From a virus, in IMG/VR virus record IMGVR_UViG_3300037200_000067, positions 1 through 64,000 of that record: a DNA stretch of 64,000 nucleotides, one strand, 5' to 3'. This document shows positions 1 through 64,000 of this stretch, one piece after another. The position numbers and the translations under genes were made by a program. Positions within the stretch are counted from its first letter, which is position 1; each line of letters begins with the position of its first letter. Under the pieces are notes generated by a model that searched no databases, was not told the DNA's origin, and saw nothing but the letters and a program-made list of their open reading frames with translations.

Positions 1-1
1 C

Positions 2-400
2 GGCCATTCCGATCCTGCCGTCTGGCTCGAAGTGCGGATGAAAGACGGCAAGGAATATCAGTCTGAGCCGGACAGCGATGCATTTGAGATCAAGCGCGAT
101 ATCGAGGCGCTGCGCACGCATCTTGCGGTTCAGCCGGCGGCCAGTGGCCCGAAGGCACCACTCCTTCGGTTGAACCCGACCGTCTCAATCGACGTGACGC
201 AAATATCGTCGCTCCTGCTGCATGACGAGCCTTGGAACGGGGGGAAACCGCCTGGCTGGCGACAGCGGGAGGGCCGGATCGCGTGGCTCGAAGTCTTTAT
301 GAAAGACGGGACCAAATACGAGACGGACTTCGCCGACGATCCGTTCGCCATCCGATCAGAGATCGAAGCCCTCCGTCTCCACCTTTCCGTCCAGCCGTGA
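2..400 (+). CDS. Hypothetical protein with internal tandem domain duplication (5' end probably outside window)
   Basis: Frame is open from base 2 (GHSDPAVWLEVRMKDG...). Two copies of WLEVxMKDGxxY...D.FxI...IEALR.HL.VQP. Confidence 0.7.
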   Translation, partial: GHSDPAVWLEVRMKDGKEYQSEPDSDAFEIKRDIEALRTHLAVQPAASGPKAPLLRLNPTVSIDVTQISSLLLHDEPWNGGKPPGWRQREGRIAWLEVFMKDGTKYETDFADDPFAIRSEIEALRLHLSVQP

Positions 401-410
401 GGCCGCGCCC

Positions 411-3400
411 GTGAGCAACATCTATCGCCTTAACGACAGCGGCGAACCGGGCGGACTCCGTGCCCGCGTAAAAATGGTCACGGACAACCTGATCAATTTC
501 ATCAGCGGCCTCGGCACCGGCAAAGACCCAACGACAGCGTCCCGCTTTCATTTCCACGAAATCAACCGCAACGCCCTCGAAGCCGCCTATCGGTCAGACT
601 GGATAGCACGCAGGATCATCGACGCTCCCGCCGAAGATCAGACCCGCGAATGGCGCTCGTGGCAGGCGACAAACCCCCAGATCGAGGCCATCGAAGACCT
701 CGAAAAGCATCTCGATATCCAGCAGAAAACCAAGCTGGCGATCATCCGCGCGCGTCTGTATGGCGGCGCGGCGCTGGTGCTCGGCGTCGATCAAGGCGAA
801 ACGTGGGAGCCGATCGACTATGACAAGGTCGGCAAGGGCGACCTGAAATTCGTGGTGGTGATGAACCGCTACGAACTTGCTGCGGGGCCGCGCATCTATA
901 ACGTGATGAGTCCCTGGTACACGCGTCCGGAATTCTACACGGTCCAGACCCCGCTTTTTGGATTCGGCGGCGAGAACGGCACGCAATATCCCGGCATCAA
1001 CCGAACAGCTGAGGCGTTGATCGTCCCGCCTCGCGTGCAGGGCCAAGCGCCCTATCCGAGCGACAAATTCTTTCAGGTCAGCCCAAACCAGGGAATGGTG
1101 CTGATCCATCCGTCGCGGGTGATCGAACTGGCGGGAAACGAATTGCCCGACTGGCGCCTAGCGCCGATGGGCGGCGGCTGGGGCGATTCGGTCCTCCAGA
1201 CCGTTGACGAGGTGCTGAAAGACTTCGGCCTCACGGTCGGCGGCATCGCCAACATGATCAACGACGCCAAGATGGACGTCGTGAAGGTGCCGGACTTCTC
1301 AAAAAATATATCGACACAGGAATACGCGACGAAACTCGCGACCCGGTTTCAGACCGCGAACCTCCAGAAATCGGTGCTGAACGCCCTCGTTCTCGACAAG
1401 GAGGAAGAGTGGTCGCGCATCCAGACGTCGTTTGCGGCGCTGCCCGATATCATGCGGGAATACATGACGCTCGCGGCGGGCGCCGGCGGGATTCCCGTAA
1501 GCCGGCTGATGGGCCAAAGCCCCGGCCGTGGACTGAATACGACCTCTGGCGGCGACACGGATATCAAGAATTACTACGACTCGATGGCCTCGGCTCAGAA
1601 AACCACGCTCACGCCAGCGATGGAGCCGCTCGACCAGTGCCTGATCCGATCGGCAACCGGGAAATACGATAAAAATATCTGGTACGAATGGAATCCGCTT
1701 TACACGCAAGACCCGAAAGACGTGGCGGCGATCCAACTGACGAAAGCCCAAACCACCTCGCAATACGTCACGATGGGCCTGATCAACGAGGACGCGCTGC
1801 GGCAGGGCGTCGTCAATCAGTTGCTTGAGGATGGCCCTTACGCCGGTCTTGAGGACGCGATCGAGGAATATGGCTCCAAGCCCGACGTCCCCGAGTCGCG
1901 CGTCTGGTCGCCCGGCTATGATCCTGTCACCGGCAAGCCATTGCAGGGCGGCGCGGGCGGCGGCGGTGGGCCGGGCGAGCCAGGATCGCCAGCGGGCGGC
2001 TCTGGCGGCGGTGGAGGATCGAAGGGCGGCGGTGGCGCGGGAGGGCCGACGACGGCCACAGCGCCGGGCGGCAATCGCGGCGCGGGGGGAACGGGCGGCG
2101 AGACGTCGCAGGGAAACCAGGGCGGCAACGTCTTTCACATTCACCTCGCCGGCAAAGACGCGGCTGACTTTGTGCGCGACTTTGATCCAGACCAGCCGCG
2201 TGATCCTGCCGGCAAGTGGACGAGTGGCGGCGGCGCATCTGGGCTCCAGACCAAGAGCGCTAAAAGCGCAGCCTTCTTCGCCGCACTCGAGGAAAAATTC
2301 CGGGCCAGTGCGCAGGCGCGCCTTAACCCGCAGCCGCAGCGCGTCTCGACGTCGCAGGGTGAGGGCGCGCTGGCGATGTTTCACGGGACCGTCGATCAGG
2401 TCCGCGACAAAATTCTGAAGGAGGGTCTCATTCCGCATGCGAGCGGGGGCGGGGACGCTTACGCTGCAAAGCACGGAATGGGCGTCGCGAAGCATGCATT
2501 CGAGGGTGATCGGGCGAATTCCGTCTATATGTCGCCAGACCCCGATTACGCGCGTTCATTCGCGCAGATTGTCGCCAAGGATCATCCGGGCGCCAAGCCG
2601 ATTTTGTTCGAGGCTGACATTCCCGACAGCGCGACCAAAAATCTGAAACGCGACGAGCATGCGGACGGTGCGCCAGCCTATCGTTACATCGGCAAAATAC
2701 CCCCTGCGTGGCTGAAGGTGGTCCCGCTTGACACGCCAGGCTTCGGCAACATCACGACAGACGAGGATAGCGGCGTGAAGCTCTATATCCTCGTGTTCGC
2801 TGACGGGACGACGAGCGCGCTCGACTTCAACCCCAACCACGATCCGAAGACCGGGCAGTTCACGAGCGGTCAGACGGGCGCGGGCGGCGGGCAGAAATCG
2901 GCCAGAACGGCCCGATCTGGTGGCAAGACTTCCCGGAAATCCGGCGCAAAGTCGGCGGGCGCGGGCGCGGCGACAGAGGCCGCGCCAGAACCGACCGAAG
3001 GCGAGGAAGATTTCAATCGCCTGAAGGGCCATCTTCTCGCCGCAGCCGGCGCGATCAAAGACCCGGCCTCGACGATCAAAAACGCCGCGAACTGGACATC
3101 ATGGCATCAGCGCGCTGGATCACAGGCGGCATGGACGCGATCGGGGCTTAAAGCCGCTGCGGCGAGTGGCGCGAAAACGGTCGCCGGCGGCATCCACCAG
3201 GCCGCTGCCGACAAGCTATCCGACACGCTAAAGGGTCTCTTCGACACAATTTGCGAAGGCGTTGGCGGCATCGTCGGAACTGAGGTCGGCGGCATAACGG
3301 GCGGCATTGTCGGCGCGGTCTTCGGCGGAATCATCGGCTATGGCGTCGACAAGCTGATGGACCACCTTGGCGTCACGCCGGAAATGGGCGCGCACGTCCT

Positions 3401-3656
3401 GTCGGTCGCCGGCCACTCGGCGATCGCGTATGCGCACCTTCACGCGCCAAAGATCGCGCAGCGCCTCGCTACGAGCGCGCCAGAGGGCAATTGGAGCGCG
3501 GTGATGCATCCGGGCGCCTATGGCGACGCGGGCGACGGTGGCGACTTCCTCGCGCGCCTTGAGGCGTTCGTCCGCGAACTTGATGCAATGACGCCAGAGC
3601 AGATCACAGAAGCCGCCGCGCAGGCGCGGCAGGCACGCATGGGAGCGCAGATATGA
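411..3656 (+). CDS. Portal protein (DUF1073/HI1409-type) with a long C-terminal extension carrying an ART/Tpt1-like domain and a glycine zipper
   Basis: The N-terminal ~500 aa has DUF1073-type motifs (AYRSDWIARRIIDAPAEDQTREW, ARLYGGAA, GIPVSRLMGQSP.GLN, D..NYYD, WNPL). First gene of the head block. Confidence 0.9.
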   Translation: MSNIYRLNDSGEPGGLRARVKMVTDNLINFISGLGTGKDPTTASRFHFHEINRNALEAAYRSDWIARRIIDAPAEDQTREWRSWQATNPQIEAIEDLEKHLDIQQKTKLAIIRARLYGGAALVLGVDQGETWEPIDYDKVGKGDLKFVVVMNRYELAAGPRIYNVMSPWYTRPEFYTVQTPLFGFGGENGTQYPGINRTAEALIVPPRVQGQAPYPSDKFFQVSPNQGMVLIHPSRVIELAGNELPDWRLAPMGGGWGDSVLQTVDEVLKDFGLTVGGIANMINDAKMDVVKVPDFSKNISTQEYATKLATRFQTANLQKSVLNALVLDKEEEWSRIQTSFAALPDIMREYMTLAAGAGGIPVSRLMGQSPGRGLNTTSGGDTDIKNYYDSMASAQKTTLTPAMEPLDQCLIRSATGKYDKNIWYEWNPLYTQDPKDVAAIQLTKAQTTSQYVTMGLINEDALRQGVVNQLLEDGPYAGLEDAIEEYGSKPDVPESRVWSPGYDPVTGKPLQGGAGGGGGPGEPGSPAGGSGGGGGSKGGGGAGGPTTATAPGGNRGAGGTGGETSQGNQGGNVFHIHLAGKDAADFVRDFDPDQPRDPAGKWTSGGGASGLQTKSAKSAAFFAALEEKFRASAQARLNPQPQRVSTSQGEGALAMFHGTVDQVRDKILKEGLIPHASGGGDAYAAKHGMGVAKHAFEGDRANSVYMSPDPDYARSFAQIVAKDHPGAKPILFEADIPDSATKNLKRDEHADGAPAYRYIGKIPPAWLKVVPLDTPGFGNITTDEDSGVKLYILVFADGTTSALDFNPNHDPKTGQFTSGQTGAGGGQKSARTARSGGKTSRKSGAKSAGAGAATEAAPEPTEGEEDFNRLKGHLLAAAGAIKDPASTIKNAANWTSWHQRAGSQAAWTRSGLKAAAASGAKTVAGGIHQAAADKLSDTLKGLFDTICEGVGGIVGTEVGGITGGIVGAVFGGIIGYGVDKLMDHLGVTPEMGAHVLSVAGHSAIAYAHLHAPKIAQRLATSAPEGNWSAVMHPGAYGDAGDGGDFLARLEAFVRELDAMTPEQITEAAAQARQARMGAQI

Positions 3657-3871
3657 CCCTTCACGTCGTCAAGCAAAAGCCGACTGGCGGAGGCGTCCGA
3701 TCGATCGGCAATCTTTGGTTCGCGGATAAGAAGCCGGCAGACGGTCCATACGAGAGGGCGGGGCGCGTGCTCAAAGGATTGGATGTAGCCCACGCGCTCC
3801 GATTTGGCTCTGACGGCGGGCGCAGCCTCATTGTGACGGTGCGCATGCTGGAATTCGAGGGTCGCCAATGA
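3653..3871 (+). CDS. Small hypothetical protein
   Basis: ATGA overlap with the portal stop; part of a coupled run of four small ORFs. Confidence 0.55.
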   Translation: MTLHVVKQKPTGGGVRSIGNLWFADKKPADGPYERAGRVLKGLDVAHALRFGSDGGRSLIVTVRMLEFEGRQ

Positions 3872-4050
3872 AACTCACTGTCGATCCCGTCCGAAAGGTC
3901 GTCGTTATCGAAATCCGCATGGCGGAGTTACCCGACGGGGATGACGACAAGCCGCCCCAGTTTGAAGCGAGGGTCGAGGGCGTTGACCCGGATACCGGCG
4001 CGCGCCTTTTTGCCGCACTGACAATCGGCATCGTGGCGCCCACTGACTGA
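3868..4050 (+). CDS. Small hypothetical protein
   Basis: ATGA overlap with the previous ORF. Confidence 0.55.
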   Translation: MKLTVDPVRKVVVIEIRMAELPDGDDDKPPQFEARVEGVDPDTGARLFAALTIGIVAPTD

Positions 4051-4298
4051 TGCGCAACGAGGACAAAATACTGATCTTTGAACTCGCGCGCTGCCCCCTC
4101 GAATGCGCAAATGAGAAGCGTTTTTCAAAATTGATGGTCCGCGCAGCCTATGACGGCGACAGTATTTCTGGAGACGAGCGCAAGGCTCTCTATTTCTTGA
4201 TCCACAGATACGAAGAGACCGTACACACCGATATGTTGGAACTCGCGCTCGACGAAGCCGAGGCATCAGGACTCTACGATCCAATGGTGAAAATATGA
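4050..4298 (+). CDS. Small hypothetical protein
   Basis: TGATG overlap with the previous ORF. Confidence 0.6.
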   Translation: MRNEDKILIFELARCPLECANEKRFSKLMVRAAYDGDSISGDERKALYFLIHRYEETVHTDMLELALDEAEASGLYDPMVKI

Positions 4299-4552
4299 CC
4301 GAGGACGGAAGCATGAGAAATTACTTCAAGCCAAGCGCCGTCCTGGCGGTCAAGGTTGAGGCCACGCCTTTAGCAGGCGGCGCGACGATGACAAAGGAAC
4401 GCCCGCAAATGCTCTTGTCCGTCTCAATCGGCGACGTCCTACGCAGACTGGCGGATGACGTCGATAGCCGCGCCAACTGTTCGGTGCGTTGGAATACAGA
4501 CCCCGATGACGGCACGATCACGATGATGGTGGACTTCAAACCGTGGGTCTGA
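4295..4552 (+). CDS. Small hypothetical protein
   Basis: ATGA overlap upstream; TGATG overlap with the MuF start. Confidence 0.55.
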   Translation: MTEDGSMRNYFKPSAVLAVKVEATPLAGGATMTKERPQMLLSVSIGDVLRRLADDVDSRANCSVRWNTDPDDGTITMMVDFKPWV

Positions 4553-6141
4553 TGCTCGACCGCGCGCAAGGAGATCGCCGCAGGCGCATGTTGCGCGACG
4601 CGGCGAAGGGGGAAGGCCGTAGCGGGTTAGCGATAGGTCACGGCCACCTGCATGTCGCTGATCAAACGCCGGGGCGTGGAGGCAACGGGGCCTGCCTCCA
4701 CGACTCTGCCCCGGCCGCGAATGATCCAACAGGCACGACGCCGCTCCGACGGGCATTCCTGGAGGAAGCCCGTAAGCGATGGGCGGCGCTCGATGCGCTC
4801 ACAACTGACGCGATCATCAAGCACAACATGCTCGGAACCGTGAGTGTCGCCAGCATCGGGCAGGCGGCGGCGAGCGCGGTCGGCGGAAACCAGATCGACA
4901 ATTTCGCGCTCTGGTTTGGCGAGGCGGTGCGCCAGGTCGTCATGAACGGCGATGGGCAATGGGTTGCGCCATATATCCGGCAGGCCGCTGGCATGGCCGA
5001 GGAGCGCGCGCGCGGGCTGCTGAGGCTGGACGAAAACGTCGTCGAAGGCATGCCGACGCCTGACGGAAAACCATCCTCGCTCTACATCAGCCGTCCCGTC
5101 GTCAACGCCGCCGATATTGTCGCGTGGGCGAAAGACGCCGGCTTTCCGACCACGCTGCCCGCTGACGATATGCACGTCACGGTCGTCTTCTCGCGCGCGC
5201 AGGTCGATTGGGCGAATGTGCCAGATCACGGCTCTGACCATGTTACGATCGAAGGGTCTGTTGGTCGGTCCCTTGATCAGTTCGGCGACGCCGTCGTCCT
5301 TCGCTTCCCGTGCGAATATCTCGCGCGCCGCCACCATGAAATATCCGCCCTTGGCGCATCATGGGACCATCCGCAATACCAGCCGCACGTCACGATCACG
5401 TGGAACGTCGGCGACTTCGACTGGCGCAACGTGCCCCCATATGCCGGCCCGATTGTGCTCGGCCCGGAAATCTTCAAGCCAGTCAAGGAAGACTGGAAGG
5501 CGTCGATCGTCGAGGACTCCTCGCCCGCGATCAACACTCTGATCGCCGTCACGATCGCCGAACTGCGCGGGATATGCGACGCGACCATCCAGCAGGTGAC
5601 GCGCGCGATCGGCAACGCCGTCCTGGCGCATCAGCGCGCGCCGCAACTCGCCACGGCAGCGGCTGGCGTCATGCGCACAGTCGGTCTCGCCCGCACCAAC
5701 GCCATGATCAATTACATGGTCGTCAAAGCGTTCGCCGTGATCACGCTGGAGGTTTTCCGAACTGGCGGCGTCGAGCAAGTCGGAACGGTCGCCGAAAGCA
5801 TCCCGGCACCGCGCGCGCTCGACGCGCTGTTCGACGCCGCGCGCGTCACGCCGCAGGTGCGCCACGCGCGCACGGGCCAGTTCGTCAAGTTCAAAAAGCC
5901 GCCGTCGCGCAAGAGGCGCGCGGAGATTGAGAAGATCGAGGCTGGGCTCGCGGGGCTTGGCGAGGTCGACGTCGTTACGGCGGACGACGACCTGGTTTGT
6001 CAGCGCTGCCAGGACATCAGCGACAACGGGCCATACGATATAAATGAGGCGCTAGGACTTGTGCCCGTCCATATTTCCTGCCGATGCGTATTTTCACCGA
6101 CTCGCGATGAAGGAGGGCGATTTACCAAAAGGATAAAATGA
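4552..6141 (+). CDS. MuF / SPP1 gp7-family minor head protein with an inserted Acb1-like 2H phosphoesterase domain
   Basis: N-terminal DPTGTTPLRRAF and C-terminal MuF Cys/His motif (TADDDLVCQRC...PVHISCRC). The central domain has two HVT (HxT) motifs at 5173 and 5386. Confidence 0.85.
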   Translation: MLDRAQGDRRRRMLRDAAKGEGRSGLAIGHGHLHVADQTPGRGGNGACLHDSAPAANDPTGTTPLRRAFLEEARKRWAALDALTTDAIIKHNMLGTVSVASIGQAAASAVGGNQIDNFALWFGEAVRQVVMNGDGQWVAPYIRQAAGMAEERARGLLRLDENVVEGMPTPDGKPSSLYISRPVVNAADIVAWAKDAGFPTTLPADDMHVTVVFSRAQVDWANVPDHGSDHVTIEGSVGRSLDQFGDAVVLRFPCEYLARRHHEISALGASWDHPQYQPHVTITWNVGDFDWRNVPPYAGPIVLGPEIFKPVKEDWKASIVEDSSPAINTLIAVTIAELRGICDATIQQVTRAIGNAVLAHQRAPQLATAAAGVMRTVGLARTNAMINYMVVKAFAVITLEVFRTGGVEQVGTVAESIPAPRALDALFDAARVTPQVRHARTGQFVKFKKPPSRKRRAEIEKIEAGLAGLGEVDVVTADDDLVCQRCQDISDNGPYDINEALGLVPVHISCRCVFSPTRDEGGRFTKRIK

Positions 6142-6142
6142 G

Positions 6143-6577
6143 TTGGGGCTGGTGGCAACCGAATATACACGAAACGTTAATCAGTCGTCCCTATCGCTCG
6201 AAGCAAGGCTCCGGGCTGAGAACGCATCTTTGCGCGATCAGCTTGAGGAGTTGAGAGAGCGGTTTGAGATTTATAAACGGGAAACGCTGACCTCGTCATG
6301 GTCGCCCCCGATCGCATTAAGGCTTAGCAAAAGCGAGCGCGTCGTGCTCGAAGCCTTATATCGGCGGGATTTCGTGGCGAAAGAAGCAATGGTGATGGTG
6401 CTTTACGACGATAAAATAGACGACTCGCCCTACTCAAATACAGTGGCCGCGTTCGTCTCCAAAATTCGTCGTAAACTGAGGCCGTACCAAATCCCAATCC
6501 TGAACCGCTGGGGCGTCGGATATTTCATCACCAGCGCTGACAAGCGCCGCCTCGATGAGATCGCCGAATCCCTCTGA
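6143..6577 (+). CDS. Winged-helix transcription factor (OmpR/PhoB-type DNA-binding domain, CtrA-like) with an N-terminal coiled coil and no receiver domain
   Basis: LSKSERVVLEAL...KEAMVMVLY...NTVAAFVSKIRRKL...ILNRWGVGY matches the Trans_reg_C pattern. Confidence 0.75.
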   Translation: MGLVATEYTRNVNQSSLSLEARLRAENASLRDQLEELRERFEIYKRETLTSSWSPPIALRLSKSERVVLEALYRRDFVAKEAMVMVLYDDKIDDSPYSNTVAAFVSKIRRKLRPYQIPILNRWGVGYFITSADKRRLDEIAESL

Positions 6578-6592
6578 GGCGGCGGGGACAGG

Positions 6593-8413
6593 ATGGGATT
6601 GCGATACCCGAAAGCGCCCCGCCAGATTGCGGACGGGATCACCCGCGTCAACCTCCTTGATCCCTTCATACTCGACGGCCTCGTTAAGACCAGCGACGGC
6701 ACAATGCGCCGCACGGCGGACGGCTATCTCACCGCCTTCGCCAATGTCGCGCGAACGGGCATCCAGCAGTACAAGGGCAAAGAGCTTGGCCGGCCCGATC
6801 TGGACGTCGTGAACGTCTATCGGCCCGCTGACGAGGTATTCTCGCGCGACGCCATGCATTCGATGGCGCACAAGCCCGTCACGCTCTACCACCCGACCGA
6901 AGCCGTCACCTCGAAGAACTGGAAAGACCACGCGGGCGGATCGACCGGCGATGAGGTTGTCCGCGACGGCGATCATGTCCGCGTCCCGCTGGTCATGATG
7001 GACCAAGGCCTGATCGACGCCGTCGAAAAGGGCGGCATCAAAGAACTGTCGATGGGCTACTCGACGGACCTGAAATGGGGCCGTGGGACGACGCCAGAGG
7101 GCCTGTCCTACGACGCCACGCAGACCAATATCCGCGCCAATCACCTGGCGGTGGTGCCCGTCGCGCGCGGCGGCAACACGCTGCGGCTGGACGCGACGAT
7201 GGCCCAGCCGAATGTCTGCCCGAACTGCGGCGCGGACATTCCGCCGAACGCAGACGAATGCCCGGCCTGCGAATTCGATCTCACCAACGACATGGCGCTT
7301 GACCGCGTGCCCATGAAATATTGCACCGACTGCGGCACGTCGATGATGGCCGATGCAAAGTTCTGTCCCGGCTGCTCGAAGGCGACCAAAGACGGCATGC
7401 CGCCCAAGACCTGCGCTCAATGTGGAGCACAGATGAAATTCTATGCGCTGGCGTGCCCGGTCTGCCAGACGCCCGCGCCGATGCGCGACGCAGCGAACCT
7501 GACCGCGCGCATGGTCGACGCGAATTTTTACTGGATCGTCGACAAGGTGTTCACCGAACAGAAGCGCGCGCAGATGGCGAAGTCCGGCGCCGCGATGCCC
7601 GGAGGGCGCTATCCGATCGCGACCGCTGCGGACGTCGAGAATGCGGTCAGAGACTACAACCGCACCGGCCAGCCGGCCGACGTCAAAGCCCACATCATCG
7701 CCCGCGCGAAAGCGATCGGGGCCACCAGTTCGCTGCCCGATGGATGGGCGTCGAAAACCAACGACAGCAAAGGAAATCCCATGAGCGCGACCATCACGAT
7801 TGACGGCGCCACGATCGCGGTGGCCGACGAACTCTCCGCTGCGGTCATCACCAAGAAGGTGACCGATCTCTCGCGCCAGCTTCGCGACGCCGAGAAGACG
7901 GCAGCCTCGGCCAAGGCCGACAAGGAAGAGGCCGAGGAAGAGAAGATGAAGCAGGAAGACGGCTTCAAGAAGCAGATCGCGGCCAAGGACGGCGAAATCG
8001 TCGCGCTGAAGTCGCAGTTGAAAGACGCCGTGATGAGCCCCGAGAAGCTCGACGCGCTGGTCAAGGACCGCGCCGAGGTTGTCGGCAAGTCCAAGTCGTT
8101 CCTCGGCGACGGCTTCACCTTCGACGGCAAGACTCTCGACGACATCAAGCGCGCGGTGGTCGCCAGCAAGATCGGCGATGCGGAAGCGAAGACGATGGAC
8201 GCTATTGGCGTCGCTGCGGCGTTCAAGGTGCTGACGGCCGGCACGGACACCCGCGACGGCTTTGGCCGCAGCGGCGGCGCCCGCGATATTGGCTTTGCGC
8301 TGCATCACCAGCAGTCGAACGGCCAGCGTCCCGGCGTCCGCGTTCAGGACGCTGCGCTCAGCGATTACGAAAAGAACCTCAACTCGGCATGGCAGACGAA
8401 GCGCGCCTCGTAA
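6593..8413 (+). CDS. Prohead protease/scaffold (DUF2213-type) with inserted zinc ribbons
   Basis: RTADGYL...ARTGIQQY, VYRPADEVF, PVTLYHP, ELSMGYS and NHLAVVPVARGG motifs. C-terminal coiled-coil scaffold region. Confidence 0.88.
   Translation: MGLRYPKAPRQIADGITRVNLLDPFILDGLVKTSDGTMRRTADGYLTAFANVARTGIQQYKGKELGRPDLDVVNVYRPADEVFSRDAMHSMAHKPVTLYHPTEAVTSKNWKDHAGGSTGDEVVRDGDHVRVPLVMMDQGLIDAVEKGGIKELSMGYSTDLKWGRGTTPEGLSYDATQTNIRANHLAVVPVARGGNTLRLDATMAQPNVCPNCGADIPPNADECPACEFDLTNDMALDRVPMKYCTDCGTSMMADAKFCPGCSKATKDGMPPKTCAQCGAQMKFYALACPVCQTPAPMRDAANLTARMVDANFYWIVDKVFTEQKRAQMAKSGAAMPGGRYPIATAADVENAVRDYNRTGQPADVKAHIIARAKAIGATSSLPDGWASKTNDSKGNPMSATITIDGATIAVADELSAAVITKKVTDLSRQLRDAEKTAASAKADKEEAEEEKMKQEDGFKKQIAAKDGEIVALKSQLKDAVMSPEKLDALVKDRAEVVGKSKSFLGDGFTFDGKTLDDIKRAVVASKIGDAEAKTMDAIGVAAAFKVLTAGTDTRDGFGRSGGARDIGFALHHQQSNGQRPGVRVQDAALSDYEKNLNSAWQTKRAS
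7781..8413 (+). CDS. Probable nested scaffolding protein translated from an internal start
   Basis: In-frame ATG at 7781 preceded by AAAGGAAATCCC (strong RBS). Product MSATITIDG... is a charged coiled coil. Confidence 0.6.
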   Translation: MSATITIDGATIAVADELSAAVITKKVTDLSRQLRDAEKTAASAKADKEEAEEEKMKQEDGFKKQIAAKDGEIVALKSQLKDAVMSPEKLDALVKDRAEVVGKSKSFLGDGFTFDGKTLDDIKRAVVASKIGDAEAKTMDAIGVAAAFKVLTAGTDTRDGFGRSGGARDIGFALHHQQSNGQRPGVRVQDAALSDYEKNLNSAWQTKRAS

Positions 8414-8461
8414 GGCGCGCGACATCCTGCGTCGAAACCTTCGCTTTATGGAGCATGACCA

Positions 8462-8983
8462 ATGATTACTCCCGGCCCCGTCCAGACCAGCTATAACCAG
8501 TATGTCACGCCGGGCCAGGTCGGCACGCGTGCGTCTACCTATGGCTGGGACGTCGACAGCCGCATTTGCAGCGACCTTTCGGGGGACGGCATTGGCCTCG
8601 GTCTGGTCGTCTCGCAGAGCGCGGTGAGCGACGCGGCCGTTGTCATCGGCCATCTTTCAGGCGGCGTGGTGATCGGCATTTCGGTCGCCGATCCGACCTT
8701 GCCGAACGTCGGCGTGGTCCCGGTCGACACCTATGCGAACGGCGACAACATGGGCGTCGCTACGCGCGGCGACTGGTGGGTTGAGGTCGTGGGCGACGTC
8801 GCGGCGGGGGGCGAGGTTTATTACGACACCGTGACCGGCCAGCTTGGGCCGTCCGGCATCAGCAACGCGGCGCAGCTTCACGGCGCGACCTTCATGACCA
8901 GCGTCCCGTACACCGACGTTCCTTCGGTCACGATGGGCCAGCTTGCGGTCGTTCGCCTGAGCGGCATTTCCGAGCGCCAGTAA
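8462..8983 (+). CDS. Head decoration / cement protein
   Basis: Lies between protease and major capsid genes; beta-rich with a GVATRGDWWVEV motif typical of this slot. Confidence 0.75.
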   Translation: MITPGPVQTSYNQYVTPGQVGTRASTYGWDVDSRICSDLSGDGIGLGLVVSQSAVSDAAVVIGHLSGGVVIGISVADPTLPNVGVVPVDTYANGDNMGVATRGDWWVEVVGDVAAGGEVYYDTVTGQLGPSGISNAAQLHGATFMTSVPYTDVPSVTMGQLAVVRLSGISERQ

Positions 8984-9036
8984 CCCGCTGACTGAACAGA
9001 ATTCCTAGACGCCTCGCGCGAGAAAAGGACACTACA

Positions 9037-9981
9037 ATGCGTCACTTCATGTTGGACTCGCAGCAGGCCCTGGGCTTTCTGATCGAGCAGACGACTTCGA
9101 TCGAAAGCGAAGTCTATCGCATCCAGTACCCGGATATCCTCTACCCGCAGCTTGTGCCGGTCGATACGAGCGCATCGGAGTGGGCGAAGTCAGTCACGTA
9201 CTTCTCGCTCGATAAGGTTGGCGAGGCGCAGTGGTTCGACGGCATGGCGACCAACATGCCGCTAGCCGACATCAACCGCGCCAAGTACGAGCAGGGCATC
9301 GAAATGGCCGGCATCGGCTATCGCTACACGCTCGAGGAACTCGGGCAGGCGATGATGATCCCCGGCCTGAACCTGTCGAGCGAAAGGGCGGAAGCCGCGC
9401 GTCGGTCCTACGAGGAATTCATGGACCGGCTGGCGCGTATCGGCGATGCGCGCAAGCAGGTGACGGGCCTGCTCAACAACGCGACGGTCACGCAGGTCGA
9501 TGCGATTGCGGACGGCACCGGCTCCAGTGCGTTGTGGTCGAATAAAACTGCGGATCAGATGATCCGCGACGTCCAGAACGCTCTCACGGCGGTTTACGAG
9601 GGTTCAAACACGGTCGAAATGGCCGACACGGTTCTGCTGCCGATCAGCAATATGGAACTGCTCGCCAACACCCGCGTCCCGAACACCTTCGGCAACGCGC
9701 TCGACTATCTGATGAAGTACAACCTGTATACGCATACGACCGGCGCGCCGCTGACGATTCGCGGCATTCTGAACCTGAACAATCTTGGCGTGGGCGGAAC
9801 GGGTCGCATGGTCGCCTATCGCCGCGACCCGCGTGTCGTGAAGCTGCATGTCCCGATGGTCCACCGCTTCCTGCCCGTCTGGCAGACCGGCCCGATCACC
9901 TATGACATTCCCGGAATTTTCCGCGTCGGTTCGGTCGAAATCCGGCGCCCCGGCGCATTCACTTACGTAGATGGGATTTGA
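9037..9981 (+). CDS. Major capsid protein (DUF2184 / encapsulin-like HK97 fold)
   Basis: 314 aa, strong RBS (AAAAGGAC). Motifs IGYRYTLEEL, GLLNN, GRMVAY and GSVEIRRPGAFTYVDGI. Confidence 0.92.
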   Translation: MRHFMLDSQQALGFLIEQTTSIESEVYRIQYPDILYPQLVPVDTSASEWAKSVTYFSLDKVGEAQWFDGMATNMPLADINRAKYEQGIEMAGIGYRYTLEELGQAMMIPGLNLSSERAEAARRSYEEFMDRLARIGDARKQVTGLLNNATVTQVDAIADGTGSSALWSNKTADQMIRDVQNALTAVYEGSNTVEMADTVLLPISNMELLANTRVPNTFGNALDYLMKYNLYTHTTGAPLTIRGILNLNNLGVGGTGRMVAYRRDPRVVKLHVPMVHRFLPVWQTGPITYDIPGIFRVGSVEIRRPGAFTYVDGI

Positions 9982-10024
9982 GATCGGCAAATAAGCCGAC
10001 GCAACGCCAACTGGAGAACGATCT

Positions 10025-10339
10025 ATGGCAAAAGCAACCGACCCGGCCCCGATTGATCAGCCGGCAGAAATCGCGGCGGCGCCGCTGGCCCCCAAGGACT
10101 CAGGAGCGCTTTATGACGTGTACAATCCGACGCCCCGGCGCCGGGTGATCTTTGACGGGATCGAGAACAAGGCCCCGATCGCGATCGTGTCGAAAGAGAC
10201 CAAAAAGGACGTGCTGCTGAGCGCGATGACGGTGAGGCGCCTGCGCGAGCGCGCCGCGCTGATCGGCGATGCCAACGAACTTGAGGTGCTTGATCCGGAG
10301 AGTGCCAAGCCGGCGCCGAAGGCCAAAGTCGCTGCGTGA
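10025..10339 (+). CDS. Small head-associated protein; paralogue of the glycosyltransferase N-terminal domain
   Basis: GGAGA RBS, directly after the major capsid gene. NPT...RVIFDGI motif shared with 28719..31832. Confidence 0.75.
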   Translation: MAKATDPAPIDQPAEIAAAPLAPKDSGALYDVYNPTPRRRVIFDGIENKAPIAIVSKETKKDVLLSAMTVRRLRERAALIGDANELEVLDPESAKPAPKAKVAA

Positions 10340-10680
10340 TGGGCGAAGCATCCGCTCCCGAACTTGAGAAGATCGCAGAGCGCGATCAGATCAAGCTCAA
10401 CGTGAGCCTGACGGGAAAGCTGCCAAAGCTTCCGCCGTGGGTTCGGGAACGGAAATTCAGATCGATGGGCGACGTGCTGCGGATCAGCGATTTAGTTGAC
10501 CTGACAAAGGCGCATCCGTTCGTCGACCACGAGTACGTCAAGACGCGGATGGCCCAAGGCGCGAAGCTGATCTGGTTTGAGATTCAGTGCTCGTGGGAAG
10601 ATGCGGAAGCGCAGTTCGGGCGCGACCCGACAGAGTTTCTTCGCCACACGACGATGCGTGAGATCAAGCAGCTATGGTGA
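10336..10680 (+). CDS. Hypothetical protein
   Basis: Overlaps the previous stop; same-strand operon member. Confidence 0.6.
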   Translation: MMGEASAPELEKIAERDQIKLNVSLTGKLPKLPPWVRERKFRSMGDVLRISDLVDLTKAHPFVDHEYVKTRMAQGAKLIWFEIQCSWEDAEAQFGRDPTEFLRHTTMREIKQLW

Positions 10681-10690
10681 GGGGTTCCGG

Positions 10691-11053
10691 GTGCCGACGC
10701 AGCAGAACTTCTCAGTCCCCTCTGGCGATGATCGGCAGGTCGAATTCACGATAGCTGCGGCTGACATGCCATCTGGAGATATCGTCGACGTCTACTGGCA
10801 AGCGTTTGATCAGGCCTACGGCGTTCCGACGTCCACCGTTCCCGTTGTCCAGAAGACGAGTGAAGGAAGCCCCGGCGACATCGACTATCCTGCGAGTCCT
10901 GGCGACGTCTTCACCGTCGATTTCATCCCGGCAGACACGAGCACGCTTCTCGGAAACTACTATCACGAAGCGCGTGTGGTCGACGGGAGCGGGAATATCT
11001 CGACGGTGATCTATGGCGTCATGACCGTGACGCAAACGGAGGTGGTCACATGA
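10691..11053 (+). CDS. Putative structural beta-sandwich protein (BppU N-terminal-like)
   Basis: GTG start after GAGGGG. F..ADT..L.G.YYHE..V.D..G...TV..G...V pattern. Confidence 0.6.
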   Translation: MPTQQNFSVPSGDDRQVEFTIAAADMPSGDIVDVYWQAFDQAYGVPTSTVPVVQKTSEGSPGDIDYPASPGDVFTVDFIPADTSTLLGNYYHEARVVDGSGNISTVIYGVMTVTQTEVVT

Positions 11054-11301
11054 GCACGCACAATCACATTTTCACGCCGTTCTCGATCTTGGACCCGGCC
11101 CTGATGCGCAAGCAGATCGAAACCGCTCTGGACGAGCACAGTCTGTTCACGCCGGTCATGGCCCTGAGCGACACGCTGATGCAGACCGCCATTCAGACCG
11201 CGACGGGCCGCGATACGATCTTCGCAATTCGAGGCCTGACCGACCCGCAATGGACGCCTGACGCTCTCGCTGCGGCGATGGGCCTCGATACGAGCCCGTA
11301 A
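11050..11301 (+). CDS. Small putative virion protein
   Basis: ATGA overlap; N-terminus resembles that of the next fibre gene. Confidence 0.6.
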   Translation: MSTHNHIFTPFSILDPALMRKQIETALDEHSLFTPVMALSDTLMQTAIQTATGRDTIFAIRGLTDPQWTPDALAAAMGLDTSP

Positions 11302-11312
11302 GGAGATAGCCG

Positions 11313-13049
11313 ATGACGACCGTCGTTCTCACGCCGCAAGACTTTCTCGACCCTGTCGCGCTCGCGAATAAACTCGCGGCTGCGATCAATGAAGGCGACG
11401 GCGCAGGGCTGGAAGGCTTCACCGCAACCTATGTCGCGGAGCCGTATGATGGCGCGACGAATCCAGCCGGCGTCCTTCAAGCGTATGACGGCACGGACGC
11501 GACAGACCCGGTTGACGTCGTGCTCATGCCGGGCGGTCAGCGCGAAGGTGAGCCTGACGGCAACATCACCTACGGCGCGATCCAGGCGACGCTTTCCGAT
11601 GGCACGCCAATTGGCGGCAATCAGCGTGGGACTGGCGCGGTCGATTTTCAGATGTTCCGCACTGATCCGTCGCAAGTCGCGTCGGGCATTTCGGCTTTCG
11701 CAGCGGGATCGGCGAACGTCGCGTCGGGCTGGATTTCGACGGCTTTTGGCGACGCCAATGAGATCACGGGGTTTATCTCTTACGGCGAGGGTTCGGGCAA
11801 CGTCGAGGCAGGGTCGATCAATCACGTCGAAGGGGCCGACAATACCGCTGACGGAACCTACGTCCACGTCGAAGGTGAGGGCAACAACGTCGGTGGCGTG
11901 TCTATGCACGTCGAGGGCTCAGGCAACACGGCAGAAGGCGAGCTTCAGTACGTCCACGTCGAAGGCTACCAGAACACCGTCAACAACAGCTATTCCCATG
12001 CTGAGGGCAGTGGCAACACGATCAACGCTGGGGGCGCGTATTCGCACGTCGAGGGGAATGGCAACTCGACGTCGGGGAACGCAGCGCACGCTGAAGGCTC
12101 TGGAACGCAAGCCAACGGCGCGCAATCGCACGCCGAAGGTTCTGGTACGCTGGCGGAGAGTATTGGCGATCACGCGGAGGGGGTGAACACCGCCGCAAAT
12201 AGCGCGGGAGGCGGCGGTGCGCACGCGGAGGGACTCAGCACGGCGGCAAGTGGACCACAATCCCATGCCGAAGGGAATACGACGCAAGCGCTGAGTAATG
12301 GTGATCACGCCGAGGGTTACAACACGACCGCCAATAGCGGAGGCGACGGAAATTATGGTGCGCATGCCGAAGGCGATTCGACACAAGCGCTAAACGACGG
12401 GGCGCATTCTGAGGGCGGCTACACGGTTGCGTCTGGCTACAATTCCCACGCCGAAGGACAAAGTACGGTTGCCGCAGGAGACTCATCGCGCGCCGAAGGC
12501 ATAAATACGGCGGCATATGGCTACGCGTCAAGGGTTGAGGGCAACTTCGCGACAGATTATGGGGTTTCAGGCGTAAGCGTTCGGGGCGCTTATGGCAGCA
12601 GCATCTTAGGTCACGCGCAGTCTACTATCGCCCTGTTCGTCACCGAGACCGAAGACGCCACTCCGACCGTGATGACGATCGACAACCAAGACCCTTCGAC
12701 GATCAATCAGGTCATTCTCGGCCAAGACAACGCGCTGTACTTCGCTGACGTGTACCTGACGGGCAAAGTCACAGGCGCAAGCGATTGGGTATCAATTTGG
12801 GCGCAGGTCACGGCGCAACGCGGAACAGGGGCCGCGTCCGTCACAATTCCCACCTCAGTCGGAGGCACAAATCCGGCGCTCGCGTTGACCAGCTACGGAA
12901 GCGTCACTGGCTTGACGTGGGGTTCCGGAAGCCCTCTCGCGCTCGTTGCTGACACCGACAACGGCGCGCTTCAGATTCAAATCACAGGCGCAGCCGATAC
13001 AAACATCCAGTGGTATGCCGAAGTCCGCACCCGCGAACAAGTATTCTGA
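11313..13049 (+). CDS. Fibre/adhesin with YadA-head-like beta-roll repeats (probable head fibre)
   Basis: About 17 tandem ~14-aa repeats of (S)H(A/V)EG. AAGGAG RBS. Lies before the head-tail adaptor gene. Confidence 0.75.
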   Translation: MTTVVLTPQDFLDPVALANKLAAAINEGDGAGLEGFTATYVAEPYDGATNPAGVLQAYDGTDATDPVDVVLMPGGQREGEPDGNITYGAIQATLSDGTPIGGNQRGTGAVDFQMFRTDPSQVASGISAFAAGSANVASGWISTAFGDANEITGFISYGEGSGNVEAGSINHVEGADNTADGTYVHVEGEGNNVGGVSMHVEGSGNTAEGELQYVHVEGYQNTVNNSYSHAEGSGNTINAGGAYSHVEGNGNSTSGNAAHAEGSGTQANGAQSHAEGSGTLAESIGDHAEGVNTAANSAGGGGAHAEGLSTAASGPQSHAEGNTTQALSNGDHAEGYNTTANSGGDGNYGAHAEGDSTQALNDGAHSEGGYTVASGYNSHAEGQSTVAAGDSSRAEGINTAAYGYASRVEGNFATDYGVSGVSVRGAYGSSILGHAQSTIALFVTETEDATPTVMTIDNQDPSTINQVILGQDNALYFADVYLTGKVTGASDWVSIWAQVTAQRGTGAASVTIPTSVGGTNPALALTSYGSVTGLTWGSGSPLALVADTDNGALQIQITGAADTNIQWYAEVRTREQVF

Positions 13050-13064
13050 GACAGGAGAAACCCG

Positions 13065-13598
13065 ATGGCTTGGTCCGTCCTCATCAATAATAAGGCCGTC
13101 GAAATGGCCCCGCCCGACGCCGCCGCGATTACCGCCGCGCAGGCGAAGATTACAGCACAGAACACGGTCGCGCCCGTCGCGCCGACAATCCCGCAGACCG
13201 TCTCCTATCGTACGTTCATGTCGCGGATCACGCCTGCGGAGAGCGCCGCGATTACGACCGAAGCGGCCAAGCAACTCGCGGCCTCCGCGCAGGCGACGCA
13301 ACTCACGCGCTGGTGGTCGCGCGTCCAGAAACAGCGCGGGATTATGATGCTCAACCGACCGGACGTGCAGGCGGTCGAGCAGAACCTCGTGGACAACGGC
13401 GTGCTGACGATCGCGCGCGCGGCAGTCTTGTTCGCGGTCGGGACGGGCATGGGCGCTGGCGTCGGCCCGAAGGCCAAGCACTACGGGGCCACGGGAGCCA
13501 CAGGGGCGACCGGAACGCACGCAGGCCACACCGGCGCGCGCGGCGGCGCGACGGGCGCCACAGGCGCCACAGGCGCGACTGGCGCGGCTGGCGCGTAA
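13065..13598 (+). CDS. Putative fibre-associated protein with a short collagen-like (G-A-T)n tail
   Basis: C-terminus GATGATGATG...GATGATGATGATGAAGA; ACAGGAG RBS. Confidence 0.65.
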   Translation: MAWSVLINNKAVEMAPPDAAAITAAQAKITAQNTVAPVAPTIPQTVSYRTFMSRITPAESAAITTEAAKQLAASAQATQLTRWWSRVQKQRGIMMLNRPDVQAVEQNLVDNGVLTIARAAVLFAVGTGMGAGVGPKAKHYGATGATGATGTHAGHTGARGGATGATGATGATGAAGA

Positions 13599-13613
13599 CA
13601 AGAGGCCGCTCCC

Positions 13614-13985
13614 ATGCCGTCAACGACCGTCACGGCCCAAAACGTTCGCCTGCGCTTTCCGGAATTCGGAACGCAAACCGACGCCGCGATCGAATTCGCC
13701 ATCGAGGATGCTTTGCGCGTCGGCGACGCAGCGACGCTCGGCCTCGATTACACGCGCTTCATCATGTACATGGCCGGGCATATCCTGATGGTCGGGATTT
13801 CCCGCGCGGAAAGCGCCAGCGGGCTTCAGATCGCCTCCGAAAGCATGGATGGCATCGGCGACATTACCTACCAGACCAACAGGCAGCCGACGATGGCTGA
13901 TCTCAACGACTGGACCACCACACCCTACGGGACAATGTGTCTCGACATCGTCAAACGTCAAATCCCGGCCGTGATGGTGATCTGA
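13614..13985 (+). CDS. Head-tail adaptor (DUF4054-like)
   Basis: RLRFPEF near the N-terminus and TTTPYG near the C-terminus. Confidence 0.8.
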   Translation: MPSTTVTAQNVRLRFPEFGTQTDAAIEFAIEDALRVGDAATLGLDYTRFIMYMAGHILMVGISRAESASGLQIASESMDGIGDITYQTNRQPTMADLNDWTTTPYGTMCLDIVKRQIPAVMVI

Positions 13986-13986
13986 C

Positions 13987-14358
13987 GTGAGCAGCATCGT
14001 TCCCCCGCGCAACTGGCAGCAGACGGCCACCGTCTTCTCAAACCTGATTCAGCGCTGGGGCATGCAGGCTCAACTCGTTCGCGCGGCCGGCGCGCGCTGG
14101 GTGACGATCGCCCAAGCAAGGTTCACCTCGACCGAAAAGTCCGGCAAGCTCTATCAGCCCACTGATCGCAAATTCGCGATGGCCTCTGCTGGGCAGACGA
14201 TCGCGCCCGACATGCAGGAAGACCACCTGCTGACGTTCACGCAGACCGGCGACCCGAATGCTCTCATTCCCGACGAAAACCTGAAGCTGGTCATCCCGCC
14301 AGAGCGTATCGCGCCGGGCGGGATTCTGATCGGCTGGACTCTCTGGGTGAGAAAATGA
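13987..14358 (+). CDS. Head closure / head-tail joining protein
   Basis: Position and size; C-terminal IAPGG.L.GWTLWVR. Confidence 0.6.
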   Translation: MSSIVPPRNWQQTATVFSNLIQRWGMQAQLVRAAGARWVTIAQARFTSTEKSGKLYQPTDRKFAMASAGQTIAPDMQEDHLLTFTQTGDPNALIPDENLKLVIPPERIAPGGILIGWTLWVRK

Positions 14359-14846
14359 TCGACGCGCGCGAGCAGATCATCCTTCGCCTGGTTGAACTGC
14401 TGGGCAGCGTCAGCGGCATCACCGCCGTTTATCGCGATCGTGGTCAGACGACGGAAGACAGCCTGCCCGCCGCTTACGTGCTCGACGGTGAGGAAACGAT
14501 TCCGCAAGAAGCGCGCGACGGGATATTTCGCAGCAAGAGCGTCAAAATGCGCCCGACGCCGATGACGCTGAGGCCGCAGATTTTCATCCTGCTGAAGCCG
14601 CGCGACACGGTTCTCAACCTGACCTTGGACAACGTATCGGCCCCAATCGGCCCGGAACTGAGCGCCTATCGTTTTCAAGTCCTGTCAGCAATTGTTAACG
14701 ATCCTACGCTCTTAGGTTTGCTGACGACCAACGGGCAGATGATTTATCTCGGGTGCGACACGGATATGCAGACCATGAGCGCGATGAACGGCTCTCTTCA
14801 GATGCACTTCGAGTTCACATACTTTCTTGACATGCCGCGAGGCTAA
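14355..14846 (+). CDS. Tail terminator / completion protein
   Basis: Position before the tail tube gene; D.REQII.RL...L, ND.TL..L and F.FTY patterns. Confidence 0.6.
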   Translation: MIDAREQIILRLVELLGSVSGITAVYRDRGQTTEDSLPAAYVLDGEETIPQEARDGIFRSKSVKMRPTPMTLRPQIFILLKPRDTVLNLTLDNVSAPIGPELSAYRFQVLSAIVNDPTLLGLLTTNGQMIYLGCDTDMQTMSAMNGSLQMHFEFTYFLDMPRG

Positions 14847-14857
14847 AGGAGAACACC

Positions 14858-15394
14858 ATGGCTGTTGTACCCACCTATGCCTCGCCGAATATCGGCAACT
14901 ATTATATCGGGCGTGGCATCGTTTCGATCAAAGTGCAGGGCGAAAGCGAGTTTTCGGACGCCGGCAACTGCACGCAATGCGAGGTCACCGTCAAGCCGAC
15001 GATCCTGCCGCATTTCTCCTCGCGCGTCGGGACGCGCTTCAAGGACTTCACCGCCGTCACCGAAATCGAAGCGACGATGATGTGCTCGCTCGAAGAGTTC
15101 ACGGCGCGCAACCTCGCCTTCGCCCTCCTCGGCATTCCGCAGGAATCGGGTGTCGTCTCGATCGATATGTTCGCGCAGCCGCAGTATTACGCGGCGATGC
15201 AGTTCGTCGGCACGAATACGGTCGGCCCGCAGTGGTCGCTCGAAATGCCGCTGGTCCAGTTATCGCCGCAGAAGGCGATCTCGCTCATCGCGCAGGGTTC
15301 GGGAACCTGGGGCACGATCGACCTCCAGTGCGACGTGCTGAAAGACCCGGTCACCGGCCAGTTCTGCATCGCCACCGCGAGCGACTTCACCTGA
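14858..15394 (+). CDS. Tail tube (major tail) protein
   Basis: SPN..NYYIGRG, HFSSR.G.R.KD and LEE.TARNL motifs; AAGGAG RBS. Confidence 0.8.
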   Translation: MAVVPTYASPNIGNYYIGRGIVSIKVQGESEFSDAGNCTQCEVTVKPTILPHFSSRVGTRFKDFTAVTEIEATMMCSLEEFTARNLAFALLGIPQESGVVSIDMFAQPQYYAAMQFVGTNTVGPQWSLEMPLVQLSPQKAISLIAQGSGTWGTIDLQCDVLKDPVTGQFCIATASDFT

Positions 15395-15441
15395 TCTGAC
15401 GACCCGTAGGCCAAAAAACAAAAAATACTCTGGAGAACGCA

Positions 15442-15906
15442 ATGCCGGGACCGATCGGTATTATGGACCTCGTAAGGCAGACCAAACAAGTCGACATCGG
15501 CGGGGGCAACCTCCTCGAAGTCGGCGGCATCAACGCCGAAGACGTGGTGGGGCTGATGAAGCGCTTTCCCGATCTTCAAGCGCTCATTCGCGGGATGGAG
15601 ACTTCATTCGAGGCGATCCGCGACGCGGTTCCGGGCGCCATCAACGCGATCATTGCGGCCGGGTGCGGTCTTCTCGGCAATCCGGAAGCGGAAGCGAAAG
15701 CGGGCCTCATTCCGATCGAGGCGCAACTCTCGGTCTTGGGCGCCATTGAAAAACTGACATTCAGCGAGGGCTTTGGCCCTTTCGTCCTGAAGCTGCGGGC
15801 TCGGGCAGCCGCTTCCGCCCAAGCCACAAGGCCGCCGGCTATGAGATCGCCGAAAGCGTCGTCAAACTCATCCGCGATATCGGAGCAGCCGACGCTTACG
15901 CATTAG
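15442..15906 (+). CDS. Tail assembly chaperone (gpG-like)
   Basis: Between tail tube and tape measure; contains the slippery heptamer C CCT TTC at 15777-15783. Confidence 0.8.
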   Translation: MPGPIGIMDLVRQTKQVDIGGGNLLEVGGINAEDVVGLMKRFPDLQALIRGMETSFEAIRDAVPGAINAIIAAGCGLLGNPEAEAKAGLIPIEAQLSVLGAIEKLTFSEGFGPFVLKLRARAAASAQATRPPAMRSPKASSNSSAISEQPTLTH

Positions 15907-16067
15907 TCTGGTCGATGACGCCGCGACGCATTGCGGCGTGGCTGTACTTTCTGGGCCGGATTGAACTGAGGGAACAGCGCCGGCATGTGGTCGGCGTCGC
16001 TCTCGCGTCCCGGAGCGACAGCAAGGACATCAAAAACCAGATCGAGGCTTGGGACCGCGAGCTTTAA
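15442..16067 (+). CDS. Frameshifted tail assembly chaperone (gpGT-like), -1 programmed frameshift at 15777-15783
   Basis: The -1 frame from 15777 is open to TAA at 16065-16067 and reads ...YEIAESVVKLIRDIG...VWSMTPRRIAAWL...WDREL. Confidence 0.8.
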
Positions 16068-16130
16068 GACTTCAACGTGGAAACCGCCCGGTTCCGCGTT
16101 GGAGACCCGAAAGGGCGTTCTCCAGAACTT

Positions 16131-16159
16131 GCCGGGGGCTGTAAGGCTCCCGGCCTTTT
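16131..16159 (+). terminator. Rho-independent terminator-like hairpin
   Basis: GCCGGGGGC-TGTAAG-GCTCCCGGC followed by CTTTT. Confidence 0.65.
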
Positions 16160-16170
16160 GAGGACAAGCG

Positions 16171-16740
16171 ATGCCGACCGTCAGAATGTATCTCGGTGGT
16201 GATCGCATCGGGCCAAAGTTTCAGCGCTCAGTGTTTCGTCAAGGCGAACTGGTCCGCGACGCCGCGCGCGCCGCCGCCGTGGATGCGGCGTTTGAAATCC
16301 AGCAACGCGGCGCGGCCGACATCGCAGGGTCTGGCAAGTTCGGATCACGCTGGACCGAGGGGCTGCACGAGACGGTCACGGAAGGCGGCGGCAATATCCG
16401 CATCGCCGTCACGCACGATATTGCTTTCTGGCCGGTCTTTGAGTTCGGCGCCACGATCAAGGGCAAGCCTCTTCTCTGGATTCCTATGTCGTTTGCCGAT
16501 GATGCGCAAGGCGTCAGCGCGAAAGACTATCCCGGCGTCCTGTTCCGCGTCGATCGGAAGTCGGACGGTCTACCGTTGCTCTTGGCCGCAAGCGGCGTGA
16601 AGGGCGAGCCAGCGCAGGTCAAGTATTTCGCGAAATCGCAGGTGGTGATTCCACGCAAATGGCATCTGCGTGATATCGTTCGCGACGTAGCGCGGCACAT
16701 GGGGCAACTCTACAGGGCGAGGTTTACGAACCGTGGCTGA
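16171..16740 (+). CDS. Tail completion / neck protein (HK97 gp10-like)
   Basis: VFEFGATIKGKPLLWIP motif; basic protein just upstream of the tape measure. Confidence 0.6.
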   Translation: MPTVRMYLGGDRIGPKFQRSVFRQGELVRDAARAAAVDAAFEIQQRGAADIAGSGKFGSRWTEGLHETVTEGGGNIRIAVTHDIAFWPVFEFGATIKGKPLLWIPMSFADDAQGVSAKDYPGVLFRVDRKSDGLPLLLAASGVKGEPAQVKYFAKSQVVIPRKWHLRDIVRDVARHMGQLYRARFTNRG

Positions 16741-19700
16741 CGCAGACAATATCGTCGTCGCGCTCGTCCTCGATGGCGTCGACAAGATCAAGTCTGACCT
16801 TCAGGCGGTCGCATCCGCTGTCAGCACGACTTTCAGCAACGTCCATGAGAGCCTAGCCGGCGTTTCCGAGCAACTTACGGCTGTCTCGACGAATATTCAG
16901 TCGACGGCCCAGACGACTGACGAGGTTTCCAAGCACGTCGAAAGTTCTGGCGATAAAGCCGAGGGCTTCGGCGCGAAGCTGAGCGAGGCCGGCCACAAGG
17001 GCGAGGAGGCGTTCAAAGGCGTCAATGCTGCTGTTCAATCGACGGTCGGCGCACTGAATACCTTGTCTGCGGAAGGGACGCTCAGCGCTCTTGAAGGGCT
17101 CGGCGAAGGCGTCGAAGCGGTCACGAGTCAATTCGGTACGTTCGGGCGCATCCTTGGTCTGACGGCGATCGGAGCCACAACCGTTGGCGTTGCGTTCGGC
17201 GCCGCGACTTACGGGCTTCTGGAATTCGGACGCGCTGGCGGCGAAGCGGCGCAAGAAATCGTCCAACTCGCGCATATGACGGGTTCAAGCGTCGAGCAAA
17301 TCCTCGCGCTTCAGGACACCATGACGAAGGCGGGTATTTCCGCCGGCAACATGGCGCAGATGTTTCGGATCATGTCGATCCGCATTCAGGCGGTGTGGCC
17401 CGACATCGTTCGCGATGCGAGGGACGCGGCTGACAATCTGGCGAAGAACGATCTCGCGATTGCCGCAGCGAGCCAGGGCGTCGTCACGGCGAAGATCAAG
17501 GAAGCCGAATCCGTCGTCAGCGCGGCCGAAGCGTCGCGCAGCGTCCTATCGGCGCAGGACGCTGTCACGGAGGCGACGATCAAGGCGCGTGAAGCGGCGA
17601 TCGATTACGCCGGTTCACAAGACAAATTGGCGCAGGCCGCGATCACGGTGCGGCAGGCGCAATTCGGCGTCATCGACGCCTATCGCGACGTCGAGCACCA
17701 GCAGCAGGACGCCCATTCGGCCGCTACAAGCGTGGCAGAGGCTGAGTACAATCTCTCGCTCGCGCAGGGCGGACGCAAGGACGCGCAACTCGAGAAGACG
17801 TTCAAAATCCAGCATGCCGAGGAGGCGCTCGCGCAGGCGCGCCAGCGCCAGGCTGAGGTGCAAGAGAACGCGCAAAAAAAACAGGCCGCATTCGAGGAAG
17901 CGCAAATCCATCTGCGCGACGCTGAGCGCGCGCGGGACAAGGCGACGCTCGACCAGAAAACCTCACAGCTTCAATATCAGGCCGCCCAACGCGCGCCCGC
18001 GACGGCAGAGGCCAATTATGCGAAGGCGATCCTCGCTGAGGCGACCGCCAATCTCGAGAAGACGGCTGCGATCGATGGCGTCCGCAAGGCGACGATCGAT
18101 CTCACCGACGCGCAGAACAAAGAGCACGACGACTTTGAGCACAGTTCGACGGCCGTCGCCGACCAACTGAACGGCTTCCGCAAAAACATCAACCTCACAC
18201 AGGTCAATTCCGAGACGCTGTTCAAGGCCATGCTCAAAGGCTGGCATGACCAAGCGGGGGCTGCGGCGGATGCGGTGCCGACCGCCATTCAGGGCATCGA
18301 TGCTCTGGCGAAATACTACAAAAAGCTCAGCGCTGAGCAGCGACAGTCTGTCGAGCGCCTAGCGTTTGGGCGCAATGCGACGCCGGAGGAAGACGAGTTT
18401 ATCGCTGAACTGAATAGGCGTGGAGAGTCGCTTGATCAGGCGCTGAAAGACGCGTCACCAGATTTTGCGAAGCAGGCGAGGGACGTCAAGAAAGCCGCTG
18501 ACGCCTACAAAGAACTGAACGCAGCGAGTGGGACGTTCCAATCCGACTTGAATGCCATGCTCCGGCCGATCCAGACCGATTTCATGAAGGGCTTCACGGG
18601 GAGCTTCAAGGAATTCGGCGAGACGCTCAAACTCAATGGTCCAGACATTGAGAAGTTCGGCCACGAGATCGCGGTCAATATTGTTCCCGTTATTCAGAGC
18701 GTGCTCGCACTCCTGACGGGCAACACGCCGAGGATGCCGTTCTTCAAGCACCTGGCGGACGACGTTCAACTCGTCACGGGCCATATCAAGGAGCTTGCCG
18801 AGGTTCTAGCCGCGCTGTTCGCGATCGACCTTGGCGCTGGCCTACTCAAGAAGATCGGGACCATAGGCACTGCGGTATCGGACGCGGCCAAATTGGCCAG
18901 AGAGGCGAATGTCGCTAGGCCCGGAAGTATCCCCGGCCTTCCCGAGGGTCGCATTCCGCCGGTGGTTCCCGTTCCTCCCGTGCCCGCTACAGGCATCGGG
19001 GCGCTTTTGGCGGAGCTTACCGCAGGATTCGTTCGGCTATTGCCGGCCATTTCCCGGTTCGGAATCGCGCTCACGCTTTTGGACCTTGGGATTCGCGGTG
19101 CAGTAACCGCTGACAAAAACACCGGCGCGCTCGCTGAGGAAAACCGCGCGCGCCAGCGCATTGACACTGAGGCGGCAAGCGCGGGCCAAGAACTTGCGGC
19201 CGCGAAGTCTGGATATGACCCGAAAGAGATTGCCAAACGTGAGGCATTGATCGCCGCTCATCCGGAACGGGCTCACGATCAGACCGACCGCGAGAATTTC
19301 CCAGACGTCGTGCGCGCGGAGGAACGCCTCGCGGAAGTCGCGCGCGCGCGGGCTGCGTCGGAAGCGCGCGTCAAAGCGATCAACGATCGCATCACAGGCC
19401 CCGCCCGCGTTGCTGAAGCCGTCGCCAAGCGAGCCGACGAAGAGAAAACGGGCGCTGCGTTGCTCAAAGGCGCGATGACGCCGCGTGAGGAAACGCCTGC
19501 CGAGGCTCCTGGGCCAGACAAAACCTATGGTGCGCTGACGGAAGGACTCGCATCGACACATGGCAGCGCGCCCGGCGCGCCACCGCCTACGGTCGTTCAG
19601 CCAAAGCCGGAAGACGTCACGGCGGGCCATCGCCAGTTCCAGATCATGCGCGGCGGCCAGATCACAACCTATGACGCCGTCACAGGCAAAGAAGTTAGCC

Positions 19701-22246
19701 ACGCAGGGACCGCGTCGACGGCGCCAGAAAGCCCACAGGCCCTTCTCGACGAAGCAAAGCACGCGCCAACGGCGACAGAGATCAGCCGCCAGCACGAAGC
19801 CGCGCCGGCGCCGCCCGGCACGCATCAGGTCCAGATCGTCCGTAACGGCCAACTGGAGACGATCAACGTCGAGGGACCGACGCCTCCCGCGCCAGCCGCG
19901 CGCGCGCCACAGGCCAGCGTCGGCGATCAGGGCGACGTTGGACCCGCTGGTCCGCCCGGCGCGGTGACGCCAGCCAGCGCCCCGCCGCCGCCGTCCCATC
20001 GCGTCATTGAGGTCAACCGTGGCGGCAAGATTGTCGCGGTAGACGCCGATACGGGCGCGCCAGTCAGCGCCGCCCCCGCACAATCCATCATCCCGGCAGC
20101 AATCACCGCGCCAGCATCCGTCTCCCCACCAGGACGACCCGAACAACTGGAAAAATCGGCGACGGCTCAACGCCAGGCGACGGCCTCATCCGAAGCCTCT
20201 GTGTCGTCGTCGTCAGCGGTCGAGCGCAGCACCGATCGCATCGCGACGAACACCGATCGCGTCGTCACGGCGGTTGAGCGCGCCACGGTCGAGAAGATCG
20301 CGCCGGCGCCCGGAACCGCGCCCCTCGGCAGCAGGCTGGAAACCGGCCAAGGCGCTGCGCCTGCCGGGCTGATCGAAGGGCGCATATCCGCCGCCGAGGC
20401 TTCGCTCCCCGCGCCGAAGGCAGCGGACGCGCTCGCGCAGATCGCGACCATCGCCGCCGAGCGGCAACCCGCCGCGCCGATCGTCCAGCCGAGCGCGGCC
20501 GTTGCGTCGCCCGCCGCAGCATCGGCCCGCATCGAACATATCGTCGTCGCGGCTGATCGGCTTGGCATCGCGTCGACTTCACTGACGACGGCATCCACGG
20601 CGATCACGAGCGCGGAGACGAAGGAAAGCGACGCGGCGACGGGCCTCAAGTCCACGGTCGGTAATTTCGCCGCCTCCATCAGTGCATTCAGCACCGCGGT
20701 CGTCGCGCTGCGAACTGCGGCCGACAAGCTCGCTGGCGGAAAGAAGGGCGACGAAGGCGCTCCCAAGGACGACGGGACGGCGGCGGCGTCCGGCGGCGGC
20801 GGGAGCGGAGGATCAGGTGGCGCGGGCGGCGGTGGCGCCGCTCCTAGCGGCGGTGGCGAAGGCGTCGACACGGGCGTTCCAGTTTCCAATGTCGTCCCTG
20901 CCGTCGCGAGGCCGACGACCGCGCCTCCGTCAGTTGCGACGCCCACGGCGGCGCCGGCTACTGCCGCCGCGCAGGACGGCGGGGCGCTCCAGCCGCGCGT
21001 GACGCTTGAGGGCCGCGCGGCGCCCACGAGCGCATCAGGCGCGCCAGCGGCGAGCGGCGGGACGCCCGCTACTGTGAGCCAGCCGGGAGCATCTGCGGCT
21101 CAAACGGGAGCCTTTGCGCCTTCACTTGGAGCTTCTGGCGGCGAAAGTGGGGCTGGCGGCGAGGCGAGCGCGATCGCGGTCGGCGGAGCAGGGCTCGGCG
21201 GCGTCTCCACAATGGCGACGCCGGGGTCCGGGGTTCTGCCACCGGCTGGTGCGCCTATTCCAGATTTCCTGAAGCAACTCTCACCAGAGGACTATGAGCG
21301 CGATCCGACAGGCCGCACCGTGCCAAGCTATCCGTTCCGAGAGGGTCAAACGCCCTATCAGATCAACACCGTGCTTGGGGGCGCGCCAATGTCGTATCTT
21401 GGCGAAAATATGGACGCGGCGATCGACAAGGGCGAAGCGATCGCGGAAAAGAAATTGCAGCAGGAATACAAGCGCGACCCGTTCAAGTTTCAACAGGACT
21501 CCGAAAAGCCGCCAAAGCCTAATCCCATCTTCCCGTCGCCTTTCGCGGATCAGACCTACGCCCAACGCGTCAAGGGGACGATGCACGACGAAGACGGAAA
21601 CCAGATTGCGGTCGACAGGGAGCTTCCGCCCGACTATTCGATCAACACGCAACCCGGCGCGCAGCCGGTCGGCTTCACGCCAAGCGAAGGTTACGGCTAC
21701 GCCGGCAACAGCGGCGACACTGTCGACCCTGGCTTTGCGACTGGCGGCCACATTCAGGGTCCGGGTTCGACGACGTCCGACAGCATCCCGATCATGGCGT
21801 CGCACAATGAATTCGTCATGCAGTCGAAGGCGACCGAACATTGGGGCGTCGACTTCATGCACGCGATCAACGAAGGCCGCATTCCGGCGATGTTCAATGG
21901 CGGCATTCTCGGTGATCGCGATGCTGGCGCGGCGGCGCTTCCGTTCAGCAGCATGTTCGCACCACCGCGCGAGGAAGGCGCGTCCTTCAAGGGGTTCGCT
22001 ATGGGCGGCGTGATCGACGGCTTCGCGGCGGCGTTCTCGCATCCTCTCATTCCCGATGCGCCAAAATTCGCGGGCGGCGGATCGGTCCCGAGCGGTTCGT
22101 CCATGCGGCCCTTGACGCTGGTCATTGGCGATCAGAAATTCGGTGGCCTGATGGCGCCCGAAAAAACGGCTGGAGACATGACCAAATTCGCGATCAACCA
22201 GCAATTGACCTCGACCAGCCGCAACTCGCCAAGTTGGAGGCGCTGA
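16733..22246 (+). CDS. Tape measure protein with a long Pro/Ala/Gly-rich insert
   Basis: 1837 aa with an Ala-rich helical N-terminal half. C-terminal FATGGHIQGPGSTTSDSIPIMASHNEFVM motif typical of siphovirus tape measures. Confidence 0.88.
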   Translation: MADADNIVVALVLDGVDKIKSDLQAVASAVSTTFSNVHESLAGVSEQLTAVSTNIQSTAQTTDEVSKHVESSGDKAEGFGAKLSEAGHKGEEAFKGVNAAVQSTVGALNTLSAEGTLSALEGLGEGVEAVTSQFGTFGRILGLTAIGATTVGVAFGAATYGLLEFGRAGGEAAQEIVQLAHMTGSSVEQILALQDTMTKAGISAGNMAQMFRIMSIRIQAVWPDIVRDARDAADNLAKNDLAIAAASQGVVTAKIKEAESVVSAAEASRSVLSAQDAVTEATIKAREAAIDYAGSQDKLAQAAITVRQAQFGVIDAYRDVEHQQQDAHSAATSVAEAEYNLSLAQGGRKDAQLEKTFKIQHAEEALAQARQRQAEVQENAQKKQAAFEEAQIHLRDAERARDKATLDQKTSQLQYQAAQRAPATAEANYAKAILAEATANLEKTAAIDGVRKATIDLTDAQNKEHDDFEHSSTAVADQLNGFRKNINLTQVNSETLFKAMLKGWHDQAGAAADAVPTAIQGIDALAKYYKKLSAEQRQSVERLAFGRNATPEEDEFIAELNRRGESLDQALKDASPDFAKQARDVKKAADAYKELNAASGTFQSDLNAMLRPIQTDFMKGFTGSFKEFGETLKLNGPDIEKFGHEIAVNIVPVIQSVLALLTGNTPRMPFFKHLADDVQLVTGHIKELAEVLAALFAIDLGAGLLKKIGTIGTAVSDAAKLAREANVARPGSIPGLPEGRIPPVVPVPPVPATGIGALLAELTAGFVRLLPAISRFGIALTLLDLGIRGAVTADKNTGALAEENRARQRIDTEAASAGQELAAAKSGYDPKEIAKREALIAAHPERAHDQTDRENFPDVVRAEERLAEVARARAASEARVKAINDRITGPARVAEAVAKRADEEKTGAALLKGAMTPREETPAEAPGPDKTYGALTEGLASTHGSAPGAPPPTVVQPKPEDVTAGHRQFQIMRGGQITTYDAVTGKEVSHAGTASTAPESPQALLDEAKHAPTATEISRQHEAAPAPPGTHQVQIVRNGQLETINVEGPTPPAPAARAPQASVGDQGDVGPAGPPGAVTPASAPPPPSHRVIEVNRGGKIVAVDADTGAPVSAAPAQSIIPAAITAPASVSPPGRPEQLEKSATAQRQATASSEASVSSSSAVERSTDRIATNTDRVVTAVERATVEKIAPAPGTAPLGSRLETGQGAAPAGLIEGRISAAEASLPAPKAADALAQIATIAAERQPAAPIVQPSAAVASPAAASARIEHIVVAADRLGIASTSLTTASTAITSAETKESDAATGLKSTVGNFAASISAFSTAVVALRTAADKLAGGKKGDEGAPKDDGTAAASGGGGSGGSGGAGGGGAAPSGGGEGVDTGVPVSNVVPAVARPTTAPPSVATPTAAPATAAAQDGGALQPRVTLEGRAAPTSASGAPAASGGTPATVSQPGASAAQTGAFAPSLGASGGESGAGGEASAIAVGGAGLGGVSTMATPGSGVLPPAGAPIPDFLKQLSPEDYERDPTGRTVPSYPFREGQTPYQINTVLGGAPMSYLGENMDAAIDKGEAIAEKKLQQEYKRDPFKFQQDSEKPPKPNPIFPSPFADQTYAQRVKGTMHDEDGNQIAVDRELPPDYSINTQPGAQPVGFTPSEGYGYAGNSGDTVDPGFATGGHIQGPGSTTSDSIPIMASHNEFVMQSKATEHWGVDFMHAINEGRIPAMFNGGILGDRDAGAAALPFSSMFAPPREEGASFKGFAMGGVIDGFAAAFSHPLIPDAPKFAGGGSVPSGSSMRPLTLVIGDQKFGGLMAPEKTAGDMTKFAINQQLTSTSRNSPSWRR

Positions 22247-22250
22247 TCTA

Positions 22251-22724
22251 ATGGCAGGCCCGACGCTTCTCACGATCACGCCGCTATCCGGATCGTCGGC
22301 ATTCACGCTGACGCCCTATTCGGCGCGCGGGCTGACACAAACTCTGGAGCCGATCAGCAGCACGGGCGCATCGGGCGGCAATGCCATGGGGACGTGGCTG
22401 AAGCGCGACATCAACGGCAACCTCGTCAATCTTGCCTATCCGCAGTTCCAGAAATACGCCTCGACGATCACTTGCCGGGACACGGAGACGCCATCTTTTG
22501 ATGACGCATGGATTGGAGCGACGGTCCAGGTCGATTGCGCGTGCGAACTCAACTATCTGACGGGCGGTTCGCCAGCGCGGCCGCCCGTATCGGGTTCGGA
22601 GAGGACGGAGGGCGATTATACTTTCTATCGTCCATCATTGACTATGATGGTCGCCGAGATCAAAAATTCGTTCGCGGAATGGGAAGCCGAGTATGCTTGG
22701 CAGCTTTCACTTTTTGAAGTCTGA
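22251..22724 (+). CDS. Distal tail protein (Dit-like)
   Basis: Directly after the tape measure; PYSARGLTQTLEPI...RD.NG.L..L..PQF.KY.S.I.C.D. Confidence 0.65.
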   Translation: MAGPTLLTITPLSGSSAFTLTPYSARGLTQTLEPISSTGASGGNAMGTWLKRDINGNLVNLAYPQFQKYASTITCRDTETPSFDDAWIGATVQVDCACELNYLTGGSPARPPVSGSERTEGDYTFYRPSLTMMVAEIKNSFAEWEAEYAWQLSLFEV

Positions 22725-22730
22725 GGCGAC

Positions 22731-25538
22731 GTGAGCAACCCGGTCAATCAGTGGTATTGGGCATGGGTAGACCCGACTGACACGACGTTCAGCAGCGCGT
22801 TCTATCGCTACGATGAGCAAGTCCTATCTTTCACGCGAGATCACCAAGAGGGCGCAAAGCCCGAACTATCGGTGGTCATCAAAAATCCTGGGATTGGCCT
22901 TCTATCTCCGACGCGCAAGCAATGGGCGTGGCTTTCGTGGAACAATAACGGCACGGTGACGCCGCTGTTTTTCGGCCAATTGGTGGGAATTCCGGACAAC
23001 CTTTTCCAGAAGATGCTCACGCTGAAATTGATCGCTAGATCCCTGACGTACATCGCTGACAAACAGCTTGCGGCCGAGCCGCTGAAGGTCTCGCCCTATT
23101 ATGACGAGGTGTTCATCGACCTGACCAAAAGGGACGATCCCGATACTGTCCTCGAAGGCTATTCCGCACTGTACCACGTCGATCCCGTCACGCTTCAAAC
23201 GACGGTTTCCGATGTCTTGATCGGTGAGGACGGCACGGCCGTCTTTCAGCAGTCAGACGCCTTTTTCGACAGCGTCCAAATGAAAATCGGCTCCCAGCCG
23301 CTTACCGCGGTCGCCGTCGATGCGACTGTGACGTGGACGCAGGAGTCTATCGGATACGTCGATTTTGGGCAGAACGTATTTTACAGCTATTCCGGTGATG
23401 GCTTCATTTCTGACTGGCCCAAGCCAGGCGCTGGCCTTGGCGCGGGATGGTCATGCTTCACGAGCCTTGCCACCGATACGTGGGGCGTCAGCAAGGTCAT
23501 GACGGCGTCCTATTCCTACAGCTTTCAGAACCAGAACAAGCATCCGCAGGACGGCGACACGATGAGCGTGTCGACCAGCGTCACGCAGCCGATCTTCAAC
23601 AATCCAGGCGTGTCTGACTTTTCGGTTGCGACCGGCTATCCGAACCTCGCGCCCTATCAATCTGGCGTGATCCGAAGCCTGATCACCATCGGCCTGCAAG
23701 ACCCGTTCGCGATCGACCCTGACACCCAGCAGCCGGCGCCCGTCAATATTCCGGCCTCCGCATTCGTCACGACGAACTATGTGCCGATGTGGCAGATCAA
23801 CGCATCGCTGGTCATGCGCTATGACGCCAAGCGGCCTCGATCTGAGCGTCTGACGTTCCTTTTGCAGGCCGAGACGCAGCCAGTTCTCGTCAACCCGACC
23901 GTCGCGCAGGACAGCGAACTGATCAAAAAGACTGGCGACGTCGGCGCGCCGATCTACAACCTGCTGAACTGGACGTCGCTCGCCAACTCGGCGGTGTCGG
24001 TCGGGCAGCTTTGCTTTCCGAATAATCCGAACTTTCCCGGCCAGCAGTCGACGCAGATTTGCATCACGGCCGGTATCGCCGGTTCGACAGAGCCGGCGTT
24101 TTCAGCGGTCGCCGGCATTGAGACGGTCGACAACACCGTCGTCTGGGAAAGCCTCGGCGATACGCCGCCGCCGACCACCGCGCCCGATTGGGCCAAGGAA
24201 ACCAATACGCCGCCCGGCGATCTACTGATTCCACGGCCGCCGCTCTATACCGAGTACGCCGACCTGCTGATCCCCGGCCAGTCGCAGCTCGTGCCGGTCG
24301 CGACTTCGATTTCTTACGGCCAGGTCATTCAGACGCCGGACGGCGGCTTTCAGATTTGCAACCTGTCTGGCCTCACGGCGGTCTGGCCGATCGGCTCCTA
24401 TCCCGCTTTCAGCGACGTGTGGGGAACCGCAACTGAAGACGGGACCGTTCAGTGGATCAGCCTCGGCGATACGCTACCGAGCGGCGCCATCAGCTACATC
24501 GCAATCTCAGGCGGGGAGACGGGCCTCTACCTGCCATCGTTCGACCCGACGACTGGCGCTCAAACCTCGGACGGTTCCGTCGTCTGGCAGAGCTTGGGGC
24601 CGGTCGACATCCCGGCTGGCGGCTATCCTGGCAACATCACGGCACGGAGCTATTTTCCGACCGAGCGCGGCCTCCAAAGCGTCGAATATTTGCTTGCGCT
24701 GGCAAGAGCGCGGCTGCGCTATCGATCGCGTGCGATCACCGTCTCCTGGGACTGCCGCTTTGAACTGGCGATGTCGCTCACCTGCCGATGGAACGCGCTG
24801 CTCTACGATTTCCGCCTTCCGGGCGGGCAGGCGGCAGGCAAAATAACGCGGGTCACTATCAAATGCGATGGCGACGGCGAATTGCTCGGATCAGTCACCA
24901 TCGGAGCCAGCGTCGGCTATGGCGACGTGATCACCACGAGTCCCGGCGAGCCTACTTATGTGGACGAAGACTACGTCGGCGCCGACTATCAGATATTCAC
25001 AGGCGTCACCGTCAGCATCGACGCGCACGAAAATGACGTCGGCTACACGCCTCCGAATGCCGATCCTGATCTTTGGGATGATGGTCTCCAGTTCCCGCTC
25101 AGTGTTCAGCAAGTCTGCACCTTCGCCGCCGTGCATGGCTCGGGCCTCGTCGTGCCGCTCGGCTATAGCGCGGCATTCCCCTCACAGAACACGATATCGG
25201 ATGGACAGTGGAGCGATCTCTTGGCCGACCAGGTCGGGACGGCTTCGACGGGCGGCATCCGAAGATCATTCGCCGCCGCCGCCGCGATCTACAGCACGCC
25301 GCTGACAGGCCAGTACAACTATAACCTCGCGCCAGCCGATGTCGCGCAGTCCTTGCAGCTTCAAGAGCGCCAGCTTAACGCCCAGGCGTATTCAGCCTCG
25401 ATCGAGTTGCAGGCGAACCCGGTGTGGTATGATCTCCAGATCAAGCCTGTCACGAATGGTCCTTTCGCGGCGGAGTACGGCCTGACGGTGACTGAGCTTA
25501 CGGTTCCGAAGACGATTGACCTGGAGGCGCATGCATGA
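22731..25538 (+). CDS. Tail tip / baseplate hub protein with three internal DG(T/S)VxW repeats
   Basis: 935 aa, in the hub position after Dit; repeats DNTVVWESLG, DGTVQWISLG, DGSVVWQSLG. Confidence 0.7.
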   Translation: MSNPVNQWYWAWVDPTDTTFSSAFYRYDEQVLSFTRDHQEGAKPELSVVIKNPGIGLLSPTRKQWAWLSWNNNGTVTPLFFGQLVGIPDNLFQKMLTLKLIARSLTYIADKQLAAEPLKVSPYYDEVFIDLTKRDDPDTVLEGYSALYHVDPVTLQTTVSDVLIGEDGTAVFQQSDAFFDSVQMKIGSQPLTAVAVDATVTWTQESIGYVDFGQNVFYSYSGDGFISDWPKPGAGLGAGWSCFTSLATDTWGVSKVMTASYSYSFQNQNKHPQDGDTMSVSTSVTQPIFNNPGVSDFSVATGYPNLAPYQSGVIRSLITIGLQDPFAIDPDTQQPAPVNIPASAFVTTNYVPMWQINASLVMRYDAKRPRSERLTFLLQAETQPVLVNPTVAQDSELIKKTGDVGAPIYNLLNWTSLANSAVSVGQLCFPNNPNFPGQQSTQICITAGIAGSTEPAFSAVAGIETVDNTVVWESLGDTPPPTTAPDWAKETNTPPGDLLIPRPPLYTEYADLLIPGQSQLVPVATSISYGQVIQTPDGGFQICNLSGLTAVWPIGSYPAFSDVWGTATEDGTVQWISLGDTLPSGAISYIAISGGETGLYLPSFDPTTGAQTSDGSVVWQSLGPVDIPAGGYPGNITARSYFPTERGLQSVEYLLALARARLRYRSRAITVSWDCRFELAMSLTCRWNALLYDFRLPGGQAAGKITRVTIKCDGDGELLGSVTIGASVGYGDVITTSPGEPTYVDEDYVGADYQIFTGVTVSIDAHENDVGYTPPNADPDLWDDGLQFPLSVQQVCTFAAVHGSGLVVPLGYSAAFPSQNTISDGQWSDLLADQVGTASTGGIRRSFAAAAAIYSTPLTGQYNYNLAPADVAQSLQLQERQLNAQAYSASIELQANPVWYDLQIKPVTNGPFAAEYGLTVTELTVPKTIDLEAHA

Positions 25539-25813
25539 GCGCGGTTGAGAGCATTGTCCGTCCGTTCCAGACGACGACGGACCCGACGAGCGTCGTGGCG
25601 GCGAATCAGGTCGGCGTGCCCATCCTGCTACTCACCTTCGGCCGCTCTGGCAGCGGCGTCTCATTCACAGGGACGTTCAATCAGACGGTGACGTACTATC
25701 AGGACAAGGTCACGGTCGAGCAGTCGAACCTCGACTTCAGCCCGGAAATGCAAATGTGGGCTGAGATCGCGGCGAGCCTGAATAATCTCAGCGGCAACCC
25801 GAACCCGGACTAG
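25535..25813 (+). CDS. Minor tail protein
   Basis: ATGA overlap; ESIVRPFQT N-terminus. Confidence 0.55.
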   Translation: MSAVESIVRPFQTTTDPTSVVAANQVGVPILLLTFGRSGSGVSFTGTFNQTVTYYQDKVTVEQSNLDFSPEMQMWAEIAASLNNLSGNPNPD

Positions 25814-25816
25814 CGC

Positions 25817-26461
25817 ATGCCATCCATCGATCCGAACTCGATCCGGTCGCACGTCAAGCGGATCATCAACGGCGCGAACAATGATCCTGTCACGGGACTT
25901 CCGCTCTGCTACGTCGACGTCGAGCGGATTGATTATTTCGTCGTCATCGACAATGGGCAGCGCACAGGCGTCGTCCTCCAATGGGGCGACGACGGCAACA
26001 CGACGGGAGCGTCGAGCAACCAGAGCCGGAAAATGGTCAACCTGCGCACGAACTCCAATCTGGACAATGGCGGTGATGCAGATCAGGTGGTCTTTGTCGA
26101 CATTCCAGTGATTGCGTCGTGGACGTATGCTCCTGAGGGGGGGCCGCAAAGGATCACCGAGGTGTTCCAGAACGGCCCGCACAACGACAATAGGGTCGAC
26201 AATCTCGTCATCATGAACCCCTGGGTTATGCGGCCAGATGTCGAGGCGGCGCTGAATGCCGGGAAAAATGTGGATGGTCGTGTCTACGGGCCGTTCACAC
26301 CTGAAAATTTCGATACTGGTCCACGCGAAATATTTTCTAATGGCGTCCCCTCGTGGCTTTGGCCCGTGTTTTATGTTACGCACGACGACAACCAGATGCT
26401 GGGGCACCTGATTCCGCAGACGTACCTACAGAGCATCCGGCCGCTCGGAACCGGCGATTAA
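25817..26461 (+). CDS. Putative minor tail protein
   Basis: Operon position. Confidence 0.55.
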   Translation: MPSIDPNSIRSHVKRIINGANNDPVTGLPLCYVDVERIDYFVVIDNGQRTGVVLQWGDDGNTTGASSNQSRKMVNLRTNSNLDNGGDADQVVFVDIPVIASWTYAPEGGPQRITEVFQNGPHNDNRVDNLVIMNPWVMRPDVEAALNAGKNVDGRVYGPFTPENFDTGPREIFSNGVPSWLWPVFYVTHDDNQMLGHLIPQTYLQSIRPLGTGD

Positions 26462-26472
26462 CAGGAGAAGAA

Positions 26473-26733
26473 ATGGCGACTAGACCGACGCCGGTGCCCC
26501 ATGCCAAGCCCGCGCCGAAGGCGACCAAGTCCACGACGCCTGAAACCGATTCGATCATGGCCTCTCAGAAGGCCGCGCTGACCGCCATCCTCGCCAAGAC
26601 CGCGCCGCAGACCGACCCGCTGCGCGCGCAGATCACGGCTTTGCAGGCCCAGATCGACACGATCGAGGGGCCGGACGTGAAGTCCGCGCGCAAACATCTC
26701 GCGATCCTGAATAACCTCTCCGCGTCGAACTGA
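26473..26733 (+). CDS. Small coiled-coil protein
   Basis: ATG after ACAGGAG; LRAQITALQAQIDTI heptads. Confidence 0.6.
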   Translation: MATRPTPVPHAKPAPKATKSTTPETDSIMASQKAALTAILAKTAPQTDPLRAQITALQAQIDTIEGPDVKSARKHLAILNNLSASN

Positions 26734-26745
26734 GGCCCTGATCGC

Positions 26746-27942
26746 ATGGTCGACATCACATACGTTACGGCTGGCGAGTGGGGGCCGGGCCAAGGCACAA
26801 AATTGAGCGCGCCTCAGGCAGACGACAATATGTGGGCGCTCGCCTCGGCGGTTGTCGCGCTTCAGGACCATGCCGGCGTCGGCGTCGGCATTGCCAGTAT
26901 CGAGCAGATCAACGCCACGCAGTTCATGATCTATCTGACCAACGGGAACGGCGAAGGGCCGTTCACGTTGCCGACCAACCCCTGGAATTTCACGGGGCCA
27001 TGGCTGCCGGACACGCCGTATCTGCCCAACGACGTCGTCACGGCAAACGGCGCGGTCTATCTGATCACCTTGTCGTTTACCAGCGCGTCGGCGTTCAGCC
27101 CGAGCGCGACGGACGGCGACGGGCATCTTCTTTATAATCTCCTGCTGAGCAACCCTGACACAGTATTGCCCGCCGGGGGCCTGACCGGCTACACGCTGGT
27201 CAAGCGCAGCAACGCCAACTATGACGTCGCATGGGGCACGAACGCGATCGAAACCCTGACCGACGTCTCGATCAGCGAGTCTCCCCCGCCAAGCCTCTAT
27301 GACATCCTCGTTTACGACGCCGGCATCTGGACCAATGTCAGCATCGACACGATCGCCAGTTTGCTGCTCAATGTGGAGAACCTCGCGAATGTCGAATCAT
27401 ATGCCGAGAGTTCTGCTGGGTACTATGTGCTTTATGGCTATAGTGACGGTGTTGGCGACGTTTACTGGACTTCCACGCCCGTCGACACGTTCAACAACGA
27501 CCTGCTCCTCGGATACCTCGCTGACGCGGAATATCTGAATTATTCGATTACGCCAGCGACAGGCCAGTTTCTGCGCTATGGCAGCAGCTTCTGGGAACCC
27601 GAGAATATTCAAACGACGGATATCAACGATACGTTGACGGACCTCGGCTCTATCAGCGGAACGGCGACGGTTGATCCTTCTGTCGGATCATTATTCATGG
27701 CCGAGCCGTCTGGCGATTGCACCATCGGATTGGCTTCGCTCACAGGAACCACGGGCCGAGAAATCAAAATCCAGATCGAGACGTCGGGCAGCGTCCCTTA
27801 CAACATCACGTTCGATGACGTGAGCGGATTTATTTCGCAAGGCGTCCTGTCGACCGGGGTTCTCGACAGCAAGCGTTTCGTGGTATCCTTCGTCAGCGAC
27901 GGAACCTACATGAGCGAAACCAGCCGCACGTCGGCGATGTGA
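26746..27942 (+). CDS. Putative tail fibre / receptor-binding protein
   Basis: W.PDTPY..NDVV..NG..Y (CBM5/12-like), LPAGG.TG..L.K.S..NYD..W and L.DV spacer motifs common in fibres. Confidence 0.65.
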   Translation: MVDITYVTAGEWGPGQGTKLSAPQADDNMWALASAVVALQDHAGVGVGIASIEQINATQFMIYLTNGNGEGPFTLPTNPWNFTGPWLPDTPYLPNDVVTANGAVYLITLSFTSASAFSPSATDGDGHLLYNLLLSNPDTVLPAGGLTGYTLVKRSNANYDVAWGTNAIETLTDVSISESPPPSLYDILVYDAGIWTNVSIDTIASLLLNVENLANVESYAESSAGYYVLYGYSDGVGDVYWTSTPVDTFNNDLLLGYLADAEYLNYSITPATGQFLRYGSSFWEPENIQTTDINDTLTDLGSISGTATVDPSVGSLFMAEPSGDCTIGLASLTGTTGREIKIQIETSGSVPYNITFDDVSGFISQGVLSTGVLDSKRFVVSFVSDGTYMSETSRTSAM

Positions 27943-27945
27943 TCG

Positions 27946-28719
27946 ATGCCTGGGACTCCGAACGTCGACAAGCCGGGCGGACCCTATCGGCTCGATCCGT
28001 TCCAGCGGGTGGTAAATTACCAATATGGATGGCCGCAGTACATAGCTCCCGGCTGGTTTCTGTACTTCCTGTCGGTAACGTACGACTCGGCGACAGAGGG
28101 CGCGGCGGCGAGTGCGGAGGCCTACGTCAAAGCGAACCTCACGCTGATGCCAAGTTCGATCGCCGCATGGGCGACGCTGATCCTGGCGTGGCCCGGTCCT
28201 CCCACGCCGTTCCCTGTCCCTCCACTACCTGGGCCTGGGCCGGCAGTCCCGACGGCCGATCTGACGTTTGCGGACATCTATGGTGAGCCAAACACGGACC
28301 TCTTCCCGTACCTGACGCCGCAAGTGAACATACCAACGAACACGTTCACAAGCCTCGTGTCGTCAACCACGGAACAGACGGGATTTTCCACGTCCGGAGC
28401 GATGCTCAACACCGGCATTCACGGCGTCGGATTTATCGCGAGAACGTTCATCGGCTGCGCGACCTATCTGAGCAGCCCAGATCAAGTCATCACGGGAGCC
28501 GGCGCAGGGGGACTTGGGCTGTTTGACCCGGCTGATTTTGGCGCTGGAGGCGAGAGCTTTTCCGTCGATCAGTGGAATAATCAGTACACGAACGGCTTCG
28601 CCCATCGGTGGGGCTGGGCGGGAGGAGAACCGACGTTCACAGGCGAGTTAGCGACGGTGATTGCCACGCCTCCTGGCGTTGAAATGAATGCGACATGGTA
28701 TATTAGGGAGGGGTATTAG
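27946..28719 (+). CDS. Putative tail-associated protein
   Basis: PYRLDPFQRVVN N-terminus; operon position. Confidence 0.55.
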   Translation: MPGTPNVDKPGGPYRLDPFQRVVNYQYGWPQYIAPGWFLYFLSVTYDSATEGAAASAEAYVKANLTLMPSSIAAWATLILAWPGPPTPFPVPPLPGPGPAVPTADLTFADIYGEPNTDLFPYLTPQVNIPTNTFTSLVSSTTEQTGFSTSGAMLNTGIHGVGFIARTFIGCATYLSSPDQVITGAGAGGLGLFDPADFGAGGESFSVDQWNNQYTNGFAHRWGWAGGEPTFTGELATVIATPPGVEMNATWYIREGY

Positions 28720-31700
28720 TGGTCTATTGCACGCTGCACAATCCGACGAAAACGCCGCGCGTCATCCATGACGGCATCCCAGGATCGCAGAAGAAAATTC
28801 CGATCGGGCCAAACGAAACGACAGAGCCTGTCGAAATCGCCTTGCATATCGTCGAGACGCTGAGGGCGCGCCGCAATACGCTGATCGTCAACCAGCTTCG
28901 TCGACCCGACGCGCCCGCGCCCGTCGAGATTGGCGAATTGATCGCGCCAGAACCCGCCCCGGCGCCCGGCCGAAAGCCGCCGATCGTCATCCAGGGCATG
29001 TGGGGCATCGGCGATAATCTCCATCAGCGCGCCTTCCTGCGCGAACTGATGAAGACCAAGGATGTGTGGCTGGAGACCTGCTTTTTCCACCTCTACCACG
29101 ACATGATTCCGCAAGGTCTTCATATCATCCCAAGGCGCACGCGGCTGCGGGCGCAGGCCAAGATCATTGCCCAAGAAGAATCGCTGCATGGTCCTCTTGT
29201 TCCGCTCCCCGCCAACGCGCCGGCGCCGATAAAAATCTGGTACTACAAGACCGAGATTGATCGACAGGGATCAATCCTCGCGGAAATGATGCACCGCGTC
29301 GGCGTGAAGGTTCCGAGACCCGATTTCAGCATGCCGGTCCCTGACGAATGGAGGGCCACGGCAAGAGCGCTGATCAGCGGATGGAAGACCAGCGGCAAGC
29401 CGATCCTGCTCTACCGGCCGATCGTTCTCAGAAAAGAATGGGACGGAGCGGCCAGAAATCCCGATCCTCTGGTCTATCAGGCTCTGTTCCGATCCATCCG
29501 AGACAGGTTTTTCGTCGTGTCGCTCGCTGATCTTGAACCGGGGGTGGAATGGATCGTCGGCCCTGATCAGGCGGCAGACGTGAAATTGCATCACGCCGAG
29601 CTGGATTTTCGGGGCATGGCTGGATTGTTTGCCGAGGTCGACATGGCGTTTTGCTGCGCGGGCATGGGGCCGGTGCTCGCTCAGGCCGTCGGAACTCCGG
29701 TGGTGATCGTCTATGGCGGCAGGGAGAGTTTCAAGACGACGGAATCAGCCGGCGCACACCTCGCGCCGACGCTGGGGCTTGATCCAAACCATCCTTGCGA
29801 CTGCCACAGCCATCGGCATGCCTGCGATAAACGGATGACCCTGGCGCCCGCCCTAGGGCGTCTGAGGGCCTTCGTTGACGAACACACGACCAGGCGCCGG
29901 ACGTTGATCTTCGCCACGACCTATGTCGACTGTCGAGAGCGGGCGATGCTGACGGACCAATGGATTACTTTGGTCAAGGAAAAGAACCCCTGGTGCGATA
30001 TTCTGATCGTCGACGCGAAAAGCCCATGGTCGCCGCTGATTGATGAAAAGTCTCACGGCAGATTCATCAAGTACACGCCCGGCCGGCAAAGCCGCCAGAT
30101 GCTGCATGTGTTTGACGAGAACGTCGGCCACCTTTCACGAGGAGGCAAAGACGGCTGGGGGCGCGCCTTCACCTTCGGGCTTCAGGCGGCGATCGACTGC
30201 GGCTATGACTTCGTGGCCCATATCGAGGGCGACAGTCTTTTCAGGCTTCCTGTCGGGCCGATCATTGATCAGATGGCGCATGAGAACGTGAAGGCCATGT
30301 CGATCCCGGTTGTCGGGATGACGGTGACGCTGAGGGATTGGGTTGAGACCGGCCTGATGTTTTTCGAGACCGCCTATCTGCGCGAAAGCAAATTCGTCGA
30401 GAAATACGACTGGAAGGCTCGCACGCCGGCGCCGACGCCCGAAAAGGTGGTGAGGGCTCTGCTGGGCGACAGTCTCGTCATGGCGTCGTGGAAGGGCATG
30501 AGAGGCGACAAGGGCCAGATCACGCACAAAAACGTCGACAAACTCGACCTCGACTGGATCACGCATTGCCACACCGACGTCTGGGCTTATGATCGCTTTC
30601 TCGCCCTCGCGTTGGGCCGAAAGGAGGTGGTGCCAAGTGTACGAGGAAATGCCGTGGAGCCCTTACCGGCCCCCGATGTCGCCTCTCAGAGGCCCATTGT
30701 AGCGACGCCAGCCGAGAAGCTGAATTTCGGGTGCGGGACGAACAAGCTTCCCGGCTGGCGCAACATGGACATCGAGGTCGACATCGAAAAGCCGCTGCCC
30801 TTCGCGGATCATTCAGCTTCAATCGTTTTCTCAGAGCATTGCGTCGAGCACGTCGACTATTATGCGGCTATCCGGTTTTTTCAGGAAGCGTGGCGCGTGC
30901 TAAAGCCTGGCGGCGTGATCCGGATCGCGGTTCCATCCATCGAAAAGATCATGGAGAGCGATGACGCCGAATATTGGAAATTCTCGACCAAATTTCAGAC
31001 CAAGGGTCCGACCAAACGCGGCGCGATGCACGGCATCCTGTTCTCCCACGGCCACAAGACCGGCTGGACATCGAACCTTCTCAGAGCCACGCTCTATTAC
31101 GCGGGCTTTGAAGACCTGACGATCCATATGCCGGGCGAGTCCTTTAGAGACGAAACCAAAAACCTCGAAGGGCATGACAAGGTCATAGGAAAACGGTTCA
31201 ATGATCTCGAAACGATCGCCGTCGAAGGCGTGAAGCCCGATCCAGAAGCGATGGCGAGGATGGCTGCGACGGTTCAACCGATTGCTCTTCCATCCCCTGA
31301 TCCGATCAAGCTCGCGATCGTGGTCGGCGGCGGCAATGATCCGATCGAGGAAGCGCAGCAAGCCGCCCTTTACGCTCACAAAGCGGGCCTTGAACCGACT
31401 TATTTCATCGTAAACGACATGATCGCCCACTTTCCGCATGAGGCCGTTGCGGTCACATTGCATCGTGAGAAGCTTGAGGGCTGGATGCAGACGCGCGTGC
31501 GCGAGGGACTGCCGCTGATCAGTCAAGTCTGGGGCCACCGCAAATATGACCGCATCACCAATGTCACCGAGGACTGGTCAGGCTCATCCGGCCTGTTTGC
31601 GGTCAAGATCGCCCGGATGCTCGGGTTCACGCGGATCATCTTGGCTGGCGTCCCGATGACGGCGGACGGCAATCATTTTGTGCGCAAAGTGAGGTGGAAC

Positions 31701-31832
31701 GCCGTGCAGGGCTTCCGCCGAGGCTGGGAGCGCCATAAGGACGAGATCGCGCCTTACGTGCGCTCAGTGTCGGGCTGGACCGCCGAGCAGTTCGGCAAGC
31801 CGACAGAGGACTTTCTGAGGGGCAAGCCGTGA
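28719..31832 (+). CDS. Multidomain enzyme: head-protein-like N-terminus + GT9-like (GT-B) + GT-A-like + class I SAM methyltransferase + Maf/MptE(DUF115)-like domain
   Basis: QGMWGIGDNL and GPVLAQAVGTPVVIVYGG (GT9); ILIVD...VAHIEGDS (GT-A); KLNFGCG...EHCVEH...RVLKPGGVIRIAVP (MTase); AIVVGGG...SGSSGLFAVKIA...IILAGVPM. Confidence 0.8.
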   Translation: MVYCTLHNPTKTPRVIHDGIPGSQKKIPIGPNETTEPVEIALHIVETLRARRNTLIVNQLRRPDAPAPVEIGELIAPEPAPAPGRKPPIVIQGMWGIGDNLHQRAFLRELMKTKDVWLETCFFHLYHDMIPQGLHIIPRRTRLRAQAKIIAQEESLHGPLVPLPANAPAPIKIWYYKTEIDRQGSILAEMMHRVGVKVPRPDFSMPVPDEWRATARALISGWKTSGKPILLYRPIVLRKEWDGAARNPDPLVYQALFRSIRDRFFVVSLADLEPGVEWIVGPDQAADVKLHHAELDFRGMAGLFAEVDMAFCCAGMGPVLAQAVGTPVVIVYGGRESFKTTESAGAHLAPTLGLDPNHPCDCHSHRHACDKRMTLAPALGRLRAFVDEHTTRRRTLIFATTYVDCRERAMLTDQWITLVKEKNPWCDILIVDAKSPWSPLIDEKSHGRFIKYTPGRQSRQMLHVFDENVGHLSRGGKDGWGRAFTFGLQAAIDCGYDFVAHIEGDSLFRLPVGPIIDQMAHENVKAMSIPVVGMTVTLRDWVETGLMFFETAYLRESKFVEKYDWKARTPAPTPEKVVRALLGDSLVMASWKGMRGDKGQITHKNVDKLDLDWITHCHTDVWAYDRFLALALGRKEVVPSVRGNAVEPLPAPDVASQRPIVATPAEKLNFGCGTNKLPGWRNMDIEVDIEKPLPFADHSASIVFSEHCVEHVDYYAAIRFFQEAWRVLKPGGVIRIAVPSIEKIMESDDAEYWKFSTKFQTKGPTKRGAMHGILFSHGHKTGWTSNLLRATLYYAGFEDLTIHMPGESFRDETKNLEGHDKVIGKRFNDLETIAVEGVKPDPEAMARMAATVQPIALPSPDPIKLAIVVGGGNDPIEEAQQAALYAHKAGLEPTYFIVNDMIAHFPHEAVAVTLHREKLEGWMQTRVREGLPLISQVWGHRKYDRITNVTEDWSGSSGLFAVKIARMLGFTRIILAGVPMTADGNHFVRKVRWNAVQGFRRGWERHKDEIAPYVRSVSGWTAEQFGKPTEDFLRGKP

Positions 31833-32407
31833 GCAACATCGCAGCCGATTACGACGACAAGTTTTTCCAGATGCATGTCGGCTGGCGCGCCGAATACAAC
31901 GCCATGGCCGAGATTCTGATCAAGCACTTGCTTGGTGGAAAATCGACCGTCATCGATATCGGCTGCGGCAACGGCTATATCGCACAGAAGCTGATCTCGC
32001 GCGGGTTCCGCGTGGTCGGCGTCGATGGATCGCCCGTCGCCCGCAAGTATTTCCCGCAAGTGCTGATCCGCGACCTGCGCACGCCTTACGCGCATCCCCA
32101 AAGGCACGACCTCGTAATCTGCACGGAAGTCGCCGAACATCTTGAGGAGAAGTTCGCCGATACGCTGGTCCAGTCGATCATCGCCTGCGCCAAGGACACG
32201 ATCTGGTTTTCAGCGGCGGTCGCCGGCAACGGCGGCCACCTCCACCTCAACGAGCAGCCGCACGAATACTGGCACGAGAAATTCGCCGCTAAAGGCTGGA
32301 TCGTCGATGAGGAGAAAACCGAGGCGATCCGCGCCGATCTCCACGAGCGGGTGATCAATATCTGGTGGTTCGAGGCCAACAGCTACGTGCTGCGAAGGGC
32401 GCAATAG
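31829..32407 (+). CDS. Class I SAM-dependent methyltransferase
   Basis: VIDIGCGNG, GVDGS, DLVICTEVAEHL and HLNEQPHEYW motifs. Confidence 0.85.
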   Translation: MSNIAADYDDKFFQMHVGWRAEYNAMAEILIKHLLGGKSTVIDIGCGNGYIAQKLISRGFRVVGVDGSPVARKYFPQVLIRDLRTPYAHPQRHDLVICTEVAEHLEEKFADTLVQSIIACAKDTIWFSAAVAGNGGHLHLNEQPHEYWHEKFAAKGWIVDEEKTEAIRADLHERVINIWWFEANSYVLRRAQ

Positions 32408-32430
32408 GCGCCCTCCCCGAAAGAATGGAA

Positions 32431-33408
32431 TCAAGTCCTAAAAACCTCGCGCCGGTGGCAGCGCGTTACAAAGTCGTCGATCCAGTCATAATCCGGCTCG
32501 GCTTGAAGTGTGGAGACGGCAGACGCGGCTTCGACGTCGGCGAGCCCTTGCTCAATCTCGGCGGCGACATCCTGATAGGCGCACCGCCCGAGTTTGATCG
32601 CGAGGATGTGCGCGGCGTCAGGAATTGGAAAAGTCACGCGCCCCGTCGTCAGCATTTCGATCGCTTGCCGCGCCACGCGAACAGCATGGGATAGCGCCTT
32701 CCAGTCAACGCCGTTCTGACTTTCCGCCTGAAGCGCGCGGGCGCCGTAGTCTTTGACGAGGGCGTGCATTATATCGCGCGCGTTTTTGATTGATGCAGAG
32801 TAGGACAACTTTCGCCCGCAGACTTCCCAGTGGTCCATCATCACGCCAGATGCGTGCTCAATCGGCACGATGGCCATATGTTCGTCGCTGGCGACGGCAT
32901 GATCAATGAAAGGCGCGATCTCTCGCAACTTCGCGGTCGTTCCAAGCCCCTCTACGGCGTCGTCGAGAATCGCTAGCGCCTTGCGCGCTGCGGCGACGCG
33001 CGAACCCTTGATGCCATACTTGTTGGCCTGCTGACGGCAATAACCGACGAAGGCGGCGGACTTGCTTGTGATCAGGCGATGGCGATTGGCGACCACCTCG
33101 CGCCACTCTGGCGACGGCGGTTCGGTCATACTCCATTCGGGTGCGAACAGCACGTCGGTGGCGACTGTCTGCCCCTCAGACATCAGGGACAGATAGCGTT
33201 GCAGGCTGAAGGACTCCTCATCGACTTCTCCAGCGAAGTTCTTTTCGCCTTCGCTCTTTGCGCGCTTAGTCGAGATTGATCCGCGAACGCGCTGCAACAG
33301 GATTGAGCGCGCGTCGGGCATGTAGACGCTTTTGAAATCGAGGTCAGACTGCGGCGTTGATGTCCCGTAAAGGTGCGAACCGAATTTGATGCGGACCAGC
33401 GTTCTCAT
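32431..33408 (-). CDS. Nucleotidyltransferase, Pol-beta superfamily (RlaP/YcgL-like phage family)
   Basis: FGSHLYGT..P.SD.D motif, GYC..QA.KY and DWKALSHAVR. Confidence 0.82.
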   Translation of the reverse strand: MRTLVRIKFGSHLYGTSTPQSDLDFKSVYMPDARSILLQRVRGSISTKRAKSEGEKNFAGEVDEESFSLQRYLSLMSEGQTVATDVLFAPEWSMTEPPSPEWREVVANRHRLITSKSAAFVGYCRQQANKYGIKGSRVAAARKALAILDDAVEGLGTTAKLREIAPFIDHAVASDEHMAIVPIEHASGVMMDHWEVCGRKLSYSASIKNARDIMHALVKDYGARALQAESQNGVDWKALSHAVRVARQAIEMLTTGRVTFPIPDAAHILAIKLGRCAYQDVAAEIEQGLADVEAASAVSTLQAEPDYDWIDDFVTRCHRREVFRT

Positions 33409-33626
33409 TTGTCCACCAAGAGGAATTTTTCGTCGAGGTCGTGAAAGGTGAACCGCGCTGTGGGCTGCGTCCAGTCGCCGTTCGCGAAGATCACGATGTC
33501 ATCCGGCCCAATATCACGGCGCGCGCGAGTGTCCCACCCCCGATGGATGAATCTTGGACCACCCCATATCCGGTAGGCGCTCCAGTAGCGATCGTCCCGG
33601 AATCCCACGTAATGAACCGCGCGCAT
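33405..33626 (-). CDS. Small hypothetical protein coupled to the nucleotidyltransferase
   Basis: Stop overlaps the NTase start; VHYVGFRDDRY...FIHRGWD.RA. Confidence 0.6.
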   Translation of the reverse strand: MRAVHYVGFRDDRYWSAYRIWGGPRFIHRGWDTRARRDIGPDDIVIFANGDWTQPTARFTFHDLDEKFLLVDK

Positions 33627-33734
33627 CAGCCAAGCCCATTTTCTCTCCCGCCTCCACTCTAAATCGCGGTTGGGGGCCGCAATAGGCGCTAGCGCTCCAA
33701 ATCGCACACAAAATCAACGCGGGGTCTTCACGGA

Positions 33735-33752
33735 GCCTTCATAATTGAAGGC
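33735..33752. promoter_or_regulatory. Inverted repeat (operator-like) in a divergent intergenic region
   Basis: GCCTTCA-TAAT-TGAAGGC. Confidence 0.4.
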
Positions 33753-33768
33753 GAAACCATGGCGATAG

Positions 33769-33782
33769 GTTTCACGTGAAAC
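33769..33782. promoter_or_regulatory. parS: parS-type palindrome (ParB binding site)
   Basis: Perfect GTTTCACGTGAAAC, the 14-bp core of the widespread bacterial chromosomal parS consensus. Confidence 0.7.
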
Positions 33783-33797
33783 GAGGGGCGATTGGGC

Positions 33798-34589
33798 ATG
33801 GTCGACGTCAATTTCGCCGGCTGCTACGCCGACACGCTCGTATTCGAGGGTGGCTACTCGGACAACCCGAATGATCCAGGCGGTTCAACAGATCGTGGAA
33901 TCACCCAGACAACCTACGACGCTTATCGGCGGACCATAGGCGCGTTCACGCGCGATGTCCGCGACATGACGGATACGGAGTGCCGGGCGATCTACCGCAC
34001 GTATTGGGATGCGGTGCGTGGTGACGAGCTATGGGATGGACTCGACCTTCTCCAATATGACGAGTGTGTCAACAGCGGGTCTGCCGAGGCGGTCCGCCTC
34101 ATGCAGCAGACACTGGGCATTGAAGCCGACGGCTTCTTTGGCCTAGAGACGCTCGCCGCCGTCAATGCGGTCGTCGACAAGCCAGCCTTCATCAAAGACC
34201 TCTGTGCCCGGCGCCTCTCATTTTGGAGGTCGCTTTCGACGTGGCAGTTCTTCAAGGGGGGCTGGACGACACGCGACTACGGTATGGAAGCCAAGGCGCT
34301 CGCGCTTTGCGCCACATCGAAAGGCGCTGGGTCGCTTTCTGCTGCACCCGTTCCAGCGCCGGCCCAGCCGCCGAATCCCAGCTATGCTGATGGCTCCACA
34401 GAGTGGCTACAGGCGTCGCTGAATGCCCTCGGGGCTGCGCCGCCGCTGTCCGTCGACGGCGACTATGGCGCGGCCACCACGCGGGCCGTTGTGGCATTCC
34501 AACAGGCGACGAAGGGGCTATGGATTGACGGCGCCGCCGGGCCTAAAACGAAGGCTGCGATCAAAGCAGCACTGGCGGCAAAGTCATGA
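33798..34589 (+). CDS. Endolysin, glycoside hydrolase family 108 with C-terminal peptidoglycan-binding domain
   Basis: EGGYSDNPNDPGG.T..GIT catalytic motif; C-terminal LQ..LN...VDGDYG..T..AV.AFQ...DG..GP.T. Confidence 0.9.
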   Translation: MVDVNFAGCYADTLVFEGGYSDNPNDPGGSTDRGITQTTYDAYRRTIGAFTRDVRDMTDTECRAIYRTYWDAVRGDELWDGLDLLQYDECVNSGSAEAVRLMQQTLGIEADGFFGLETLAAVNAVVDKPAFIKDLCARRLSFWRSLSTWQFFKGGWTTRDYGMEAKALALCATSKGAGSLSAAPVPAPAQPPNPSYADGSTEWLQASLNALGAAPPLSVDGDYGAATTRAVVAFQQATKGLWIDGAAGPKTKAAIKAALAAKS

Positions 34590-35308
34590 ACGATTTCTAC
34601 GTTTACATCGGCGTCCACCCAGACACCGAGGAATCCTGTTATATCGGGAAGGGGCGCGGTCAAAGAATTGGCGATCACTCGCCGCTGCTGAAGAAGGGGA
34701 CGCACCCAAACGTCAGGTTGCAGAGCATCTTCGATAGGCACGGCCCTATCCTATGGGCAAAGCTCCACGAAGGCCTCTCGGAGCGCGAGGCATTCGAGAT
34801 AGAAAAGGCACTTGTCGCGCTTTTGGGCAGGGGGCGCGGCAAGCCGCTTTGCAACAAGACGGATGGTGGTGACGGAACGAGTGGCCATAAGCACACCGAA
34901 GAAGCGCGCGCCAGAATGAGCCGTGCCCAGAAAGGGCACTATGTATCGCCAGAAGCGAGAGCAAAAATAGGCGCGGCGCACCGTGGCAAGAAACTGTCGC
35001 CAGAGCACCGTGCTAAGTTTATTGCCCATAACCACGAGCCAAAGTCGCCAGAACACCTAGCAAAAATTCAGGCGGCAAAGATCGGCAGGCCACGGTCTGC
35101 AGAGACGAAGCAAAAACTTAGTGAGGCGCTGAAGGGACGGAAGCAGCCGGCACGGTCGCCTGAGTACCGCAAAAACATCAGTGAGCACAAAAAGCGATGG
35201 TGGGCCGAGCAAAGGGTAGCCATGGTCGCGCTCGGAATGGAACCTACTTTCGCGGGAATAATCAGAAATGCGCAGGCAAAGCGCGCCGCTTTAAAGGGGG
35301 CGGCATGA
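34586..35308 (+). mobile_element. Free-standing GIY-YIG homing endonuclease with NUMOD3 repeats
   Basis: FYVY...CYIGKG.G.R, N.TDGGDG.SG and repeated HTEEARARMS / S.E.RAKI..A..G units. Confidence 0.82.
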
Positions 35309-35643
35309 AGCTCGCGAGCGCAGCGGCCATCGCGGCAGGCGCCATCGGGTTCGCGCGGCCAGTGTTTGCCCATGATACCTGGGCGAGCGGCGAGCCGGTC
35401 CCCGCGTGGGTAAAACGCGCCTGCTGCGGGCCAGACGACGTTCACCACCTGCGCAAAGAACAGGTGCGCCTTGAAGTGGACGGGTGGCACGTCGACGGCT
35501 ATCCAGATGTCATCCCGGCCGGAACCGAGCAGCCATCGCCAGACGGCGAATACTGGATTTTCTATCGGACGAATACGCGGGCAGACGGGTCGACATATCA
35601 AACACGTGTCTATTGCTTTTTCGTCCCGCCCACGAGTTTCTGA
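35305..35643 (+). CDS. Secreted Cys-containing hypothetical protein
   Basis: Signal peptide ending AHD; CCGPDD, SPDGEYW and YCFFVP motifs. Confidence 0.65.
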   Translation: MKLASAAAIAAGAIGFARPVFAHDTWASGEPVPAWVKRACCGPDDVHHLRKEQVRLEVDGWHVDGYPDVIPAGTEQPSPDGEYWIFYRTNTRADGSTYQTRVYCFFVPPTSF

Positions 35644-35655
35644 CAGGAGCCTCCC

Positions 35656-35979
35656 ATGTCCATTGATCCACGCGTCGCGCTCATCATCAAGATCGTCCTC
35701 GCGCTCGCCACGGCGATTGCTGGCGGGGGCCTGCCGCTGGCCGGCATCGTCTCCCCGCAGACGGCTGCGCTGATCGTCGCCATCGCGTCCTCGCTGACGG
35801 TGGTCCTCGGCATCATTCTGACGGCGTATAGCTCCTCGACTCCGGGCCCGCTTGCCCCGCAGGACGCGCCCGTCGTCGCCGCGGCAACCGCTCTGTCGGA
35901 ACTGCCGCCAAGCGCCGCCGCTTCTGTCGTTGCGTCAGCAAAGAGCGCGGTGGTCGCGGCTGCCGCAGCGCACGTCTGA
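35656..35979 (+). CDS. Putative holin
   Basis: Two hydrophobic helices, downstream of the endolysin; ACAGGAG RBS. Confidence 0.55.
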   Translation: MSIDPRVALIIKIVLALATAIAGGGLPLAGIVSPQTAALIVAIASSLTVVLGIILTAYSSSTPGPLAPQDAPVVAAATALSELPPSAAASVVASAKSAVVAAAAAHV

Positions 35980-35992
35980 AAAGGAACGTCCC

Positions 35993-36238
35993 ATGTGCTT
36001 CTCCCTGAGCTTTATTGAGAGCCTGCTCATCGACCTTGTGGTGATCGCCGTCGTCGTCGCCATTCTGCGGCTCCTCGTGCCGTGGATTCTCGGACAGATT
36101 GGCTTCAACGCCCCGCCGATCATGCGGGTGATCGACATCATCGTGTGGGCGATCGTGATCATCTTCGTGATCGTGGTTGTCTTTGATTTGCTTCGCTGCG
36201 TGGTCGGCGGCGGCGGCTTTCCGCTCCTGCCTCACTGA
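35993..36238 (+). CDS. Small membrane protein (lysis cassette)
   Basis: Two TM segments; AAGGA RBS. Confidence 0.6.
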   Translation: MCFSLSFIESLLIDLVVIAVVVAILRLLVPWILGQIGFNAPPIMRVIDIIVWAIVIIFVIVVVFDLLRCVVGGGGFPLLPH

Positions 36239-36249
36239 AAGGAAACACC

Positions 36250-36627
36250 ATGAAAATCTTTGCATTCATAGTCGCCGCAGTCGCGATGACATTCGCCGGC
36301 TGCGCGCAGCTTCAGACCCTCTCCACCATCGCGGGCGCAGCAAGTGCAGCCAATTCTGATTTGCTCGCAGCCAACACCGCCATTGCGAAGGCGTCGCCCA
36401 CGGTGGGCGCGTTCATCACCAAGCACCTCGCGCAAGCGGACGGGTATTTCCAGGACGTTGCGGCGACCGGCGTCCTCTCCGCCGCTGCGATCGCGCAGGA
36501 ACAAGCCGCAGTGGCGAAGGTCCAGAGCTACGCGACGAACATGCCAACGAGCGTTGCGGGCGTCGCGGCTGATCTGGCGCAGGCGTTTACGACCGTCCAA
36601 ACGATGACTCACGTTCCCGGCACCTGA
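36250..36627 (+). CDS. Lipoprotein (possible spanin component)
   Basis: Signal peptide with lipobox FAGC. Confidence 0.6.
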   Translation: MKIFAFIVAAVAMTFAGCAQLQTLSTIAGAASAANSDLLAANTAIAKASPTVGAFITKHLAQADGYFQDVAATGVLSAAAIAQEQAAVAKVQSYATNMPTSVAGVAADLAQAFTTVQTMTHVPGT

Positions 36628-37439
36628 TGGCGAACGGCGGCGGTCCATCCTCGCGGTCATCCAGCACGCCCAACTATGGCGTGCTGGAGCAGCGCGTCTA
36701 CGGGACCGAACGCAAGGTCGACGAACTCAGCGTCAAATTCGGCGAACTATCGTCGCAGGTCAGTCAGCAGTTCGGAGCCATGCGCTCCGAAGTCTCGCGC
36801 GATATTGAGATCATCGGCGGCAAGATCGACCGCCAACTCACGGCCGGCCGCGCGAACTGGACGGCGATCATAGCATCAGCGGTCGGGATTGGCGGGCTGC
36901 TCGTCAGCGTATTCGTCGTCGTCGGATCAATGTCGCTAAGCCCGATCCGGGAAAACCAGAGCGACTTCAAACAAGCCGTGCAGCGGCTCTATGACGAAAC
37001 CCTGAACAAGGCCGACTTCCGGGATTACGTCGCGGGAACGGATCGATGGCTCGGGAGCCTTCGGGACCGGCTCCAGACGCTTCCGCAAGAGTACGTGTCA
37101 CAACGCCAGTTGACCGAACTGAAAGAGCGCTTTGACGAACGCTATCAGATCACCACCAAATTTCATGACCAGCGCCTTGACCACGAGGACGCCAGAATCG
37201 GCGACTTGAGCGCCAATACGCCACGTCGCGCCGAAATGACGACCGCCGTGGATACGCTGAGCGCGCGCGAGACATCAATCATCGCCAGCCTGAATGAACT
37301 GCGGCACGACCTCGGGTCCGACTTCACGCTTGGCGACGCGGTGAAGGAATTGCAGAGGCGGATTTCCGAACTGCAAGCGCAGGGCAACGGGACGGCGATA
37401 TCCGCCGCAAGGTCTAGGGTAACGCCCGGCGGCGAATGA
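36627..37439 (+). CDS. Single-TM coiled-coil membrane protein
   Basis: TM segment WTAIIASAVGIGGLLVSVFVVVG flanked by coiled coils. Confidence 0.6.
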   Translation: MANGGGPSSRSSSTPNYGVLEQRVYGTERKVDELSVKFGELSSQVSQQFGAMRSEVSRDIEIIGGKIDRQLTAGRANWTAIIASAVGIGGLLVSVFVVVGSMSLSPIRENQSDFKQAVQRLYDETLNKADFRDYVAGTDRWLGSLRDRLQTLPQEYVSQRQLTELKERFDERYQITTKFHDQRLDHEDARIGDLSANTPRRAEMTTAVDTLSARETSIIASLNELRHDLGSDFTLGDAVKELQRRISELQAQGNGTAISAARSRVTPGGE

Positions 37440-37575
37440 TCTTCCGATCGGGGGCGGTGCCCTCTCGCTGCCTGACGTCACCTGTCGAAATTATCGAGAT
37501 ACCAGAAAAATGCGATCCAGACAGCCGCGACGCAGATAGCGACGATCGAATCGGCGAATGCTGTGGGCCAGTCCA

Positions 37576-38004
37576 TTATGTCGGCTCCTGCTCTGCGAGG
37601 GCGATTTTGGCGCGGAGAATACATGCGAGCATCGCGAGCGATGCGGTGTTAGCGGACGCCAGTTCCTTGATCTCGCGCTCTTCCGGCATGACTGCCGTGA
37701 ACATGCGCGCCATGAAAAACCCTCTACGCGGATGCGCGCCGCCGAAGCGTTCGATTGACCACCACCAGCCCGGCAGCACGCGATCGGCAAGCGCTATGCA
37801 CGCGTCGACCGACGCTGTGTACCGCCAGAGAATGAACTCAGGGGCACGTACTTCGCGACCAGTTAGATAGAGATTGATCGTTATGGGTGGGTCGACCAAG
37901 TCCGGAACCAAAGCCCGCGCAACATCAAGGTCTATCTTCCGATCCGGCCCGGTCGCCGCCTCTACGCGGGAGAGGAGAGATTGGAGGGTGGCAATATTGC
38001 TCAT
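37576..38004 (-). CDS. Hypothetical protein
   Basis: ATGPDR..D..., YTASVDA...L....LPGW and ..LA...CILRA pattern of a common alphaproteobacterial phage family. Confidence 0.65.
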   Translation of the reverse strand: MSNIATLQSLLSRVEAATGPDRKIDLDVARALVPDLVDPPITINLYLTGREVRAPEFILWRYTASVDACIALADRVLPGWWWSIERFGGAHPRRGFFMARMFTAVMPEEREIKELASANTASLAMLACILRAKIALAEQEPT

Positions 38005-38543
38005 GCGACAATCCTATCGAACAGAGGCGCGCCCATCATCGTTCTGGGGCGAGCTGCCATCGGCGCCGGCATATCGGAAGGATCAAGTCTCAGCGCCAGC
38101 AATCCGCCCTTGGTTTCGCCGGCCTCGGCAAAGCCGGCCTTTCGGTAGGTCCATCCCCAAGTCGGGACGCCGCGCACGAGTGTCGGGCGAACCTTCGACC
38201 GATCAACAAATGTGATCATGCCGAGCGCGGGCGACGGCCCGTAGTGCGCCAGTGTCGCCGCCACGGCCGCGCGGATCAACTCGGAGGCTTTGGCGTTGCC
38301 CTCAGAGCGGAATGCGGAGCAAACCCACGCGCCCGCCCATGCGTGCTTCACGAATTGAGCGAATGGCGCCGACGTGATCCAGAACGCGTCTGCTTCGGCC
38401 GTCAGAAGTACGAGGCACGAGCCCGGCGGCGCGAATTGCGGCGAATCCGGCGTCTGGCGATTGTAGTGGCGATCGGCCACCCGCTTGGCGGCCGGATCAG
38501 CGCGGTGCGACAAGCACCAAGGTTGCGGGGTCATTTCAGCCAT
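38001..38543 (-). CDS. Putative GNAT-fold / Mom-like DNA modification protein
   Basis: ADRHY.R, W.CSAFR.EG...ASELI..A, MITFVD and G.TYRKAGF resemble Mom/XF1762-type acyltransferases. Confidence 0.45.
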   Translation of the reverse strand: MAEMTPQPWCLSHRADPAAKRVADRHYNRQTPDSPQFAPPGSCLVLLTAEADAFWITSAPFAQFVKHAWAGAWVCSAFRSEGNAKASELIRAAVAATLAHYGPSPALGMITFVDRSKVRPTLVRGVPTWGWTYRKAGFAEAGETKGGLLALRLDPSDMPAPMAARPRTMMGAPLFDRIVA

Positions 38544-38615
38544 AGCAGGCCATCCAGAAGTTTTCTCGCGCTCATAAGCCGAAGCGCGCAAAGGTAGGTC
38601 ATCACCAAGTCAATT

Positions 38616-38846
38616 TCAGATTGTGTGAGATGATGCTTTTCCACTAGCTTTCCGAACGTCATCATTTTGTCCCTTCGGCGCGGTAAAAAGCCAAATCATG
38701 ATCTTGGCAAGCGTTGTGGAATCGCAGGCGTTTTCATTCTCAACCCGGTTCAATGTTGCCGCCGAAATGCCGATGATTTTCGCCAACGCGCGGACACCGT
38801 AGCGATGCTGTTCGCGATAGGCGGCGATGACGGGACCAAGCATCAT
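38616..38846 (-). CDS. XRE-family HTH regulator
   Basis: GVRALAKIIGISAATLNRVEN. Confidence 0.8.
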   Translation of the reverse strand: MMLGPVIAAYREQHRYGVRALAKIIGISAATLNRVENENACDSTTLAKIMIWLFTAPKGQNDDVRKASGKASSHTI

Positions 38847-38888
38847 GGCTTCTTCTCATTCCACGTGATCATCGCGGCGCGGCAAGTT

Positions 38889-39089
38889 TCAGTCATTGTA
38901 ATAGTCCTCGATCGAGTCATAGACCTTAACCCCGTCGATCCATTTGTACTTCGCCTGCGGCCATCCCATTTCGCCGCGAACCCACGACTGCCTTTGCGCT
39001 TCGCGATGTTCTGCTTGCTGTTCCGGCGTCATTGCGTCAAATCGCGCTTGGGCTTCGGCGACGAGTTTCTTGAGTTCGTCTTCGGTCAT
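38889..39089 (-). CDS. Hypothetical protein
   Basis: MTPEQ..E...QR.SWVRGE motif; operon position. Confidence 0.6.
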   Translation of the reverse strand: MTEDELKKLVAEAQARFDAMTPEQQAEHREAQRQSWVRGEMGWPQAKYKWIDGVKVYDSIEDYYND

Positions 39090-39819
39090 GGCTTCGGCTC
39101 GTTGTACGCGATCATCGCGGCGCGGGCGGCTTTGGCCTCGTTACGATATTCATTTATCACGTCGGTCCGCGGCATAGTCGTCGGGGTCTAAACCGCGCCG
39201 CGCGCATTCTTCGCGGGCCTCAATCTCGCGTTCTTGTTCCGGCGTAATGTCGTAGTAGCCTGAGTCGATTAGATAGTCCCCGAACGTGATGGCCATGGTT
39301 CAACTCTCCTTTGCGCTGTGGCCCGCGAGATAGGCTTCAATGTCGTCGGCGATCATGTCGGGGGTGACGCTGGACATTGAGACGAGGTGCCTGACACGCT
39401 GGGCCCCGGCAAAAATGCGCCTGCGATCCACCCCCGGCGCGGAGAGTATCATTGTCAGTGCAGCCTTACCCCAAATTTTCTCCGCTAACGCAATGGCGCA
39501 TGTGGAGCAACTGCCGTATCCCCATTTGAACCCTTCGGGCCAAAGCTTCGGCCTGCGAAGCCGCCATGCCAGCCCCCGCAACGACGGCTTGTCGAGATCG
39601 ACAAACAGATCGGTGGTTTCGTCAATGGTGATCGGGGTGTGCTTCATGGTTGAGGTTCCTTCCATCCAAGGCTTTTCAGAAATAGAAACAACGCGGCGAT
39701 AACTTCGGGTTCCAGACAAACGGCTTCAGACGCGTCGATAGAGTTTACACGCAACCAGATGTTCCATCCGTCAAAAGTCGCGTACACGCCGTCGCCAAGG
39801 TATATTTTTTTCTCGTCGC

Positions 39820-40215
39820 TCACGTCGCCCCTCCCTGCGGCTTCGCCGCCTCGGCCTGATTGAGTTTCGCGAGGACGGCGCGGGCACGGCGAAAGTCGCC
39901 AAGTTTGGTTCCTAAGCCTACAGTCGTGCCATCCGGTTGCAATTCCGTGCCGGGGCGTTGATATGCAAGCCATCGTTTGTCGGCTTCACTAGCCGCCCCC
40001 GCGAACGGCTCCAACGCCCCTGCCGCCTCCGCCAGCAGCCGGTCCTTCTCCGCGAGCGCGGCGCGGAGGGCGTCGCGTTCGGCGGCGAGTGCGACTATCA
40101 TCGAAGCTGCATTTTGACTTCCGTTGCCGCTGCGCAGGCGCAGCCAACTTGCCAGTGTGAACGCTGCTTCAGATGAAGTATCGCCATTCTTGTCGAGTTC
40201 CATAACGATTGTCAT
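39820..40215 (-). CDS. Hypothetical protein
   Basis: GGAGG RBS; ALEPFA...GDFRRARA pattern. Confidence 0.55.
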   Translation of the reverse strand: MTIVMELDKNGDTSSEAAFTLASWLRLRSGNGSQNAASMIVALAAERDALRAALAEKDRLLAEAAGALEPFAGAASEADKRWLAYQRPGTELQPDGTTVGLGTKLGDFRRARAVLAKLNQAEAAKPQGGAT

Positions 40216-40217
40216 GT

Positions 40218-40967
40218 TTAGCCTCCTGGTACATCTGGTGAGGGAAGGACGTCGGGAGAGGCGGGAGGCAGAGGAAGTGCTCGGATCGCAGCGGCGATTT
40301 CAGCGCAAAGCTTCTCGCGTTTGACGTTGTGATAGCCGGTCGATGATGATTGCGCTTCTGCGCATGTCGCCGCCGCTTCGCGCATCAGTTCGACGGCGAC
40401 ATTCGGCAAAAGCGGAAACGGCAACAACGGCTTCCCATCTTCGGTCTTGCCATAAGCAAGCATGTCCAGAAGGCGAATAAAATCTTCGTTGTTCTCCAGT
40501 CGGAAGGATTCTCCGATCATACCAACGGCTTGATAGCATTCGGCAATGACGGTCGCCATCGGGGCGGCTGCGGTTATCGCATCCCGCACCGCCGCAATCC
40601 CTGCGACGTTCGGCCATTTCATCGGATCGCCCGCGAACGGATCGCGCGGCCCGGCTTCGGTTTCCGCCACACTGAATATCCCGCACAGGACGTTGAGCGG
40701 GAGAGCTTCGCCCGCGCTCTCGGAAGCGCGGAGAGCGGAGAGGAATACGTCGCGGTGGCGGAAAGCGAATGCGCCAAGTTCATCAAAATCAGGCGCCGAG
40801 TCGATTGAGGGAACGCTTTCGACGTAGGCGGCAAATTGGTTGCTCAACTTGTGCATTTCGGCAAGCCCCTCGTAATACGTCTCAAGGTCGCGCTCTTGCT
40901 CGGGGCTTAAAGGCCCAAGCCGACCTAAAATCTGGTCTTCAAAGCTGCGCATCACGTCTTCCTCCAC
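40218..40967 (-). CDS. Hypothetical protein
   Basis: Long ORF in the minus-strand operon; REAAA..AE...EIAAAIRAL motif. Confidence 0.55.
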   Translation of the reverse strand: MEEDVMRSFEDQILGRLGPLSPEQERDLETYYEGLAEMHKLSNQFAAYVESVPSIDSAPDFDELGAFAFRHRDVFLSALRASESAGEALPLNVLCGIFSVAETEAGPRDPFAGDPMKWPNVAGIAAVRDAITAAAPMATVIAECYQAVGMIGESFRLENNEDFIRLLDMLAYGKTEDGKPLLPFPLLPNVAVELMREAAATCAEAQSSSTGYHNVKREKLCAEIAAAIRALPLPPASPDVLPSPDVPGG

Positions 40968-41432
40968 ATAGGATCGCGCGGAACGGCGCTATTCAGCGCG
41001 TCGCGCAGCGAGCGGTTCTCGCGCAAGGTGCTGGCGAAGCGCTGGACAAGCGCATCCCGATCCGTGCGCACGGTCGCAAGGTCATCTTGTAGGCGCTCAT
41101 GCGCGCCGACCAGATAGCCGCACGCGAGGCTCAGCGCCGCCCAATCGGCGTCGGCGCCATGCGAGTGCGCGGCATCAATCAGCGCGGCAACGGTGGCTTT
41201 TGAGACGTCAATCATGATGCTGCCCAAAGATAGAATGCATAAAGGCCGAACATGACGACGCCTGCTACGCCTGCAATAGCGGCGGAAACAGGAAGAGCAG
41301 CCACCCACGACAGCCACCAGAACAAGACCGGGTATTCGTCATCAAGCACCTCGACCATGATGCTGTAGACGACTTTCCTGACGCCGACGTACAGGAGCAG
41401 AGAAACCACAAACAGAACGATTGTCGATGCCA

Positions 41433-41630
41433 TCAGGCGACCCTCTTTTTCGCGCTGCGGCGTCTGTCGTCCAGCATCCACAAGAGGATGCGGGCAAGCG
41501 TCCGGCTGTCGCACGCATGGCCATTTTCGACGCGGCTGAGCGTTGACACCGGAACGCCGATCTCTTTCGCCAGTTCGCGGACGTTGCAGCGGTCGTAGCG
41601 ATAGGCGCGGAGGACGTCGCCGAGTTTCAT
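41433..41630 (-). CDS. XRE-family HTH regulator (paralogue of 38616..38846)
   Basis: NVRELAKEIGVPVSTLSRVENGHACDSRTLARILLW. Confidence 0.8.
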   Translation of the reverse strand: MKLGDVLRAYRYDRCNVRELAKEIGVPVSTLSRVENGHACDSRTLARILLWMLDDRRRSAKKRVA

Positions 41631-41799
41631 TTCTTGACGTCCTTTTCTTTTGTCGGAGCGACATTGGCGCGCGGCGATACGATGGCTGCGAGCAGAACGA
41701 TGGCGATCTTCGTAAGGGCGCTCAGCGCCGCTCCGACCATAAGGAGAATGAACACGGCAAACCAGAAGCCCCAATGGCGGTCGATGAATTCGAGAAACG

Positions 41800-42204
41800 T
41801 CATGGCTGCTCCCGATCCAAGCCCCAAACTCTCACCGAAAGCTGATGGAACCGCCTGCTGTAGCCGGTGTCTTTCGCGAGAAACCGCAAGCGGAACTCTT
41901 CGTCGACTGTCTCGCCGTACATCTGACCATCGCAGCCGTTCCCTGCGCCGAGGACCGCTTTGGCGGCTTCTCGCATCCTCTCGGCGCCATGGATGCGCGT
42001 GCGCACCGGCGCCCAGAGCGCGGGCGACTCAATGACGCCGCATGTTCCGCGCCCGTCTTCATGCTCGTGCAGCGCCGGGCACGGCAGCGCGTGATCCTCG
42101 CCAAACAACTCGGCGCCGATCGGGCAAAGAGCCTCGCGGCAGCACATACCGCACGCGTTGCAGGCCGATCCGTAGGGCACTTTCTGTATGGCTGGCGCGG
42201 TCAT
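41800..42204 (-). CDS. CxxCxxCC cysteine-cluster protein
   Basis: ACNACGMCC...C...CPAL...CG. Confidence 0.65.
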   Translation of the reverse strand: MTAPAIQKVPYGSACNACGMCCREALCPIGAELFGEDHALPCPALHEHEDGRGTCGVIESPALWAPVRTRIHGAERMREAAKAVLGAGNGCDGQMYGETVDEEFRLRFLAKDTGYSRRFHQLSVRVWGLDREQP

Positions 42205-42587
42205 GCGGACTCCTGCTCTGCGCCAAAGATCGCTTCATCCTCTTGCGCGGCGATAGCGCGGCCTGTGGACCCAGGGTCGATCGGGAACTGGCCCGGTTGC
42301 AACGGATCGGGCGAACGCTTCTGGACGCCTTCCTCAATGTGGCCATTGCGCACGCGCCGGAAACTCCCTTGCGACCGCCGCAGCGCCGCGATCCGGCTCC
42401 CGACGATTTCAAAGACGTCCGCCAGTTCGACGTCTTCACGCGTCATGGCCGCTTCGACTTGTTCACGCGTCAAACCGACCAGGCGCGCATGGGAGAGCTT
42501 GCGCTCGTGCGCGCGGCATTCGTCTTCCGATGCGAATTCGACGCCGTCGAACGCTTCGTATTTTGTGATTGTCTTCATGGTCCCCAT
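42201..42587 (-). CDS. Hypothetical protein
   Basis: YEAFDGVEF.SEDECRAHE motif. Confidence 0.6.
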   Translation of the reverse strand: MGTMKTITKYEAFDGVEFASEDECRAHERKLSHARLVGLTREQVEAAMTREDVELADVFEIVGSRIAALRRSQGSFRRVRNGHIEEGVQKRSPDPLQPGQFPIDPGSTGRAIAAQEDEAIFGAEQESA

Positions 42588-42937
42588 CCGAGTGGCGCAA
42601 AAAATCCGCCGTAGTAAAGAACGACGCCTGTAATGAATTCGACAATGAAACGCGCGAGCGGGTTGAAGTTACCACCAAGGGGCTCGCCAGACTTGGCGAT
42701 ATGGACGCCAATGGCGATGCAGGTCACGCCAAGGTAGATGTACTGAGGCCAATGCGCGATCATGCTGGCGCTCCTGCCCTGGCGAGGATGGCGTTGCGCA
42801 TCGCCTGGATTTCAAGCATCCTGTCGTAAAGCCCTTGTGTCAGGCGAGGCATTTCGTTGCGCCAGTCGCCAGTCAAAACTAGGGCCGCTTCCCATTGTTC
42901 GTAGGCGCGAAGCACGGCGATCATTTCATCCCGCTCT

Positions 42938-43348
42938 TTATCGGCCATTTCCAGTCCCCTTCACTTTCCCGATATCCCTGAATAACTGGCGCGGCGGCAG
43001 GGACGGCTTTGTGACCGGCCGCTCTGGTTTCTCCCGCGATGGAATCGACGCCTTGTTCGGCTTCTCCGCGCCAAGGTGACGCGCTTCGGTGTTGACGGCT
43101 TTGGCGATGACCTTGCGGTCGATCTTGGTTTTGGCCTTGTGGCAGGGGATGCAGAGCAGCTTGCCGTCAGCGGCCTTCAGCGCGCGCTTCTGGACCACGA
43201 GGGCGTCGGCGACGGTGTGATCGATCTCGAATTTCGTGCATGGCCGCTCGCACGACGCTTCCTCGCAATAGATCACGTTATGACGCGTGGCTCTCTTGAT
43301 GATCTCGACCTGGACGCGCTGCGTGAAATTGAGCCGCTTCATGGGCAA
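42938..43348 (-). CDS. HNH endonuclease
   Basis: YCE...C...FEIDH...LLCIPCH..KT. Confidence 0.75.
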   Translation of the reverse strand: MPMKRLNFTQRVQVEIIKRATRHNVIYCEEASCERPCTKFEIDHTVADALVVQKRALKAADGKLLCIPCHKAKTKIDRKVIAKAVNTEARHLGAEKPNKASIPSREKPERPVTKPSLPPRQLFRDIGKVKGTGNGR

Positions 43349-43713
43349 CCTCGCTCAATCCATACCCGCTTGCCGGATGCGATCACGGCGCGCGCGTTCG
43401 GGTCAGGATTCCGCCGCCACATGGCGCGCATGGCCCGCGTCATTTCGCGATACTGCTCGCCACAATCATAGCCCGTGCAAAGAACTGGCGCGCTCCCATG
43501 AATCGTGCATCCGTTCGGCCCAAGATAGAAACAGTCGCCGTTTTCCTTGTGCGCGAGCATCTTCGCCGGCTGATGCGTGATCGGGTTGACGGTGTCGACG
43601 GTCTGGTAGCGCTCGACGACGTAGCCGTCCTCCGGACGCAGGATGATCATAATGCCGCCTTTGCAGCAGGCAGTGCAGCCGTTGCAGTTGACGGTCGCGG
43701 GGAGCTTGGTCAT
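43339..43713 (-). CDS. YkgJ-family (CxxCxxCC) cysteine-cluster protein
   Basis: CNGCTACC...GDCFYL...GCTIH...P.LC..YDC. Confidence 0.8.
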   Translation of the reverse strand: MTKLPATVNCNGCTACCKGGIMIILRPEDGYVVERYQTVDTVNPITHQPAKMLAHKENGDCFYLGPNGCTIHGSAPVLCTGYDCGEQYREMTRAMRAMWRRNPDPNARAVIASGKRVWIERGCP

Positions 43714-44297
43714 GCGCGGATGATCTCTTTCAGCGCCTTGTCGCGCGCAGCGTTTAGTTCGGCCATCGCCGCCTGGGAACCGCCGCGATCAGGATGACGG
43801 TCCTTGGCGAGACGCCGGTAAGCGGCCTCGATCGCTTCTCGCGATGCGTCCTTTCGGCACTCGAGAATGTCCCACCACTCGCGCGGCGCCGGCAACTGGA
43901 CAAAGCCGCGAAACATTTCCGCGACTGTCGCGACGCCATGGCGCTCGATCGCGCGCGTCGCTTCAATGTGAGCCGCGATGGCGGCAAGGTTCTGAGCGAC
44001 CTTTTTATAGGTCTGGCACGGCAGACACGTTGATTTGCCGTCGAGTTGGAAATAGACGGCGACGGCAGGATCGCCCGGTTCTCCTTGACCCGATCGTGGC
44101 AGGCCGTCCGCACGCAAGGGAATGTTGGTGCTGACCACGACGTTCTTGGCTCCGAGGAGGAACAGTTGGCGATGGAGACGGTCAAGCGCGACGCTGACGG
44201 TCAGTGTCGATCCGCCTTTTGAGAACGAGCCGAATCGCTTGGGGAGTTCGCGCGCCCGGCCAGCGGGCCACTGGAGCGGATAGGCGGAAATGCTCAC
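43710..44297 (-). CDS. J-domain (DnaJ-like) protein
   Basis: C-terminal WWDIL...IEAAYRRLAKDRHPDRGGS...MAELN.A; N-terminal YPLQWP.G domain. Confidence 0.85.
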   Translation of the reverse strand: MSISAYPLQWPAGRARELPKRFGSFSKGGSTLTVSVALDRLHRQLFLLGAKNVVVSTNIPLRADGLPRSGQGEPGDPAVAVYFQLDGKSTCLPCQTYKKVAQNLAAIAAHIEATRAIERHGVATVAEMFRGFVQLPAPREWWDILECRKDASREAIEAAYRRLAKDRHPDRGGSQAAMAELNAARDKALKEIIRA

Positions 44298-44558
44298 TCG
44301 GATTTCTCCGCGCGCGCGCCGCCCTCGACGGCGTCCGCTGGCGGCTTGATGCCGTCCAACGTCCGCCTCAGATGGCCCACGATGGCGAAGTGCTGCCCCG
44401 TCGCGACCATCATGGCTACAATGCCGTCGATCGCGCCCAGCGACCGCCCAGCCGCTTCCATTGGCCCTCCCGCGAGAAGCCCGTCGCTGAAAATCTCTGC
44501 GCCCAGCTTCCTGCCCGCGCGAATGTGCGCCGCAGCGACGCCGAGCGCCCCAAGCCCG

Positions 44559-45092
44559 TCAGCTTTCTGATTCTGGTCCACCGATCCTCCTCTCGACGCC
44601 GACCAGCGCCTCCAGATAATTCAGCACGTCCTCTTTGGAGCGCTGGAATTCGTCTTTCGTCATGCGGTGCTGCTTTTGCGAGCGCGGCGTCAGTTCAGTA
44701 ACGACGTCGCCGTGGATTGTGACGATGGAATATTGCTGGTCTTCGTCGTCGTCGTCGGGGCGCGAGCGCACGAAAGCGGCGAAGCGCCGCGCCTCACGCG
44801 GGTCCGACGCGATGAATTGCCGGGAATTTGCCCAGCCCGTGGCGACGAGGGCGTGCTTGCGGAGCGCGGTTTCGGACTTGTATTGCGCGGACAGGTGATC
44901 GGGCAGGGACATCCAAATGTCGCGGATGCGGGCAAAGTAATGCGCTCTAGATCGAGCGCTCGTTCCCTCCGAAATTTCCAGACGATAGAATTGACCGACG
45001 ACGAGTTTAGCGTCGCATTCTTTCATGAAGCGGCGCGCGGGCTCGAAAGCGGTCCCGCTCCATTGGGCCATTATCGGCGCAGGCGTGCTCAC
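44559..45092 (-). CDS. Putative recombination accessory protein (NinB-like)
   Basis: S.RS..HYFA.I..IW...E.LRK..L and S......M.K.EF pattern; located in the recombination module. Confidence 0.45.
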   Translation of the reverse strand: MSTPAPIMAQWSGTAFEPARRFMKECDAKLVVGQFYRLEISEGTSARSRAHYFARIRDIWMSLPDHLSAQYKSETALRKHALVATGWANSRQFIASDPREARRFAAFVRSRPDDDDEDQQYSIVTIHGDVVTELTPRSQKQHRMTKDEFQRSKEDVLNYLEALVGVERRIGGPESES

Positions 45093-45105
45093 GTTCGGCA
45101 ATCCA

Positions 45106-45723
45106 TCAGTCAATGTAAAGCACGCCAAGGCGCGCCATGTTCTCGGGGGACTCGGCGGTCTGGCGCAGGAGCGCGGTGATCGCGCCGGGACAAACATAGA
45201 AGCCTTGGTTCCCGTACTTCATCATGCGGCGCACGGACGCGACCGGGTACGTGATCTTGTGAACGGCGAGGCGCTTGCGGCCCAAGTCCCAAAGGGAGTG
45301 GTCGCCCGTCACAAGGCTTTCGCCGTCAAACGCGAACTGGCAGATGGTGAAGTCGAAACTGTCGATGACGGCTTCGGCGCTGTTGTAATATTGGAATTTG
45401 ATGCACTGAATATCACGCTCAGCCGTCTCGTCAGGCAATTTTCCCTTGTAGTGGATATGGTGCTCGCTCTCGCGGAGCTTCGTCAGCCCCATCGCGTCAA
45501 TAGACGACGTGAATGAAGCGAGTTGCGACTCGTCCCGAAAGAAGAAATCAAAGTCGCTCTTAACGTCCTCGTTGAGCAGCGTTCGGCGCACGGCGCCGCC
45601 AGCAAGCCACGGCCCTTGCGGCGAGATAGGAAAGCCCTTGCGGAGTACCTTCGCCATGTCTGTTTCCTCGAGTCCTCTGTCGGAGGATCGCGCGACGAAT
45701 TGCGCCATATCGTGCTTGCTCAT
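45106..45723 (-). CDS. Nucleotidyltransferase, CCA-adding / poly(A) polymerase head-like
   Basis: WLAGGAVRR...SDFDFFF and IDSFDFTICQFA motifs. Confidence 0.75.
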   Translation of the reverse strand: MSKHDMAQFVARSSDRGLEETDMAKVLRKGFPISPQGPWLAGGAVRRTLLNEDVKSDFDFFFRDESQLASFTSSIDAMGLTKLRESEHHIHYKGKLPDETAERDIQCIKFQYYNSAEAVIDSFDFTICQFAFDGESLVTGDHSLWDLGRKRLAVHKITYPVASVRRMMKYGNQGFYVCPGAITALLRQTAESPENMARLGVLYID

Positions 45724-45727
45724 GATC

Positions 45728-46336
45728 TCACCCGTAAGCCTTGATCTTCGCCACCATGGCGTCGAGATCGCGATTGAAGTCGATCACGGCCGATCGCAAA
45801 TTCGCGATATAGGCCGGGTCGCGATATGCCCGCTTGATGAACAGCGGCATTTTGGGCCAATAACAAACAAGGTCGCACCACGCGCGCTCTGTGATCCACA
45901 TTTGGCCTTGAACCTGCGCCACATGCTGCGGAGGAAAGTCGCCTTTCTCTAAAATCTCGATCAGCACGGATGGCTTGCAATTCTTGACTTCGAGCAGGCC
46001 ATCTGCGCTCAACAGCGCGTCCGGCGACGCGCCGGCAAGCTCATTTCGAGCGAATGAAATCCGCTTCGGTTCGGCGCCGGCGACCAGCGCATAGGCGAGT
46101 CTGGCCTGCTCTTCCATCTGGCGCCCGCGTTCCATCGCGGCGTTGGTAAACGTCTCCTCGGGTTCGCCGGTGATCCGCTCGCCGGCCAGCCGCAAGAGCA
46201 GCGCGCGCCGCATCTTGCCTTCGCCTTTGGCGAGCATGGCGCCGAATTCTGAGGCGGTGACAATGCCGGCGCGAAGGGCTTTCCATTTGGGAGAGCCTTG
46301 GGGAAAATCTTCGTGGCTGAAATATTCAGTGGGCAT
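45728..46336 (-). CDS. YqaJ / lambda-type exonuclease
   Basis: QGS..W..LR.G..TAS, AM.RG..ME, GASPD.L, LEVK and H.AQVQGQMW motifs. Confidence 0.9.
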   Translation of the reverse strand: MPTEYFSHEDFPQGSPKWKALRAGIVTASEFGAMLAKGEGKMRRALLLRLAGERITGEPEETFTNAAMERGRQMEEQARLAYALVAGAEPKRISFARNELAGASPDALLSADGLLEVKNCKPSVLIEILEKGDFPPQHVAQVQGQMWITERAWCDLVCYWPKMPLFIKRAYRDPAYIANLRSAVIDFNRDLDAMVAKIKAYG

Positions 46337-46598
46337 CGTCAGCGTCCTCGTCTTGGGGAACGCCCGGAACGCGAATCCATTTGATCTCCAGGAAACTGCC
46401 ACTGGCCTGAGGAGCCACCCAAAGGCTTCCATCATCGCAAAGGGCGAGAATTCGAGGATAGTATTGATCCGTTTCGGGGACGTCTGTGACCTGAATTATC
46501 TTCCGCTTCACGGGCCACTCCTTTTTCGACCGGCTCCAGGCGCCCCAAAAGGCGGACGCCATGAGAAAACCTATGACAAACTGCAACGGCTCGACCAC
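46326..46598 (-). CDS. Hypothetical protein
   Basis: ALCDDGSLW motif. Confidence 0.55.
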   Translation of the reverse strand: MVEPLQFVIGFLMASAFWGAWSRSKKEWPVKRKIIQVTDVPETDQYYPRILALCDDGSLWVAPQASGSFLEIKWIRVPGVPQDEDADDAH

Positions 46599-46601
46599 GG
46601 C

Positions 46602-47651
46602 TCAATACGCGATCGAAACGCTGGGAACATTCCCCGTCGCGATAGCCCGCACGATCGCCTTCGCGCCATCGGTCGCAGCCTCAGCGGAAATCTTGTCGCC
46701 GGCCAGCAGCAGCGCGATCGTGCTCGCGGCGCGTCCGTTGACCTTGCGGCGGTGCTCGTGATCGGCCTCGCGGGCTGCAATAGCGTCCGCGTCGCGCTTG
46801 CGCTGCGCCTCGGCGGCGTCAGCCTCGGATTTGAGCCGCGCGTTCTCCGCGCGCTCATGGGCTAAGGCCGCGTCAGAAACACGCCGCGCCTCGGCTTCCT
46901 GCGCGAGCCGATCGGCATGTTCCTTGCTCGCCGCTTCCAGTTCGCGGTTGCGGGCCTCATTCTCGCGGTTGCGCGCTTCCTGCAACGCGAGCGCGGCGCG
47001 GCGATCGGCTTCCTCGCGCTCGGCTTGCGCGGCCCGCAGGCTGGCAAGTTCGACTTGTTCGGCCTCATAGCGCACCCGCGCGGCAAAGGCCGTCTGCGCC
47101 TTGTCGCGGGCCTGCTGGACGGTCAATCGATATTCGTCGAAGAAATCCTCGTCCGCAGGCGGGATGAACGCCATCAGCGCCGCGATGTTCGCCTTGATCT
47201 GGTCGGCAGTCAGCGGGTTGCCCATGGAATCGACCGCGCTTCCGAGCAGCGCCAGTTCGTTGATGCGCTGGACGTGCTTGTCTTTGCGCGCAGTCTCAAC
47301 GGCTTCCCATGCAGCGACGGGCGCGCGCACCTGCTCGGCGAGCGCATCAAGCGCGTCACGCATCCGCTTGCGGTTTGCGTCGATGGTCTTCGGCAGTTCT
47401 TTCAGCTTCGCGACCAGCGTCTTGCCAGCGTCGTCGAGGATAGTCTTCGACCGGACGATCTTGTACGCGAACGCCTTCGCAGCCTTGCGGCCTTCCTCAG
47501 TCGTCGCATCGGCGCTGAAATCAGCGACCAGCGCGCGAACCTTCGCGACGTGAACGTCGAGGCCCTTTCCTTCTGGCGCCGTGAAGACGTCCATCGCGGA
47601 ATCAGGGTCGATCGGCGGGGAGACGAAATTGTCGGTCGGTTCGGCGGTCAT
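46602..47651 (-). CDS. Coiled-coil hypothetical protein
   Basis: D..T..GR.....AYK..RSKT..D..GK.LV..LK..PK.IDA.RK pattern common in phage recombination modules. Confidence 0.7.
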   Translation of the reverse strand: MTAEPTDNFVSPPIDPDSAMDVFTAPEGKGLDVHVAKVRALVADFSADATTEEGRKAAKAFAYKIVRSKTILDDAGKTLVAKLKELPKTIDANRKRMRDALDALAEQVRAPVAAWEAVETARKDKHVQRINELALLGSAVDSMGNPLTADQIKANIAALMAFIPPADEDFFDEYRLTVQQARDKAQTAFAARVRYEAEQVELASLRAAQAEREEADRRAALALQEARNRENEARNRELEAASKEHADRLAQEAEARRVSDAALAHERAENARLKSEADAAEAQRKRDADAIAAREADHEHRRKVNGRAASTIALLLAGDKISAEAATDGAKAIVRAIATGNVPSVSIAY

Positions 47652-47710
47652 GAAGGGTGCTCCGTGCCGCCTCCCCGCAATGCGCGAGGAGGCGTCGTAT
47701 TTTCGACAGA

Positions 47711-48466
47711 TCAGGAAGCGCCAAGCATTTTGTCGAGGCCGAATCCGGGTTCATCCCAAAAATCGACGATGAACCGGCCGTTGCCCTTCGCGAGGCTTGG
47801 ATTGTTGATGCAGACCATCAGGAACGGGTCAGGGTATTCGATCGCGGGCGCGGGCGCGTAGTCACAAACGAAAAATGAGACAGGCGCTTTCTTGAACCCA
47901 CGTTCAATGGCAGCGACCTTCCTCAGCGCGTGCAGCGGAATGGTCTTGTCGTAGACTTTGACAGGCGACGGAACCGTGAAGGCCTGAGAAACGCCGCCGT
48001 TTCCAAGGGAAACGTAATCAGACGGCAGCCCCAAAGCAGATCGCGCCCTCAGATCATTCGCTTCGGACGGACTCATTTTTCGCGGCCCGACGTAATAGTC
48101 GGAAGCCGGGCTTGATTCTGTGACCCCAAGAGACGCGTGCCAGCGACGCGGGGGTGTTCCGAAAGATACGCCCTCCATGTGGTCCTTTTCGCGCAGCGGC
48201 CGCCATTCCCAGCCTGATTTATCGCGGCTCTCTTCATGCGCCTTTTTGTCCATGTACGCGATGACGTCGGCGAGAGAGAAAAGACCCCAATCCTGCGCGA
48301 TGATGAAATCCTTCAACGCGCCAATGGCGCTGTCGGGAACAGGCACGCCGACAGATTGAGCGAGGCTGGCGTACTCTGCCATGAACGCATCGCGCGATGG
48401 CGCAGCGGGTTCGCGTGACAAGGGCGCGGACGGGATCGGCGGCTTCGGAAGCGTGACGGCCTCCAT
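47711..48466 (-). CDS. Hypothetical protein
   Basis: WEWRPLR, YDK.IP.HAL, PDPFL and WDEPGF motifs. Confidence 0.65.
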   Translation of the reverse strand: MEAVTLPKPPIPSAPLSREPAAPSRDAFMAEYASLAQSVGVPVPDSAIGALKDFIIAQDWGLFSLADVIAYMDKKAHEESRDKSGWEWRPLREKDHMEGVSFGTPPRRWHASLGVTESSPASDYYVGPRKMSPSEANDLRARSALGLPSDYVSLGNGGVSQAFTVPSPVKVYDKTIPLHALRKVAAIERGFKKAPVSFFVCDYAPAPAIEYPDPFLMVCINNPSLAKGNGRFIVDFWDEPGFGLDKMLGAS

Positions 48467-48706
48467 GACGTCGCCGCCGCCTGAAATACGCCTATTCGGC
48501 CTGAAAAAAGGAACCATGATTCCACTCCTATGGTTTGAAGACGCACCATTGAACCCACGTCATTTCGACGTTAATGCCCGCGCAGAATGCGTCAATAACT
48601 GCGAGGTAGGGACGATCGTAGTGAAGCGCGATGGCGCAAGCCAGAGCGCAAAAGACCGCGTTGGCTGGGCACGCGATGCGCATGAATTTGACTGTCGGTT
48701 TGGCAG

Positions 48707-49306
48707 TCATACGGCATCCTTTGATGGACGGTGCTTTGACGGGCGGTGCTCGCCAAACTTGGAAGGCTTCCTCGGCCCTGGAGCGCCCTCGCTTTCTGCC
48801 ACTCGGCGCCCTAAGGTTCGACGGGCGAAACCAAATTCCTTGGCGACTTGGCCGGCCGGGATGAGTTTGATTTCTGACGTTCGCTCCTCGGGAGGCAATC
48901 CAAAAGCAGCACGCTTGAAGTTTTCGATTGCGTGGCGATCGAAGAATAGGCGCCCGTTTAGCCTCAGTGGTGCCGGAAACTCCGGTGTGGACGTTTTGGC
49001 TTGCTCCGTCGCGACGGGCGGCGCGGGCCGTTCCTTGATCTGCGACGGCTCAGGATTTGTTCCGCCCTTTCGCGGCCCTATCGGCGCCGTTCCGATCGGC
49101 ACCGACTCCAGTTGGTCGATGTAGACGCGGTTCGCTTCGATCAATGTACGCTGGGTGGCGATGAGAGTGTTCAGCGCCGCGACCTCAGTCGCACGCGCTT
49201 CGATGAGCCGCTTACAACTCGCCTGCAAGCGCAGACTGGAGTACCAGGATGCGACCAGCATCACGGATAGAACGACGTCGCATATAAACAGAATGCTAGC
49301 GTTCAC
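48707..49306 (-). CDS. Protein with N-terminal TM/coiled coil and C-terminal AlpA/Xis-like DNA-binding elements
   Basis: FPAPLRLNGRLFF.R..IE.F followed by PAGQVAKEFGFARRTLGRR. Confidence 0.45.
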   Translation of the reverse strand: MNASILFICDVVLSVMLVASWYSSLRLQASCKRLIEARATEVAALNTLIATQRTLIEANRVYIDQLESVPIGTAPIGPRKGGTNPEPSQIKERPAPPVATEQAKTSTPEFPAPLRLNGRLFFDRHAIENFKRAAFGLPPEERTSEIKLIPAGQVAKEFGFARRTLGRRVAESEGAPGPRKPSKFGEHRPSKHRPSKDAV

Positions 49307-49680
49307 GCTTGCATCCCTCCGCTCTGCGCGCGCCTAAGCGCCGCATCGCCAGCTTCCGTGATGACATACACCGTAAAGCCATCGCCGACTGCCGCGCGCA
49401 CGAGGCCGCGCTTGGCAAGCCACGCCAGTTGCGACGGCGCGCGCTCTTTGTCGACGCCTTCCGGCGAAGCAGATGCAGCAAGCCATCGCATCGCGCGGAC
49501 CATCTTCGGCGGTCGGACGCGGCGCTCGGGAACGTGGAATGACGTCATGTCAGCGCCACGATCCTTGGCGCACTGCGGCGAGCAGTAGCGCGGGATTCCG
49601 CCGCCCTCGTCATCAATGTACGTTCCGCAGCACTCGCAAAGCGTGCCGTCGAGAAGCATGTCAGCCACGTCGCCCATCAC
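49303..49680 (-). CDS. Zn-finger / winged-helix hypothetical protein
   Basis: MGDVADM.LDG.LCECCG...G.PRYC..C; C-terminal LAKRGLV...ITEAG. Confidence 0.55.
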   Translation of the reverse strand: MMGDVADMLLDGTLCECCGTYIDDEGGGIPRYCSPQCAKDRGADMTSFHVPERRVRPPKMVRAMRWLAASASPEGVDKERAPSQLAWLAKRGLVRAAVGDGFTVYVITEAGDAALRRAQSGGMQA

Positions 49681-50555
49681 TTGCCTCCTTGCGCGCGCTT
49701 CATCTTCTGATTGAGAAGCGCAATCGCCCGATCGTACGACTCCTTCGGGAGCGCGGAAATCTGCGGGATTTCAAACGCCGCACAGAACGCCGCGCGATCG
49801 GATTTGGTCGCTTCCAGAAGATCGGCAAGCGTCTGCAACTGAGCCGCATCAATGAGATATTCCTCGATTGAGCCAGCCTCCGATCCAGCCGCCCTTCCGT
49901 CATCGTCGCCATCGGTCGGCGCGCGCGACGTAATGTTCAGCAAGAGCGACGCGGTGTACCGTTTGCCATAAGTGATCGACGAGCCCATGGCTTGGACCGG
50001 GTTCTTTGAGCCTGTACTATCGTGCATCAGAACCATTGTCGTCTGTTCCTCGTGGCCTTCACGATGCCCAAGGATGCCCGTGACGGTGATCCGGCCATCG
50101 GGCGCAATGCCAGTCTTGAACGACAGCGCGAACCCGAATTTGGCGAGCGGCCCTTTGATGGCCTCGTTGATATCGGCCAACGACGAATAGGGCGTCTCTT
50201 GAATCGGTTTGGCGTTCGGATTCGGCGGCTGCCTCTCCCGATCGGCCTTGGAATAGACGATAATCCTGCCCGTCTGCGCGACGCCCGGAAGCTCGGGCTG
50301 CATAGCGCTGAAATCAGCGAAGAACGCGGCCTTGGCGCGCCTGGCTTGAACCCTGTCGTGCAGGTCCATCAGCTTTTCGAGCCGCGCGAGATCAACGCTC
50401 GGATCGACTAGCACGCGCTCGATCATCGCGGTGAAGTGGTCCTGCGCGACGGGCGCGGCATGGCGTCCGTGCTGGGCGTGGACGACGCTTCCGCCGTCGT
50501 GAACGCCTTCGCCGACGACGATCGTCTCGACCGCCGCGTCCGTCGTTTCCGCCAT
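49677..50555 (-). CDS. erf: ERF-family ssDNA annealing protein
   Basis: YSSL.DI...I...L...G.AL.F, L.H..GH.E, QA.GS.ITYG.RY and D.DDDG motifs. Confidence 0.85.
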   Translation of the reverse strand: MAETTDAAVETIVVGEGVHDGGSVVHAQHGRHAAPVAQDHFTAMIERVLVDPSVDLARLEKLMDLHDRVQARRAKAAFFADFSAMQPELPGVAQTGRIIVYSKADRERQPPNPNAKPIQETPYSSLADINEAIKGPLAKFGFALSFKTGIAPDGRITVTGILGHREGHEEQTTMVLMHDSTGSKNPVQAMGSSITYGKRYTASLLLNITSRAPTDGDDDGRAAGSEAGSIEEYLIDAAQLQTLADLLEATKSDRAAFCAAFEIPQISALPKESYDRAIALLNQKMKRAQGGK

Positions 50556-50634
50556 GCTGATTCTCCGTGCGTGAGAACCAGATATATTTTACGCGGCGGG
50601 AAATAACAACGGACGGAACGATCCTCTCACGTAT

Positions 50635-51018
50635 TTATTTTGTCGCACATTCGGGACAGAATACCGGAGGCGTCCAGTTCGCGTGAATGTGGCCGCGCAG
50701 CGGGACGATCACTTTGCGCTCTGTCCCGCATTCGGCACACAGATACGGCGTCTGGATCGGCGTGTTCAAGTCGATCGGAAGCGCTTTGCCGTGCTGCGCG
50801 GCGCAAACCAGCGCCTCGATCTCTTCCTCGAACGGGTCATCGGGTTTGATTAGCCGCTCTTTCCAGCCCTTGATCGGAGGCCACGAGACGCCCCAGCGCG
50901 CCAGTTGCGCGGCGGTGTAGCCGCCGTTGCGCGACCGTCCGGCCCGAAATTCAGCGATGGTGATCCGGCGCTTGATATTCTCGACGGGCAGACCGGGAGC
51001 AGCTTTGCGACGGGACAC
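50635..51018 (-). CDS. Hypothetical protein
   Basis: GGYT.AQLA.WGV.WPP..GW...L motif plus C-terminal CxxC pairs. Confidence 0.55.
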   Translation of the reverse strand: MSRRKAAPGLPVENIKRRITIAEFRAGRSRNGGYTAAQLARWGVSWPPIKGWKERLIKPDDPFEEEIEALVCAAQHGKALPIDLNTPIQTPYLCAECGTERKVIVPLRGHIHANWTPPVFCPECATK

Positions 51019-51022
51019 GCGA

Positions 51023-51068
51023 TATCCCCAGCGACAACTTGACGTTTTTTACTCCCTGGGGATAGAGA
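51023..51068 (+). promoter_or_regulatory. Putative sigma70 promoter for cro, flanked by an inverted repeat
   Basis: TTGACG at 51039-51044 lies between TATCCCCAG (51023-51031) and CTGGGGATA (51056-51064). Confidence 0.55.
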
Positions 51069-51073
51069 TAGCA

Positions 51074-51319
51074 ATGGACCTGATGGCCTACATGCAGCGA
51101 TTCGAGCTTGATAATGCGGCCATGGCGCTGAAAATCGGCTGCTCGCAGGGCGCCGTGAACAAGTGGAAATACGGCCACGTCATGCCGACGCCAGTGTCCT
51201 TGCGTAAAATATTGCAGGCGACAAGCGGCCTCGTGACGGCCGATGATATGCTTCAGGCTTTCGAGCGCCAAGTCGCGCGGCAGGCCGCACGCAAAGCGAG
51301 AAACGAGGATGGACAATGA
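51074..51319 (+). CDS. Cro-like HTH regulator
   Basis: MA.KIGCSQGAVNKW.YG...P......I..ATSG.VTA.D. Confidence 0.8.
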   Translation: MDLMAYMQRFELDNAAMALKIGCSQGAVNKWKYGHVMPTPVSLRKILQATSGLVTADDMLQAFERQVARQAARKARNEDGQ

Positions 51320-52578
51320 GCGCCGACCTCGAATTTCATCCTCTCGCTGAAATATTCCCAACCATCTACGGCGCGGAATTTGATGCACTTGCGTCTGACA
51401 TTGCCGCGCATGGTTTGCGCGAGCCGATCGTGCTTTTCGAGGGCGCTATCCTGGACGGGCGCAACCGATACCGCGCTTGCGCGGAGGCCGGCGTGCCCGC
51501 TCGATTTGAGACGTATACCGGCTCCGATCCGGTTAGCTACGTCGTCAGCCTGAATCTTCGCCGCCGGCATCTGGATGAGAGCCAGCGGGCCATGGTCGCG
51601 GCGCGGCTAGCGAACCTTCGCGACGGACAACGGAAGACAGCTTCGCCAATTGGCGAACGTGCCGTGTCTCAAGCCGACGCCGCCAAGATGCTGAACGTCG
51701 GCAAGCGTTCCGTCGAACGCGCCGTCGAAGTCCGCGACCAAGGCGCGCCAGATCTTATCGCCGCCGTTGATCGCGGCAAGGTCAGCGTGTCTGCTGCCGC
51801 CGATGTGGCGACGCTTCCGAAGGCGCGGCAGGCGGAGGTCGTCAAGTGGTCGCCTGACGATATCGTCAAGGAAGCGAATCGGATCAAGCGCCACCGCAAG
51901 GAGACGAAGCGCGAGGAACGGAAAGCCGAAATTGCCGATCTTGCCGCCGTTGCCGCGCCCGCAGGCGCTCGACACGATCTTCGGCGCGCGCCGTGTTCCT
52001 CAATTCTCGCGTTGGCGCCGAATAGCGCCGAATGGTTCATCACGGACCCTCCGTATCCGAAAGAATTCCTGCCGGTCTATGACGAATTGGGCGCAGCGGC
52101 CGCGCACGCTTTGAGGCCGGGCGGCTCGCTGCTCTGCATGGTCGGTCAGTCTTACCTTCCTGACGTCATTGCGATGCTCGGAAAGCACCTGACCTATCAC
52201 TGGACGCTGGCTTATCTCACGCCCGGCGGCCAAGCCGTCCAGGTGTTCCCACGCCGCGTCAACACCTTCTGGAAGCCGGTTCTTTGGTTCGTCAAGGCGG
52301 AGTTCGATGGTTCGTGGATTGGCGATTCCGTCGCGTCCAAAACAAACGACAATGACAAGCGCTTCCACGAATGGGGCCAGTCCGAGAGCGGCATGCTCGA
52401 TCTTATGGCGCGCTTTGTGCGGCCCGGCGAAACCGTTGTTGATCCATTCATGGGAGCGGGCACTACGGGCGTCGTGGCGCTAGCACTCGGCGCCAAATTC
52501 ATCGGCCTCGATATCAACGAGGACGCGTTCAACGAAGCAACCGTGAGGATGGACCGTGCCGCAAAACTGGTCGCCTGA
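51316..52578 (+). CDS. ParB-like N-terminal domain fused to an N6A/N4C DNA methyltransferase (beta class)
   Basis: DI..HGL.EPI...ILDGRNR (ParB-like); ITDPPY followed by VDPFMGAGTT. Confidence 0.85.
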   Translation: MSADLEFHPLAEIFPTIYGAEFDALASDIAAHGLREPIVLFEGAILDGRNRYRACAEAGVPARFETYTGSDPVSYVVSLNLRRRHLDESQRAMVAARLANLRDGQRKTASPIGERAVSQADAAKMLNVGKRSVERAVEVRDQGAPDLIAAVDRGKVSVSAAADVATLPKARQAEVVKWSPDDIVKEANRIKRHRKETKREERKAEIADLAAVAAPAGARHDLRRAPCSSILALAPNSAEWFITDPPYPKEFLPVYDELGAAAAHALRPGGSLLCMVGQSYLPDVIAMLGKHLTYHWTLAYLTPGGQAVQVFPRRVNTFWKPVLWFVKAEFDGSWIGDSVASKTNDNDKRFHEWGQSESGMLDLMARFVRPGETVVDPFMGAGTTGVVALALGAKFIGLDINEDAFNEATVRMDRAAKLVA

Positions 52579-53029
52579 CGGCACGCGCCAAGAGCGCACG
52601 GGCTGGCGAGATGCGGAAGTCAGTGCGCGCCATCGGCATTGGGGGATGAACTGCCCTGCCGTCGATCTCGATTTTCTGATGGTCGAATACAACCTCGGAA
52701 AGCCTGTCGCGCTTGTGGAGTATAAACATCACTACGCGCGAACGCCGAACCTCCTGCATCCAACGTACCGCGCCATTCGTATGCTAGCGGACGGCTATCG
52801 GGACGACCCGCTGCCCTTTATCGTCGCCTTCTATTGGTCGGACATATGGGCATTCCGAATCGTTCCTGTTAACGAAGTCGCTGAGCGACATTTCAAATTT
52901 AATGAGCACGTCAGCGAACGAGAATTTGTATCGCGCCTCTACCGGATGCGCCGACTCGTGTTGGCTGCGCACTTGAAGGATTCCCTTCATACCGAACTTC
53001 CTGCGGAAGCCGCAGAAAGCCACACCTAA
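52556..53029 (+). CDS. Putative PD-(D/E)XK nuclease
   Basis: DLDFL...ALVEYK motif; overlaps the MTase end. Confidence 0.5.
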   Translation: MPQNWSPDGTRQERTGWRDAEVSARHRHWGMNCPAVDLDFLMVEYNLGKPVALVEYKHHYARTPNLLHPTYRAIRMLADGYRDDPLPFIVAFYWSDIWAFRIVPVNEVAERHFKFNEHVSEREFVSRLYRMRRLVLAAHLKDSLHTELPAEAAESHT

Positions 53030-53050
53030 CGAACTACTGGAGAAGCGATC

Positions 53051-53623
53051 ATGGGGCGCCCAAAGGGATCAAAGAATCGTCAGGCTGGAGCAGCGAAAGC
53101 CGCCAAATCAGCGCCGCGCAGCGACGGCGTGACCACCACGAAGCACAATATCGCGGCGGCGGCGGCTTCGCTCACCGATGACGAGCGCCAGGCTCTGACG
53201 CGCCATCACGTCGGGCAATACAAGCGCGATCTAGAGGCCAAAAAGGCGGCGGACGCGACGTTCAAAAACACCTGCAAAAAGGCCAAGTCGGACGGCGTCG
53301 CGCTGTCGGAAATCAAGACTTTCATCGAAATGGAAACGCCAGAGGGCGAAAAGCGCGTCGCCGAAAACCTCGAACAGTCGCTCCGGATCGCGCGCTGGCT
53401 CGGGTCGAACATCGGCGACCAGCTCGGCCTCTTTGCCAATGGCGAAGCGGACGGCGACCCTGCGGGCGCGGCCTATCGGGCCGGCAAGCGGGCGGCGATG
53501 GAGAACAAGAAGGGCATTCCGCCAAGCCATTACGATCGTGACGAATGGCTGCGGGGCTACCAGGACGCGCAAGCGGCCTTGATCGAAAGCATGGGCACGA
53601 AGGAAGGCGCGGCGGCGCACTGA
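53051..53623 (+). CDS. Putative GapR/DUF2312-like DNA-binding protein with an RMF-like C-terminal motif
   Basis: K.AKSDG......K..I pattern; C-terminal AY.AG..A......PP.......WL.GY. Confidence 0.4.
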   Translation: MGRPKGSKNRQAGAAKAAKSAPRSDGVTTTKHNIAAAAASLTDDERQALTRHHVGQYKRDLEAKKAADATFKNTCKKAKSDGVALSEIKTFIEMETPEGEKRVAENLEQSLRIARWLGSNIGDQLGLFANGEADGDPAGAAYRAGKRAAMENKKGIPPSHYDRDEWLRGYQDAQAALIESMGTKEGAAAH

Positions 53624-53629
53624 GGATCG

Positions 53630-54151
53630 ATGCGCCTGCTGTTTCTCGATCTCGCCCGGCGCACCGGCTACGCCTACGGTCGCGCCGGGCAGATTCCGAC
53701 GTCCGGCTCGCTGACGCTGCGCGACGTCGACGACAGCAAAGGCCTCGCGATCGGCGCGCTCGGAAGGTGGCTTAGCGACCTGATCATCGCGGAAGGACCG
53801 CCCGATCTGATCGGCATCGAGCGCTGGCTCCCGCCGAAAATCAGCCGTAACGCCGTCTCGACTGAGGACGCGCTGCGCATGAACGGATGCATCCACGGAA
53901 TTGCGGGAATCTATGGGATTAATATCGTCGAGCCTTATCCGGCCACAATCAGATCAGCGGTCTGCGGGCGCTCGCACGCGGCAGGCGAAAACGATATCGG
54001 GACAAAACGGATGGTCATTGATACGATGATCTTGCGAAAATACATCCCGAAGGGCTGCGAGGACCATGACCGTGCCGACGCTTGCGCCGGATTCGCGTGG
54101 ATGGAAGCCTATTGCGTGCCGGTCGGGCAGTCGAAATTCAAGCTGATGTAG
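53630..54151 (+). CDS. RuvC-like Holliday junction resolvase
   Basis: LFLDLARRTGYA, IGIE and HDRADA acidic motifs. Confidence 0.8.
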   Translation: MRLLFLDLARRTGYAYGRAGQIPTSGSLTLRDVDDSKGLAIGALGRWLSDLIIAEGPPDLIGIERWLPPKISRNAVSTEDALRMNGCIHGIAGIYGINIVEPYPATIRSAVCGRSHAAGENDIGTKRMVIDTMILRKYIPKGCEDHDRADACAGFAWMEAYCVPVGQSKFKLM

Positions 54152-54159
54152 GGGCGTTC

Positions 54160-55419
54160 ATGGACCTCGAATTTCACCCGCTCGCCGCCATTTTCCCATT
54201 GATGCAGCCGGCTGAATTTGCGGAGCTTGTCGCCGACATCAAGGCCAACGGAATCCGCGACGAAATCGTGGTGCTCGACGGCAAGATTCTCGACGGACGA
54301 AACCGGCATCTGGCCTGCCAAGAGGCTGGCGTGAAGGGCGTCTATGCGACGTTCGACCCGGAGGTCGACGGTCCCGATCCACTTGCTTTCGTGATCAGCC
54401 ACAACATCAAGCGCCGGCATTTGAGCGAAACGCAGCGCGGCATGGTCGCCGCCAATCTCTGCACCATGCCACTCGGAGGCGCGTTTTATCGGACGGCACG
54501 GTTGCCGACCGATCGGCCGCTCATATCGCAGGCCCAAGCCGCGCAAATGGTAGGGGTGTCCGAGCGCACGGTTCGAGACTGCGTAAGGATCAAAAACGAG
54601 GGTTCTCCGGAACTGTCGGACGCGGCGCGCGGCGGTCAAATTCCCGCCAGCGTCGCCGCCAAGGCCACACAACTGCCCCCAGATCAGCAAGTCGCGATTG
54701 CCAAGGCTGCTGAGGCCGGGAACACGCGCGCCGCCTCCACGGTCGTTAAAAAGGCCGCGCGCGCCAAGCGCGAAACCGACCTTGCCGCCGCGCAACTGGC
54801 GCTGCCGGCGAAGCGCTACGGCGTGATCCTCGCCGACCCGCCGTGGTCGTTCGAGGTCTGGGCTGCGGAAACCGGCATGGACCGTGCGGCAGATAACCAC
54901 TATCCGACAAGCACGATCGAAGACATCAAAGCGACGGATATCGGCTCGATCGCCGCTGACGATTGCGTGCTGTTCCTGTGGGCGACGTCGCCGATGCTGC
55001 CGCACGCGCTGATGGTGATGGCGGCGTGGGGCTTTGAATATAAATCGAGCGCGGTGTGGATAAAAACCAAAGACGGCACCGGATATTGGTTTCGCAACCG
55101 GCACGAGCTTCTTCTGGTCGGCACGAAGGGCAATATTCCGGCGCCAGCCATGGGCACGCAAGACTCGTCCGTCATCGAAGCGCCAGCCCGCACGCATTCC
55201 GAAAAGCCGGACGAGGCCTACGAACTCATCGAAAAATATTTTCCCACAGTCCCCAGAATCGAACTGAATGCGCGCCGAAAACGAGCCGGATGGGACGCTC
55301 ACGGAACGCTGGAGCGCGAGATTCGCCTAGAGAATCCTATTGTCAATTCCCGCCCTGTAAACAAACGCAAAACGCCGCCTCCGGGGGGCGGAAGCGGCGC
55401 CTTGACGTCTTCACGATGA
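54160..55419 (+). CDS. ParB-like N-terminal domain fused to an MT-A70 adenine methyltransferase
   Basis: ILDGRNR (ParB-like); VILADPPW, HYPT, LFLWAT, AWGF.YK, E.LL.G.KG, HS.KP and IEL.AR (MT-A70). Confidence 0.88.
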   Translation: MDLEFHPLAAIFPLMQPAEFAELVADIKANGIRDEIVVLDGKILDGRNRHLACQEAGVKGVYATFDPEVDGPDPLAFVISHNIKRRHLSETQRGMVAANLCTMPLGGAFYRTARLPTDRPLISQAQAAQMVGVSERTVRDCVRIKNEGSPELSDAARGGQIPASVAAKATQLPPDQQVAIAKAAEAGNTRAASTVVKKAARAKRETDLAAAQLALPAKRYGVILADPPWSFEVWAAETGMDRAADNHYPTSTIEDIKATDIGSIAADDCVLFLWATSPMLPHALMVMAAWGFEYKSSAVWIKTKDGTGYWFRNRHELLLVGTKGNIPAPAMGTQDSSVIEAPARTHSEKPDEAYELIEKYFPTVPRIELNARRKRAGWDAHGTLEREIRLENPIVNSRPVNKRKTPPPGGGSGALTSSR

Positions 55420-55558
55420 CGAGGCACAAAAGGTGCGTCTTGGGCCGGCCAGCCCGTTGACGCGGAGCCAACGATAAGAGGGTATCGGTGACTGAATATT
55501 TCTTTACAGCATTTATTATCACGTTGCAACCGTGCGGCGCTAGCGCTGGCGGTCAACG

Positions 55559-56323
55559 ATGATTCCGGCGCCAGTCCTAGTTCAACTCGGGACGATCGGC
55601 CTCTCGCCGGACCAACTTGCGGCCGTCGCTGAAATGCTTCGCACGGTTGAAGAAGCCACGATCACGGACCTCAGCGGCCGGATCGAAGTCGCCGAGGAGG
55701 AGGCGCTTCGCCTCGCGCGGGCGAAAAATGCCGATCGGCAGGCGCGCTTTCGAGAGCGCCAAGCGGCAAATAGTAACGTTACTTCTGACAATTTAACGTT
55801 ACGTAACGTTACGAAACGTTACGCGACTCGCGCGCCCACGCGTGCGCCCGGTCTTCTTTTCGAAGAAAGAGTAGAAGAGTCCCCCGTTGACGCTAAGAAG
55901 CGTCAACAGCCCCCAAGGGGGCGCGACGACGAAAACAGCCGGGCTCGTCGATTGCCAAAAGATTGGCTCCCATCGGAAGCCCATCGCTCCCAAGCCGCAG
56001 CGCTTGGCCTTACGCCGCTGGAGCACGAGGAGATCGCAACCGAATTTCAGAATTATTGGTGGTCGGAAGGCGGGCAGAAAGCCCGCAAAATCGATTGGGA
56101 ACGGACCTACACGAATCGCCTGAATGAACAGGCAAAACGGGTTTTGAAAGGAAAGCAAAATGGGCGACGAAGAACTGTTCACGACGCAGCCCGCGACCTC
56201 TGCGATTACGTCGATGCCGGCGGCAAGCTCAACATCCCTCCCATCCCTCCAGTCCCATCGTTGTTCGAACTCCGTAGCGTCCCAACGAGCCCGTCTTTTG
56301 CTCGGCTGCTACCGGAAAGGTGA
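55559..56323 (+). CDS. Replication initiator protein (DnaT-like C-terminus)
   Basis: NADRQARFRER, LP.DW.PS and F.NYW.....K..K.DW motifs; contains an internal iteron cluster. Confidence 0.7.
   Translation: MIPAPVLVQLGTIGLSPDQLAAVAEMLRTVEEATITDLSGRIEVAEEEALRLARAKNADRQARFRERQAANSNVTSDNLTLRNVTKRYATRAPTRAPGLLFEERVEESPVDAKKRQQPPRGRDDENSRARRLPKDWLPSEAHRSQAAALGLTPLEHEEIATEFQNYWWSEGGQKARKIDWERTYTNRLNEQAKRVLKGKQNGRRRTVHDAARDLCDYVDAGGKLNIPPIPPVPSLFELRSVPTSPSFARLLPER
55773..55822. repeat. Iteron cluster / probable replication origin
   Basis: Four AACGTTAC copies (55775, 55795, 55805, 55815) at 10-bp phasing in an AT-rich patch inside the initiator gene. Confidence 0.7.
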
Positions 56324-56789
56324 GGCCGAGGACCCGGATACCTTCCTGACAGCCCTTGTTTCGATCTTGATGGGCTATCCCGAATCGGTCGTGATCCGCG
56401 TGACCGACCCGCGCACGGGCATTCCTGGATCATCGAAATTCCTGCCAACGATCGCCGACGTGCGCCACGAGTGCGAAGTCGCCATGGCGCCGATCTATCG
56501 GGAACGCGAGAGAGTCGCCAAGGCGGCGCAGGCCGAGGAGCGGGAGCGCAAAGAGGCGCAGGGCGACCCTCAGAAGCGGGCAGAAACGCTTGCGCGTCTC
56601 AAGGCGGCATATCCGGGCATGTTCAACGAGACGGGCCGTGGGGCAGGCTCCCTGAAGCCGATCGCGGACATAATCGAGGAGCGCAAGACGGATTGGTCCA
56701 AGCCGTGCGGGCCGCTCTCGCCAGCCGTCCTGAAAACGCTCGGCCTGCTACAGGAGGAACCCGAACCGGACCCACGCGATTACGAATGA
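56160..56789 (+). CDS. Putative helicase loader / replication partner
   Basis: Follows and overlaps the initiator; DP..F......L..YP..V.....DP..G......FLPT.A. Confidence 0.5.
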   Translation: MGDEELFTTQPATSAITSMPAASSTSLPSLQSHRCSNSVASQRARLLLGCYRKGEAEDPDTFLTALVSILMGYPESVVIRVTDPRTGIPGSSKFLPTIADVRHECEVAMAPIYRERERVAKAAQAEERERKEAQGDPQKRAETLARLKAAYPGMFNETGRGAGSLKPIADIIEERKTDWSKPCGPLSPAVLKTLGLLQEEPEPDPRDYE

Positions 56790-56925
56790 TCACTATCATT
56801 GAGGTTGATCGGCGGGGCTGCAACCCCCGCCTAGATCAGTCGTGACAACGCGCGCCGTCGCCTAAAGCTATTTAGACGAAACGGGAGCGCTTGTCATCAT
56901 GACAACTATAGATTCTGGCGAAAAC

Positions 56926-57159
56926 TCACGATCCGGTGAGCAAGCTCCACGGGTCGAGATGGAACACCAACCCGAGCGTACAGGAAAGCAAAACGCACAC
57001 GCCGCAAATCAAATATAGGCCACCGACGATTTGCCGACCGTCATAAATAAAGTATTGCCACCCTTTGACTTGAAGATAAATGGAAGGGAGGCTGAACAGA
57101 AGACAACTGACAAGGGAGAAGAGGGAAGTGAATTCTGGACTCCGGTTAAAGGGGGTCAT
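56926..57159 (-). CDS. Small membrane protein
   Basis: Two TM helices; locally lower GC. Confidence 0.5.
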   Translation of the reverse strand: MTPFNRSPEFTSLFSLVSCLLFSLPSIYLQVKGWQYFIYDGRQIVGGLYLICGVCVLLSCTLGLVFHLDPWSLLTGS

Positions 57160-57304
57160 AGTATCCACCGCGCGAAGACGTAGCAGATGGCGACGGACCC
57201 TGCCAAATGGATAAGACCAAACACCATGTCGGGTTCCCGCATATGAGTAACCTCGCCGAGGATTGAGAGGATCAGCATGAAGGCGAACTTCTGCCGGAAC
57301 TCGC

Positions 57305-57601
57305 TCATACCGCCCTCGCAAAGCGCAGCTTGGCGTGCCTCGACAGCCACGCCTGAAAGCGCTCAGGAGACCCGTGGCAGGCCGCTGGCGCATGACGGCG
57401 CAGGAAGCCCATGATGGCCTTCAATGCCGCCGTGGACTGGTCGTCGCCGTGCCGGCAGGCTCCATCCAGGTCGTTGCGCAGGACCGCGCAGAGGAAGTGG
57501 CCCGGAACCACGCCGAACTTGATCCAGCGGCGCAAGCCGGCGCGCAGGTGCTCGGGCACGTATTCGAGGCCCTTTTCGAGATCGTCATCGTCAATCATCA
57601 C
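57305..57601 (-). CDS. Hypothetical protein
   Basis: G..PG.FL.AVL.NDL..A...D...P..C.GS motif. Confidence 0.65.
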   Translation of the reverse strand: MMIDDDDLEKGLEYVPEHLRAGLRRWIKFGVVPGHFLCAVLRNDLDGACRHGDDQSTAALKAIMGFLRRHAPAACHGSPERFQAWLSRHAKLRFARAV

Positions 57602-57882
57602 GCGTTCCCTATGGTTGAGGGCATGACCTCGTCAAGGTCGACCCGGCTGTCAAAACGGACGATCCGAAAGCGGATTCCTTGCTGGACGGGACCGTCTGGC
57701 GCGTCCAGCATTTTCGTCGCCATCGCCGTAATGCGCGGGACGTTTGCGGGCTCCGAGCACATGAGCGGATACCACGCGCCGTTCATTTGATAGGAGACGA
57801 GTCCCTCGTGGCCTTCTGGCGTGAGGGACAGGACAAACCAGATAAATTCCATCCGGTTGTGGGCGTGCGGGGCTTCGGTCAT
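57598..57882 (-). CDS. Hypothetical protein
   Basis: Coupled overlaps with both neighbours. Confidence 0.55.
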   Translation of the reverse strand: MTEAPHAHNRMEFIWFVLSLTPEGHEGLVSYQMNGAWYPLMCSEPANVPRITAMATKMLDAPDGPVQQGIRFRIVRFDSRVDLDEVMPSTIGNA

Positions 57883-58193
57883 TTGAACCCCGTGATTCTG
57901 ATGCCAGCGTTTGGCCCGCGATAGTCGCGAATGAAATCAGCGAAGGGTTTTCCTTCCGGACAGCGAGCCTTGATGAAGGACTCCTCGTTGTACTTTCGGA
58001 TCGTCGCGAGAAAGCGCGGCGCGCATGCCGGGCAGACGCCCTTCGACTCGAAAATGAAGCCGCCAGAGACGGCGCTATCCGTGCAATCAGCGTCGCAAAG
58101 ATCGCAGACCACCGTGCGCCCCACGGGGACAATCGTTCCTTGGTTTGCGGCGGCTTCGTCCCATTTGTTTTGCAGTTCTTTCGGTAATGTCAC
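57879..58193 (-). CDS. Zn-finger hypothetical protein
   Basis: CDLC...CPAC. Confidence 0.6.
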   Translation of the reverse strand: MTLPKELQNKWDEAAANQGTIVPVGRTVVCDLCDADCTDSAVSGGFIFESKGVCPACAPRFLATIRKYNEESFIKARCPEGKPFADFIRDYRGPNAGIRITGFK

Positions 58194-58744
58194 GGTCTGT
58201 CCTCCTCCAGATGAATTACGACGCCGCCGATCGCTGCGGCGACCTCCTCGGCGCTATGCTCTTTGTCCCGCATGGCGGAATGAAGTTCCAGCCAGTCCGC
58301 GTTGTCGCCGAAGTGCGGCGCCACCAGCAGAAAAGCGTCCGTCGAACTATGCCTGATCAGCGCGGCGACGCCCTCCTTTGCGCGGCGCTGGACATAAGCC
58401 CGGAGTGCCGGATCACGATGCGCGTCGCGAAAACGCGGGTCGCACCAAACCTGGATCACAGGGATTGCAGTCTCGACGCCATCGTCGGTCTTGTGCCGGA
58501 CAAAATCAGGAACCACGTCGATCACGTAGCGCGAGCGGTCGGGCCGCGAAAGATCAGCCGTGTCATCGTTCGTCAGCCATCGGCATGTCCAGACCTTGCA
58601 CGACCACGGCATTTCGCGAGAGCCGTAGATCACGCAGCCTTTGCCGTACCTTTGATGCTGGCACTTGTGGTTGCCGGGCTTGGATATTTCCTTCACCGGC
58701 AACAAGGAACAGCACAAAGTACAGTCGCCGCATTCGCGTCTCAT
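58190..58744 (-). CDS. YkgJ-like CxxCxxCC cysteine-cluster protein
   Basis: RECGDCTLCC...C.H....GC.IY....P.SC..W.C.WL. Confidence 0.75.
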   Translation of the reverse strand: MRRECGDCTLCCSLLPVKEISKPGNHKCQHQRYGKGCVIYGSREMPWSCKVWTCRWLTNDDTADLSRPDRSRYVIDVVPDFVRHKTDDGVETAIPVIQVWCDPRFRDAHRDPALRAYVQRRAKEGVAALIRHSSTDAFLLVAPHFGDNADWLELHSAMRDKEHSAEEVAAAIGGVVIHLEEDRP

Positions 58745-58757
58745 GGCGTTTCGCTCC

Positions 58758-59522
58758 TCAAATATGGCAGTCGATCACGGTGATCCATTGGTCGGGCCGG
58801 ATGGCCGCAAGGATGGCGTCAGCCTCCTGCTGCCAGTCCGGATTGTCGTCGCTTGAAATGTCCCACCAGCCCATCGGACCGCGCTCTCGCCACTCGCCGT
58901 CGACGACGAATCCCCAACTGGAAAGCGCTGGCGCCGAGGCGATCCAGTCGTCCAGCGTTTGGCCCTCGGGAACGTTGAAGTCTCCCCATGTGTCGTCCCG
59001 CGCAAGACAAAGACCCCTCTCGCTCTGGCTAGCGAGCCACTCGTAGATGCCGTCGACAGTGCGCTGCCGATCGCGCACGCGCATCCGTTTCATGAATGCC
59101 ATGGCGACGTCGCCAAAGCGCGCACTGTCGACCTCGACGGCGTTCGCAAGAGCGATCTTGCCCTTGTAGCGACCGCCGATCTGCCACCAGTCCCATTTGC
59201 GGTTCGGGTTCGTGCGGTCGATCACCCTCAGCAGGTTGCCGCCAGCGTCAACTTCAATGCTGCCGTACTTGGCGTCGACGTGCGTGCCGGGGTGCTTGAT
59301 GGGCACGCCATAATACTCAGCGGCCCACTCGGCCGGCGACTGTTCTCGCTCGTCATCGCCACGCTTGGCATAGGCCGCGAGCGCCTCCGTCGTCTTGTCG
59401 ACGTCGACGACGTACTCCTCAAAACCCGTGCTTTCGTATTCATGCCACGGCAGCAAGATCGCATGGAGCGCCGCTTCGGTTGGTTTTTCGTCTGTCACGA
59501 CGATCATTGAAAAATGGCTCAT
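58758..59522 (-). CDS. Hypothetical protein
   Basis: MSHF...V, NPN.KWDWWQIGGR, DGEW.E.G.MGWW and VIDCHI motifs of a common phage family. Confidence 0.75.
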   Translation of the reverse strand: MSHFSMIVVTDEKPTEAALHAILLPWHEYESTGFEEYVVDVDKTTEALAAYAKRGDDEREQSPAEWAAEYYGVPIKHPGTHVDAKYGSIEVDAGGNLLRVIDRTNPNRKWDWWQIGGRYKGKIALANAVEVDSARFGDVAMAFMKRMRVRDRQRTVDGIYEWLASQSERGLCLARDDTWGDFNVPEGQTLDDWIASAPALSSWGFVVDGEWRERGPMGWWDISSDDNPDWQQEADAILAAIRPDQWITVIDCHI

Positions 59523-59959
59523 GATTTTACCTCCTCTTTCGTCGCCAAAAAATCTCGCCACTGGCGCACGGTGTAATTGATCCAAGCGTCGAAGCTGTCG
59601 CGTCCGGTTCGTTGCGCCTCCAGACGCGCGATTGCGCGCGCAGCGAAAGCCCGTGAGGCCGGGTCGTGCGAAAGCAGCGGGGATGGTCGCGTGTCGGTCA
59701 TTTCGGCCTCTGTGGCGCGCTCAACGCTTTCCAGTCGACTATTCCTCGCGATTCCCATCCATCCGCCTTGCACCGATCGCAAAACATCTGGACGTGGCCG
59801 CTCTTGTGCTTGCCGGCCCATGACGCGGGTCTGCCGCATTCGTGGTTGAAAGTGCCGGGTTCGCAATTCGTACAGCGTTCAGCCATGAAATTCCCCCTCT
59901 CGTCGCCCTCGTTGGCGCATCGCATGGCCGGCGTCTCTGCCCGCCGGCCAGTCATCGCG

Positions 59960-60388
59960 TCAGTCAGATTGACTAGCCCTCCGCGCTTCTCTTTTCGCGT
60001 TTTTGCGCAACTGGCGCCGAGTTGGCGGGGGCGCGAGAGCAGCGAAGCCTTCACGCCTCCAGTATGTACGCGCCTCCTCCACAAACAAGAGAAAGACATT
60101 CGCCGGTAGACGAGCCTGCGCGACCCGTACAAAAATCGTCTCGAATGAGAACCTAGCGCCCTCCTCAAGGATCAATCGCATGTCCCCGATCTGGCGGATT
60201 AGGTTAGAGCGCTCCGCATTGTCCGTCTCCGCACGCAACCTCACCTTGAGCGCGTCGTATTGTTCCTTAAGGGACGTAAGGACTTCCATTGTATCGCTCG
60301 ACTCTCCGTATCCGCGCGCTGAAATTCGCGTCGAAAAGTCGCCCGTCTTTCCCATGAATTGCTCTGACGTCGAGGTCTTCTTAAACAT
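59960..60388 (-). CDS. Hypothetical protein
   Basis: ATG after GGAGGAG RBS. Confidence 0.55.
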   Translation of the reverse strand: MFKKTSTSEQFMGKTGDFSTRISARGYGESSDTMEVLTSLKEQYDALKVRLRAETDNAERSNLIRQIGDMRLILEEGARFSFETIFVRVAQARLPANVFLLFVEEARTYWRREGFAALAPPPTRRQLRKNAKREARRASQSD

Positions 60389-60420
60389 TGTCGCTCCTCC
60401 CGTTGCCAGTGATCGTCGCG

Positions 60421-60675
60421 TCAGTGCAATTCGTCGTCGTCCACAAGCTCCACAAAGCCAAGCCGCTGCGCAATCTGGCCCATGGGAAACTCGTCTTTGT
60501 GCGCGTTCCAAAAGCCTCGGCAGCACGCGTCTTTCGAGTAGTGACAGACCCGATGGCCTTTGAAGCCCATGTGTTTGTCGCGCACCTGATCTTCGAGGTG
60601 CGCGAGGTTCAGCGGCGAGTCCTTCCGGTAGATGCATGTGGCGCAAGGCTCGCGCTGAACACGAAACATCAGCAC
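60421..60675 (-). CDS. Cys-rich hypothetical protein
   Basis: CATC.YR..SP...CH.....CCRGF. Confidence 0.6.
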   Translation of the reverse strand: MLMFRVQREPCATCIYRKDSPLNLAHLEDQVRDKHMGFKGHRVCHYSKDACCRGFWNAHKDEFPMGQIAQRLGFVELVDDDELH

Positions 60676-61528
60676 TCCACTCCCGTTTGCGCCAGCGCGC
60701 GATTGCGCCGGTTCATGCGCTGGACGCGGCGATGATCCGTCGCGAGACGTCGCGCCAGTTCTTCAACGGCCTCATCGTCAAGGAAATGCAAAAGTCCCTT
60801 GCGGCGCACCATGTCGTCGAATGCGCTAGCGACGCGCGATTCGCTGAAATCCTTGATCAGCCGCTCATGTCTTTGCCGTCGCGGTATCATGGCATTCACT
60901 CCTCTCGGATCACGATGTTTTCGTTGCCCCACGGATATTTGCCGTCAGGCTCCCGATCAAAATCGCCGTGCAGGAGATAGTCCTCTACGGCGTTTGCGAC
61001 GACATCGAACTCTGTGCTGGTGGGCGCTTCCCAGATGGCTTCCGGCGAGCGCTTGCTGTCGCTGATCGCGTGGATTGCGACCGCAACCGCGTGATGCGTA
61101 TTGCGACTGGCGCTCCATTCACGATCGACATTCGGGGTCTGATACATGCGATTTTTCATGGCCCTTCCCTCCTCTTGATAACCTTGTGCAGGGCGCTCAC
61201 GATGTCGGGGATCGACCAGCGCCCTAAGTCGACCAGGTAGTGCATGACCGCCGTCTGGTTGTTGGCGACGTCCGATGGCGTCGCCGCGACCATTTCGGCG
61301 ATGATCTGCTGATAGTCCCACGCGTCGAGGCTCGCCCCGCGCGCAACGTCCATGGGATCGCGGTTCACGGTCAGCACCAAACGACTTCTGAATAGGCCAT
61401 GAACCTTTCATCGCCATATTCGTCGTCGCCCTCGAAATGGCCCCTGTCGTTGAACAGTGTGTGGCAGGCATACCAGTGTGTCAGGCCGCGCATCTTCACG
61501 CGGCCTGACAAAACTTGCGCCATGGTGC

Positions 61529-61843
61529 TCATGCGACCTCCCTCAGCATTTCCGCATGGCGATACTCGACGCGCACCTTGCGGTCGGTGCGCGTGCCCGT
61601 GCATTCCGAAAGCTGGCGAGCCGTCAAAAACGTCTTGCCTTTCTTCGCATCGAACGTGCCCACGGTGACATCGTCGATATGGATGGTGGCCGAAGCGCCA
61701 TCGATCTCAGGCAAGCCCCGCGCCAGCACTTCGGCCTTCAGCGGCTCCAGCGCCTTTTCTGCCGCCTTGGCTTGGGCGTGCGCCCTCGCATAGGCGTCGG
61801 CCAGAGCCCTGCGGCTCAAGCCCTTGATTTCAGCGTTCGTCAT
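61529..61843 (-). CDS. Hypothetical protein
   Basis: First gene of the leftward unit; GGAGA RBS. Confidence 0.55.
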   Translation of the reverse strand: MTNAEIKGLSRRALADAYARAHAQAKAAEKALEPLKAEVLARGLPEIDGASATIHIDDVTVGTFDAKKGKTFLTARQLSECTGTRTDRKVRVEYRHAEMLREVA

Positions 61844-61909
61844 CGCGTTCTCCAGTCGTCGCCGGAATATCTCCCGCGTTATGAAAAAATATATACGAGC
61901 GATCGACTG

Positions 61910-61938
61910 TTTACAACAGAAACCGGACACGCTATAGA
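61910..61938 (+). promoter_or_regulatory. Putative sigma70 promoter
   Basis: TTTACA-17 bp-TATAGA in an AT-rich divergent gap, 4 bp before ATG 61943. Confidence 0.55.
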
Positions 61939-61942
61939 AAAT

Positions 61943-62170
61943 ATGTTGGACGCGAAAAGGGAGCCTGGAGCCGTGGCGGCACAACCCGTAAAAGCCGATG
62001 AAAAGCCGAAGCCGGAACGCCTGTTTCTGGGCGAGTTTGCGATTGAGCTTCGCGACGTGATCGAGGACGAGCGCGCGCACGAGCGACCAATCCCAGCCTT
62101 CAAGGCGATGGTCGAGACCCTGATCCGCGAAGCCGCTGCCGCGCGCCGCGCCAAACGCGAGAAGCCCTGA
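61943..62170 (+). CDS. Small putative ribbon-helix-helix DNA-binding protein
   Basis: LRDVIEDERA.ERPIP....MVETLIREA. Confidence 0.5.
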   Translation: MLDAKREPGAVAAQPVKADEKPKPERLFLGEFAIELRDVIEDERAHERPIPAFKAMVETLIREAAAARRAKREKP

Positions 62171-62637
62171 TGGCCTTCAAGTCACCATTCTGGACCGAGG
62201 AACGCGCGAAACAGCTTCTCGCGCTCGACGCCGAAGGAAAAACCTCAGTCGTCATCGCGCAGGAAATAGGCTCGACCAAAGGCGCGGTCATCAGCAAGCT
62301 CGCGAGCCTGCGCGGCCGGCGCCCGAAGGCCGCGCCGAAGCCCAGCGTCGAAAAACGCCAGAGGCCTGTCAGCGACGCTCCCAAGCCGTTTGGAAAGGCT
62401 CGACCCACGCCAGTTACGGATGCTGGCGCGCCGGCGCCGGCCAGCCGATTTGTCTGTTGGGATGCGCTCGACCTCGGGACCGACTGCAAATTTCCGATCG
62501 GCGATCCCAAAGAGGATTTTGAAGGACTTCGATATTGCGGCGCGCCGCAAGCGCCAGAATCGCGCTCGTGGTGCGCATGGCATTTCGATCTGTGCTTCCC
62601 GACGCGCGGGCAGCGTTACCAGAGGAGGGTTGCGTGA
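62170..62637 (+). CDS. gcrA: GcrA-family cell cycle regulator
   Basis: WTEER...L..L..EG.....IA..IG.TK.AVI.K and L.L....CKFPIGDP.....YCG........WC.WH. Confidence 0.85.
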   Translation: MAFKSPFWTEERAKQLLALDAEGKTSVVIAQEIGSTKGAVISKLASLRGRRPKAAPKPSVEKRQRPVSDAPKPFGKARPTPVTDAGAPAPASRFVCWDALDLGTDCKFPIGDPKEDFEGLRYCGAPQAPESRSWCAWHFDLCFPTRGQRYQRRVA

Positions 62638-62975
62638 AGCGTTGCACCATATTGATATTCGCCTTGTGGCTGTCCGGGTGCGGCTATTCGTCCGTAGAAA
62701 ACGAGGCCGTGGGACAGGCCAAGAAGATTGCCAACGCCACCCCGTTGCTTTGCTATGATCATATCGACTTCGATATGAGTCTCGGCGTCATGCGAAACGG
62801 CACCGGCTCAATGTCAACAGAGGACATGTGGTTCACGCTTCAGAACCCTGCTGATGCCGAGGTGCTTAAAGCCGCAGTCGCGAAGGGCGCGGTCGTCCGC
62901 CTTCAATACAAGGTGGCGCGCGTCACGTTGTGCATCGAAAACTATATCATCACCAAGGTCATATCGGTGGAGTAG
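62634..62975 (+). CDS. Lipoprotein
   Basis: Lipobox LSGC after a hydrophobic stretch; GGAGG RBS. Confidence 0.65.
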   Translation: MKRCTILIFALWLSGCGYSSVENEAVGQAKKIANATPLLCYDHIDFDMSLGVMRNGTGSMSTEDMWFTLQNPADAEVLKAAVAKGAVVRLQYKVARVTLCIENYIITKVISVE

Positions 62976-62980
62976 CTTTT

Positions 62981-63190
62981 GTGGATCAGCCGGACTTCAT
63001 CTACTTCGAGTGCCCAGAATGCGGCTTTAGCAGCGTTCAAAAATCGACGTTTGATGGTTCGGACGATTGTCCGCTTTGTGCGGGCGACAGCGGGCATGTG
63101 GTGAGGATGCGCGAGCGCGTTTGTCGCTCGACCGACAGGCCGGAGGGCCGCGATGCGCGGGTGGTCGCAGATTTGGGACCGATAACGTGA
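62981..63190 (+). CDS. Small zinc-ribbon protein
   Basis: CPECG...CPLC. Confidence 0.55.
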   Translation: MDQPDFIYFECPECGFSSVQKSTFDGSDDCPLCAGDSGHVVRMRERVCRSTDRPEGRDARVVADLGPIT

Positions 63191-63803
63191 CCAATCGCCC
63201 GCATGGTTCGAGGGCCGCAGAGAAGCGGCCGCTCTCTCAAACCCCGTCAGCGATAGCGGCGCGCGAACGTCGCCTGACAGCCGCCATAAACAAATTCGAC
63301 GCCGAGTGGCATGCCGAAATCGGGGCGAAGATGAAAGCGGAGAACATGACTTACGATGAGGCGTTCGTTGCCTGCGGAGGAACGATCCTGCCGCTCTGTT
63401 TATGGCGGCTGTTTCCCTTGAAACCAGACGAGGAGTCGTGACGATGACCGCCCAGTCCGAAGCCCACGAGAAGCTCGTGGCTGAGATCGCGCAGCTTTTG
63501 GCCGGCCGCGATTGCGCCGTCCATGCCGAGGAACGGCAGGACGCCCGCGCCGTCCTCTCTCTTATCGCAGAGCGCCTGTCCGACGTGACGCCGGAAATGG
63601 TGGAAGCGTGGGGTGCCGCTTATCCGTCTAGGACGCCAGACCCGACGTGGACGGACGAAAACTGCGCGCGCTGCGATTTTGTCGCTATGATCGCCGCCTC
63701 TCCTCTCATGCCCGGCACTGACGCCACGCTCGACACCGCGCGCCGCTAAGCTACAGTCTACTTTCCGTGAGGGGACGCGGAATCAGGGGGAAAGGGGAAA
63801 TCT

Positions 63804-64000
63804 ATGGGGGAAGACCAGCCGCGACGTCTCAGCCGCAACGAGACGCACGACCTTGGGATGATCATCAAGGAGCGCGCGAAGGTACTGAAATCCTACGCGA
63901 GTGAGCAGGCGGCGAAATGCATGGCCGATTTTGAGGCCAAACTCGCGGCCGAATATCATTGGGACCAGGACGCGGCGTGGAAGGCCGCGACCAAAGAGGC
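63804..64000 (+). CDS. Hypothetical protein, truncated by the window end
   Basis: ATG after AGGGG; frame open to the end (MGEDQPRRLSRNETHDL...). Confidence 0.6.
   Translation, partial: MGEDQPRRLSRNETHDLGMIIKERAKVLKSYASEQAAKCMADFEAKLAAEYHWDQDAAWKAATKE

Follow-up and report, generated by a model that had tools for sequence, protein, structure and literature searches.

Our analysis covered a 64,000-nucleotide window of an uncultured phage record, a complete IMG/VR virus of 74,259 bp with direct terminal repeats. Judged from its genes, those described below being on the plus strand, the head is a T1/Pam3-type module with a DUF1073 portal, a MuF protein, a DUF2213 serine protease-scaffold, a cement protein, and a PF09950 capsid protein. 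As the first-pass annotation had claimed, extra modules are present in three of the head proteins, namely the 1,081-aa portal, a divergent 532-aa MuF, and the 606-aa DUF2213 protease-scaffold, and all 11 x-x-Asp motifs that it had quoted were found where it had placed them. Effector domains fused to MuF and portal proteins have been a published theme since 2017 (PMC5512222; PMC5576092).

The portal gene (411..3656) encodes a DUF1073/PF06381 core (residues 21-495, corresponding to phrog_146; PF06381 at residues 56-449, Pfam E 1.6e-87) and a C-terminal extension of 490 residues. Between them, a Gly-rich linker read from the sequence (1947..2135) leads to the first cargo module and has a counterpart in portal-Acb1 fusions and in P0008, the one full-length homologue, whose architecture is the same. 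A predicted cut, FVRD590|F, is followed by cargo tag 1 (FDPDQPRDPAGKWTSGG; 2178..2231), which recurs in P0008, P0009, L005, L008, L010, and 120 viral contigs. The next domain (2376..2810) had been called ART-like; H658, Y706, and D736 are conserved with P0008, and PARP, Tox-ART-HYD1, and Arr clusters scored 0.88-0.90 in ESM Atlas, but HMM and PDB sequence searches returned no match, the AF2 model was poor (pLDDT 37), and fold searches returned nothing, leaving the ART-like fold and identity only a lead. A second predicted cut, SALD805|F, precedes a variant tag 2 (FNPNHDPKTGQFTSG; 2823..2870), identical in P0008 (SARD|YNPNHDPKTGQF); L009 has a similar variant (AILD|FNPLHEP). The last portal module contains, as read from the sequence, the glycine-zipper hydrophobic segment (3258..3347; residues 950-979), which is present as annotated and kept in P0008, and for which family searches gave no match. 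The remaining portal motif, ITTD784|E, is not conserved and found no support in the comparison.

The gene between the portal and protease genes (4543..6141) encodes a MuF-like head protein of divergent sequence that is interrupted by an Acb1 insert. A profile search gave no direct PF04233 match; the assignment is based on position and on collinearity with P0113, whose PF04233 domain covers residues 201-306, and the protein has a C-terminal CxxC...HxxCRC motif. Its first predicted cut, CLHD54|S (4702..4704), lies 6 residues ahead of a conserved DPTGT in a column occupied by Asp in 12 of 13 MuF homologues, with L004 and L007 carrying additional N-terminal domains ahead of the equivalent site. 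The annotated 2H phosphoesterase is a Pfam Acb1 domain (5077..5502; residues 179-320; PF23474, E 2.7e-42) that carries the two HxT motifs, HVTV 211 and HVTIT 282, matching the Pam3 portal C-terminus and Acb1 7T26 in the PDB. At its left border (5029..5064), alignments identified two sites: the conserved Asp is not the D163 of the annotation (LRLD163|E), which aligns with the Asp preceding the tags in L008 and L010, but D174 (PTPD|G175), which aligns with the D|A kept in 60/64 portal-Acb1 fusions. The right border is IVED325|S (5515..5517), and in relatives the inserts end in ITED|SA (P0012), VAAD|TQ (L008), and RVHD|AA (L010). The last predicted cut, LFD431|A, falls on a D|A conserved in MuF relatives, exactly where L005 and P0009 carry an inserted tag and cargo; after it comes a degenerate tag (RHARTGQFV; 5833..5886). 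By hand count, all of the insertions and extensions examined in the MuF alignment (about 22 borders) begin or finish at Asp.

The third gene (6593..8413; DUF2213 E 7.6e-49) encodes a head protease-scaffold fusion with inserted modules, modeled by AF2 at pLDDT 81, with T4 gp21 (5JBL, E 1.2e-4) as the best Foldseek match of the protease model. The DUF2213 domain (6701..7192; residues 40-199) contains H100 and S153 and ends in LRLD200|A. Across 151 representatives of DUF2213, clustered at 50% identity, H100 and S153 were invariant and the domain-terminal Asp was found in 150; residue 23, which lies in a modeled strand, was Asp or Glu in 147. The same domain ends in LNLD|A in T1 and LNLD|S in TLS. 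It is followed by three zinc ribbons (7217..7474; residues 209-294; Pfam DZR E 3.4e-12, Zn_Ribbon_1), whose presence and number differ among relatives, and by the small helical domain (7544..7765; MPGGxYPI...RAKAIG...LPDGW), which ends in KTND391|S and is confidently folded at about residues 318-388 in the AF2 model. Both had been noted in the annotation, and the latter proved to be a conserved module, kept with its terminal [ST]-x-x-D|[ASG] in L004, L005, L007, L008, L009, L010, and many of the representatives. The C-terminal half is the scaffold (7781..8413), a coiled coil in the AF2 model; it may in addition be translated from an internal start (AAAGGAAATCCCATG), with a Shine-Dalgarno sequence and ATG at 7781 and a KG[DE]xxM conserved ahead of the scaffold in the family. 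The three protease Asp sites are within the three inter-module low-pLDDT linkers, the values at residues 196-205 and 389-396 being below 50, and the protease-to-scaffold inserts of eight close head modules are unalike, all ending in [ST]-x-x-D|[ASG]. The third site, PMRD299|A, is not conserved and gained nothing from the comparison.

The major capsid protein (9037..9981; PF09950) opens, as annotated, with the same kind of motif, the predicted cut FMLD7|S. None of the 119 listed homologues covering the N-terminus (67-83% identical) lacks the D7-equivalent Asp, and their P1' is S, N, A, T, D, V, or M. In TLS, the mature capsid N-terminus obtained by Edman degradation is ASDMGIW (PMC11447400), which comes after ...AKND27 in the TLS sequence. 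D7 and D9 of Pam3 lie 23-24 residues ahead of the same conserved YP and are homologous to the TLS D27 site. The TLS cut is the sole experimental one, in the capsid protein of a distant relative rather than in a cargo fusion. T1 (gp50/gp47) and TLS (gp33/gp36; PMC11447400) share the DUF1073 portal, MuF, DUF2213 protease-scaffold, cement, and PF09950 capsid proteins (Pfam) with the phage studied here, but they are without passenger domains, their capsid propeptides measure 26-27 residues versus 7, and P3 of their capsid site is Lys rather than hydrophobic. P1' also differs by site class, being A or S in T1 and TLS and F, Y, A, or G ahead of tags.

The tag [FY]xPDQPRDxxG[KR]W opens cargo modules, and a pattern scan with its core returned 131 tags on 120 viral contigs. 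An internal tag was preceded by Asp in 10/10 DUF2213 contigs and by Lys in 13/13 Peptidase_S78 (HK97-type) contigs (Fisher p = 9e-7, contigs being counted without correction for shared ancestry), the S78 half of this test being weaker because Lys is the commonest pre-tag residue overall. Some of the contigs with D-type tags are related, and at least six distinct sequence families were counted. Stand-alone tagged genes start with M-[FY]-[ND]-P-[DN]-QPRD (L031, L065, P0260), which matches the predicted new N-terminus of freed cargo. Acb1 was found in the database fused directly to DUF2213 proteases, portals, and MuF; although portal linkers are hypervariable, an Asp stood immediately ahead of Acb1 in 60 of 64 DUF1073 portal fusions, versus none of 15 fusions in which Acb1 had another N-terminal partner (Fisher p = 7e-13).

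What we observed is the architecture, together with Asp sites that are conserved and that co-vary with the protease family; from this we infer that cleavage occurs in this phage. We consider it probable that the DUF2213 protease of this T1/Pam3-type module cuts the capsid protein, itself, and the passenger modules after Asp in the procapsid. Its specificity would be Asp at P1, usually a hydrophobic residue at P3 or P4, and a loose P1'. In the procapsid, seven residues would be trimmed from the capsid protein (D7|S8), the protease would be released from the scaffold through D200|A and D391|S, and passengers would be excised from the portal (the ART-like domain and the glycine-zipper module), from MuF (Acb1, a predicted nuclease of cyclic-oligonucleotide immune signals), and from the protease's own chain (the zinc ribbons and the helical module). 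Most passengers open with the short tag [FY]-x-P-[DN]-QPRDxxG[KR]W and then a Gly-rich stretch. With the predicted cut lying directly ahead of this tag, each passenger, once freed, would start with it, as the stand-alone tagged genes do.

In T4, gp21 cuts head proteins and packaged effectors (IPI-III and Alt) in the procapsid with a requirement for an acidic P1 (Glu), and the effectors, one of which is an ADP-ribosyltransferase, are injected with the DNA. The present system is like T4 in its head protease of assemblin/gp21 fold (Foldseek 5JBL) and its predicted acidic P1. It is unlike T4 in that T4 cargo comes from separate genes and loses an N-terminal targeting peptide after Glu, whereas here the portal, MuF, and protease carry the cargo as fused domains, P1 would be Asp, and the protease family is DUF2213; the tag, unlike the targeting peptide, is downstream of the cut and so should stay on the cargo. 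The head proteases phiKZ gp175 and SPN3US gp245 reportedly process numerous packaged ejection proteins, cutting them at a short acidic-P1 motif. This giant-phage motif is x-x-Glu; the proteases are of a different lineage, and their cargo genes are separate and without a shared tag. Polyvalent proteins, in which 2H phosphoesterase, ART, and other effectors are fused to MuF or portal, were predicted to be packaged and delivered by Iyer, Burroughs, Anand, de Souza, and Aravind (2017; PMC5512222), who cite the T4 gp21/internal-protein system, and by Jamet et al. (2017; PMC5576092), with the 2H domains predicted to degrade immune nucleotides. In contrast to the scheme above, both papers suggest that zincin-like peptidase domains within the polyvalent protein do the processing; prohead-protease cutting at family-specific P1 residues is not described in them, and we found no mention of the tag. 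Like the anti-CBASS nuclease Acb1 (T4 57B; 7T26; PF23474), the domain inserted in MuF is full-length and has the two HxT motifs, and the same domain stands behind VTD|ATPR in the Pam3 portal (PDB 8HDS); the predicted Acb1 here sits mid-MuF, unlike the free-standing enzyme and the domain at a portal C-terminus.

That the x-x-Asp motifs stand at the borders by chance, Asp being common (6-9% of these proteins) and the borders having been picked after the fact, seems very improbable to us. Asp is the sole element common to the 11 motifs, and the probability that each of the three protease linkers holds an Asp is 0.28, or 0.07 for D[ASG], in this protein alone; the window alone therefore proves nothing, in line with the annotation's own warning, and the motif is not significant within it. 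Support for an Asp at cargo borders came from comparison with relatives: the inserts in aligned MuF and protease relatives start or end at Asp, as do 60/64 portal-Acb1 borders, and the residue before the tag co-varies with the protease family. The Asp-specific DUF2213 protease that had been proposed is favored by the TLS Edman site, the invariant capsid Asp, and the domain-end Asp (150/151). Across the 11 sites, support from comparison appears clear for about seven, moderate for D391, less clear for D163, and none for ITTD784 and PMRD299. Family-wide conservation, two Fisher tests, and the TLS site already contradict chance at the capsid site, the protease end, the Acb1 border, and the tags; for the nonconserved ITTD784 and PMRD299, chance is possible. 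A conserved Asp could instead be structural: D23 lies in a modeled strand, and the domain-terminal Asp could be part of the fold or active site.

The fusions may also remain whole, which we regard as unlikely. The Asp would then be a tag or linker residue, with the tethered enzymes acting late in the producing cell; Acb1, for example, would destroy CBASS signals when the scaffold is made, the fusion providing co-expression and dosage rather than delivery. This would agree with the triggering of type I CBASS by the DUF2213 protease scaffold domain in T1-like phages (bioRxiv 10.1101/2023.05.21.541620), with Acb1 being joined directly to DUF2213 proteases and portals, and with the literature, in which we found no report of cleavage of any such fusion; in the cryo-EM paper on Pam3, no portal 2H domain is described and cleavage is not mentioned. 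However, a pre-tag residue that follows the protease family, being Asp alongside DUF2213 and Lys alongside S78, is unexpected for a passive linker, stand-alone tagged genes begin exactly at the predicted cut, and a late role in the producing cell is compatible with cleavage. Somewhat less likely still, the passengers would be cut off but not delivered, serving as assembly aids or internal head components (DNA organizers, scaffold helpers, or portal plugs) or being degraded and lost like scaffold fragments. Protease-scaffold fragments normally exit the head during prohead maturation, and the zinc ribbons and helical module are placed inside that chain; the sequence holds no ejection signature, and searches found no enzymatic signature in the glycine-zipper module and the small modules. 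On the other hand, packaged, delivered cargo has a precedent in T4 Alt and the internal proteins, and the recurrent fusion of Acb1 to portal, MuF, and protease fits packaging for delivery. Acb1 is, moreover, an anti-defense enzyme whose substrate is found only in the host cytoplasm (PF23474; PMC5512222).

Taken together, these comparisons suggest that the DUF2213 protease of this phage cuts after Asp at domain borders, and the cutting probably frees enzymes inside the capsid. More tentatively, the freed proteins, which the annotation proposed to act before any phage gene is expressed, may be retained in the capsid and delivered along with the DNA into the next host.

The record holding the window is complete (74,259 bp, with direct terminal repeats), the window being its first 64 kb. 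Its head module, encoded entirely on the plus strand, comprises a portal gene (411-3656; PF06381, DUF1073), four small open reading frames (3653-4552), a MuF-like gene containing an Acb1 domain (4543-6141), a winged-helix gene (6143-6577; Trans_reg_C, E 2.3e-6), a protease-scaffold gene (6593-8413; DUF2213), a cement protein gene (8462-8983), and a capsid protein gene (9037-9981; PF09950). The region had no DNA-level match among deposited phages (megablast); a related-locus search with the protease as the sole query returned no relatives, and one with the portal core returned three short fragments only. The coliphages T1 and TLS match the module family by family, with a PF06381 portal, a PF04233 MuF, a DUF2213 protease-scaffold, a PF22758 cement protein, and a PF09950 capsid protein, and the position of the protease-scaffold gene between the MuF and the cement and capsid genes is the same in T1, TLS, and Pam3, a phage with a solved portal. 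The winged-helix gene lacks a receiver domain; it is part of the head operon, where it separates the MuF-like gene from the protease gene. The four small open reading frames, between the portal and MuF-like genes, overlap, encode 72, 60, 82, and 85 amino acids, and have no family match; in view of their position right after an ART-like domain, they may have a role in immunity or in assembly.

The first-pass annotation had proposed that the DUF2213 protease cuts head proteins after Asp, and the capsid protein provides the anchor for this prediction. By Edman degradation, the mature TLS capsid protein begins with ASDMGIW (PMC11447400). In the deposited TLS protein (L003:7088-8062), this sequence starts at residue 28 and is preceded by GAKND27, which places the cut after Asp27 and the number of removed residues at 27, compared to the 45 inferred in the TLS paper (PMC11447400). 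T1 has VKQD/AAATMGIW at the corresponding place (a slash marks the predicted cut), and D7 of the capsid protein studied here and D9 of that of Pam3 both lie 23 to 24 residues before the same conserved YP. Among the listed capsid homologues that cover the N-terminus (67 to 83% identical), the Asp of MRxN[LM]xD/x was kept in 119 of 119, with the next residue being variable. The protease domains end with LRLD/A in this phage, LNLD/A in T1, and LNLD/S in TLS. Together, the TLS Edman result and these conservation patterns predict that DUF2213 proteolysis takes place after Asp.

The DUF2213 assignment of the protease was based on a PF09979 match of 166 bits (cut-off, 22) over residues 40-199 and a match to phrog_530, "head maturation protease" (E 1.5e-84). 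Among 151 DUF2213 representatives, taken as clusters at 50% identity, H100 and S153 were invariant (151/151), the Asp closing the protease domain (L-[RK]-[IL]-G-D) was found in 150, and an acidic residue at position 23 in 147. The Ser has been named as catalytic in the Bas11 DUF2213 protease (bioRxiv 10.1101/2023.05.21.541620). An AF2 model of the protease (pLDDT 81) had chains of 5JBL, T4 gp21, as its best Foldseek matches (E 1.2e-4, probability 1.00, TM 0.49 on the target), and the modelled fold is of the assemblin/T4 gp21 type; T4 gp21 itself cleaves after Glu. The protein is built from the DUF2213 domain, three zinc ribbons, a confidently folded helical module, and a C-terminal coiled-coil scaffold (helix 413-479 and further helices in the model), and the low-confidence linkers between these modules, at 196-205, 297-317, and 389-396, each hold one of the Asp sites proposed at first. 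However, with 55 Asp among 606 residues, this threefold coincidence would arise by chance with a probability of 0.28 for any Asp and 0.07 for D[ASG], so the motif is not enriched beyond chance within the window, and the window alone is insufficient for the claim of Asp cuts. At 7766-7783, an in-frame ATG (M397), located where the scaffold domain starts, follows a Shine-Dalgarno-like AAAGGAA at a distance of 6 nt. Throughout the DUF2213 family, the VDG of the scaffold has, approximately 8 residues ahead of it, a Met that follows K-G-[DE], which would encode AAGGGNGA. This pattern suggests a nested scaffold gene in DUF2213 proteases, resembling lambda C/Nu3, the precedent for an internal start, in its internal initiation.

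The comparison with close relatives extended the pattern beyond the window. A related-locus search with the capsid protein yielded nine head modules, in which the capsid proteins are 64 to 84% identical and the passengers of the portal, MuF, and protease differ. The stretch from protease to scaffold varies in length between approximately 10 and hundreds of residues, with zinc ribbons, the helical module, or other passengers in it, and in every case [ST]-x-x-D/[ASG] stands at its end, right in front of the scaffold. Two loci, L004 and L007, have ChaB or zinc-ribbon passengers at the protease N-terminus, before a conserved [LM]-x-[FY]-D/; by eye, and with the longest frames taken as ORF starts, an apparent ChaB-like domain is present in L004:7723-9324 and L007:7459-9381, joined by a zinc ribbon in L007. 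In the MuF alignment, V-x-D/[ASG] terminates the N-terminal extensions shortly ahead of DPTGT (by 6 residues in this phage), middle inserts open at VRD/A, IED/A, ATD/G, or MAD/A and close at VAAD/T, RVHD/A, ITED/S, or IVED/S, a second insertion point is marked by HGKxLxxD/A, and C-terminal cargo comes after RFAxVxD/. By an informal hand count, Asp was present at approximately 22 of these 22 borders.

The MuF-like protein had no direct match to PF04233 at E values up to 5, and a custom 13-sequence MuF profile did not reach the MuF proteins of T1, TLS, and Pam3. We tentatively assign it to MuF because of the gene order, with its gene immediately following the portal region of the head module, its C-terminal CxxC...HxxCRC motif (CQRCQ...HISCRC at 486-515), and its collinearity with the database homologue P0113, in which the aligned parts overlap the PF04233 domain (201-306); another homologue, P0011, had a sub-threshold PF04233 match (E 0.0024). 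The 2H domain that it carries is a complete member of the Acb1 family (PF23474; E 2.7e-42, model positions 2-143 of 144), has both HxT motifs (HVTV at 211 and HVTIT at 282), matches PDB 7T26 (E 4e-16), and is predicted to cleave cyclic oligonucleotide immune signals. The fusion partners of Acb1 found by homology search were DUF1073 portals, HK97-type and Mu-type portals, DUF2213 proteases, XkdF-type proteases, ChaB, ART, and topoisomerase. In fusions with DUF1073 portals, a hypervariable linker ends with D/[ASTG] directly before Acb1 in 60 of 64 cases, usually as x-x-D/A-A-P-R, compared to 0 of 15 with Asp at the border behind other N-terminal partners (Fisher p = 7e-13). The corresponding border in Pam3, whose gp5 is a DUF2213 protease-scaffold, is VTD/ATPR. 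In the solved Pam3 portal (8HDS; L016:2272-4137), the Acb1 domain spans residues 460-618, and in virions it either is flexible or has been removed by cleavage; neither the Bas63 nor the Pam3 structure paper mentions cleavage, and nothing relevant on Acb1 in virions was found in the literature searched.

The extra domains first reported in the head genes were borne out for Acb1 in MuF, for the zinc ribbons and the helical module in the protease, and for the portal extension, but the ART label of the latter is weak. The portal matched the DUF1073 family with 293.9 bits (model positions 3-355 of 357), and beyond this core (21-495) it continues with a Gly-rich linker and an extension of 490 residues, which is common to one database protein only, P0008, and which had no Pfam match and no PDB sequence match. 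Residues H658, Y706, and D736 are conserved in this single homologue, and the ESM Atlas returned PARP, Tox-ART-HYD1, and Arr clusters (scores 0.88-0.90) as leads for the ART-like domain, but no HMM or PDB match was obtained for it. The AF2 model of the extension, made from two sequences, had a pLDDT of 37, too poor for a fold search, and gave no Foldseek match; VIA-align yielded helical-hairpin matches only, in the low-confidence C-terminal part (Z <= 8.5), which were uninformative.

Most passengers open with [FY]-x-P-[DN]-QPRDxxG[KR]W followed by a Gly-rich sequence, a tag found in this phage in two copies on the portal and one degenerate copy in MuF. A scan of IMG/VR for the core DQPRDxxGRW, with a pattern free of upstream constraint, found at least 131 tags on at least 120 contigs, and the residue before the tag's aromatic was mostly Lys and sometimes Asp or Glu among the matches listed. 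We typed the protease of these contigs by profile search. DUF2213 was above the cut-off on 11 contigs among the matches listed; Asp preceded the tag in all ten that had internal tags (11 tags), and the tag of the eleventh stands at an ORF start. Lys preceded the tag in 13 of 13 Peptidase_S78 contigs (15 tags), also among the matches listed. The association of Asp with DUF2213 and Lys with S78 had a Fisher p of 9e-7 with kinship ignored and covered at least 6 distinct Asp-type families, although Lys is the majority class among all tags listed, which weakens the Lys/S78 pairing. The five remaining contigs with Asp-type tags among the matches listed were fragments of 17 kb or less. The HK97 protease cuts its capsid protein after Lys. 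Because Asp goes with DUF2213 and Lys with S78, the position ahead of the tag acts like P1, the residue before the cut, for the resident head protease. The stand-alone genes L031, L065, and P0260 begin with M-[FY]-[ND]-P-[DN]-QPRD, matching the N-terminus that the predicted cut would create. Alignment of tags that carry an additional A or G ahead of the aromatic led to rejection of the view that the Asp before the tag is not conserved.

We tentatively propose, at slightly less than even confidence, that the tag serves phage head cargo in general as an N-terminal leader, exposed by each phage's own prohead protease through a matching P1 (Asp for DUF2213, Lys for HK97-type S78), and that cut site, tag, Gly linker, and effector form a portable cassette pluggable into the portal, MuF, or protease of many unrelated phages, marking proteins for retention in the head and possibly ejection. 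Tags preceded by Glu (IEFY.., FEAF.., AEFY..) occur in L018, L019, L022, L025, L027, L030, L084, L122, and L125, contigs on which no S78, no S77, and no convincing DUF2213 was found, and a third type of protease, with a P1 of Glu, may exist. A second tag variant, [FY]-[DN]-P-D-QPRVPAGSPxGG[EQ][FW] and WN-x-x-(L)HPRVPAGSPxGGQF, with a longer glycine run and Val in place of Asp, was seen in L005:1447-4731, L008:502-3741, P0320, and P0339.

All eleven x-x-Asp motifs of the first-pass annotation were present at their positions (11/11), but they differed as candidate cut sites. Support was strong for capsid D7, protease D200, MuF D54, D325, and D431, and portal D590 and D805, the last two directly preceding a tag and conserved in P0008, and it was moderate for protease D391. 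There was none for protease D299 or for portal D784, which is probably a loop of the ART-like domain; the next strand (789-798) was modelled together with that domain. Protease D23 was less clear, being conserved but located in a modelled strand. An Asp does stand at the left Acb1 border in MuF, but the residue equivalent to the Asp of the portal fusions is D174 (PTPD/G), a site added by this analysis, rather than the D163 proposed earlier; D163 is less clear and aligns with the Asp before the tags of L008 and L010.

In the most likely mechanism, the portal, MuF, and protease-scaffold would assemble jointly into the procapsid, their passengers pointing to its interior, and the DUF2213 protease would then cut after exposed Asp residues, trimming the capsid protein, splitting protease, passengers, and scaffold, and freeing the tag-led passengers from the portal and MuF. 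For the passengers to exit through the portal channel, such release would be needed. By analogy with T4 Alt and internal proteins and SPP1 gp7-type proteins, we infer that the passengers would be kept in the head and ejected. Alternatively, Acb1 may act late in the producing cell, an explanation that is compatible with cleavage and does not exclude delivery; in its favor, the scaffold domain of the DUF2213 protease of T1-like phages is what type I CBASS detects (bioRxiv 10.1101/2023.05.21.541620). Acb1 is fused directly to the DUF2213 protease in P0071, P0081, P0082, P0084, P0085, and P0108, and since the scaffold of such proteases reportedly triggers type I CBASS, trigger and antidote would be on one chain.

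Protease-processed head cargo is classical in T4 and documented in giant phages. T4-type capsid-targeted cargo is separately encoded, with an N-terminal targeting peptide removed by the protease, whereas in this phage structural proteins carry the cargo as fusions, with a conserved tag after the predicted cut; it would work like T4 cargo without being a member of that class. Acb1 in MuF and the portal extension place it with the polyvalent, head-fused effectors (PMC5512222), and fusions of 2H, ART, and other effectors to MuF or portal proteins, with predicted delivery, were published in 2017 (PMC5512222; PMC5576092). In the searchable literature, we found no Asp rule for DUF2213 beyond the TLS/T1 capsid datum, no freeing of fused cargo by a prohead protease rather than by built-in zincins, and no account of the tag or of a P1 before it that matches the protease.

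If the cuts are real, the large and little-studied DUF2213 family, which spans T1-like coliphages, Pam3, and many soil and rhizobial phages, would gain a cleavage rule, after Asp, that is open to direct testing in cultured phages (Pam3, T1, and TLS). They would also account for the frequent fusion of Acb1 and other effectors to portal, MuF, and protease genes. The tag and its preceding residue would then allow the packaged, and probably injected, proteins of uncultured phages, including anti-defense enzymes such as Acb1, to be read directly from their genomes.

Follow-up and report, generated by a model that had tools for sequence, protein, structure and literature searches.

A relative of the Tpt1/KptA NAD+ lobe, without the RNA lobe, fused to a phage portal protein as a possible injected head cargo

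The portal protein of an uncultivated phage carries, within a long C-terminal extension, a domain predicted to be an NAD+-binding enzyme of the ADP-ribosyltransferase (ART) superfamily, a prediction supported by its fold, its homology, the conservation of its NAD-contact residues, and the recurrence of the same fusion in other phages. Judged from sequence profiles and a predicted structure, the domain belongs to a large, so far uncurated family, which is related to the NAD+ lobe of Tpt1/KptA, has no RNA lobe, and serves as a module in phage head-associated proteins. We favor, with confidence a little above even, a reading in which this portal-fused, NAD+-using module is an injected effector of the phage head. 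Virion-loaded enzymes act before phage gene expression, and are therefore the phage's opening step in countering host immunity or taking over the host. To our knowledge, T4 Alt alone is well studied among head-packaged ARTs. What is probably new here is a domain family missed by current Pfam, PHROG, and NCBIfam models; as a kind of cargo, head-packaged ARTs fused to MuF or portal proteins had already been predicted, by Iyer et al. in 2017 (PMC5512222) and 2022 (PMC9503650).

The record, IMGVR_UViG_3300037200_000067, is a complete 74-kb IMG/VR phage genome of metagenomic origin, and coordinates below refer to the window, the stretch of 64,000 nucleotides that was analyzed. The portal gene is laid out as follows, with conservation noted relative to P0004, a related portal fusion.

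411..3656, + strand: portal protein with a C-terminal extension of ~630 aa, one uninterrupted 1,081-aa open reading frame (ORF list, translation)
576..1757, + strand: portal core, aa 56-449 (Pfam PF06381 Phage_portal_3, E=1.6e-87)
1947..2126, + strand: Gly-rich low-complexity linker, aa 513-572, upstream of the ART-fold domain (direct reading of the translation)
2178..2219, + strand: upstream boundary motif D-F-D-P-D-Q-P-R-D-P-x-G-K-W, aa 590-603 (conserved in P0004)
2364..2744, + strand: ART-fold domain, aa ~652-778, a homolog of the NAD+ lobe of Tpt1/KptA
2829..2861, + strand: downstream boundary motif N-P-N-H-D-P-K-T-G-Q-F, aa 807-817 (conserved in P0004)
3258..3356, + strand: membrane-like glycine-zipper segment within the far C-terminal module (weak Gly-zipper_Omp match, conserved in P0004)

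The portal was identified by family models, with a Phage_portal_3 score of 293.9 bits (curated cut-off, 33.8 bits), a phrog_146 match over aa 21-495 (E=8e-108), and a TIGR01555 match (E=9e-72). An earlier note on this DNA had proposed an ART domain fused to the portal after a Gly-rich linker, and both fusion and linker held. The same fusion was found again in diverged phages, in P0004 and P0153, which are near-identical to each other, and in P0039. P0004 and P0153 share 50% identity with the 1,081-aa protein and are colinear with it, P0004 over its whole length, while P0039 shares 39% identity in the portal and 36% in the ART-fold domain. Translation of 2376-2723 (+) reproduced the motif string previously quoted, MFHGT...KILKEGLIP...SVYMSPDPDYARSFA...PILFEADIP...RDE...YRYIGKIPPAWL, and these motifs lie in frame within the single portal ORF. 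The earlier span of 2376-2723 located the domain correctly but was slightly too short, the folded unit in the model extending to nt 2364-2744.

The Gly-rich linker differs in both length and sequence in P0004, and residues 573-651, directly ahead of the domain, consist of linker plus one helix, with 70 aa of low complexity. Boundary motifs of the class [RHK][DEGN]xxG[KRQ][WF] occurred ~43-fold above shuffled sequence in proteins of the domain family. At the far C terminus, the Gly-zipper_Omp match (E=0.034) was under the Pfam cut-off, and the module also gave weak PHROG tape-measure matches. An internal start at M656, with GAGGG 11 nt upstream, was considered and rejected, as neither P0004 nor the domain family conserves this Met.

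An exhaustive phmmer search with the domain recovered 273 proteins at E<=1e-3, of which 85 also passed E<=1e-10, the larger figure being a lower bound (at least 273) that counts clusters at 50% identity. Relatives are standalone proteins of 123-160 aa or parts of large MuF, portal, or polyvalent proteins, with two to four domain copies in 22 of 149 proteins. Pfam families beside the domain in 72 multidomain homologs included Phage_Mu_F (12), ART-PolyVal (5), Acb1 (3), Phage_portal_3 (2), and Zeta_toxin (2); further partners were Topo IB and, in one protein (P0154), Nudix. A candidate effector domain on the portal and a family combined with unrelated enzymatic domains conform to the polyvalent, head-cargo architecture described by Iyer et al. 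in 2017. A curated model for a family built into portals, MuF proteins, and polyvalent proteins would improve annotation of phage head cargo.

Existing models are largely blind to this family. None from Pfam, PHROG, NCBIfam, or PADLOC matched the ART-fold domain. PTS_2-RNA (PF01885) gave no match to it at E<=1 and, among family members, reached at best E=0.0047, under its 26-bit cut-off; ART-PolyVal (PF18760) also gave no match to the phage's domain and matched 2 of 39 members weakly (E>=0.0056). Weak Pfam matches among those 39 members were to PARP (15/39), PTS_2-RNA (11/39), and DUF7002 (9/39). A tblastn search found no match in 50,697 phage records, and a single-domain search of the genome and viral contigs for related loci yielded no confirmed relatives. 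A single-sequence phmmer search of PDB returned only MarR, at E=1.2, which was set aside as spurious.

Profile and structural comparisons converged on one relative. The domain profile matched Tpt1 in PDB (E=5.9e-5), hhalign paired it with Escherichia coli KptA (NC_000913.3) at 93.8% (E=1.8e-7), and IMG had annotated two family members as TPT1/KptA. The predicted structure has the split beta-sheet core of ARTs, and its best structural neighbors were ARTs without exception, the Tpt1/KptA NAD+ lobe ranking first, in agreement with the ART-like fold anticipated from the motifs. These alignments reach the NAD+ lobe only (chain residues ~91-180 by structure; KptA residues 97-180 by profile). Elements of the domain, with conservation figures taken from 174 aligned copies, are the following.

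2382..2390, + strand: H658-G659-T660 on strand 1, predicted to contact the NAD adenosine ribose and nicotinamide (conservation, TkoTpt1 alignment)
2436..2510, + strand: family-specific helical insertion of ~23-25 aa between helix 1 and strand 2, with G680, D682, and Y/W684 (hhalign gap opposite KptA)
2511..2534, + strand: R701 and strand 2, S704-V705-Y706-M-S (conservation, KptA alignment)
2652..2657, + strand: D748-E749, both acidic, where strand 4 ends and the strand 4-5 loop begins (conservation, DSSP on the model)
2676..2714, + strand: strands 5-6, A-Y-R-Y-I-G-K-I-P-P-A-W-L (conservation, weak TkoTpt1 alignment)

In TkoTpt1, NAD is contacted by His98, Gly99, Thr100, Ile108, Arg118, and His122 (PMC12678800), and by alignment the conserved residues of the phage domain map to these contacts. 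H658, G659, and T660 (99, 98, and 97% conserved) lie opposite His98-Gly99-Thr100 in the profile alignment and supply the H-x-[ST] pattern of ART strand 1. Position 706, opposite the His of the Tpt1 V-H-L-S motif in hhalign, carries the Tyr/His/Ser-type residue expected beside the nicotinamide ribose on ART strand 2 and is aromatic in 97% of copies (Y 60%, F 37%), flanked by well-conserved R701 (80%), S704 (85%), and V705 (91%). R701 stands four residues ahead of V705, versus three in KptA, and follows the 23-aa insertion, which forms helices 681-703 in the predicted structure and is itself conserved (G680, 87%; D682, 82%; W, 68%); with this one-residue offset, R701 may sit at about the position of Arg118 of the Tpt1 catalytic tetrad.

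The third active-site position is less straightforward. Strands 5-6 are conserved (R758, 83%; I763, 87%; P765, 85%; W767, 85%) and align weakly to V-R-I-V-E-R-V-P-P-D-C-I of TkoTpt1, which places the hydrophobic Y757, and not the canonical strand-5 Glu, at the Tpt1-homologous position. The acidic pair D748-E749 (96 and 78%) may have a catalytic role, or it could be structural, for example by pairing with R758. The motifs HGT, I..EGL, VY.S, and IPP.W, read earlier as a Tpt1 signature, do align to Tpt1 by profile methods, and of the accompanying "H-Y-E" label the H and Y/F positions stand while the third falls on Y757; the label as a whole is uncertain for a domain whose conserved D748-E749 lie one hairpin loop before that position. 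Kinship to Tpt1/KptA likewise extends to a shared fold but not to membership. Identity as a true Tpt1 was rejected because the RNA lobe is missing, the second His is replaced by Tyr/Phe, the ~23-aa insertion intervenes, and the PF01885 cut-off is not reached. Among known relatives of the Tpt1 NAD+ lobe without an RNA lobe, the domain family is the closest. In Tpt1, the RNA lobe contributes Arg-His-Arg, three of the four residues that are essential (PMC6333775).

Behind the portal ORF lies a head module encoding a MuF-like protein, a protease, a cement protein, and the major capsid protein, of which three features bear on function.

4543..6141, + strand: 532-aa minor-head (MuF-like) protein (phrog_755, weak phrog_758 head-morphogenesis match)
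5077-5502, + strand: Acb1-type 2H phosphodiesterase inside the MuF-like protein, aa 179-320 (Pfam Acb1 PF23474, E=2.7e-42)
6593..8413, + strand: head maturation protease (DUF2213) with zinc ribbons, a candidate processing enzyme (DUF2213 E=7.6e-49, DZR, phrog_530 E=1.5e-84)

The ART-fold domain is probably cargo carried inside the virus head. Portals are dodecamers, and because the extension and the portal core share one chain, each head would hold up to 12 domain copies. Twelve tethered chains cannot pass the portal channel unless cut; the head protease could free the domain, with the flexible linkers and conserved boundary motifs allowing release. The freed domain would then exit alongside the DNA, like T4 Alt, and in the first moments of infection would use host NAD+ to ADP-ribosylate a host target, acting beside the virion-borne Acb1 of the neighboring head protein. 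Protein, nucleic acid, phosphate, or a small molecule could each be the acceptor. A search of the phage genome turned up no Macro, NADAR, or Nudix gene, and so no partner that would help in choosing among them. Identity of the acceptor would distinguish an injected Tpt1-derived chemistry (ADP-ribosylation of phosphate or small molecules) from another protein-modifying ART.

Transfer of ADP-ribose from NAD+ to phosphate, as in Tpt1/KptA, is an unlikely alternative that nonetheless draws on several observations. The domain could remove RNA 2'-PO4 during RNA repair, cap 5'-phosphate RNA or DNA ends with ADP-ribose, or modify a small molecule that carries phosphate. Tpt1 is the nearest relative in both sequence and structure, two family members bear the IMG label, R701 is close to the Arg118 position, a 2H phosphoesterase is encoded in the next head gene, and the third active-site position is hydrophobic by homology, a trait of the H-H-h clade, whose members, according to PMC9503650, use phosphates and small molecules as substrates. 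Against such chemistry, the lobe with Arg-His-Arg is missing, Tyr/Phe replaces the second His, PTS_2-RNA does not match the phage's domain even at E<=1, and the adjoining 2H domain is a strong Acb1 match, pointing to degradation of cyclic-nucleotide signals and not to Appr>p processing. Neither an RNA ligase nor RtcB was found in the phage genome, and in the absence of a ligase RNA repair is unsupported by genome context.

A bolder reading, also improbable in our judgment, is that of a lobe-less Tpt1-type enzyme (H-[Y/F]-hydrophobic) in which the insertion replaces the RNA lobe and ADP-ribose is placed on a phosphate or small molecule, as opposed to a toxin-type protein modifier. For example, such an enzyme could act at the portal on the phage's own linear, terminally repeated DNA, capping its terminal phosphates and so, if true, shielding them against host exonucleases. 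It could alternatively neutralize nucleotide or ADPr-derived immune signals; together with the virion-borne Acb1 this would, if true, amount to a preloaded anti-signaling kit active before any phage gene is expressed.

Anti-defense activity of an enzyme or binder directed at NAD-derived chemistry, as an NADase, an NAD phosphorylase, or a modifier or sequesterer of ADP-ribose-derived immune signals that complements Acb1, is quite unlikely. The strong Acb1 in the adjoining head protein, Acb1 within the same chain in 3 of 72 family proteins, the Nudix domain of P0154, and NAD-binding residues conserved where the canonical strand-5 Glu is missing are all consistent with it, and some ART clades are NADases or makers of soluble ADPr derivatives, according to PMC9503650. 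However, this case is purely contextual, with no match to a signal-binding or NADase family; as a stoichiometric sponge, 12 copies would not suffice, and NAD depletion is normally harmful to the phage.

There is a still smaller chance that the module is catalytically dead and has a structural, packaging, or protein-binding role in the head. Inactive ART folds are known from other systems, strand 5 has no canonical catalytic Glu assigned to it, and 37% of copies have Phe at position 706. However, H-G-T, R701, D748, and R758 are 80-99% conserved across 174 copies in varied architectures and standalone proteins, the pattern expected of an active ligand-binding site. The idea that the motifs match by chance, or that assembly or reading-frame errors produced the domain, to which the lack of a direct Pfam, PHROG, or NCBIfam match might point, is already refuted, to near certainty, by 273 homologs, a confident predicted fold, and the same fusion in independent assemblies.

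Compared with known systems, the phage domain has the NAD+ lobe fold and H-G-T in common with Tpt1/KptA (PDB 9ld3/9ldi, 8tg4, 8tfi, 6e3a; PF01885), which differs in having a winged-helix RNA lobe that bears the Arg-His-Arg of the catalytic tetrad and, on strand 2, a His (H-H-h) where the phage family has Tyr (60%) or Phe (37%). The phage family in turn adds the ~23-aa helical insertion, an Asp-Glu pair that hardly varies, and extra length in the strand 4-5 loop and, unlike Tpt1/KptA, sits in phage head proteins, where one chain often has several copies. Its niche is that of ART-PolyVal, or N4-like ART (PF18760, Tox-ART-HYD2 clade), known from polyvalent proteins of phages and plasmids and found in MuF- or portal-associated multidomain phage proteins (PMC5512222) in one or many copies per chain, with an H-Y-acid-type configuration and predicted packaging and injection. 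PF18760 does not match the phage's domain and matches 2 of 39 family members weakly, while 5 of 72 family proteins have a strong ART-PolyVal match, so the phage family is taken as distinct.

T4 Alt, packed in the head and injected with the DNA, is a functional precedent (PMC5512222), but it belongs to the R-S-E clade (Alt/VIP2), is a separate protein, and lacks sequence kinship to the portal-fused domain. The rifampin ADP-ribosyltransferase Arr (PDB 2hw2, 9iaf; H-Y-D) has no sequence-profile match to the phage domain, acts on a small-molecule antibiotic, and lacks the family's insertion and motifs. The phage anti-CRISPR ART AcrIF11 (H-H-D), which ADP-ribosylates Cas8f (PMC8120803), is, like the phage domain, small and divergent, and sets a precedent for an anti-defense role; it is expressed postinfection, is not known as virion-borne, and was absent among the structural matches listed for the phage domain. 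An architectural parallel is with the portal-2H fusions of PHROG 146, MuF/portal-2H fusions being described by Iyer et al. (PMC5512222 and PMC9503650). These carry a 2H phosphodiesterase in the slot behind the portal core, whereas the phage studied here has its 2H domain in the MuF-like protein instead. Because the phrog_146 portal profile has this 2H/Acb1-like C terminus at the same position as the ART-fold domain, the portal C terminus is a recurrent slot for cargo.

The genome that holds the window is a complete IMG/VR viral genome of 74,259 bp with direct terminal repeats, in which the portal ORF is followed on its 3′ side by a head module encoding a MuF-like protein, a DUF2213 head protease, a cement protein, and the major capsid protein. 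The features needed here are as follows.

411 to 3656, + strand: portal ORF, a single frame of 1,081 codons without interruption; its N-terminal half is portal (Pfam Phage_portal_3 at aa 56 to 449, E = 1.6e-87; phrog_146, E = 8e-108; TIGR01555)
4543 to 6141, + strand: MuF-like minor head protein (532 aa), with an Acb1 2H phosphodiesterase (anti-CBASS) embedded mid-protein (nt 5077 to 5502; Pfam E = 2.7e-42)
6593 to 8413, + strand: head maturation protease (DUF2213, phrog_530), with double zinc-ribbon domains C-terminal to the protease domain

An ADP-ribosyltransferase (ART)-fold domain with a conserved NAD site is part of the encoded portal chain. The fusion described in the earlier note stands, as one uninterrupted ORF carries the portal matches in all three libraries; the amino acid string it quoted is identical in the translation of nucleotides 2376 to 2723, and its Gly-rich linker precedes the domain at aa 513 to 572. 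After the ART domain, nucleotides 2871 to 3656 (+) encode a Lys/Ser/Ala-rich linker, a helical region, a glycine-zipper membrane-like segment (aa ~950 to 980), and a ~100-aa tail. This region has only weak matches, to Gly-zipper and tape-measure sequences, and is wholly conserved in P0004, a homologous protein. Elsewhere in the structural region, ORFs of 1,837 aa (16733 to 22246, +) and 578 aa (11313 to 13049, +) had no Pfam match at E ≤ 0.01, the sole match of the latter being phrog_25468, of unknown function. The genome encodes a single tRNA-Gly (anticodon TCC; 50454 to 50541, +).

The ART domain had no direct match in Pfam, PHROG, NCBIfam, or PADLOC, and no tblastn match among deposited phage genomes. 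When 1.84 billion representative proteins were searched exhaustively with HMMER, 273 relatives were recovered at E ≤ 1e-3 (85 at E ≤ 1e-10), about one-quarter of them standalone proteins of ~123 to 160 aa and the remainder multidomain proteins of up to 4,059 aa. Their public names are “hypothetical protein,” with two IMG entries called “RNA:NAD 2′-phosphotransferase (TPT1/KptA family)” and one called SPP1 gp7/MuF.

Structure prediction, one of the checks that the earlier note had named for its Tpt1/KptA-like fold, points to an ART. The AlphaFold2 model built from A1, an alignment of the window's domain and 38 standalone relatives, was confident (mean pLDDT, 85.5; pTM, 0.77), with six strands, the expected helices, and good order over ORF residues ~652 to 778. 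Foldseek matches in the PDB were exclusively ARTs: 15 Tpt1/KptA entries ranked first (E = 1e-4 to 1e-3; probability, 1.0), ahead of DarT, pertussis and cholera toxins, TreX, Arr, Scabin, and PARP13. This order held when 48,161 representative chains were scanned by a method independent of Foldseek, where essentially all of the top ~45 were ARTs. Neighbors in a viral structure library were uncharacterized phage proteins, a phage “RNA 2′-phosphotransferase,” and PARP-like and DarT-like proteins. At the profile level, A1 matched Tpt1 structures (E = 5.9e-5) via Y-H-G-T...S-I..e-G-L-x-P and, weakly, via another segment at I-P-P..I, and hhalign aligned the NAD+ lobe of E. coli KptA (93.8% probability, E = 1.8e-7). 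Weak Pfam matches among family members were to PARP (15/39), PTS_2-RNA (11/39), DUF7002 (9/39), and ART-PolyVal (2/39). A protein language-model atlas placed viral hypotheticals and PARP-, Tox-ART-HYD1-, and Arr-type clusters nearest, as leads only.

Conservation of the domain core was sharp, both in A1 and in 174 domain copies aligned to an HMM. The most conserved positions were H658 (99%), G659 (98%), T660 (97%), I668 (94%), G672 (99%), V705 (91%), A714 (97%), P738 (98%), and D748 (96%), with D682 (82%), R701 (80%), S704 (85%), E749 (78%), R758 (83%), and W767 (85%) somewhat lower and position 706 either Tyr (60%) or Phe (37%). In the Tpt1-family reference TkoTpt1, His98 and Thr100 contact the NAD+ adenosine ribose, the Gly99 backbone the nicotinamide, Ser107 and Ile108 the adenine, Arg118 the pyrophosphate, and His122 the nicotinamide ribose (PMC12678800; cf. 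PMC6333775). These residues pair in alignments with H658, T660, G659, [S/K]667-I668, approximately R701, and Y706, respectively, and the predicted NAD-binding apparatus is therefore retained. By Tpt1 homology, the classical strand-5 third position is Y757, hydrophobic or aromatic in the family, which together with the conserved D748-E749 allows two readings of the active site. On one, the family would be related to the H-H-h clade and have an H-[Y/F]-h configuration to which an acidic pair was added; on the other, its members would be H-Y-[D/E] enzymes, with Arr (H-Y-D) and AcrIF11 (H-H-D) as counterparts (PMC8120803).

Fusion to head proteins recurs. In two near-identical homologs, P0004 and P0153, all ~1,080 residues line up colinearly with the window's ORF at 50% identity, the glycine-zipper tail and the two boundary motifs included, and the more distant portal P0039 (39%) carries the ART domain (36%) at the same position, so the portal-ART fusion has been kept across diverged phages and independent assemblies. 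The phrog_146 portal profile ends in an Acb1-like 2H domain of the kind also found in the 532-aa MuF-like protein, indicating that related phages fuse a 2H domain to the portal and that enzymatic cargo recurrently occupies the position behind the portal core. Among 72 multidomain homologs, co-occurring Pfam domains were Phage_Mu_F (12), ART-PolyVal (5), Topoisom_I (5), DUF7178 (4), Acb1 (3), Phage_portal_3 (2), and Zeta_toxin (2), and 22 of 149 proteins carried 2 to 4 domain copies per chain. DUF7178 (PF23802) lies recurrently C-terminal to the ART domain (homologs P0003, P0006, and P0154), P0154 also has the sole N-terminal Nudix domain noted in the family, and the topoisomerase in five family proteins is of the eukaryotic IB type.

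The motif class [RHK][DEGN]xxG[KRQ][WF] that flanks the domain is a general interdomain feature, ~43-fold enriched in family proteins versus shuffled sequence and within 90 residues of about one-third of domain copies. The ART domain lies between two segments (2127 to 2228 and 2775 to 2870, +) that resemble two occurrences of a single ~30-aa element, in which a hydrophobic strand (V-F-H-I-H-L or L-Y-I-L-V-F) precedes D-F-[DN]-P-[DN]...[RH]-D-P-x-x-G-[KQ]-[WF]-T-S-G. This element may be a cleavage site, a packaging tag, or an ejection tag. The 532-aa MuF-like protein ends with a Cys-rich segment and a T-R-D-E-G-G-R-F motif.

Portals are dodecamers, and phage T4 packages and injects an ART, Alt. 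Up to 12 copies of the domain would be present per head; the head protease would free it at flexible linkers, and it would exit with the DNA and ADP-ribosylate a host target with host NAD+ as donor, alongside the Acb1 domain carried in the virion. Searches of the phage genome for a Macro, NADAR, or Nudix eraser found none. RNA repair of the Tpt1 kind, which the earlier note had also entertained, is disfavored: the domain has no RNA lobe, its 2H neighbor is of Acb1 type, and the phage genome contains neither an RNA ligase nor RtcB. According to a prediction by Iyer et al., ARTs that are joined to MuF or portal proteins, or that sit inside polyvalent proteins, are packaged in the head and act early as effectors (PMC5512222, PMC9503650).

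The likeness to Tpt1 thus lies in the fold and much of the NAD site. The window's domain lacks the RNA lobe, and with it the Arg-His-Arg of the essential tetrad; Tyr or Phe replaces the strand-2 His of Tpt1; and the family has a ~23-residue helical insertion between helix 1 and strand 2 (conserved G680, D682, and W/Y684), a longer strand 4-5 loop, and a near-invariant D748-E749 at the end of strand 4. It does not match the Tpt1 Pfam model, has no RNA lobe, and lacks the second His, all three of which define that family. ART-PolyVal shares the niche of the window's domain, but the ART-PolyVal model does not match it. Computational work had already described systems of this kind, in which head-packaged phage ARTs are joined to portal or MuF proteins. 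The novelty lies in the family: it is large, has no curated model, and is the nearest known relative of the Tpt1 NAD+ lobe without an RNA lobe.

Follow-up and report, generated by a model that had tools for sequence, protein, structure and literature searches.

The stretch of DNA analysed here (the window, 64,000 nucleotides) comes from an uncultured phage whose genome is complete at 74,259 bp and has terminal repeats; none of 50,697 cultured phage records is close to it at the DNA level. Near the start of the window lies a head-morphogenesis module that runs from the portal gene through four small ORFs, a MuF-like gene and the genes for a winged-helix protein, a prohead protease and a cement protein to that for the major capsid protein, an order which is identical in the relatives L013 and L054. 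The MuF-like gene, adjacent to the portal in this module, encodes a protein (the carrier) inside which a further enzymatic domain has been placed in frame. The features on which the account relies are as follows.

411-3656, + strand: portal gene, 1081 aa, with Phage_portal_3 at residues 56-449 and then a long C-terminal extension without a Pfam match
4552-6141, + strand: coding region of the Acb1-bearing MuF-like minor head protein, likely start ATG 4552
4717-5034, + strand: the carrier's helical N-terminal half, residues ~59-164 (alignments A1 and A3, AF2 model)
5035-5073, + strand: N-side linker, residues 165-177, of low AF2 confidence and not conserved in P0005
5074-5517, + strand: residues 178-325, an entire 2H phosphodiesterase domain of the Acb1 family (PF23474, 7t26 sequence match, Foldseek, VIA)
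5074-5080 and 5518-5524, + strand: 7-nt direct repeat TCCTCGC, the copies bounding the 444-nt Acb1 unit exactly
5173-5181, + strand: first catalytic HxT, H211-V-T213, equivalent to T4 Acb1 H44/T46 (alignment A5 with T4 gene 57B)
5386-5394, + strand: second catalytic HxT, H282-V-T284, equivalent to T4 Acb1 H113/T115 (same alignment)
5476-5517, + strand: C-terminal Acb1 lid segment with K312 and W318 (T4 W147), from the AF2 model and T4 alignment
5518-6138, + strand: the carrier's C-terminal half, in which two long helices precede a PF04233 (Phage_Mu_F)-like core (hhalign, invariant columns)
6593-8413, + strand: DUF2213-type prohead protease with zinc ribbons, head-module context
9037-9981, + strand: PF09950 major capsid protein, sharing 74% identity with its L013 counterpart, head-module context
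32431-33408, - strand: RlaP 'RNA repair pathway' nucleotidyltransferase

The carrier is read from a single open frame at 4543-6141, which gives 532 aa from a GTG at 4543, and public gene calls start it at ATG 4552 (529 aa), overlapping the upstream stop as TGATG, or at ATG 4588 (517 aa). Positions 5074-5517 translate on the + strand to 148 residues in the same frame. That these form an Acb1-like 2H phosphoesterase, as the first-pass annotation had proposed, is borne out by family searches and by structure alike. The Pfam Acb1 profile (PF23474, cut-off 27 bits) matches residues 179-320 (nt 5077-5502) over profile positions 2-143 of 144 at 144.3 bits (E 2.7e-42), the same profile run against the genome record of the phage itself returns 148 bits, and the sequence match to the crystallised Acb1 7t26 has an E value of 4e-17, while the match to LigT_PEase is weak at 23 bits. 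The AF2 model has pLDDT above 90 across residues 178-321, and its best Foldseek matches are 7t26 and 7t27 (E 8e-9, target TM-score 0.71). A structural comparison with Acb1, put forward as a check at the first reading, superposes 133 of 140 residues on 7t27_A with an rmsd of 1.8 Å and a VIA-align Z of 16.6, against Z values of only 8-14 for other 2H enzymes.

Both HxT motifs picked out at the first reading are present, and alignment with T4 Acb1 (residue numbering from PMC9117128) leaves the HxT/HxT catalytic tetrad intact as H211, T213, H282 and T284. Y12, W74, F107 and W147 of the T4 enzyme map to Y181, F247, H276 and W318, and most of the residues for nucleobase stacking are kept, H276 being F or Y in close relatives. 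In the adenine contact the domain departs from T4 Acb1, with K312 replacing E141, and base preference may differ in consequence; a Glu at this position is retained in P0005, P0107 and several stand-alone relatives. The E141 position is a determinant of specificity and not of catalysis. The lid is joined to the carrier, with about nine residues before the next helix. A comparison of P0002 (the carrier with its insert) with P0005 gives 59% identity for the insert and 38% and 41.5% for the two carrier halves, and on this alignment the Acb1 domain is better conserved than its carrier, which was counted as evidence of selection. Overall, sequence and model point to a whole, apparently active Acb1-type enzyme.

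In contrast to the ready assignment of the insert, recognition of the carrier depends upon profile comparison. Neither the whole carrier nor either half matches Pfam PF04233, even at E values up to 10, and the nearest insert-free homologue (P0004), at 19 bits, falls short of the 29.6-bit cut-off. When the carrier family alignment A1 is compared by hhalign with P0106, a bona fide PF04233 protein (53.5 bits, residues 201-306), the probability is 99.9% (E 3e-31) over 261 columns and the whole length; Mu gp30, for which the template was a single sequence, did not match the family profile. The N-terminal half has an invariant DPTGT motif at nt 4723-4737 and in the AF2 model forms one helical bundle with the helices that open the C-terminal half, VIA matches to helical bundles cover carrier residues 60-406, and the C-terminal half carries a CxxC at nt 5998-6009 and an H..CRC ending at nt 6087. 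By these comparisons the carrier is a divergent MuF/SPP1-gp7-like minor head protein. The earlier label of MuF thus stands by profile-profile comparison, though the carrier has no Pfam match of its own. Similarly the earlier statement that Acb1 lies in the middle of MuF is right in that a MuF-type protein is interrupted in frame, but the insertion is upstream of the PF04233-like core and the Pfam MuF domain is left unsplit.

Insert-free homologues run directly from the helix ending at about residue 164 to that starting at about 328 (the closest, P0004, being 59% identical over the carrier), and because they align straight across the flanking helices the event is a true insertion, in the loop of a helical hairpin of the carrier's N-terminal bundle. 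The boundaries originally drawn at 5074 and 5517 lie within a few residues of the unit gained or lost, and the flanks originally given are found as LRLDE at residues 160-164 and IVEDS at 322-326. P0004 was considered as a scar left by deletion of Acb1, having 'LY' after the linker, and was set aside as the plain empty-site form since its linker length equals the P0002 flanks minus the insert. The TCCTCGC repeat may be a recombination microhomology, although about 20 such 7-nt pairs are expected by chance per 800 nt and this pair is within that expectation. For an intein or other self-excising element, no Hint match occurs in the insert, the 2H domain accounts for the whole of it, and the Hint-type inserts of the carrier family are at another site, between H-P-N and C-R-C.

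Acb1 occupies the hairpin site in only three sequences, and 8 of the 76 carrier-family members hold inserts of 139-724 aa at the same profile column, those elsewhere in the family being GNAT, ART (ART-PolyVal), DUF7178 and unknown domains; the family as a whole numbers ~5,000 representatives. Such varied domains at one site imply a recurrent cargo slot, and the internal position is therefore rare for Acb1 whereas the site itself is a common cargo slot in the carrier family. The evidence leaves evenly balanced a stronger form of this idea, whereby the hairpin, some 130 residues into the conserved core, would be a dedicated internal slot in which unrelated effectors are swapped by recombination independently of the carrier phylogeny. 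The Acb1 cassette itself seems to pass by recombination among the portal C-terminus, the protease N-terminus and the MuF loop, and in the stronger form it would shuttle among these three anchors of the capsid interior.

Across approximately 165 Acb1-domain homologues the partners are mostly portals, at their C-termini (PF06381, PF04860, PF06074), or prohead proteases, at their N-termini (PF09979, PF14550), and no tail or lysis fusion was seen among the homologues examined. Cultured Rhizobium, Synechococcus and Pseudomonas phages are among those with a head-fused Acb1, and in the Pam3 portal, a solved chain (8hds_A), the domain is at residues 472-618. L013 and L054, the nearest relatives, have a portal-Acb1 together with an insert-free MuF, and the N-terminal region of their portals is 55-59% identical to that of the 74,259-bp phage. 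The portal C-terminal end, which is the Acb1 position in these relatives, holds other material in the 74,259-bp phage. IMG/VR searched with patterns from the carrier protein itself gave zero matches, and with patterns from the three-member alignment gave 73 loci, 0 of the 73 having the MuF-internal architecture; in a collection of genomes from 185,579 species the one locus recovered was a portal-Acb1 of Pararhodobacter marinus. Neither Hobbs 2022 (main text) nor Doherty 2025 nor the Pam3 paper was found to mention Acb1 fused to structural proteins.

Against the free Acb1 proteins (T4 gene 57B; Erwinia phage FBB1, PDB 7T26/7T27; PF23474), the domain shares the full-length Pfam family, the 2H fold and the HxT/HxT tetrad, as well as the N-terminal Tyr, the stacking aromatics and the Trp-bearing C-terminal lid, at about 31% identity to FBB1 and 27% to T4. 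It differs in having Lys where T4 Acb1 has its adenine-contacting Glu, and in its setting, since the T4 and FBB1 enzymes are free-standing proteins of ~150 aa and the carrier's Acb1 is mid-chain with both ends, including the lid, tethered. The portal-Acb1 fusions (cyanophage Pam3 gp3, PDB 8HDS; Rhizobium phages RHEph04/06; Pseudomonas phage phiPSA1; L013 and L054, these last two true relatives) belong to the same Acb1 subclade at 45-55% identity and share the head-module type and a presumed location in the capsid interior, but there Acb1 is C-terminal and, if it is not processed, each virion has 12 copies, whereas here it is in a low-copy MuF-like protein. MuF polymorphic toxins and SPP1 gp7 (Jamet et al. 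2017, PMC5576092; PF04233) resemble the present protein in joining a head-module MuF carrier to a variable enzymatic passenger, and SPP1 gp7 supplies the experimental precedent for portal-bound, low-copy residence in the capsid. In the toxins, described from temperate phages, the variable domain is C-terminal, as opposed to the internal counter-defence enzyme found here in a carrier that falls below the Pfam threshold.

A close precedent in the literature is that of Iyer, Burroughs, Anand, de Souza and Aravind (2017, PMC5512222), who described late-operon proteins combining a 2H domain with a MuF-type head protein and predicted that these are injected and degrade the signal nucleotides of the host's defences. 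The remark in the first-pass annotation that such fusions may already exist was correct, 2H domains fused to MuF or to portal being described in that 2017 paper. Its proteins are given as fusions, and neither insertion in a carrier loop nor a recurrent slot figures in the available text. The fusion class is not new, and the MuF-internal Acb1 is a clean and unusually placed example of it.

A role as a capsid-carried anti-CBASS enzyme is the best inference from this analysis, and it is probable, if well short of assured, that a MuF-like protein with Acb1 as loop cargo is packaged in the capsid, delivered and degrades CBASS signals. SPP1 gp7 binds the portal and is present at 1-2 copies per capsid (PMC5576092), and by analogy the fusion protein would enter the procapsid via the portal in few copies and exit together with the DNA. 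In this way a ready-made, metal-independent enzyme would reach the infected cell and linearise the cyclic di- and trinucleotides of CBASS signalling (3'3'-cGAMP, cAAA and the like) ahead of effector activation, and late in infection further fusion protein would be produced alongside the other head proteins. Unlike a stoichiometric sponge, an enzyme would be of use even in the few copies typical of a MuF protein. Iyer et al. 2017 (PMC5512222) predicted that 2H-MuF and 2H-portal fusions degrade defence nucleotides. Among viral 2H enzymes a shared active site may go with markedly different substrate ranges (Doherty et al. 2025 preprint). Acb1 cleaves cyclic di- and trinucleotides only and not cA4 (Hobbs 2022, PMC9117128), and the further proposal at the first reading of a nuclease against type III CRISPR signals is limited to that extent. 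Points that run counter to the scheme are the variable substrate range of viral 2H enzymes, the K312 change, the failure of the carrier to match Pfam MuF or Mu gp30, the tethering in the carrier of a lid that is free in the crystallised Acb1, and the unfolding that a folded mid-chain domain of 16 kDa would have to undergo in the tail channel.

An alternative to delivery is that the domain acts only in the producing cell, late, as unassembled fusion protein, with fusion to head genes a matter of timing and dosage, suited to the moment when structural proteins set off CBASS. The MuF-like gene belongs to the late head operon, every fusion partner is a late structural gene, and a preprint reports escape from type I CBASS through mutations in virion assembly proteins (10.1101/2023.05.21.541620), which fits such late triggering. 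Action in the producing cell alone is unlikely given that the partners are specifically of the capsid interior (the portal inner end, the prohead protease and MuF) and not late genes generally, and that the ART and GNAT domains in the same slot are of classes recognised as injected effectors (PMC5512222). The in-cell and delivered modes are not mutually exclusive.

Less likely again is that the prohead protease cuts Acb1 out at both linkers to leave a soluble internal capsid protein. Model confidence is low at the linkers (residues 165-177 and 321-330), (L/I)-x-E and x-x-D motifs are at both borders, the second gene downstream codes for a DUF2213-type protease, and head-internal cargo known to be processed exists in the P1 Dar proteins (PMC5512222). 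Yet two cuts would break the MuF bundle in two, the N-side border is not conserved in P0005, and the C-side I/L-x-E-D tail also ends stand-alone Acb1 proteins and hence is native to the domain. The major capsid protein, conserved throughout its N-terminus, gave no propeptide junction or guide motif, and no cleavage specificity is stated in the E217 paper. The description of the insert as excisable, in the sense of proteolysis, gains no support from conservation, as both other members differ at the N-side boundary and I-V-E-D on the C-side is the native acidic C-terminus of Acb1.

Least probable, and only a slight chance, is an RNA-directed enzyme (RNA-end healing, 2',3'-cyclic phosphodiesterase, 2'-5' oligoadenylate degrader or Usb1-like RNase against RNA-targeting defences), for although the 2H superfamily spans all those reactions (PMC5512222), viral 2H substrate range varies (Doherty et al. 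2025 preprint), the LigT_PEase match and the E141 to K312 change are on record and RlaP is encoded at 32431-33408 (-), both sequence and fold are clearly nearest Acb1, nine of nine further Acb1 homologues cleaved 3'3'-cGAMP and cAAA (Hobbs et al., PMC9117128), a search of the complete genome gave no RtcB or DRB0094-type RNA ligase (the T4 Rnl1 model matched none of the control genomes), and Iyer et al. (PMC5512222) found no RNA ligase linked to any of these phage versions of 2H.

Taken by itself, the locus is a well-supported example of a described class, and one which Pfam recognises automatically. That a signal-degrading enzyme might arrive ready-made along with the phage DNA is a prediction dating from 2017, and the literature searched gave no test of this for Acb1. 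The locus and its relatives offer a natural comparison, with the same enzyme carried on the 12-copy portal of certain phages and on the low-copy MuF of the 74,259-bp phage. The unknown passengers of the recurrent slot are candidates for new counter-defence functions, and if the cargo-slot reading is true, the slot would be a searchable place for new phage-injected counter-defence enzymes.

The head module of this phage encodes a MuF-like minor head protein (P0002) in which an intact, Acb1-like catalytic domain is embedded. The carrier gene lies between the portal gene and those for a DUF2213 prohead protease, a cement protein and the major capsid protein, and the 148 residues translated from the insert, as quoted in the first-pass annotation, stay in frame inside one ORF. 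The location of the small winged-helix gene is odd for a DNA-binding regulator.

411-3656 (+): portal protein, 1081 aa
4543-6141 (+): ORF of the MuF-like protein P0002
5074-5517 (+): Acb1-like insert within that ORF
6143-6577 (+): small protein (144 aa) with a winged helix of the OmpR type (Trans_reg_C, 28 bits); its gene separates that of P0002 from the prohead protease gene
6593-8413 (+): DUF2213 prohead protease, 606 aa, whose protease domain is separated from its C-terminal part by double zinc-ribbon domains (residues ~209-294)
32431-33408 (-): RlaP-family ('RNA repair pathway') polymerase-beta-type nucleotidyltransferase (49 bits), adjoining a GH108 endolysin
50454-50541 (+): one predicted tRNA-Gly(TCC), overlapping the end of the minus-strand ORF 49677-50555

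Public gene calls start the carrier protein at ATG 4552 (529 aa), which overlaps the upstream stop as TGATG, or at ATG 4588 (517 aa), and its first ~58 residues have low model confidence and no conservation. The source record (IMG/VR, 74,259 bp) carries direct terminal repeats and is rated 100% complete; no near DNA match was found among cultured phages.

The reading of the insert as an Acb1-like 2H phosphoesterase is borne out by residues 179-320 matching Pfam PF23474 (Acb1) over the whole model at 144 bits. Among solved structures two match best by sequence, both at E 4e-17: Acb1 from Erwinia phage FBB1 (7t26) and the last 150 residues of the portal chain of cyanophage Pam3 (8hds_A, residues 472-618). 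An AlphaFold2 model built from a 28-sequence alignment has pLDDT >90 over residues 178-321, and the structural comparison with Acb1 that had been proposed places 7t26/7t27 first in Foldseek; in an independent all-against-representatives search 7t27_A gives Z 16.6 and rmsd 1.8 A over 133/140 residues, followed by the phosphodiesterase of Burkholderia phage BCSR5 (Z 13.9) and further 2H enzymes (Z 8-10). Aligned to T4 gene 57B (numbering of Hobbs et al. 2022, PMC9117128), the two claimed HxT motifs fall on the catalytic residues, H211 and T213 on H44 and T46 and H282 and T284 on H113 and T115, and at the base-stacking positions Y12, W74, F107 and W147 (the last in the lid) the insert has Y181, F247, H276 and W318. 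E141, which contacts adenine N6, is not kept and is K312 here; Glu is retained in both other MuF-inserted copies and in several stand-alone relatives, and so the base preference may differ here. In T4 itself (NC_000866, 73591-74410, L077) the acb1 gene 57B, annotated 'RNA ligase' to date, directly adjoins ipI, whose product is an internal virion protein injected along with the DNA.

Recognition of the carrier is less direct: with E allowed up to 10, neither flank matches Pfam. In the homologue search, relatives of 320-360 aa that lack the insert align to both flanks without a break, the closest (P0004) at 59% identity, and the carrier-family profile matches 4,964 cluster representatives. That profile aligns (probability 99.9%, E 3e-31, 261 columns) with P0106, whose residues 201-306 are a genuine PF04233 Phage_Mu_F domain (53.5 bits). 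By profile comparison the carrier therefore belongs to the MuF/SPP1-gp7 superfamily as a divergent member, even if P0004 stays below the PF04233 threshold with 19 bits and Mu gp30, a single-sequence template, is unmatched. The first-pass annotation had the insert splitting MuF in two, which holds for the protein as a whole and not for its PF04233-like part, at about residues 345-520 and downstream of the insert. The helices on either side of the insert, 139-164 and 328-361, form part of one helical bundle in the model; structural matches to helical bundles cover residues 60-406 and leave out the Acb1 domain, and so the predicted position of the insert is the tip of a helical hairpin.

This site is, on the alignments, a cargo slot of the carrier family. 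When 76 top family members are aligned to the carrier profile, inserts at the exact profile column of the Acb1 insert occur in eight of them (139 to 724 aa), and seven have inserts at a second column. Passengers at the Acb1 column include GNAT acetyltransferases (P0223, P0230), ART-PolyVal (P0190), DUF7178 (P0194) and domains without a Pfam match (P0183, P0212); in the family alignment A3 a GNAT domain also occurs there in P0279, outside the 76, and further inserts without a Pfam match in P0240, P0244, P0278 and P0287. The Pfam-less inserts of P0183 (725 aa), P0212 (676 aa) and these last four proteins are ~140-200 aa and are candidate new effector domains. At a third column, between H-P-N and C-R-C, Hint/intein-type insertions of 300-480 aa occur at the C-terminal end of MuF-like homologues (P0068, P0255, P0230 and the relative L013 at 6930-9116); their Pfam Hint/Intein_splicing matches are weak, and the site looks like a recurrent intein site of a phage head protein. 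A short motif, H-P-R-x(3)-G-x-F/W-T, stands upstream of many cargo inserts (in A3: P0223, P0240, P0244, P0278, P0287, P0212, P0279), and similar strings, R-T-G-Q-F and G-G-R-F-T, occur twice in the C-half of P0002 (~5860-5895 and ~6100-6135); such a motif is a candidate packaging tag or processing site.

Most of ~165 Acb1-bearing homologues are fusions and the others stand alone, cultured phages with a homologue including Rhizobium phages RHEph04/06, Synechococcus phages and Pseudomonas phage phiPSA1. The domain is fused to portal C-termini (PF06381, PF04860, PF06074) and to prohead protease N-termini (PF09979, PF14550), and lies within a MuF-like protein in only three sequences: P0002, P0005 (475 aa) and the fragment P0107. 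None of 73 IMG/VR loci with the same Acb1 subclade has the MuF-internal arrangement. Two of these loci, L013 and L054 (on 74.6-kb and 71.7-kb contigs), are true relatives of the phage, with 55-59% identity in the portal N-terminal region and 61-64% in the protease; the major capsid protein is 74% identical to that of L013, with no match within the stretch fetched for L054. Both carry Acb1 at the portal C-terminus (in L013 PF06381 plus PF23474 at residues 546-693) and a MuF-like gene insert-free at the Acb1 site. The portal of the phage studied here has instead a ~580-aa C-terminal extension (residues ~500-1081) in the place of their Acb1, with neither Pfam nor PHROG matches.

In a 146-sequence tree the Acb1 domain of P0002 is nearest to that of P0005 and vice versa (59% identity, SH-aLRT 83), whereas their carriers are not sisters: P0002 groups with insert-free P0004 (support 98), and P0005/P0107 group with P0183 (support 100), whose insert is another one. 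Constraining the three Acb1 carriers to a single clade is rejected (delta lnL 157, p-AU 6e-7). Two histories would account for this: movement of the cassette among divergent MuF genes at the slot, or an old cassette with repeated loss or replacement. Between P0002 and P0005 the insert, at that 59%, is better conserved than the carrier halves (38% and 41.5%), which argues for purifying selection on the enzyme. The suggestion that the insert is excisable is not supported: its N-side border is not conserved, its C-side I-V-E-D is the native Acb1 C-terminus, a tail of this type being found in stand-alone Acb1 proteins as well, and it contains no Hint domain. A 7-nt direct repeat bounds the 444-nt unit exactly and is within chance expectation.

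SPP1 gp7 is portal-bound at 1-2 copies per capsid (PMC5576092), Acb1 is metal-independent and linearises cyclic di- and trinucleotide CBASS signals, cA4 excepted (PMC9117128), and Acb1 is consistently attached to capsid-interior anchors. By analogy with these we infer a capsid-delivered anti-CBASS activity: the fusion protein would be packaged in the capsid and exit together with the DNA, thereby supplying catalytic activity at the start of infection, and more would be produced late. Virion-delivered anti-CBASS action has a precedent, since another ejected protein is reported to inhibit CBASS by a different mechanism (preprint 10.1101/2025.07.23.666291). Rival readings are that the domain acts late inside the cell without delivery, or that the prohead protease frees it from the carrier. 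A third rival, a 2H function outside CBASS, in favour of which the RlaP nucleotidyltransferase at 32431-33408 (-) can be cited, is weakened by the finding of no RNA ligase of the RtcB or DRB0094 type in the complete genome.

As the first-pass annotation anticipated, such fusions exist in annotations: UniRef names portal fusions 'Anti-CBASS protein Acb1', and Iyer et al. 2017 (PMC5512222) describe 2H domains fused to MuF or portal in phages and propose that they degrade the nucleotides of nucleotide-activated defence systems. The fusion in P0002 is thus of an already known class, for which no experimental test of any 2H/Acb1-head protein fusion was found in the literature searched; Hobbs 2022 (main text), Doherty 2025 and the Pam3 structure paper do not mention such fusions. 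To this class the P0002 locus adds the internal placement, the cargo-slot pattern and the relocation from portal to MuF among close relatives.
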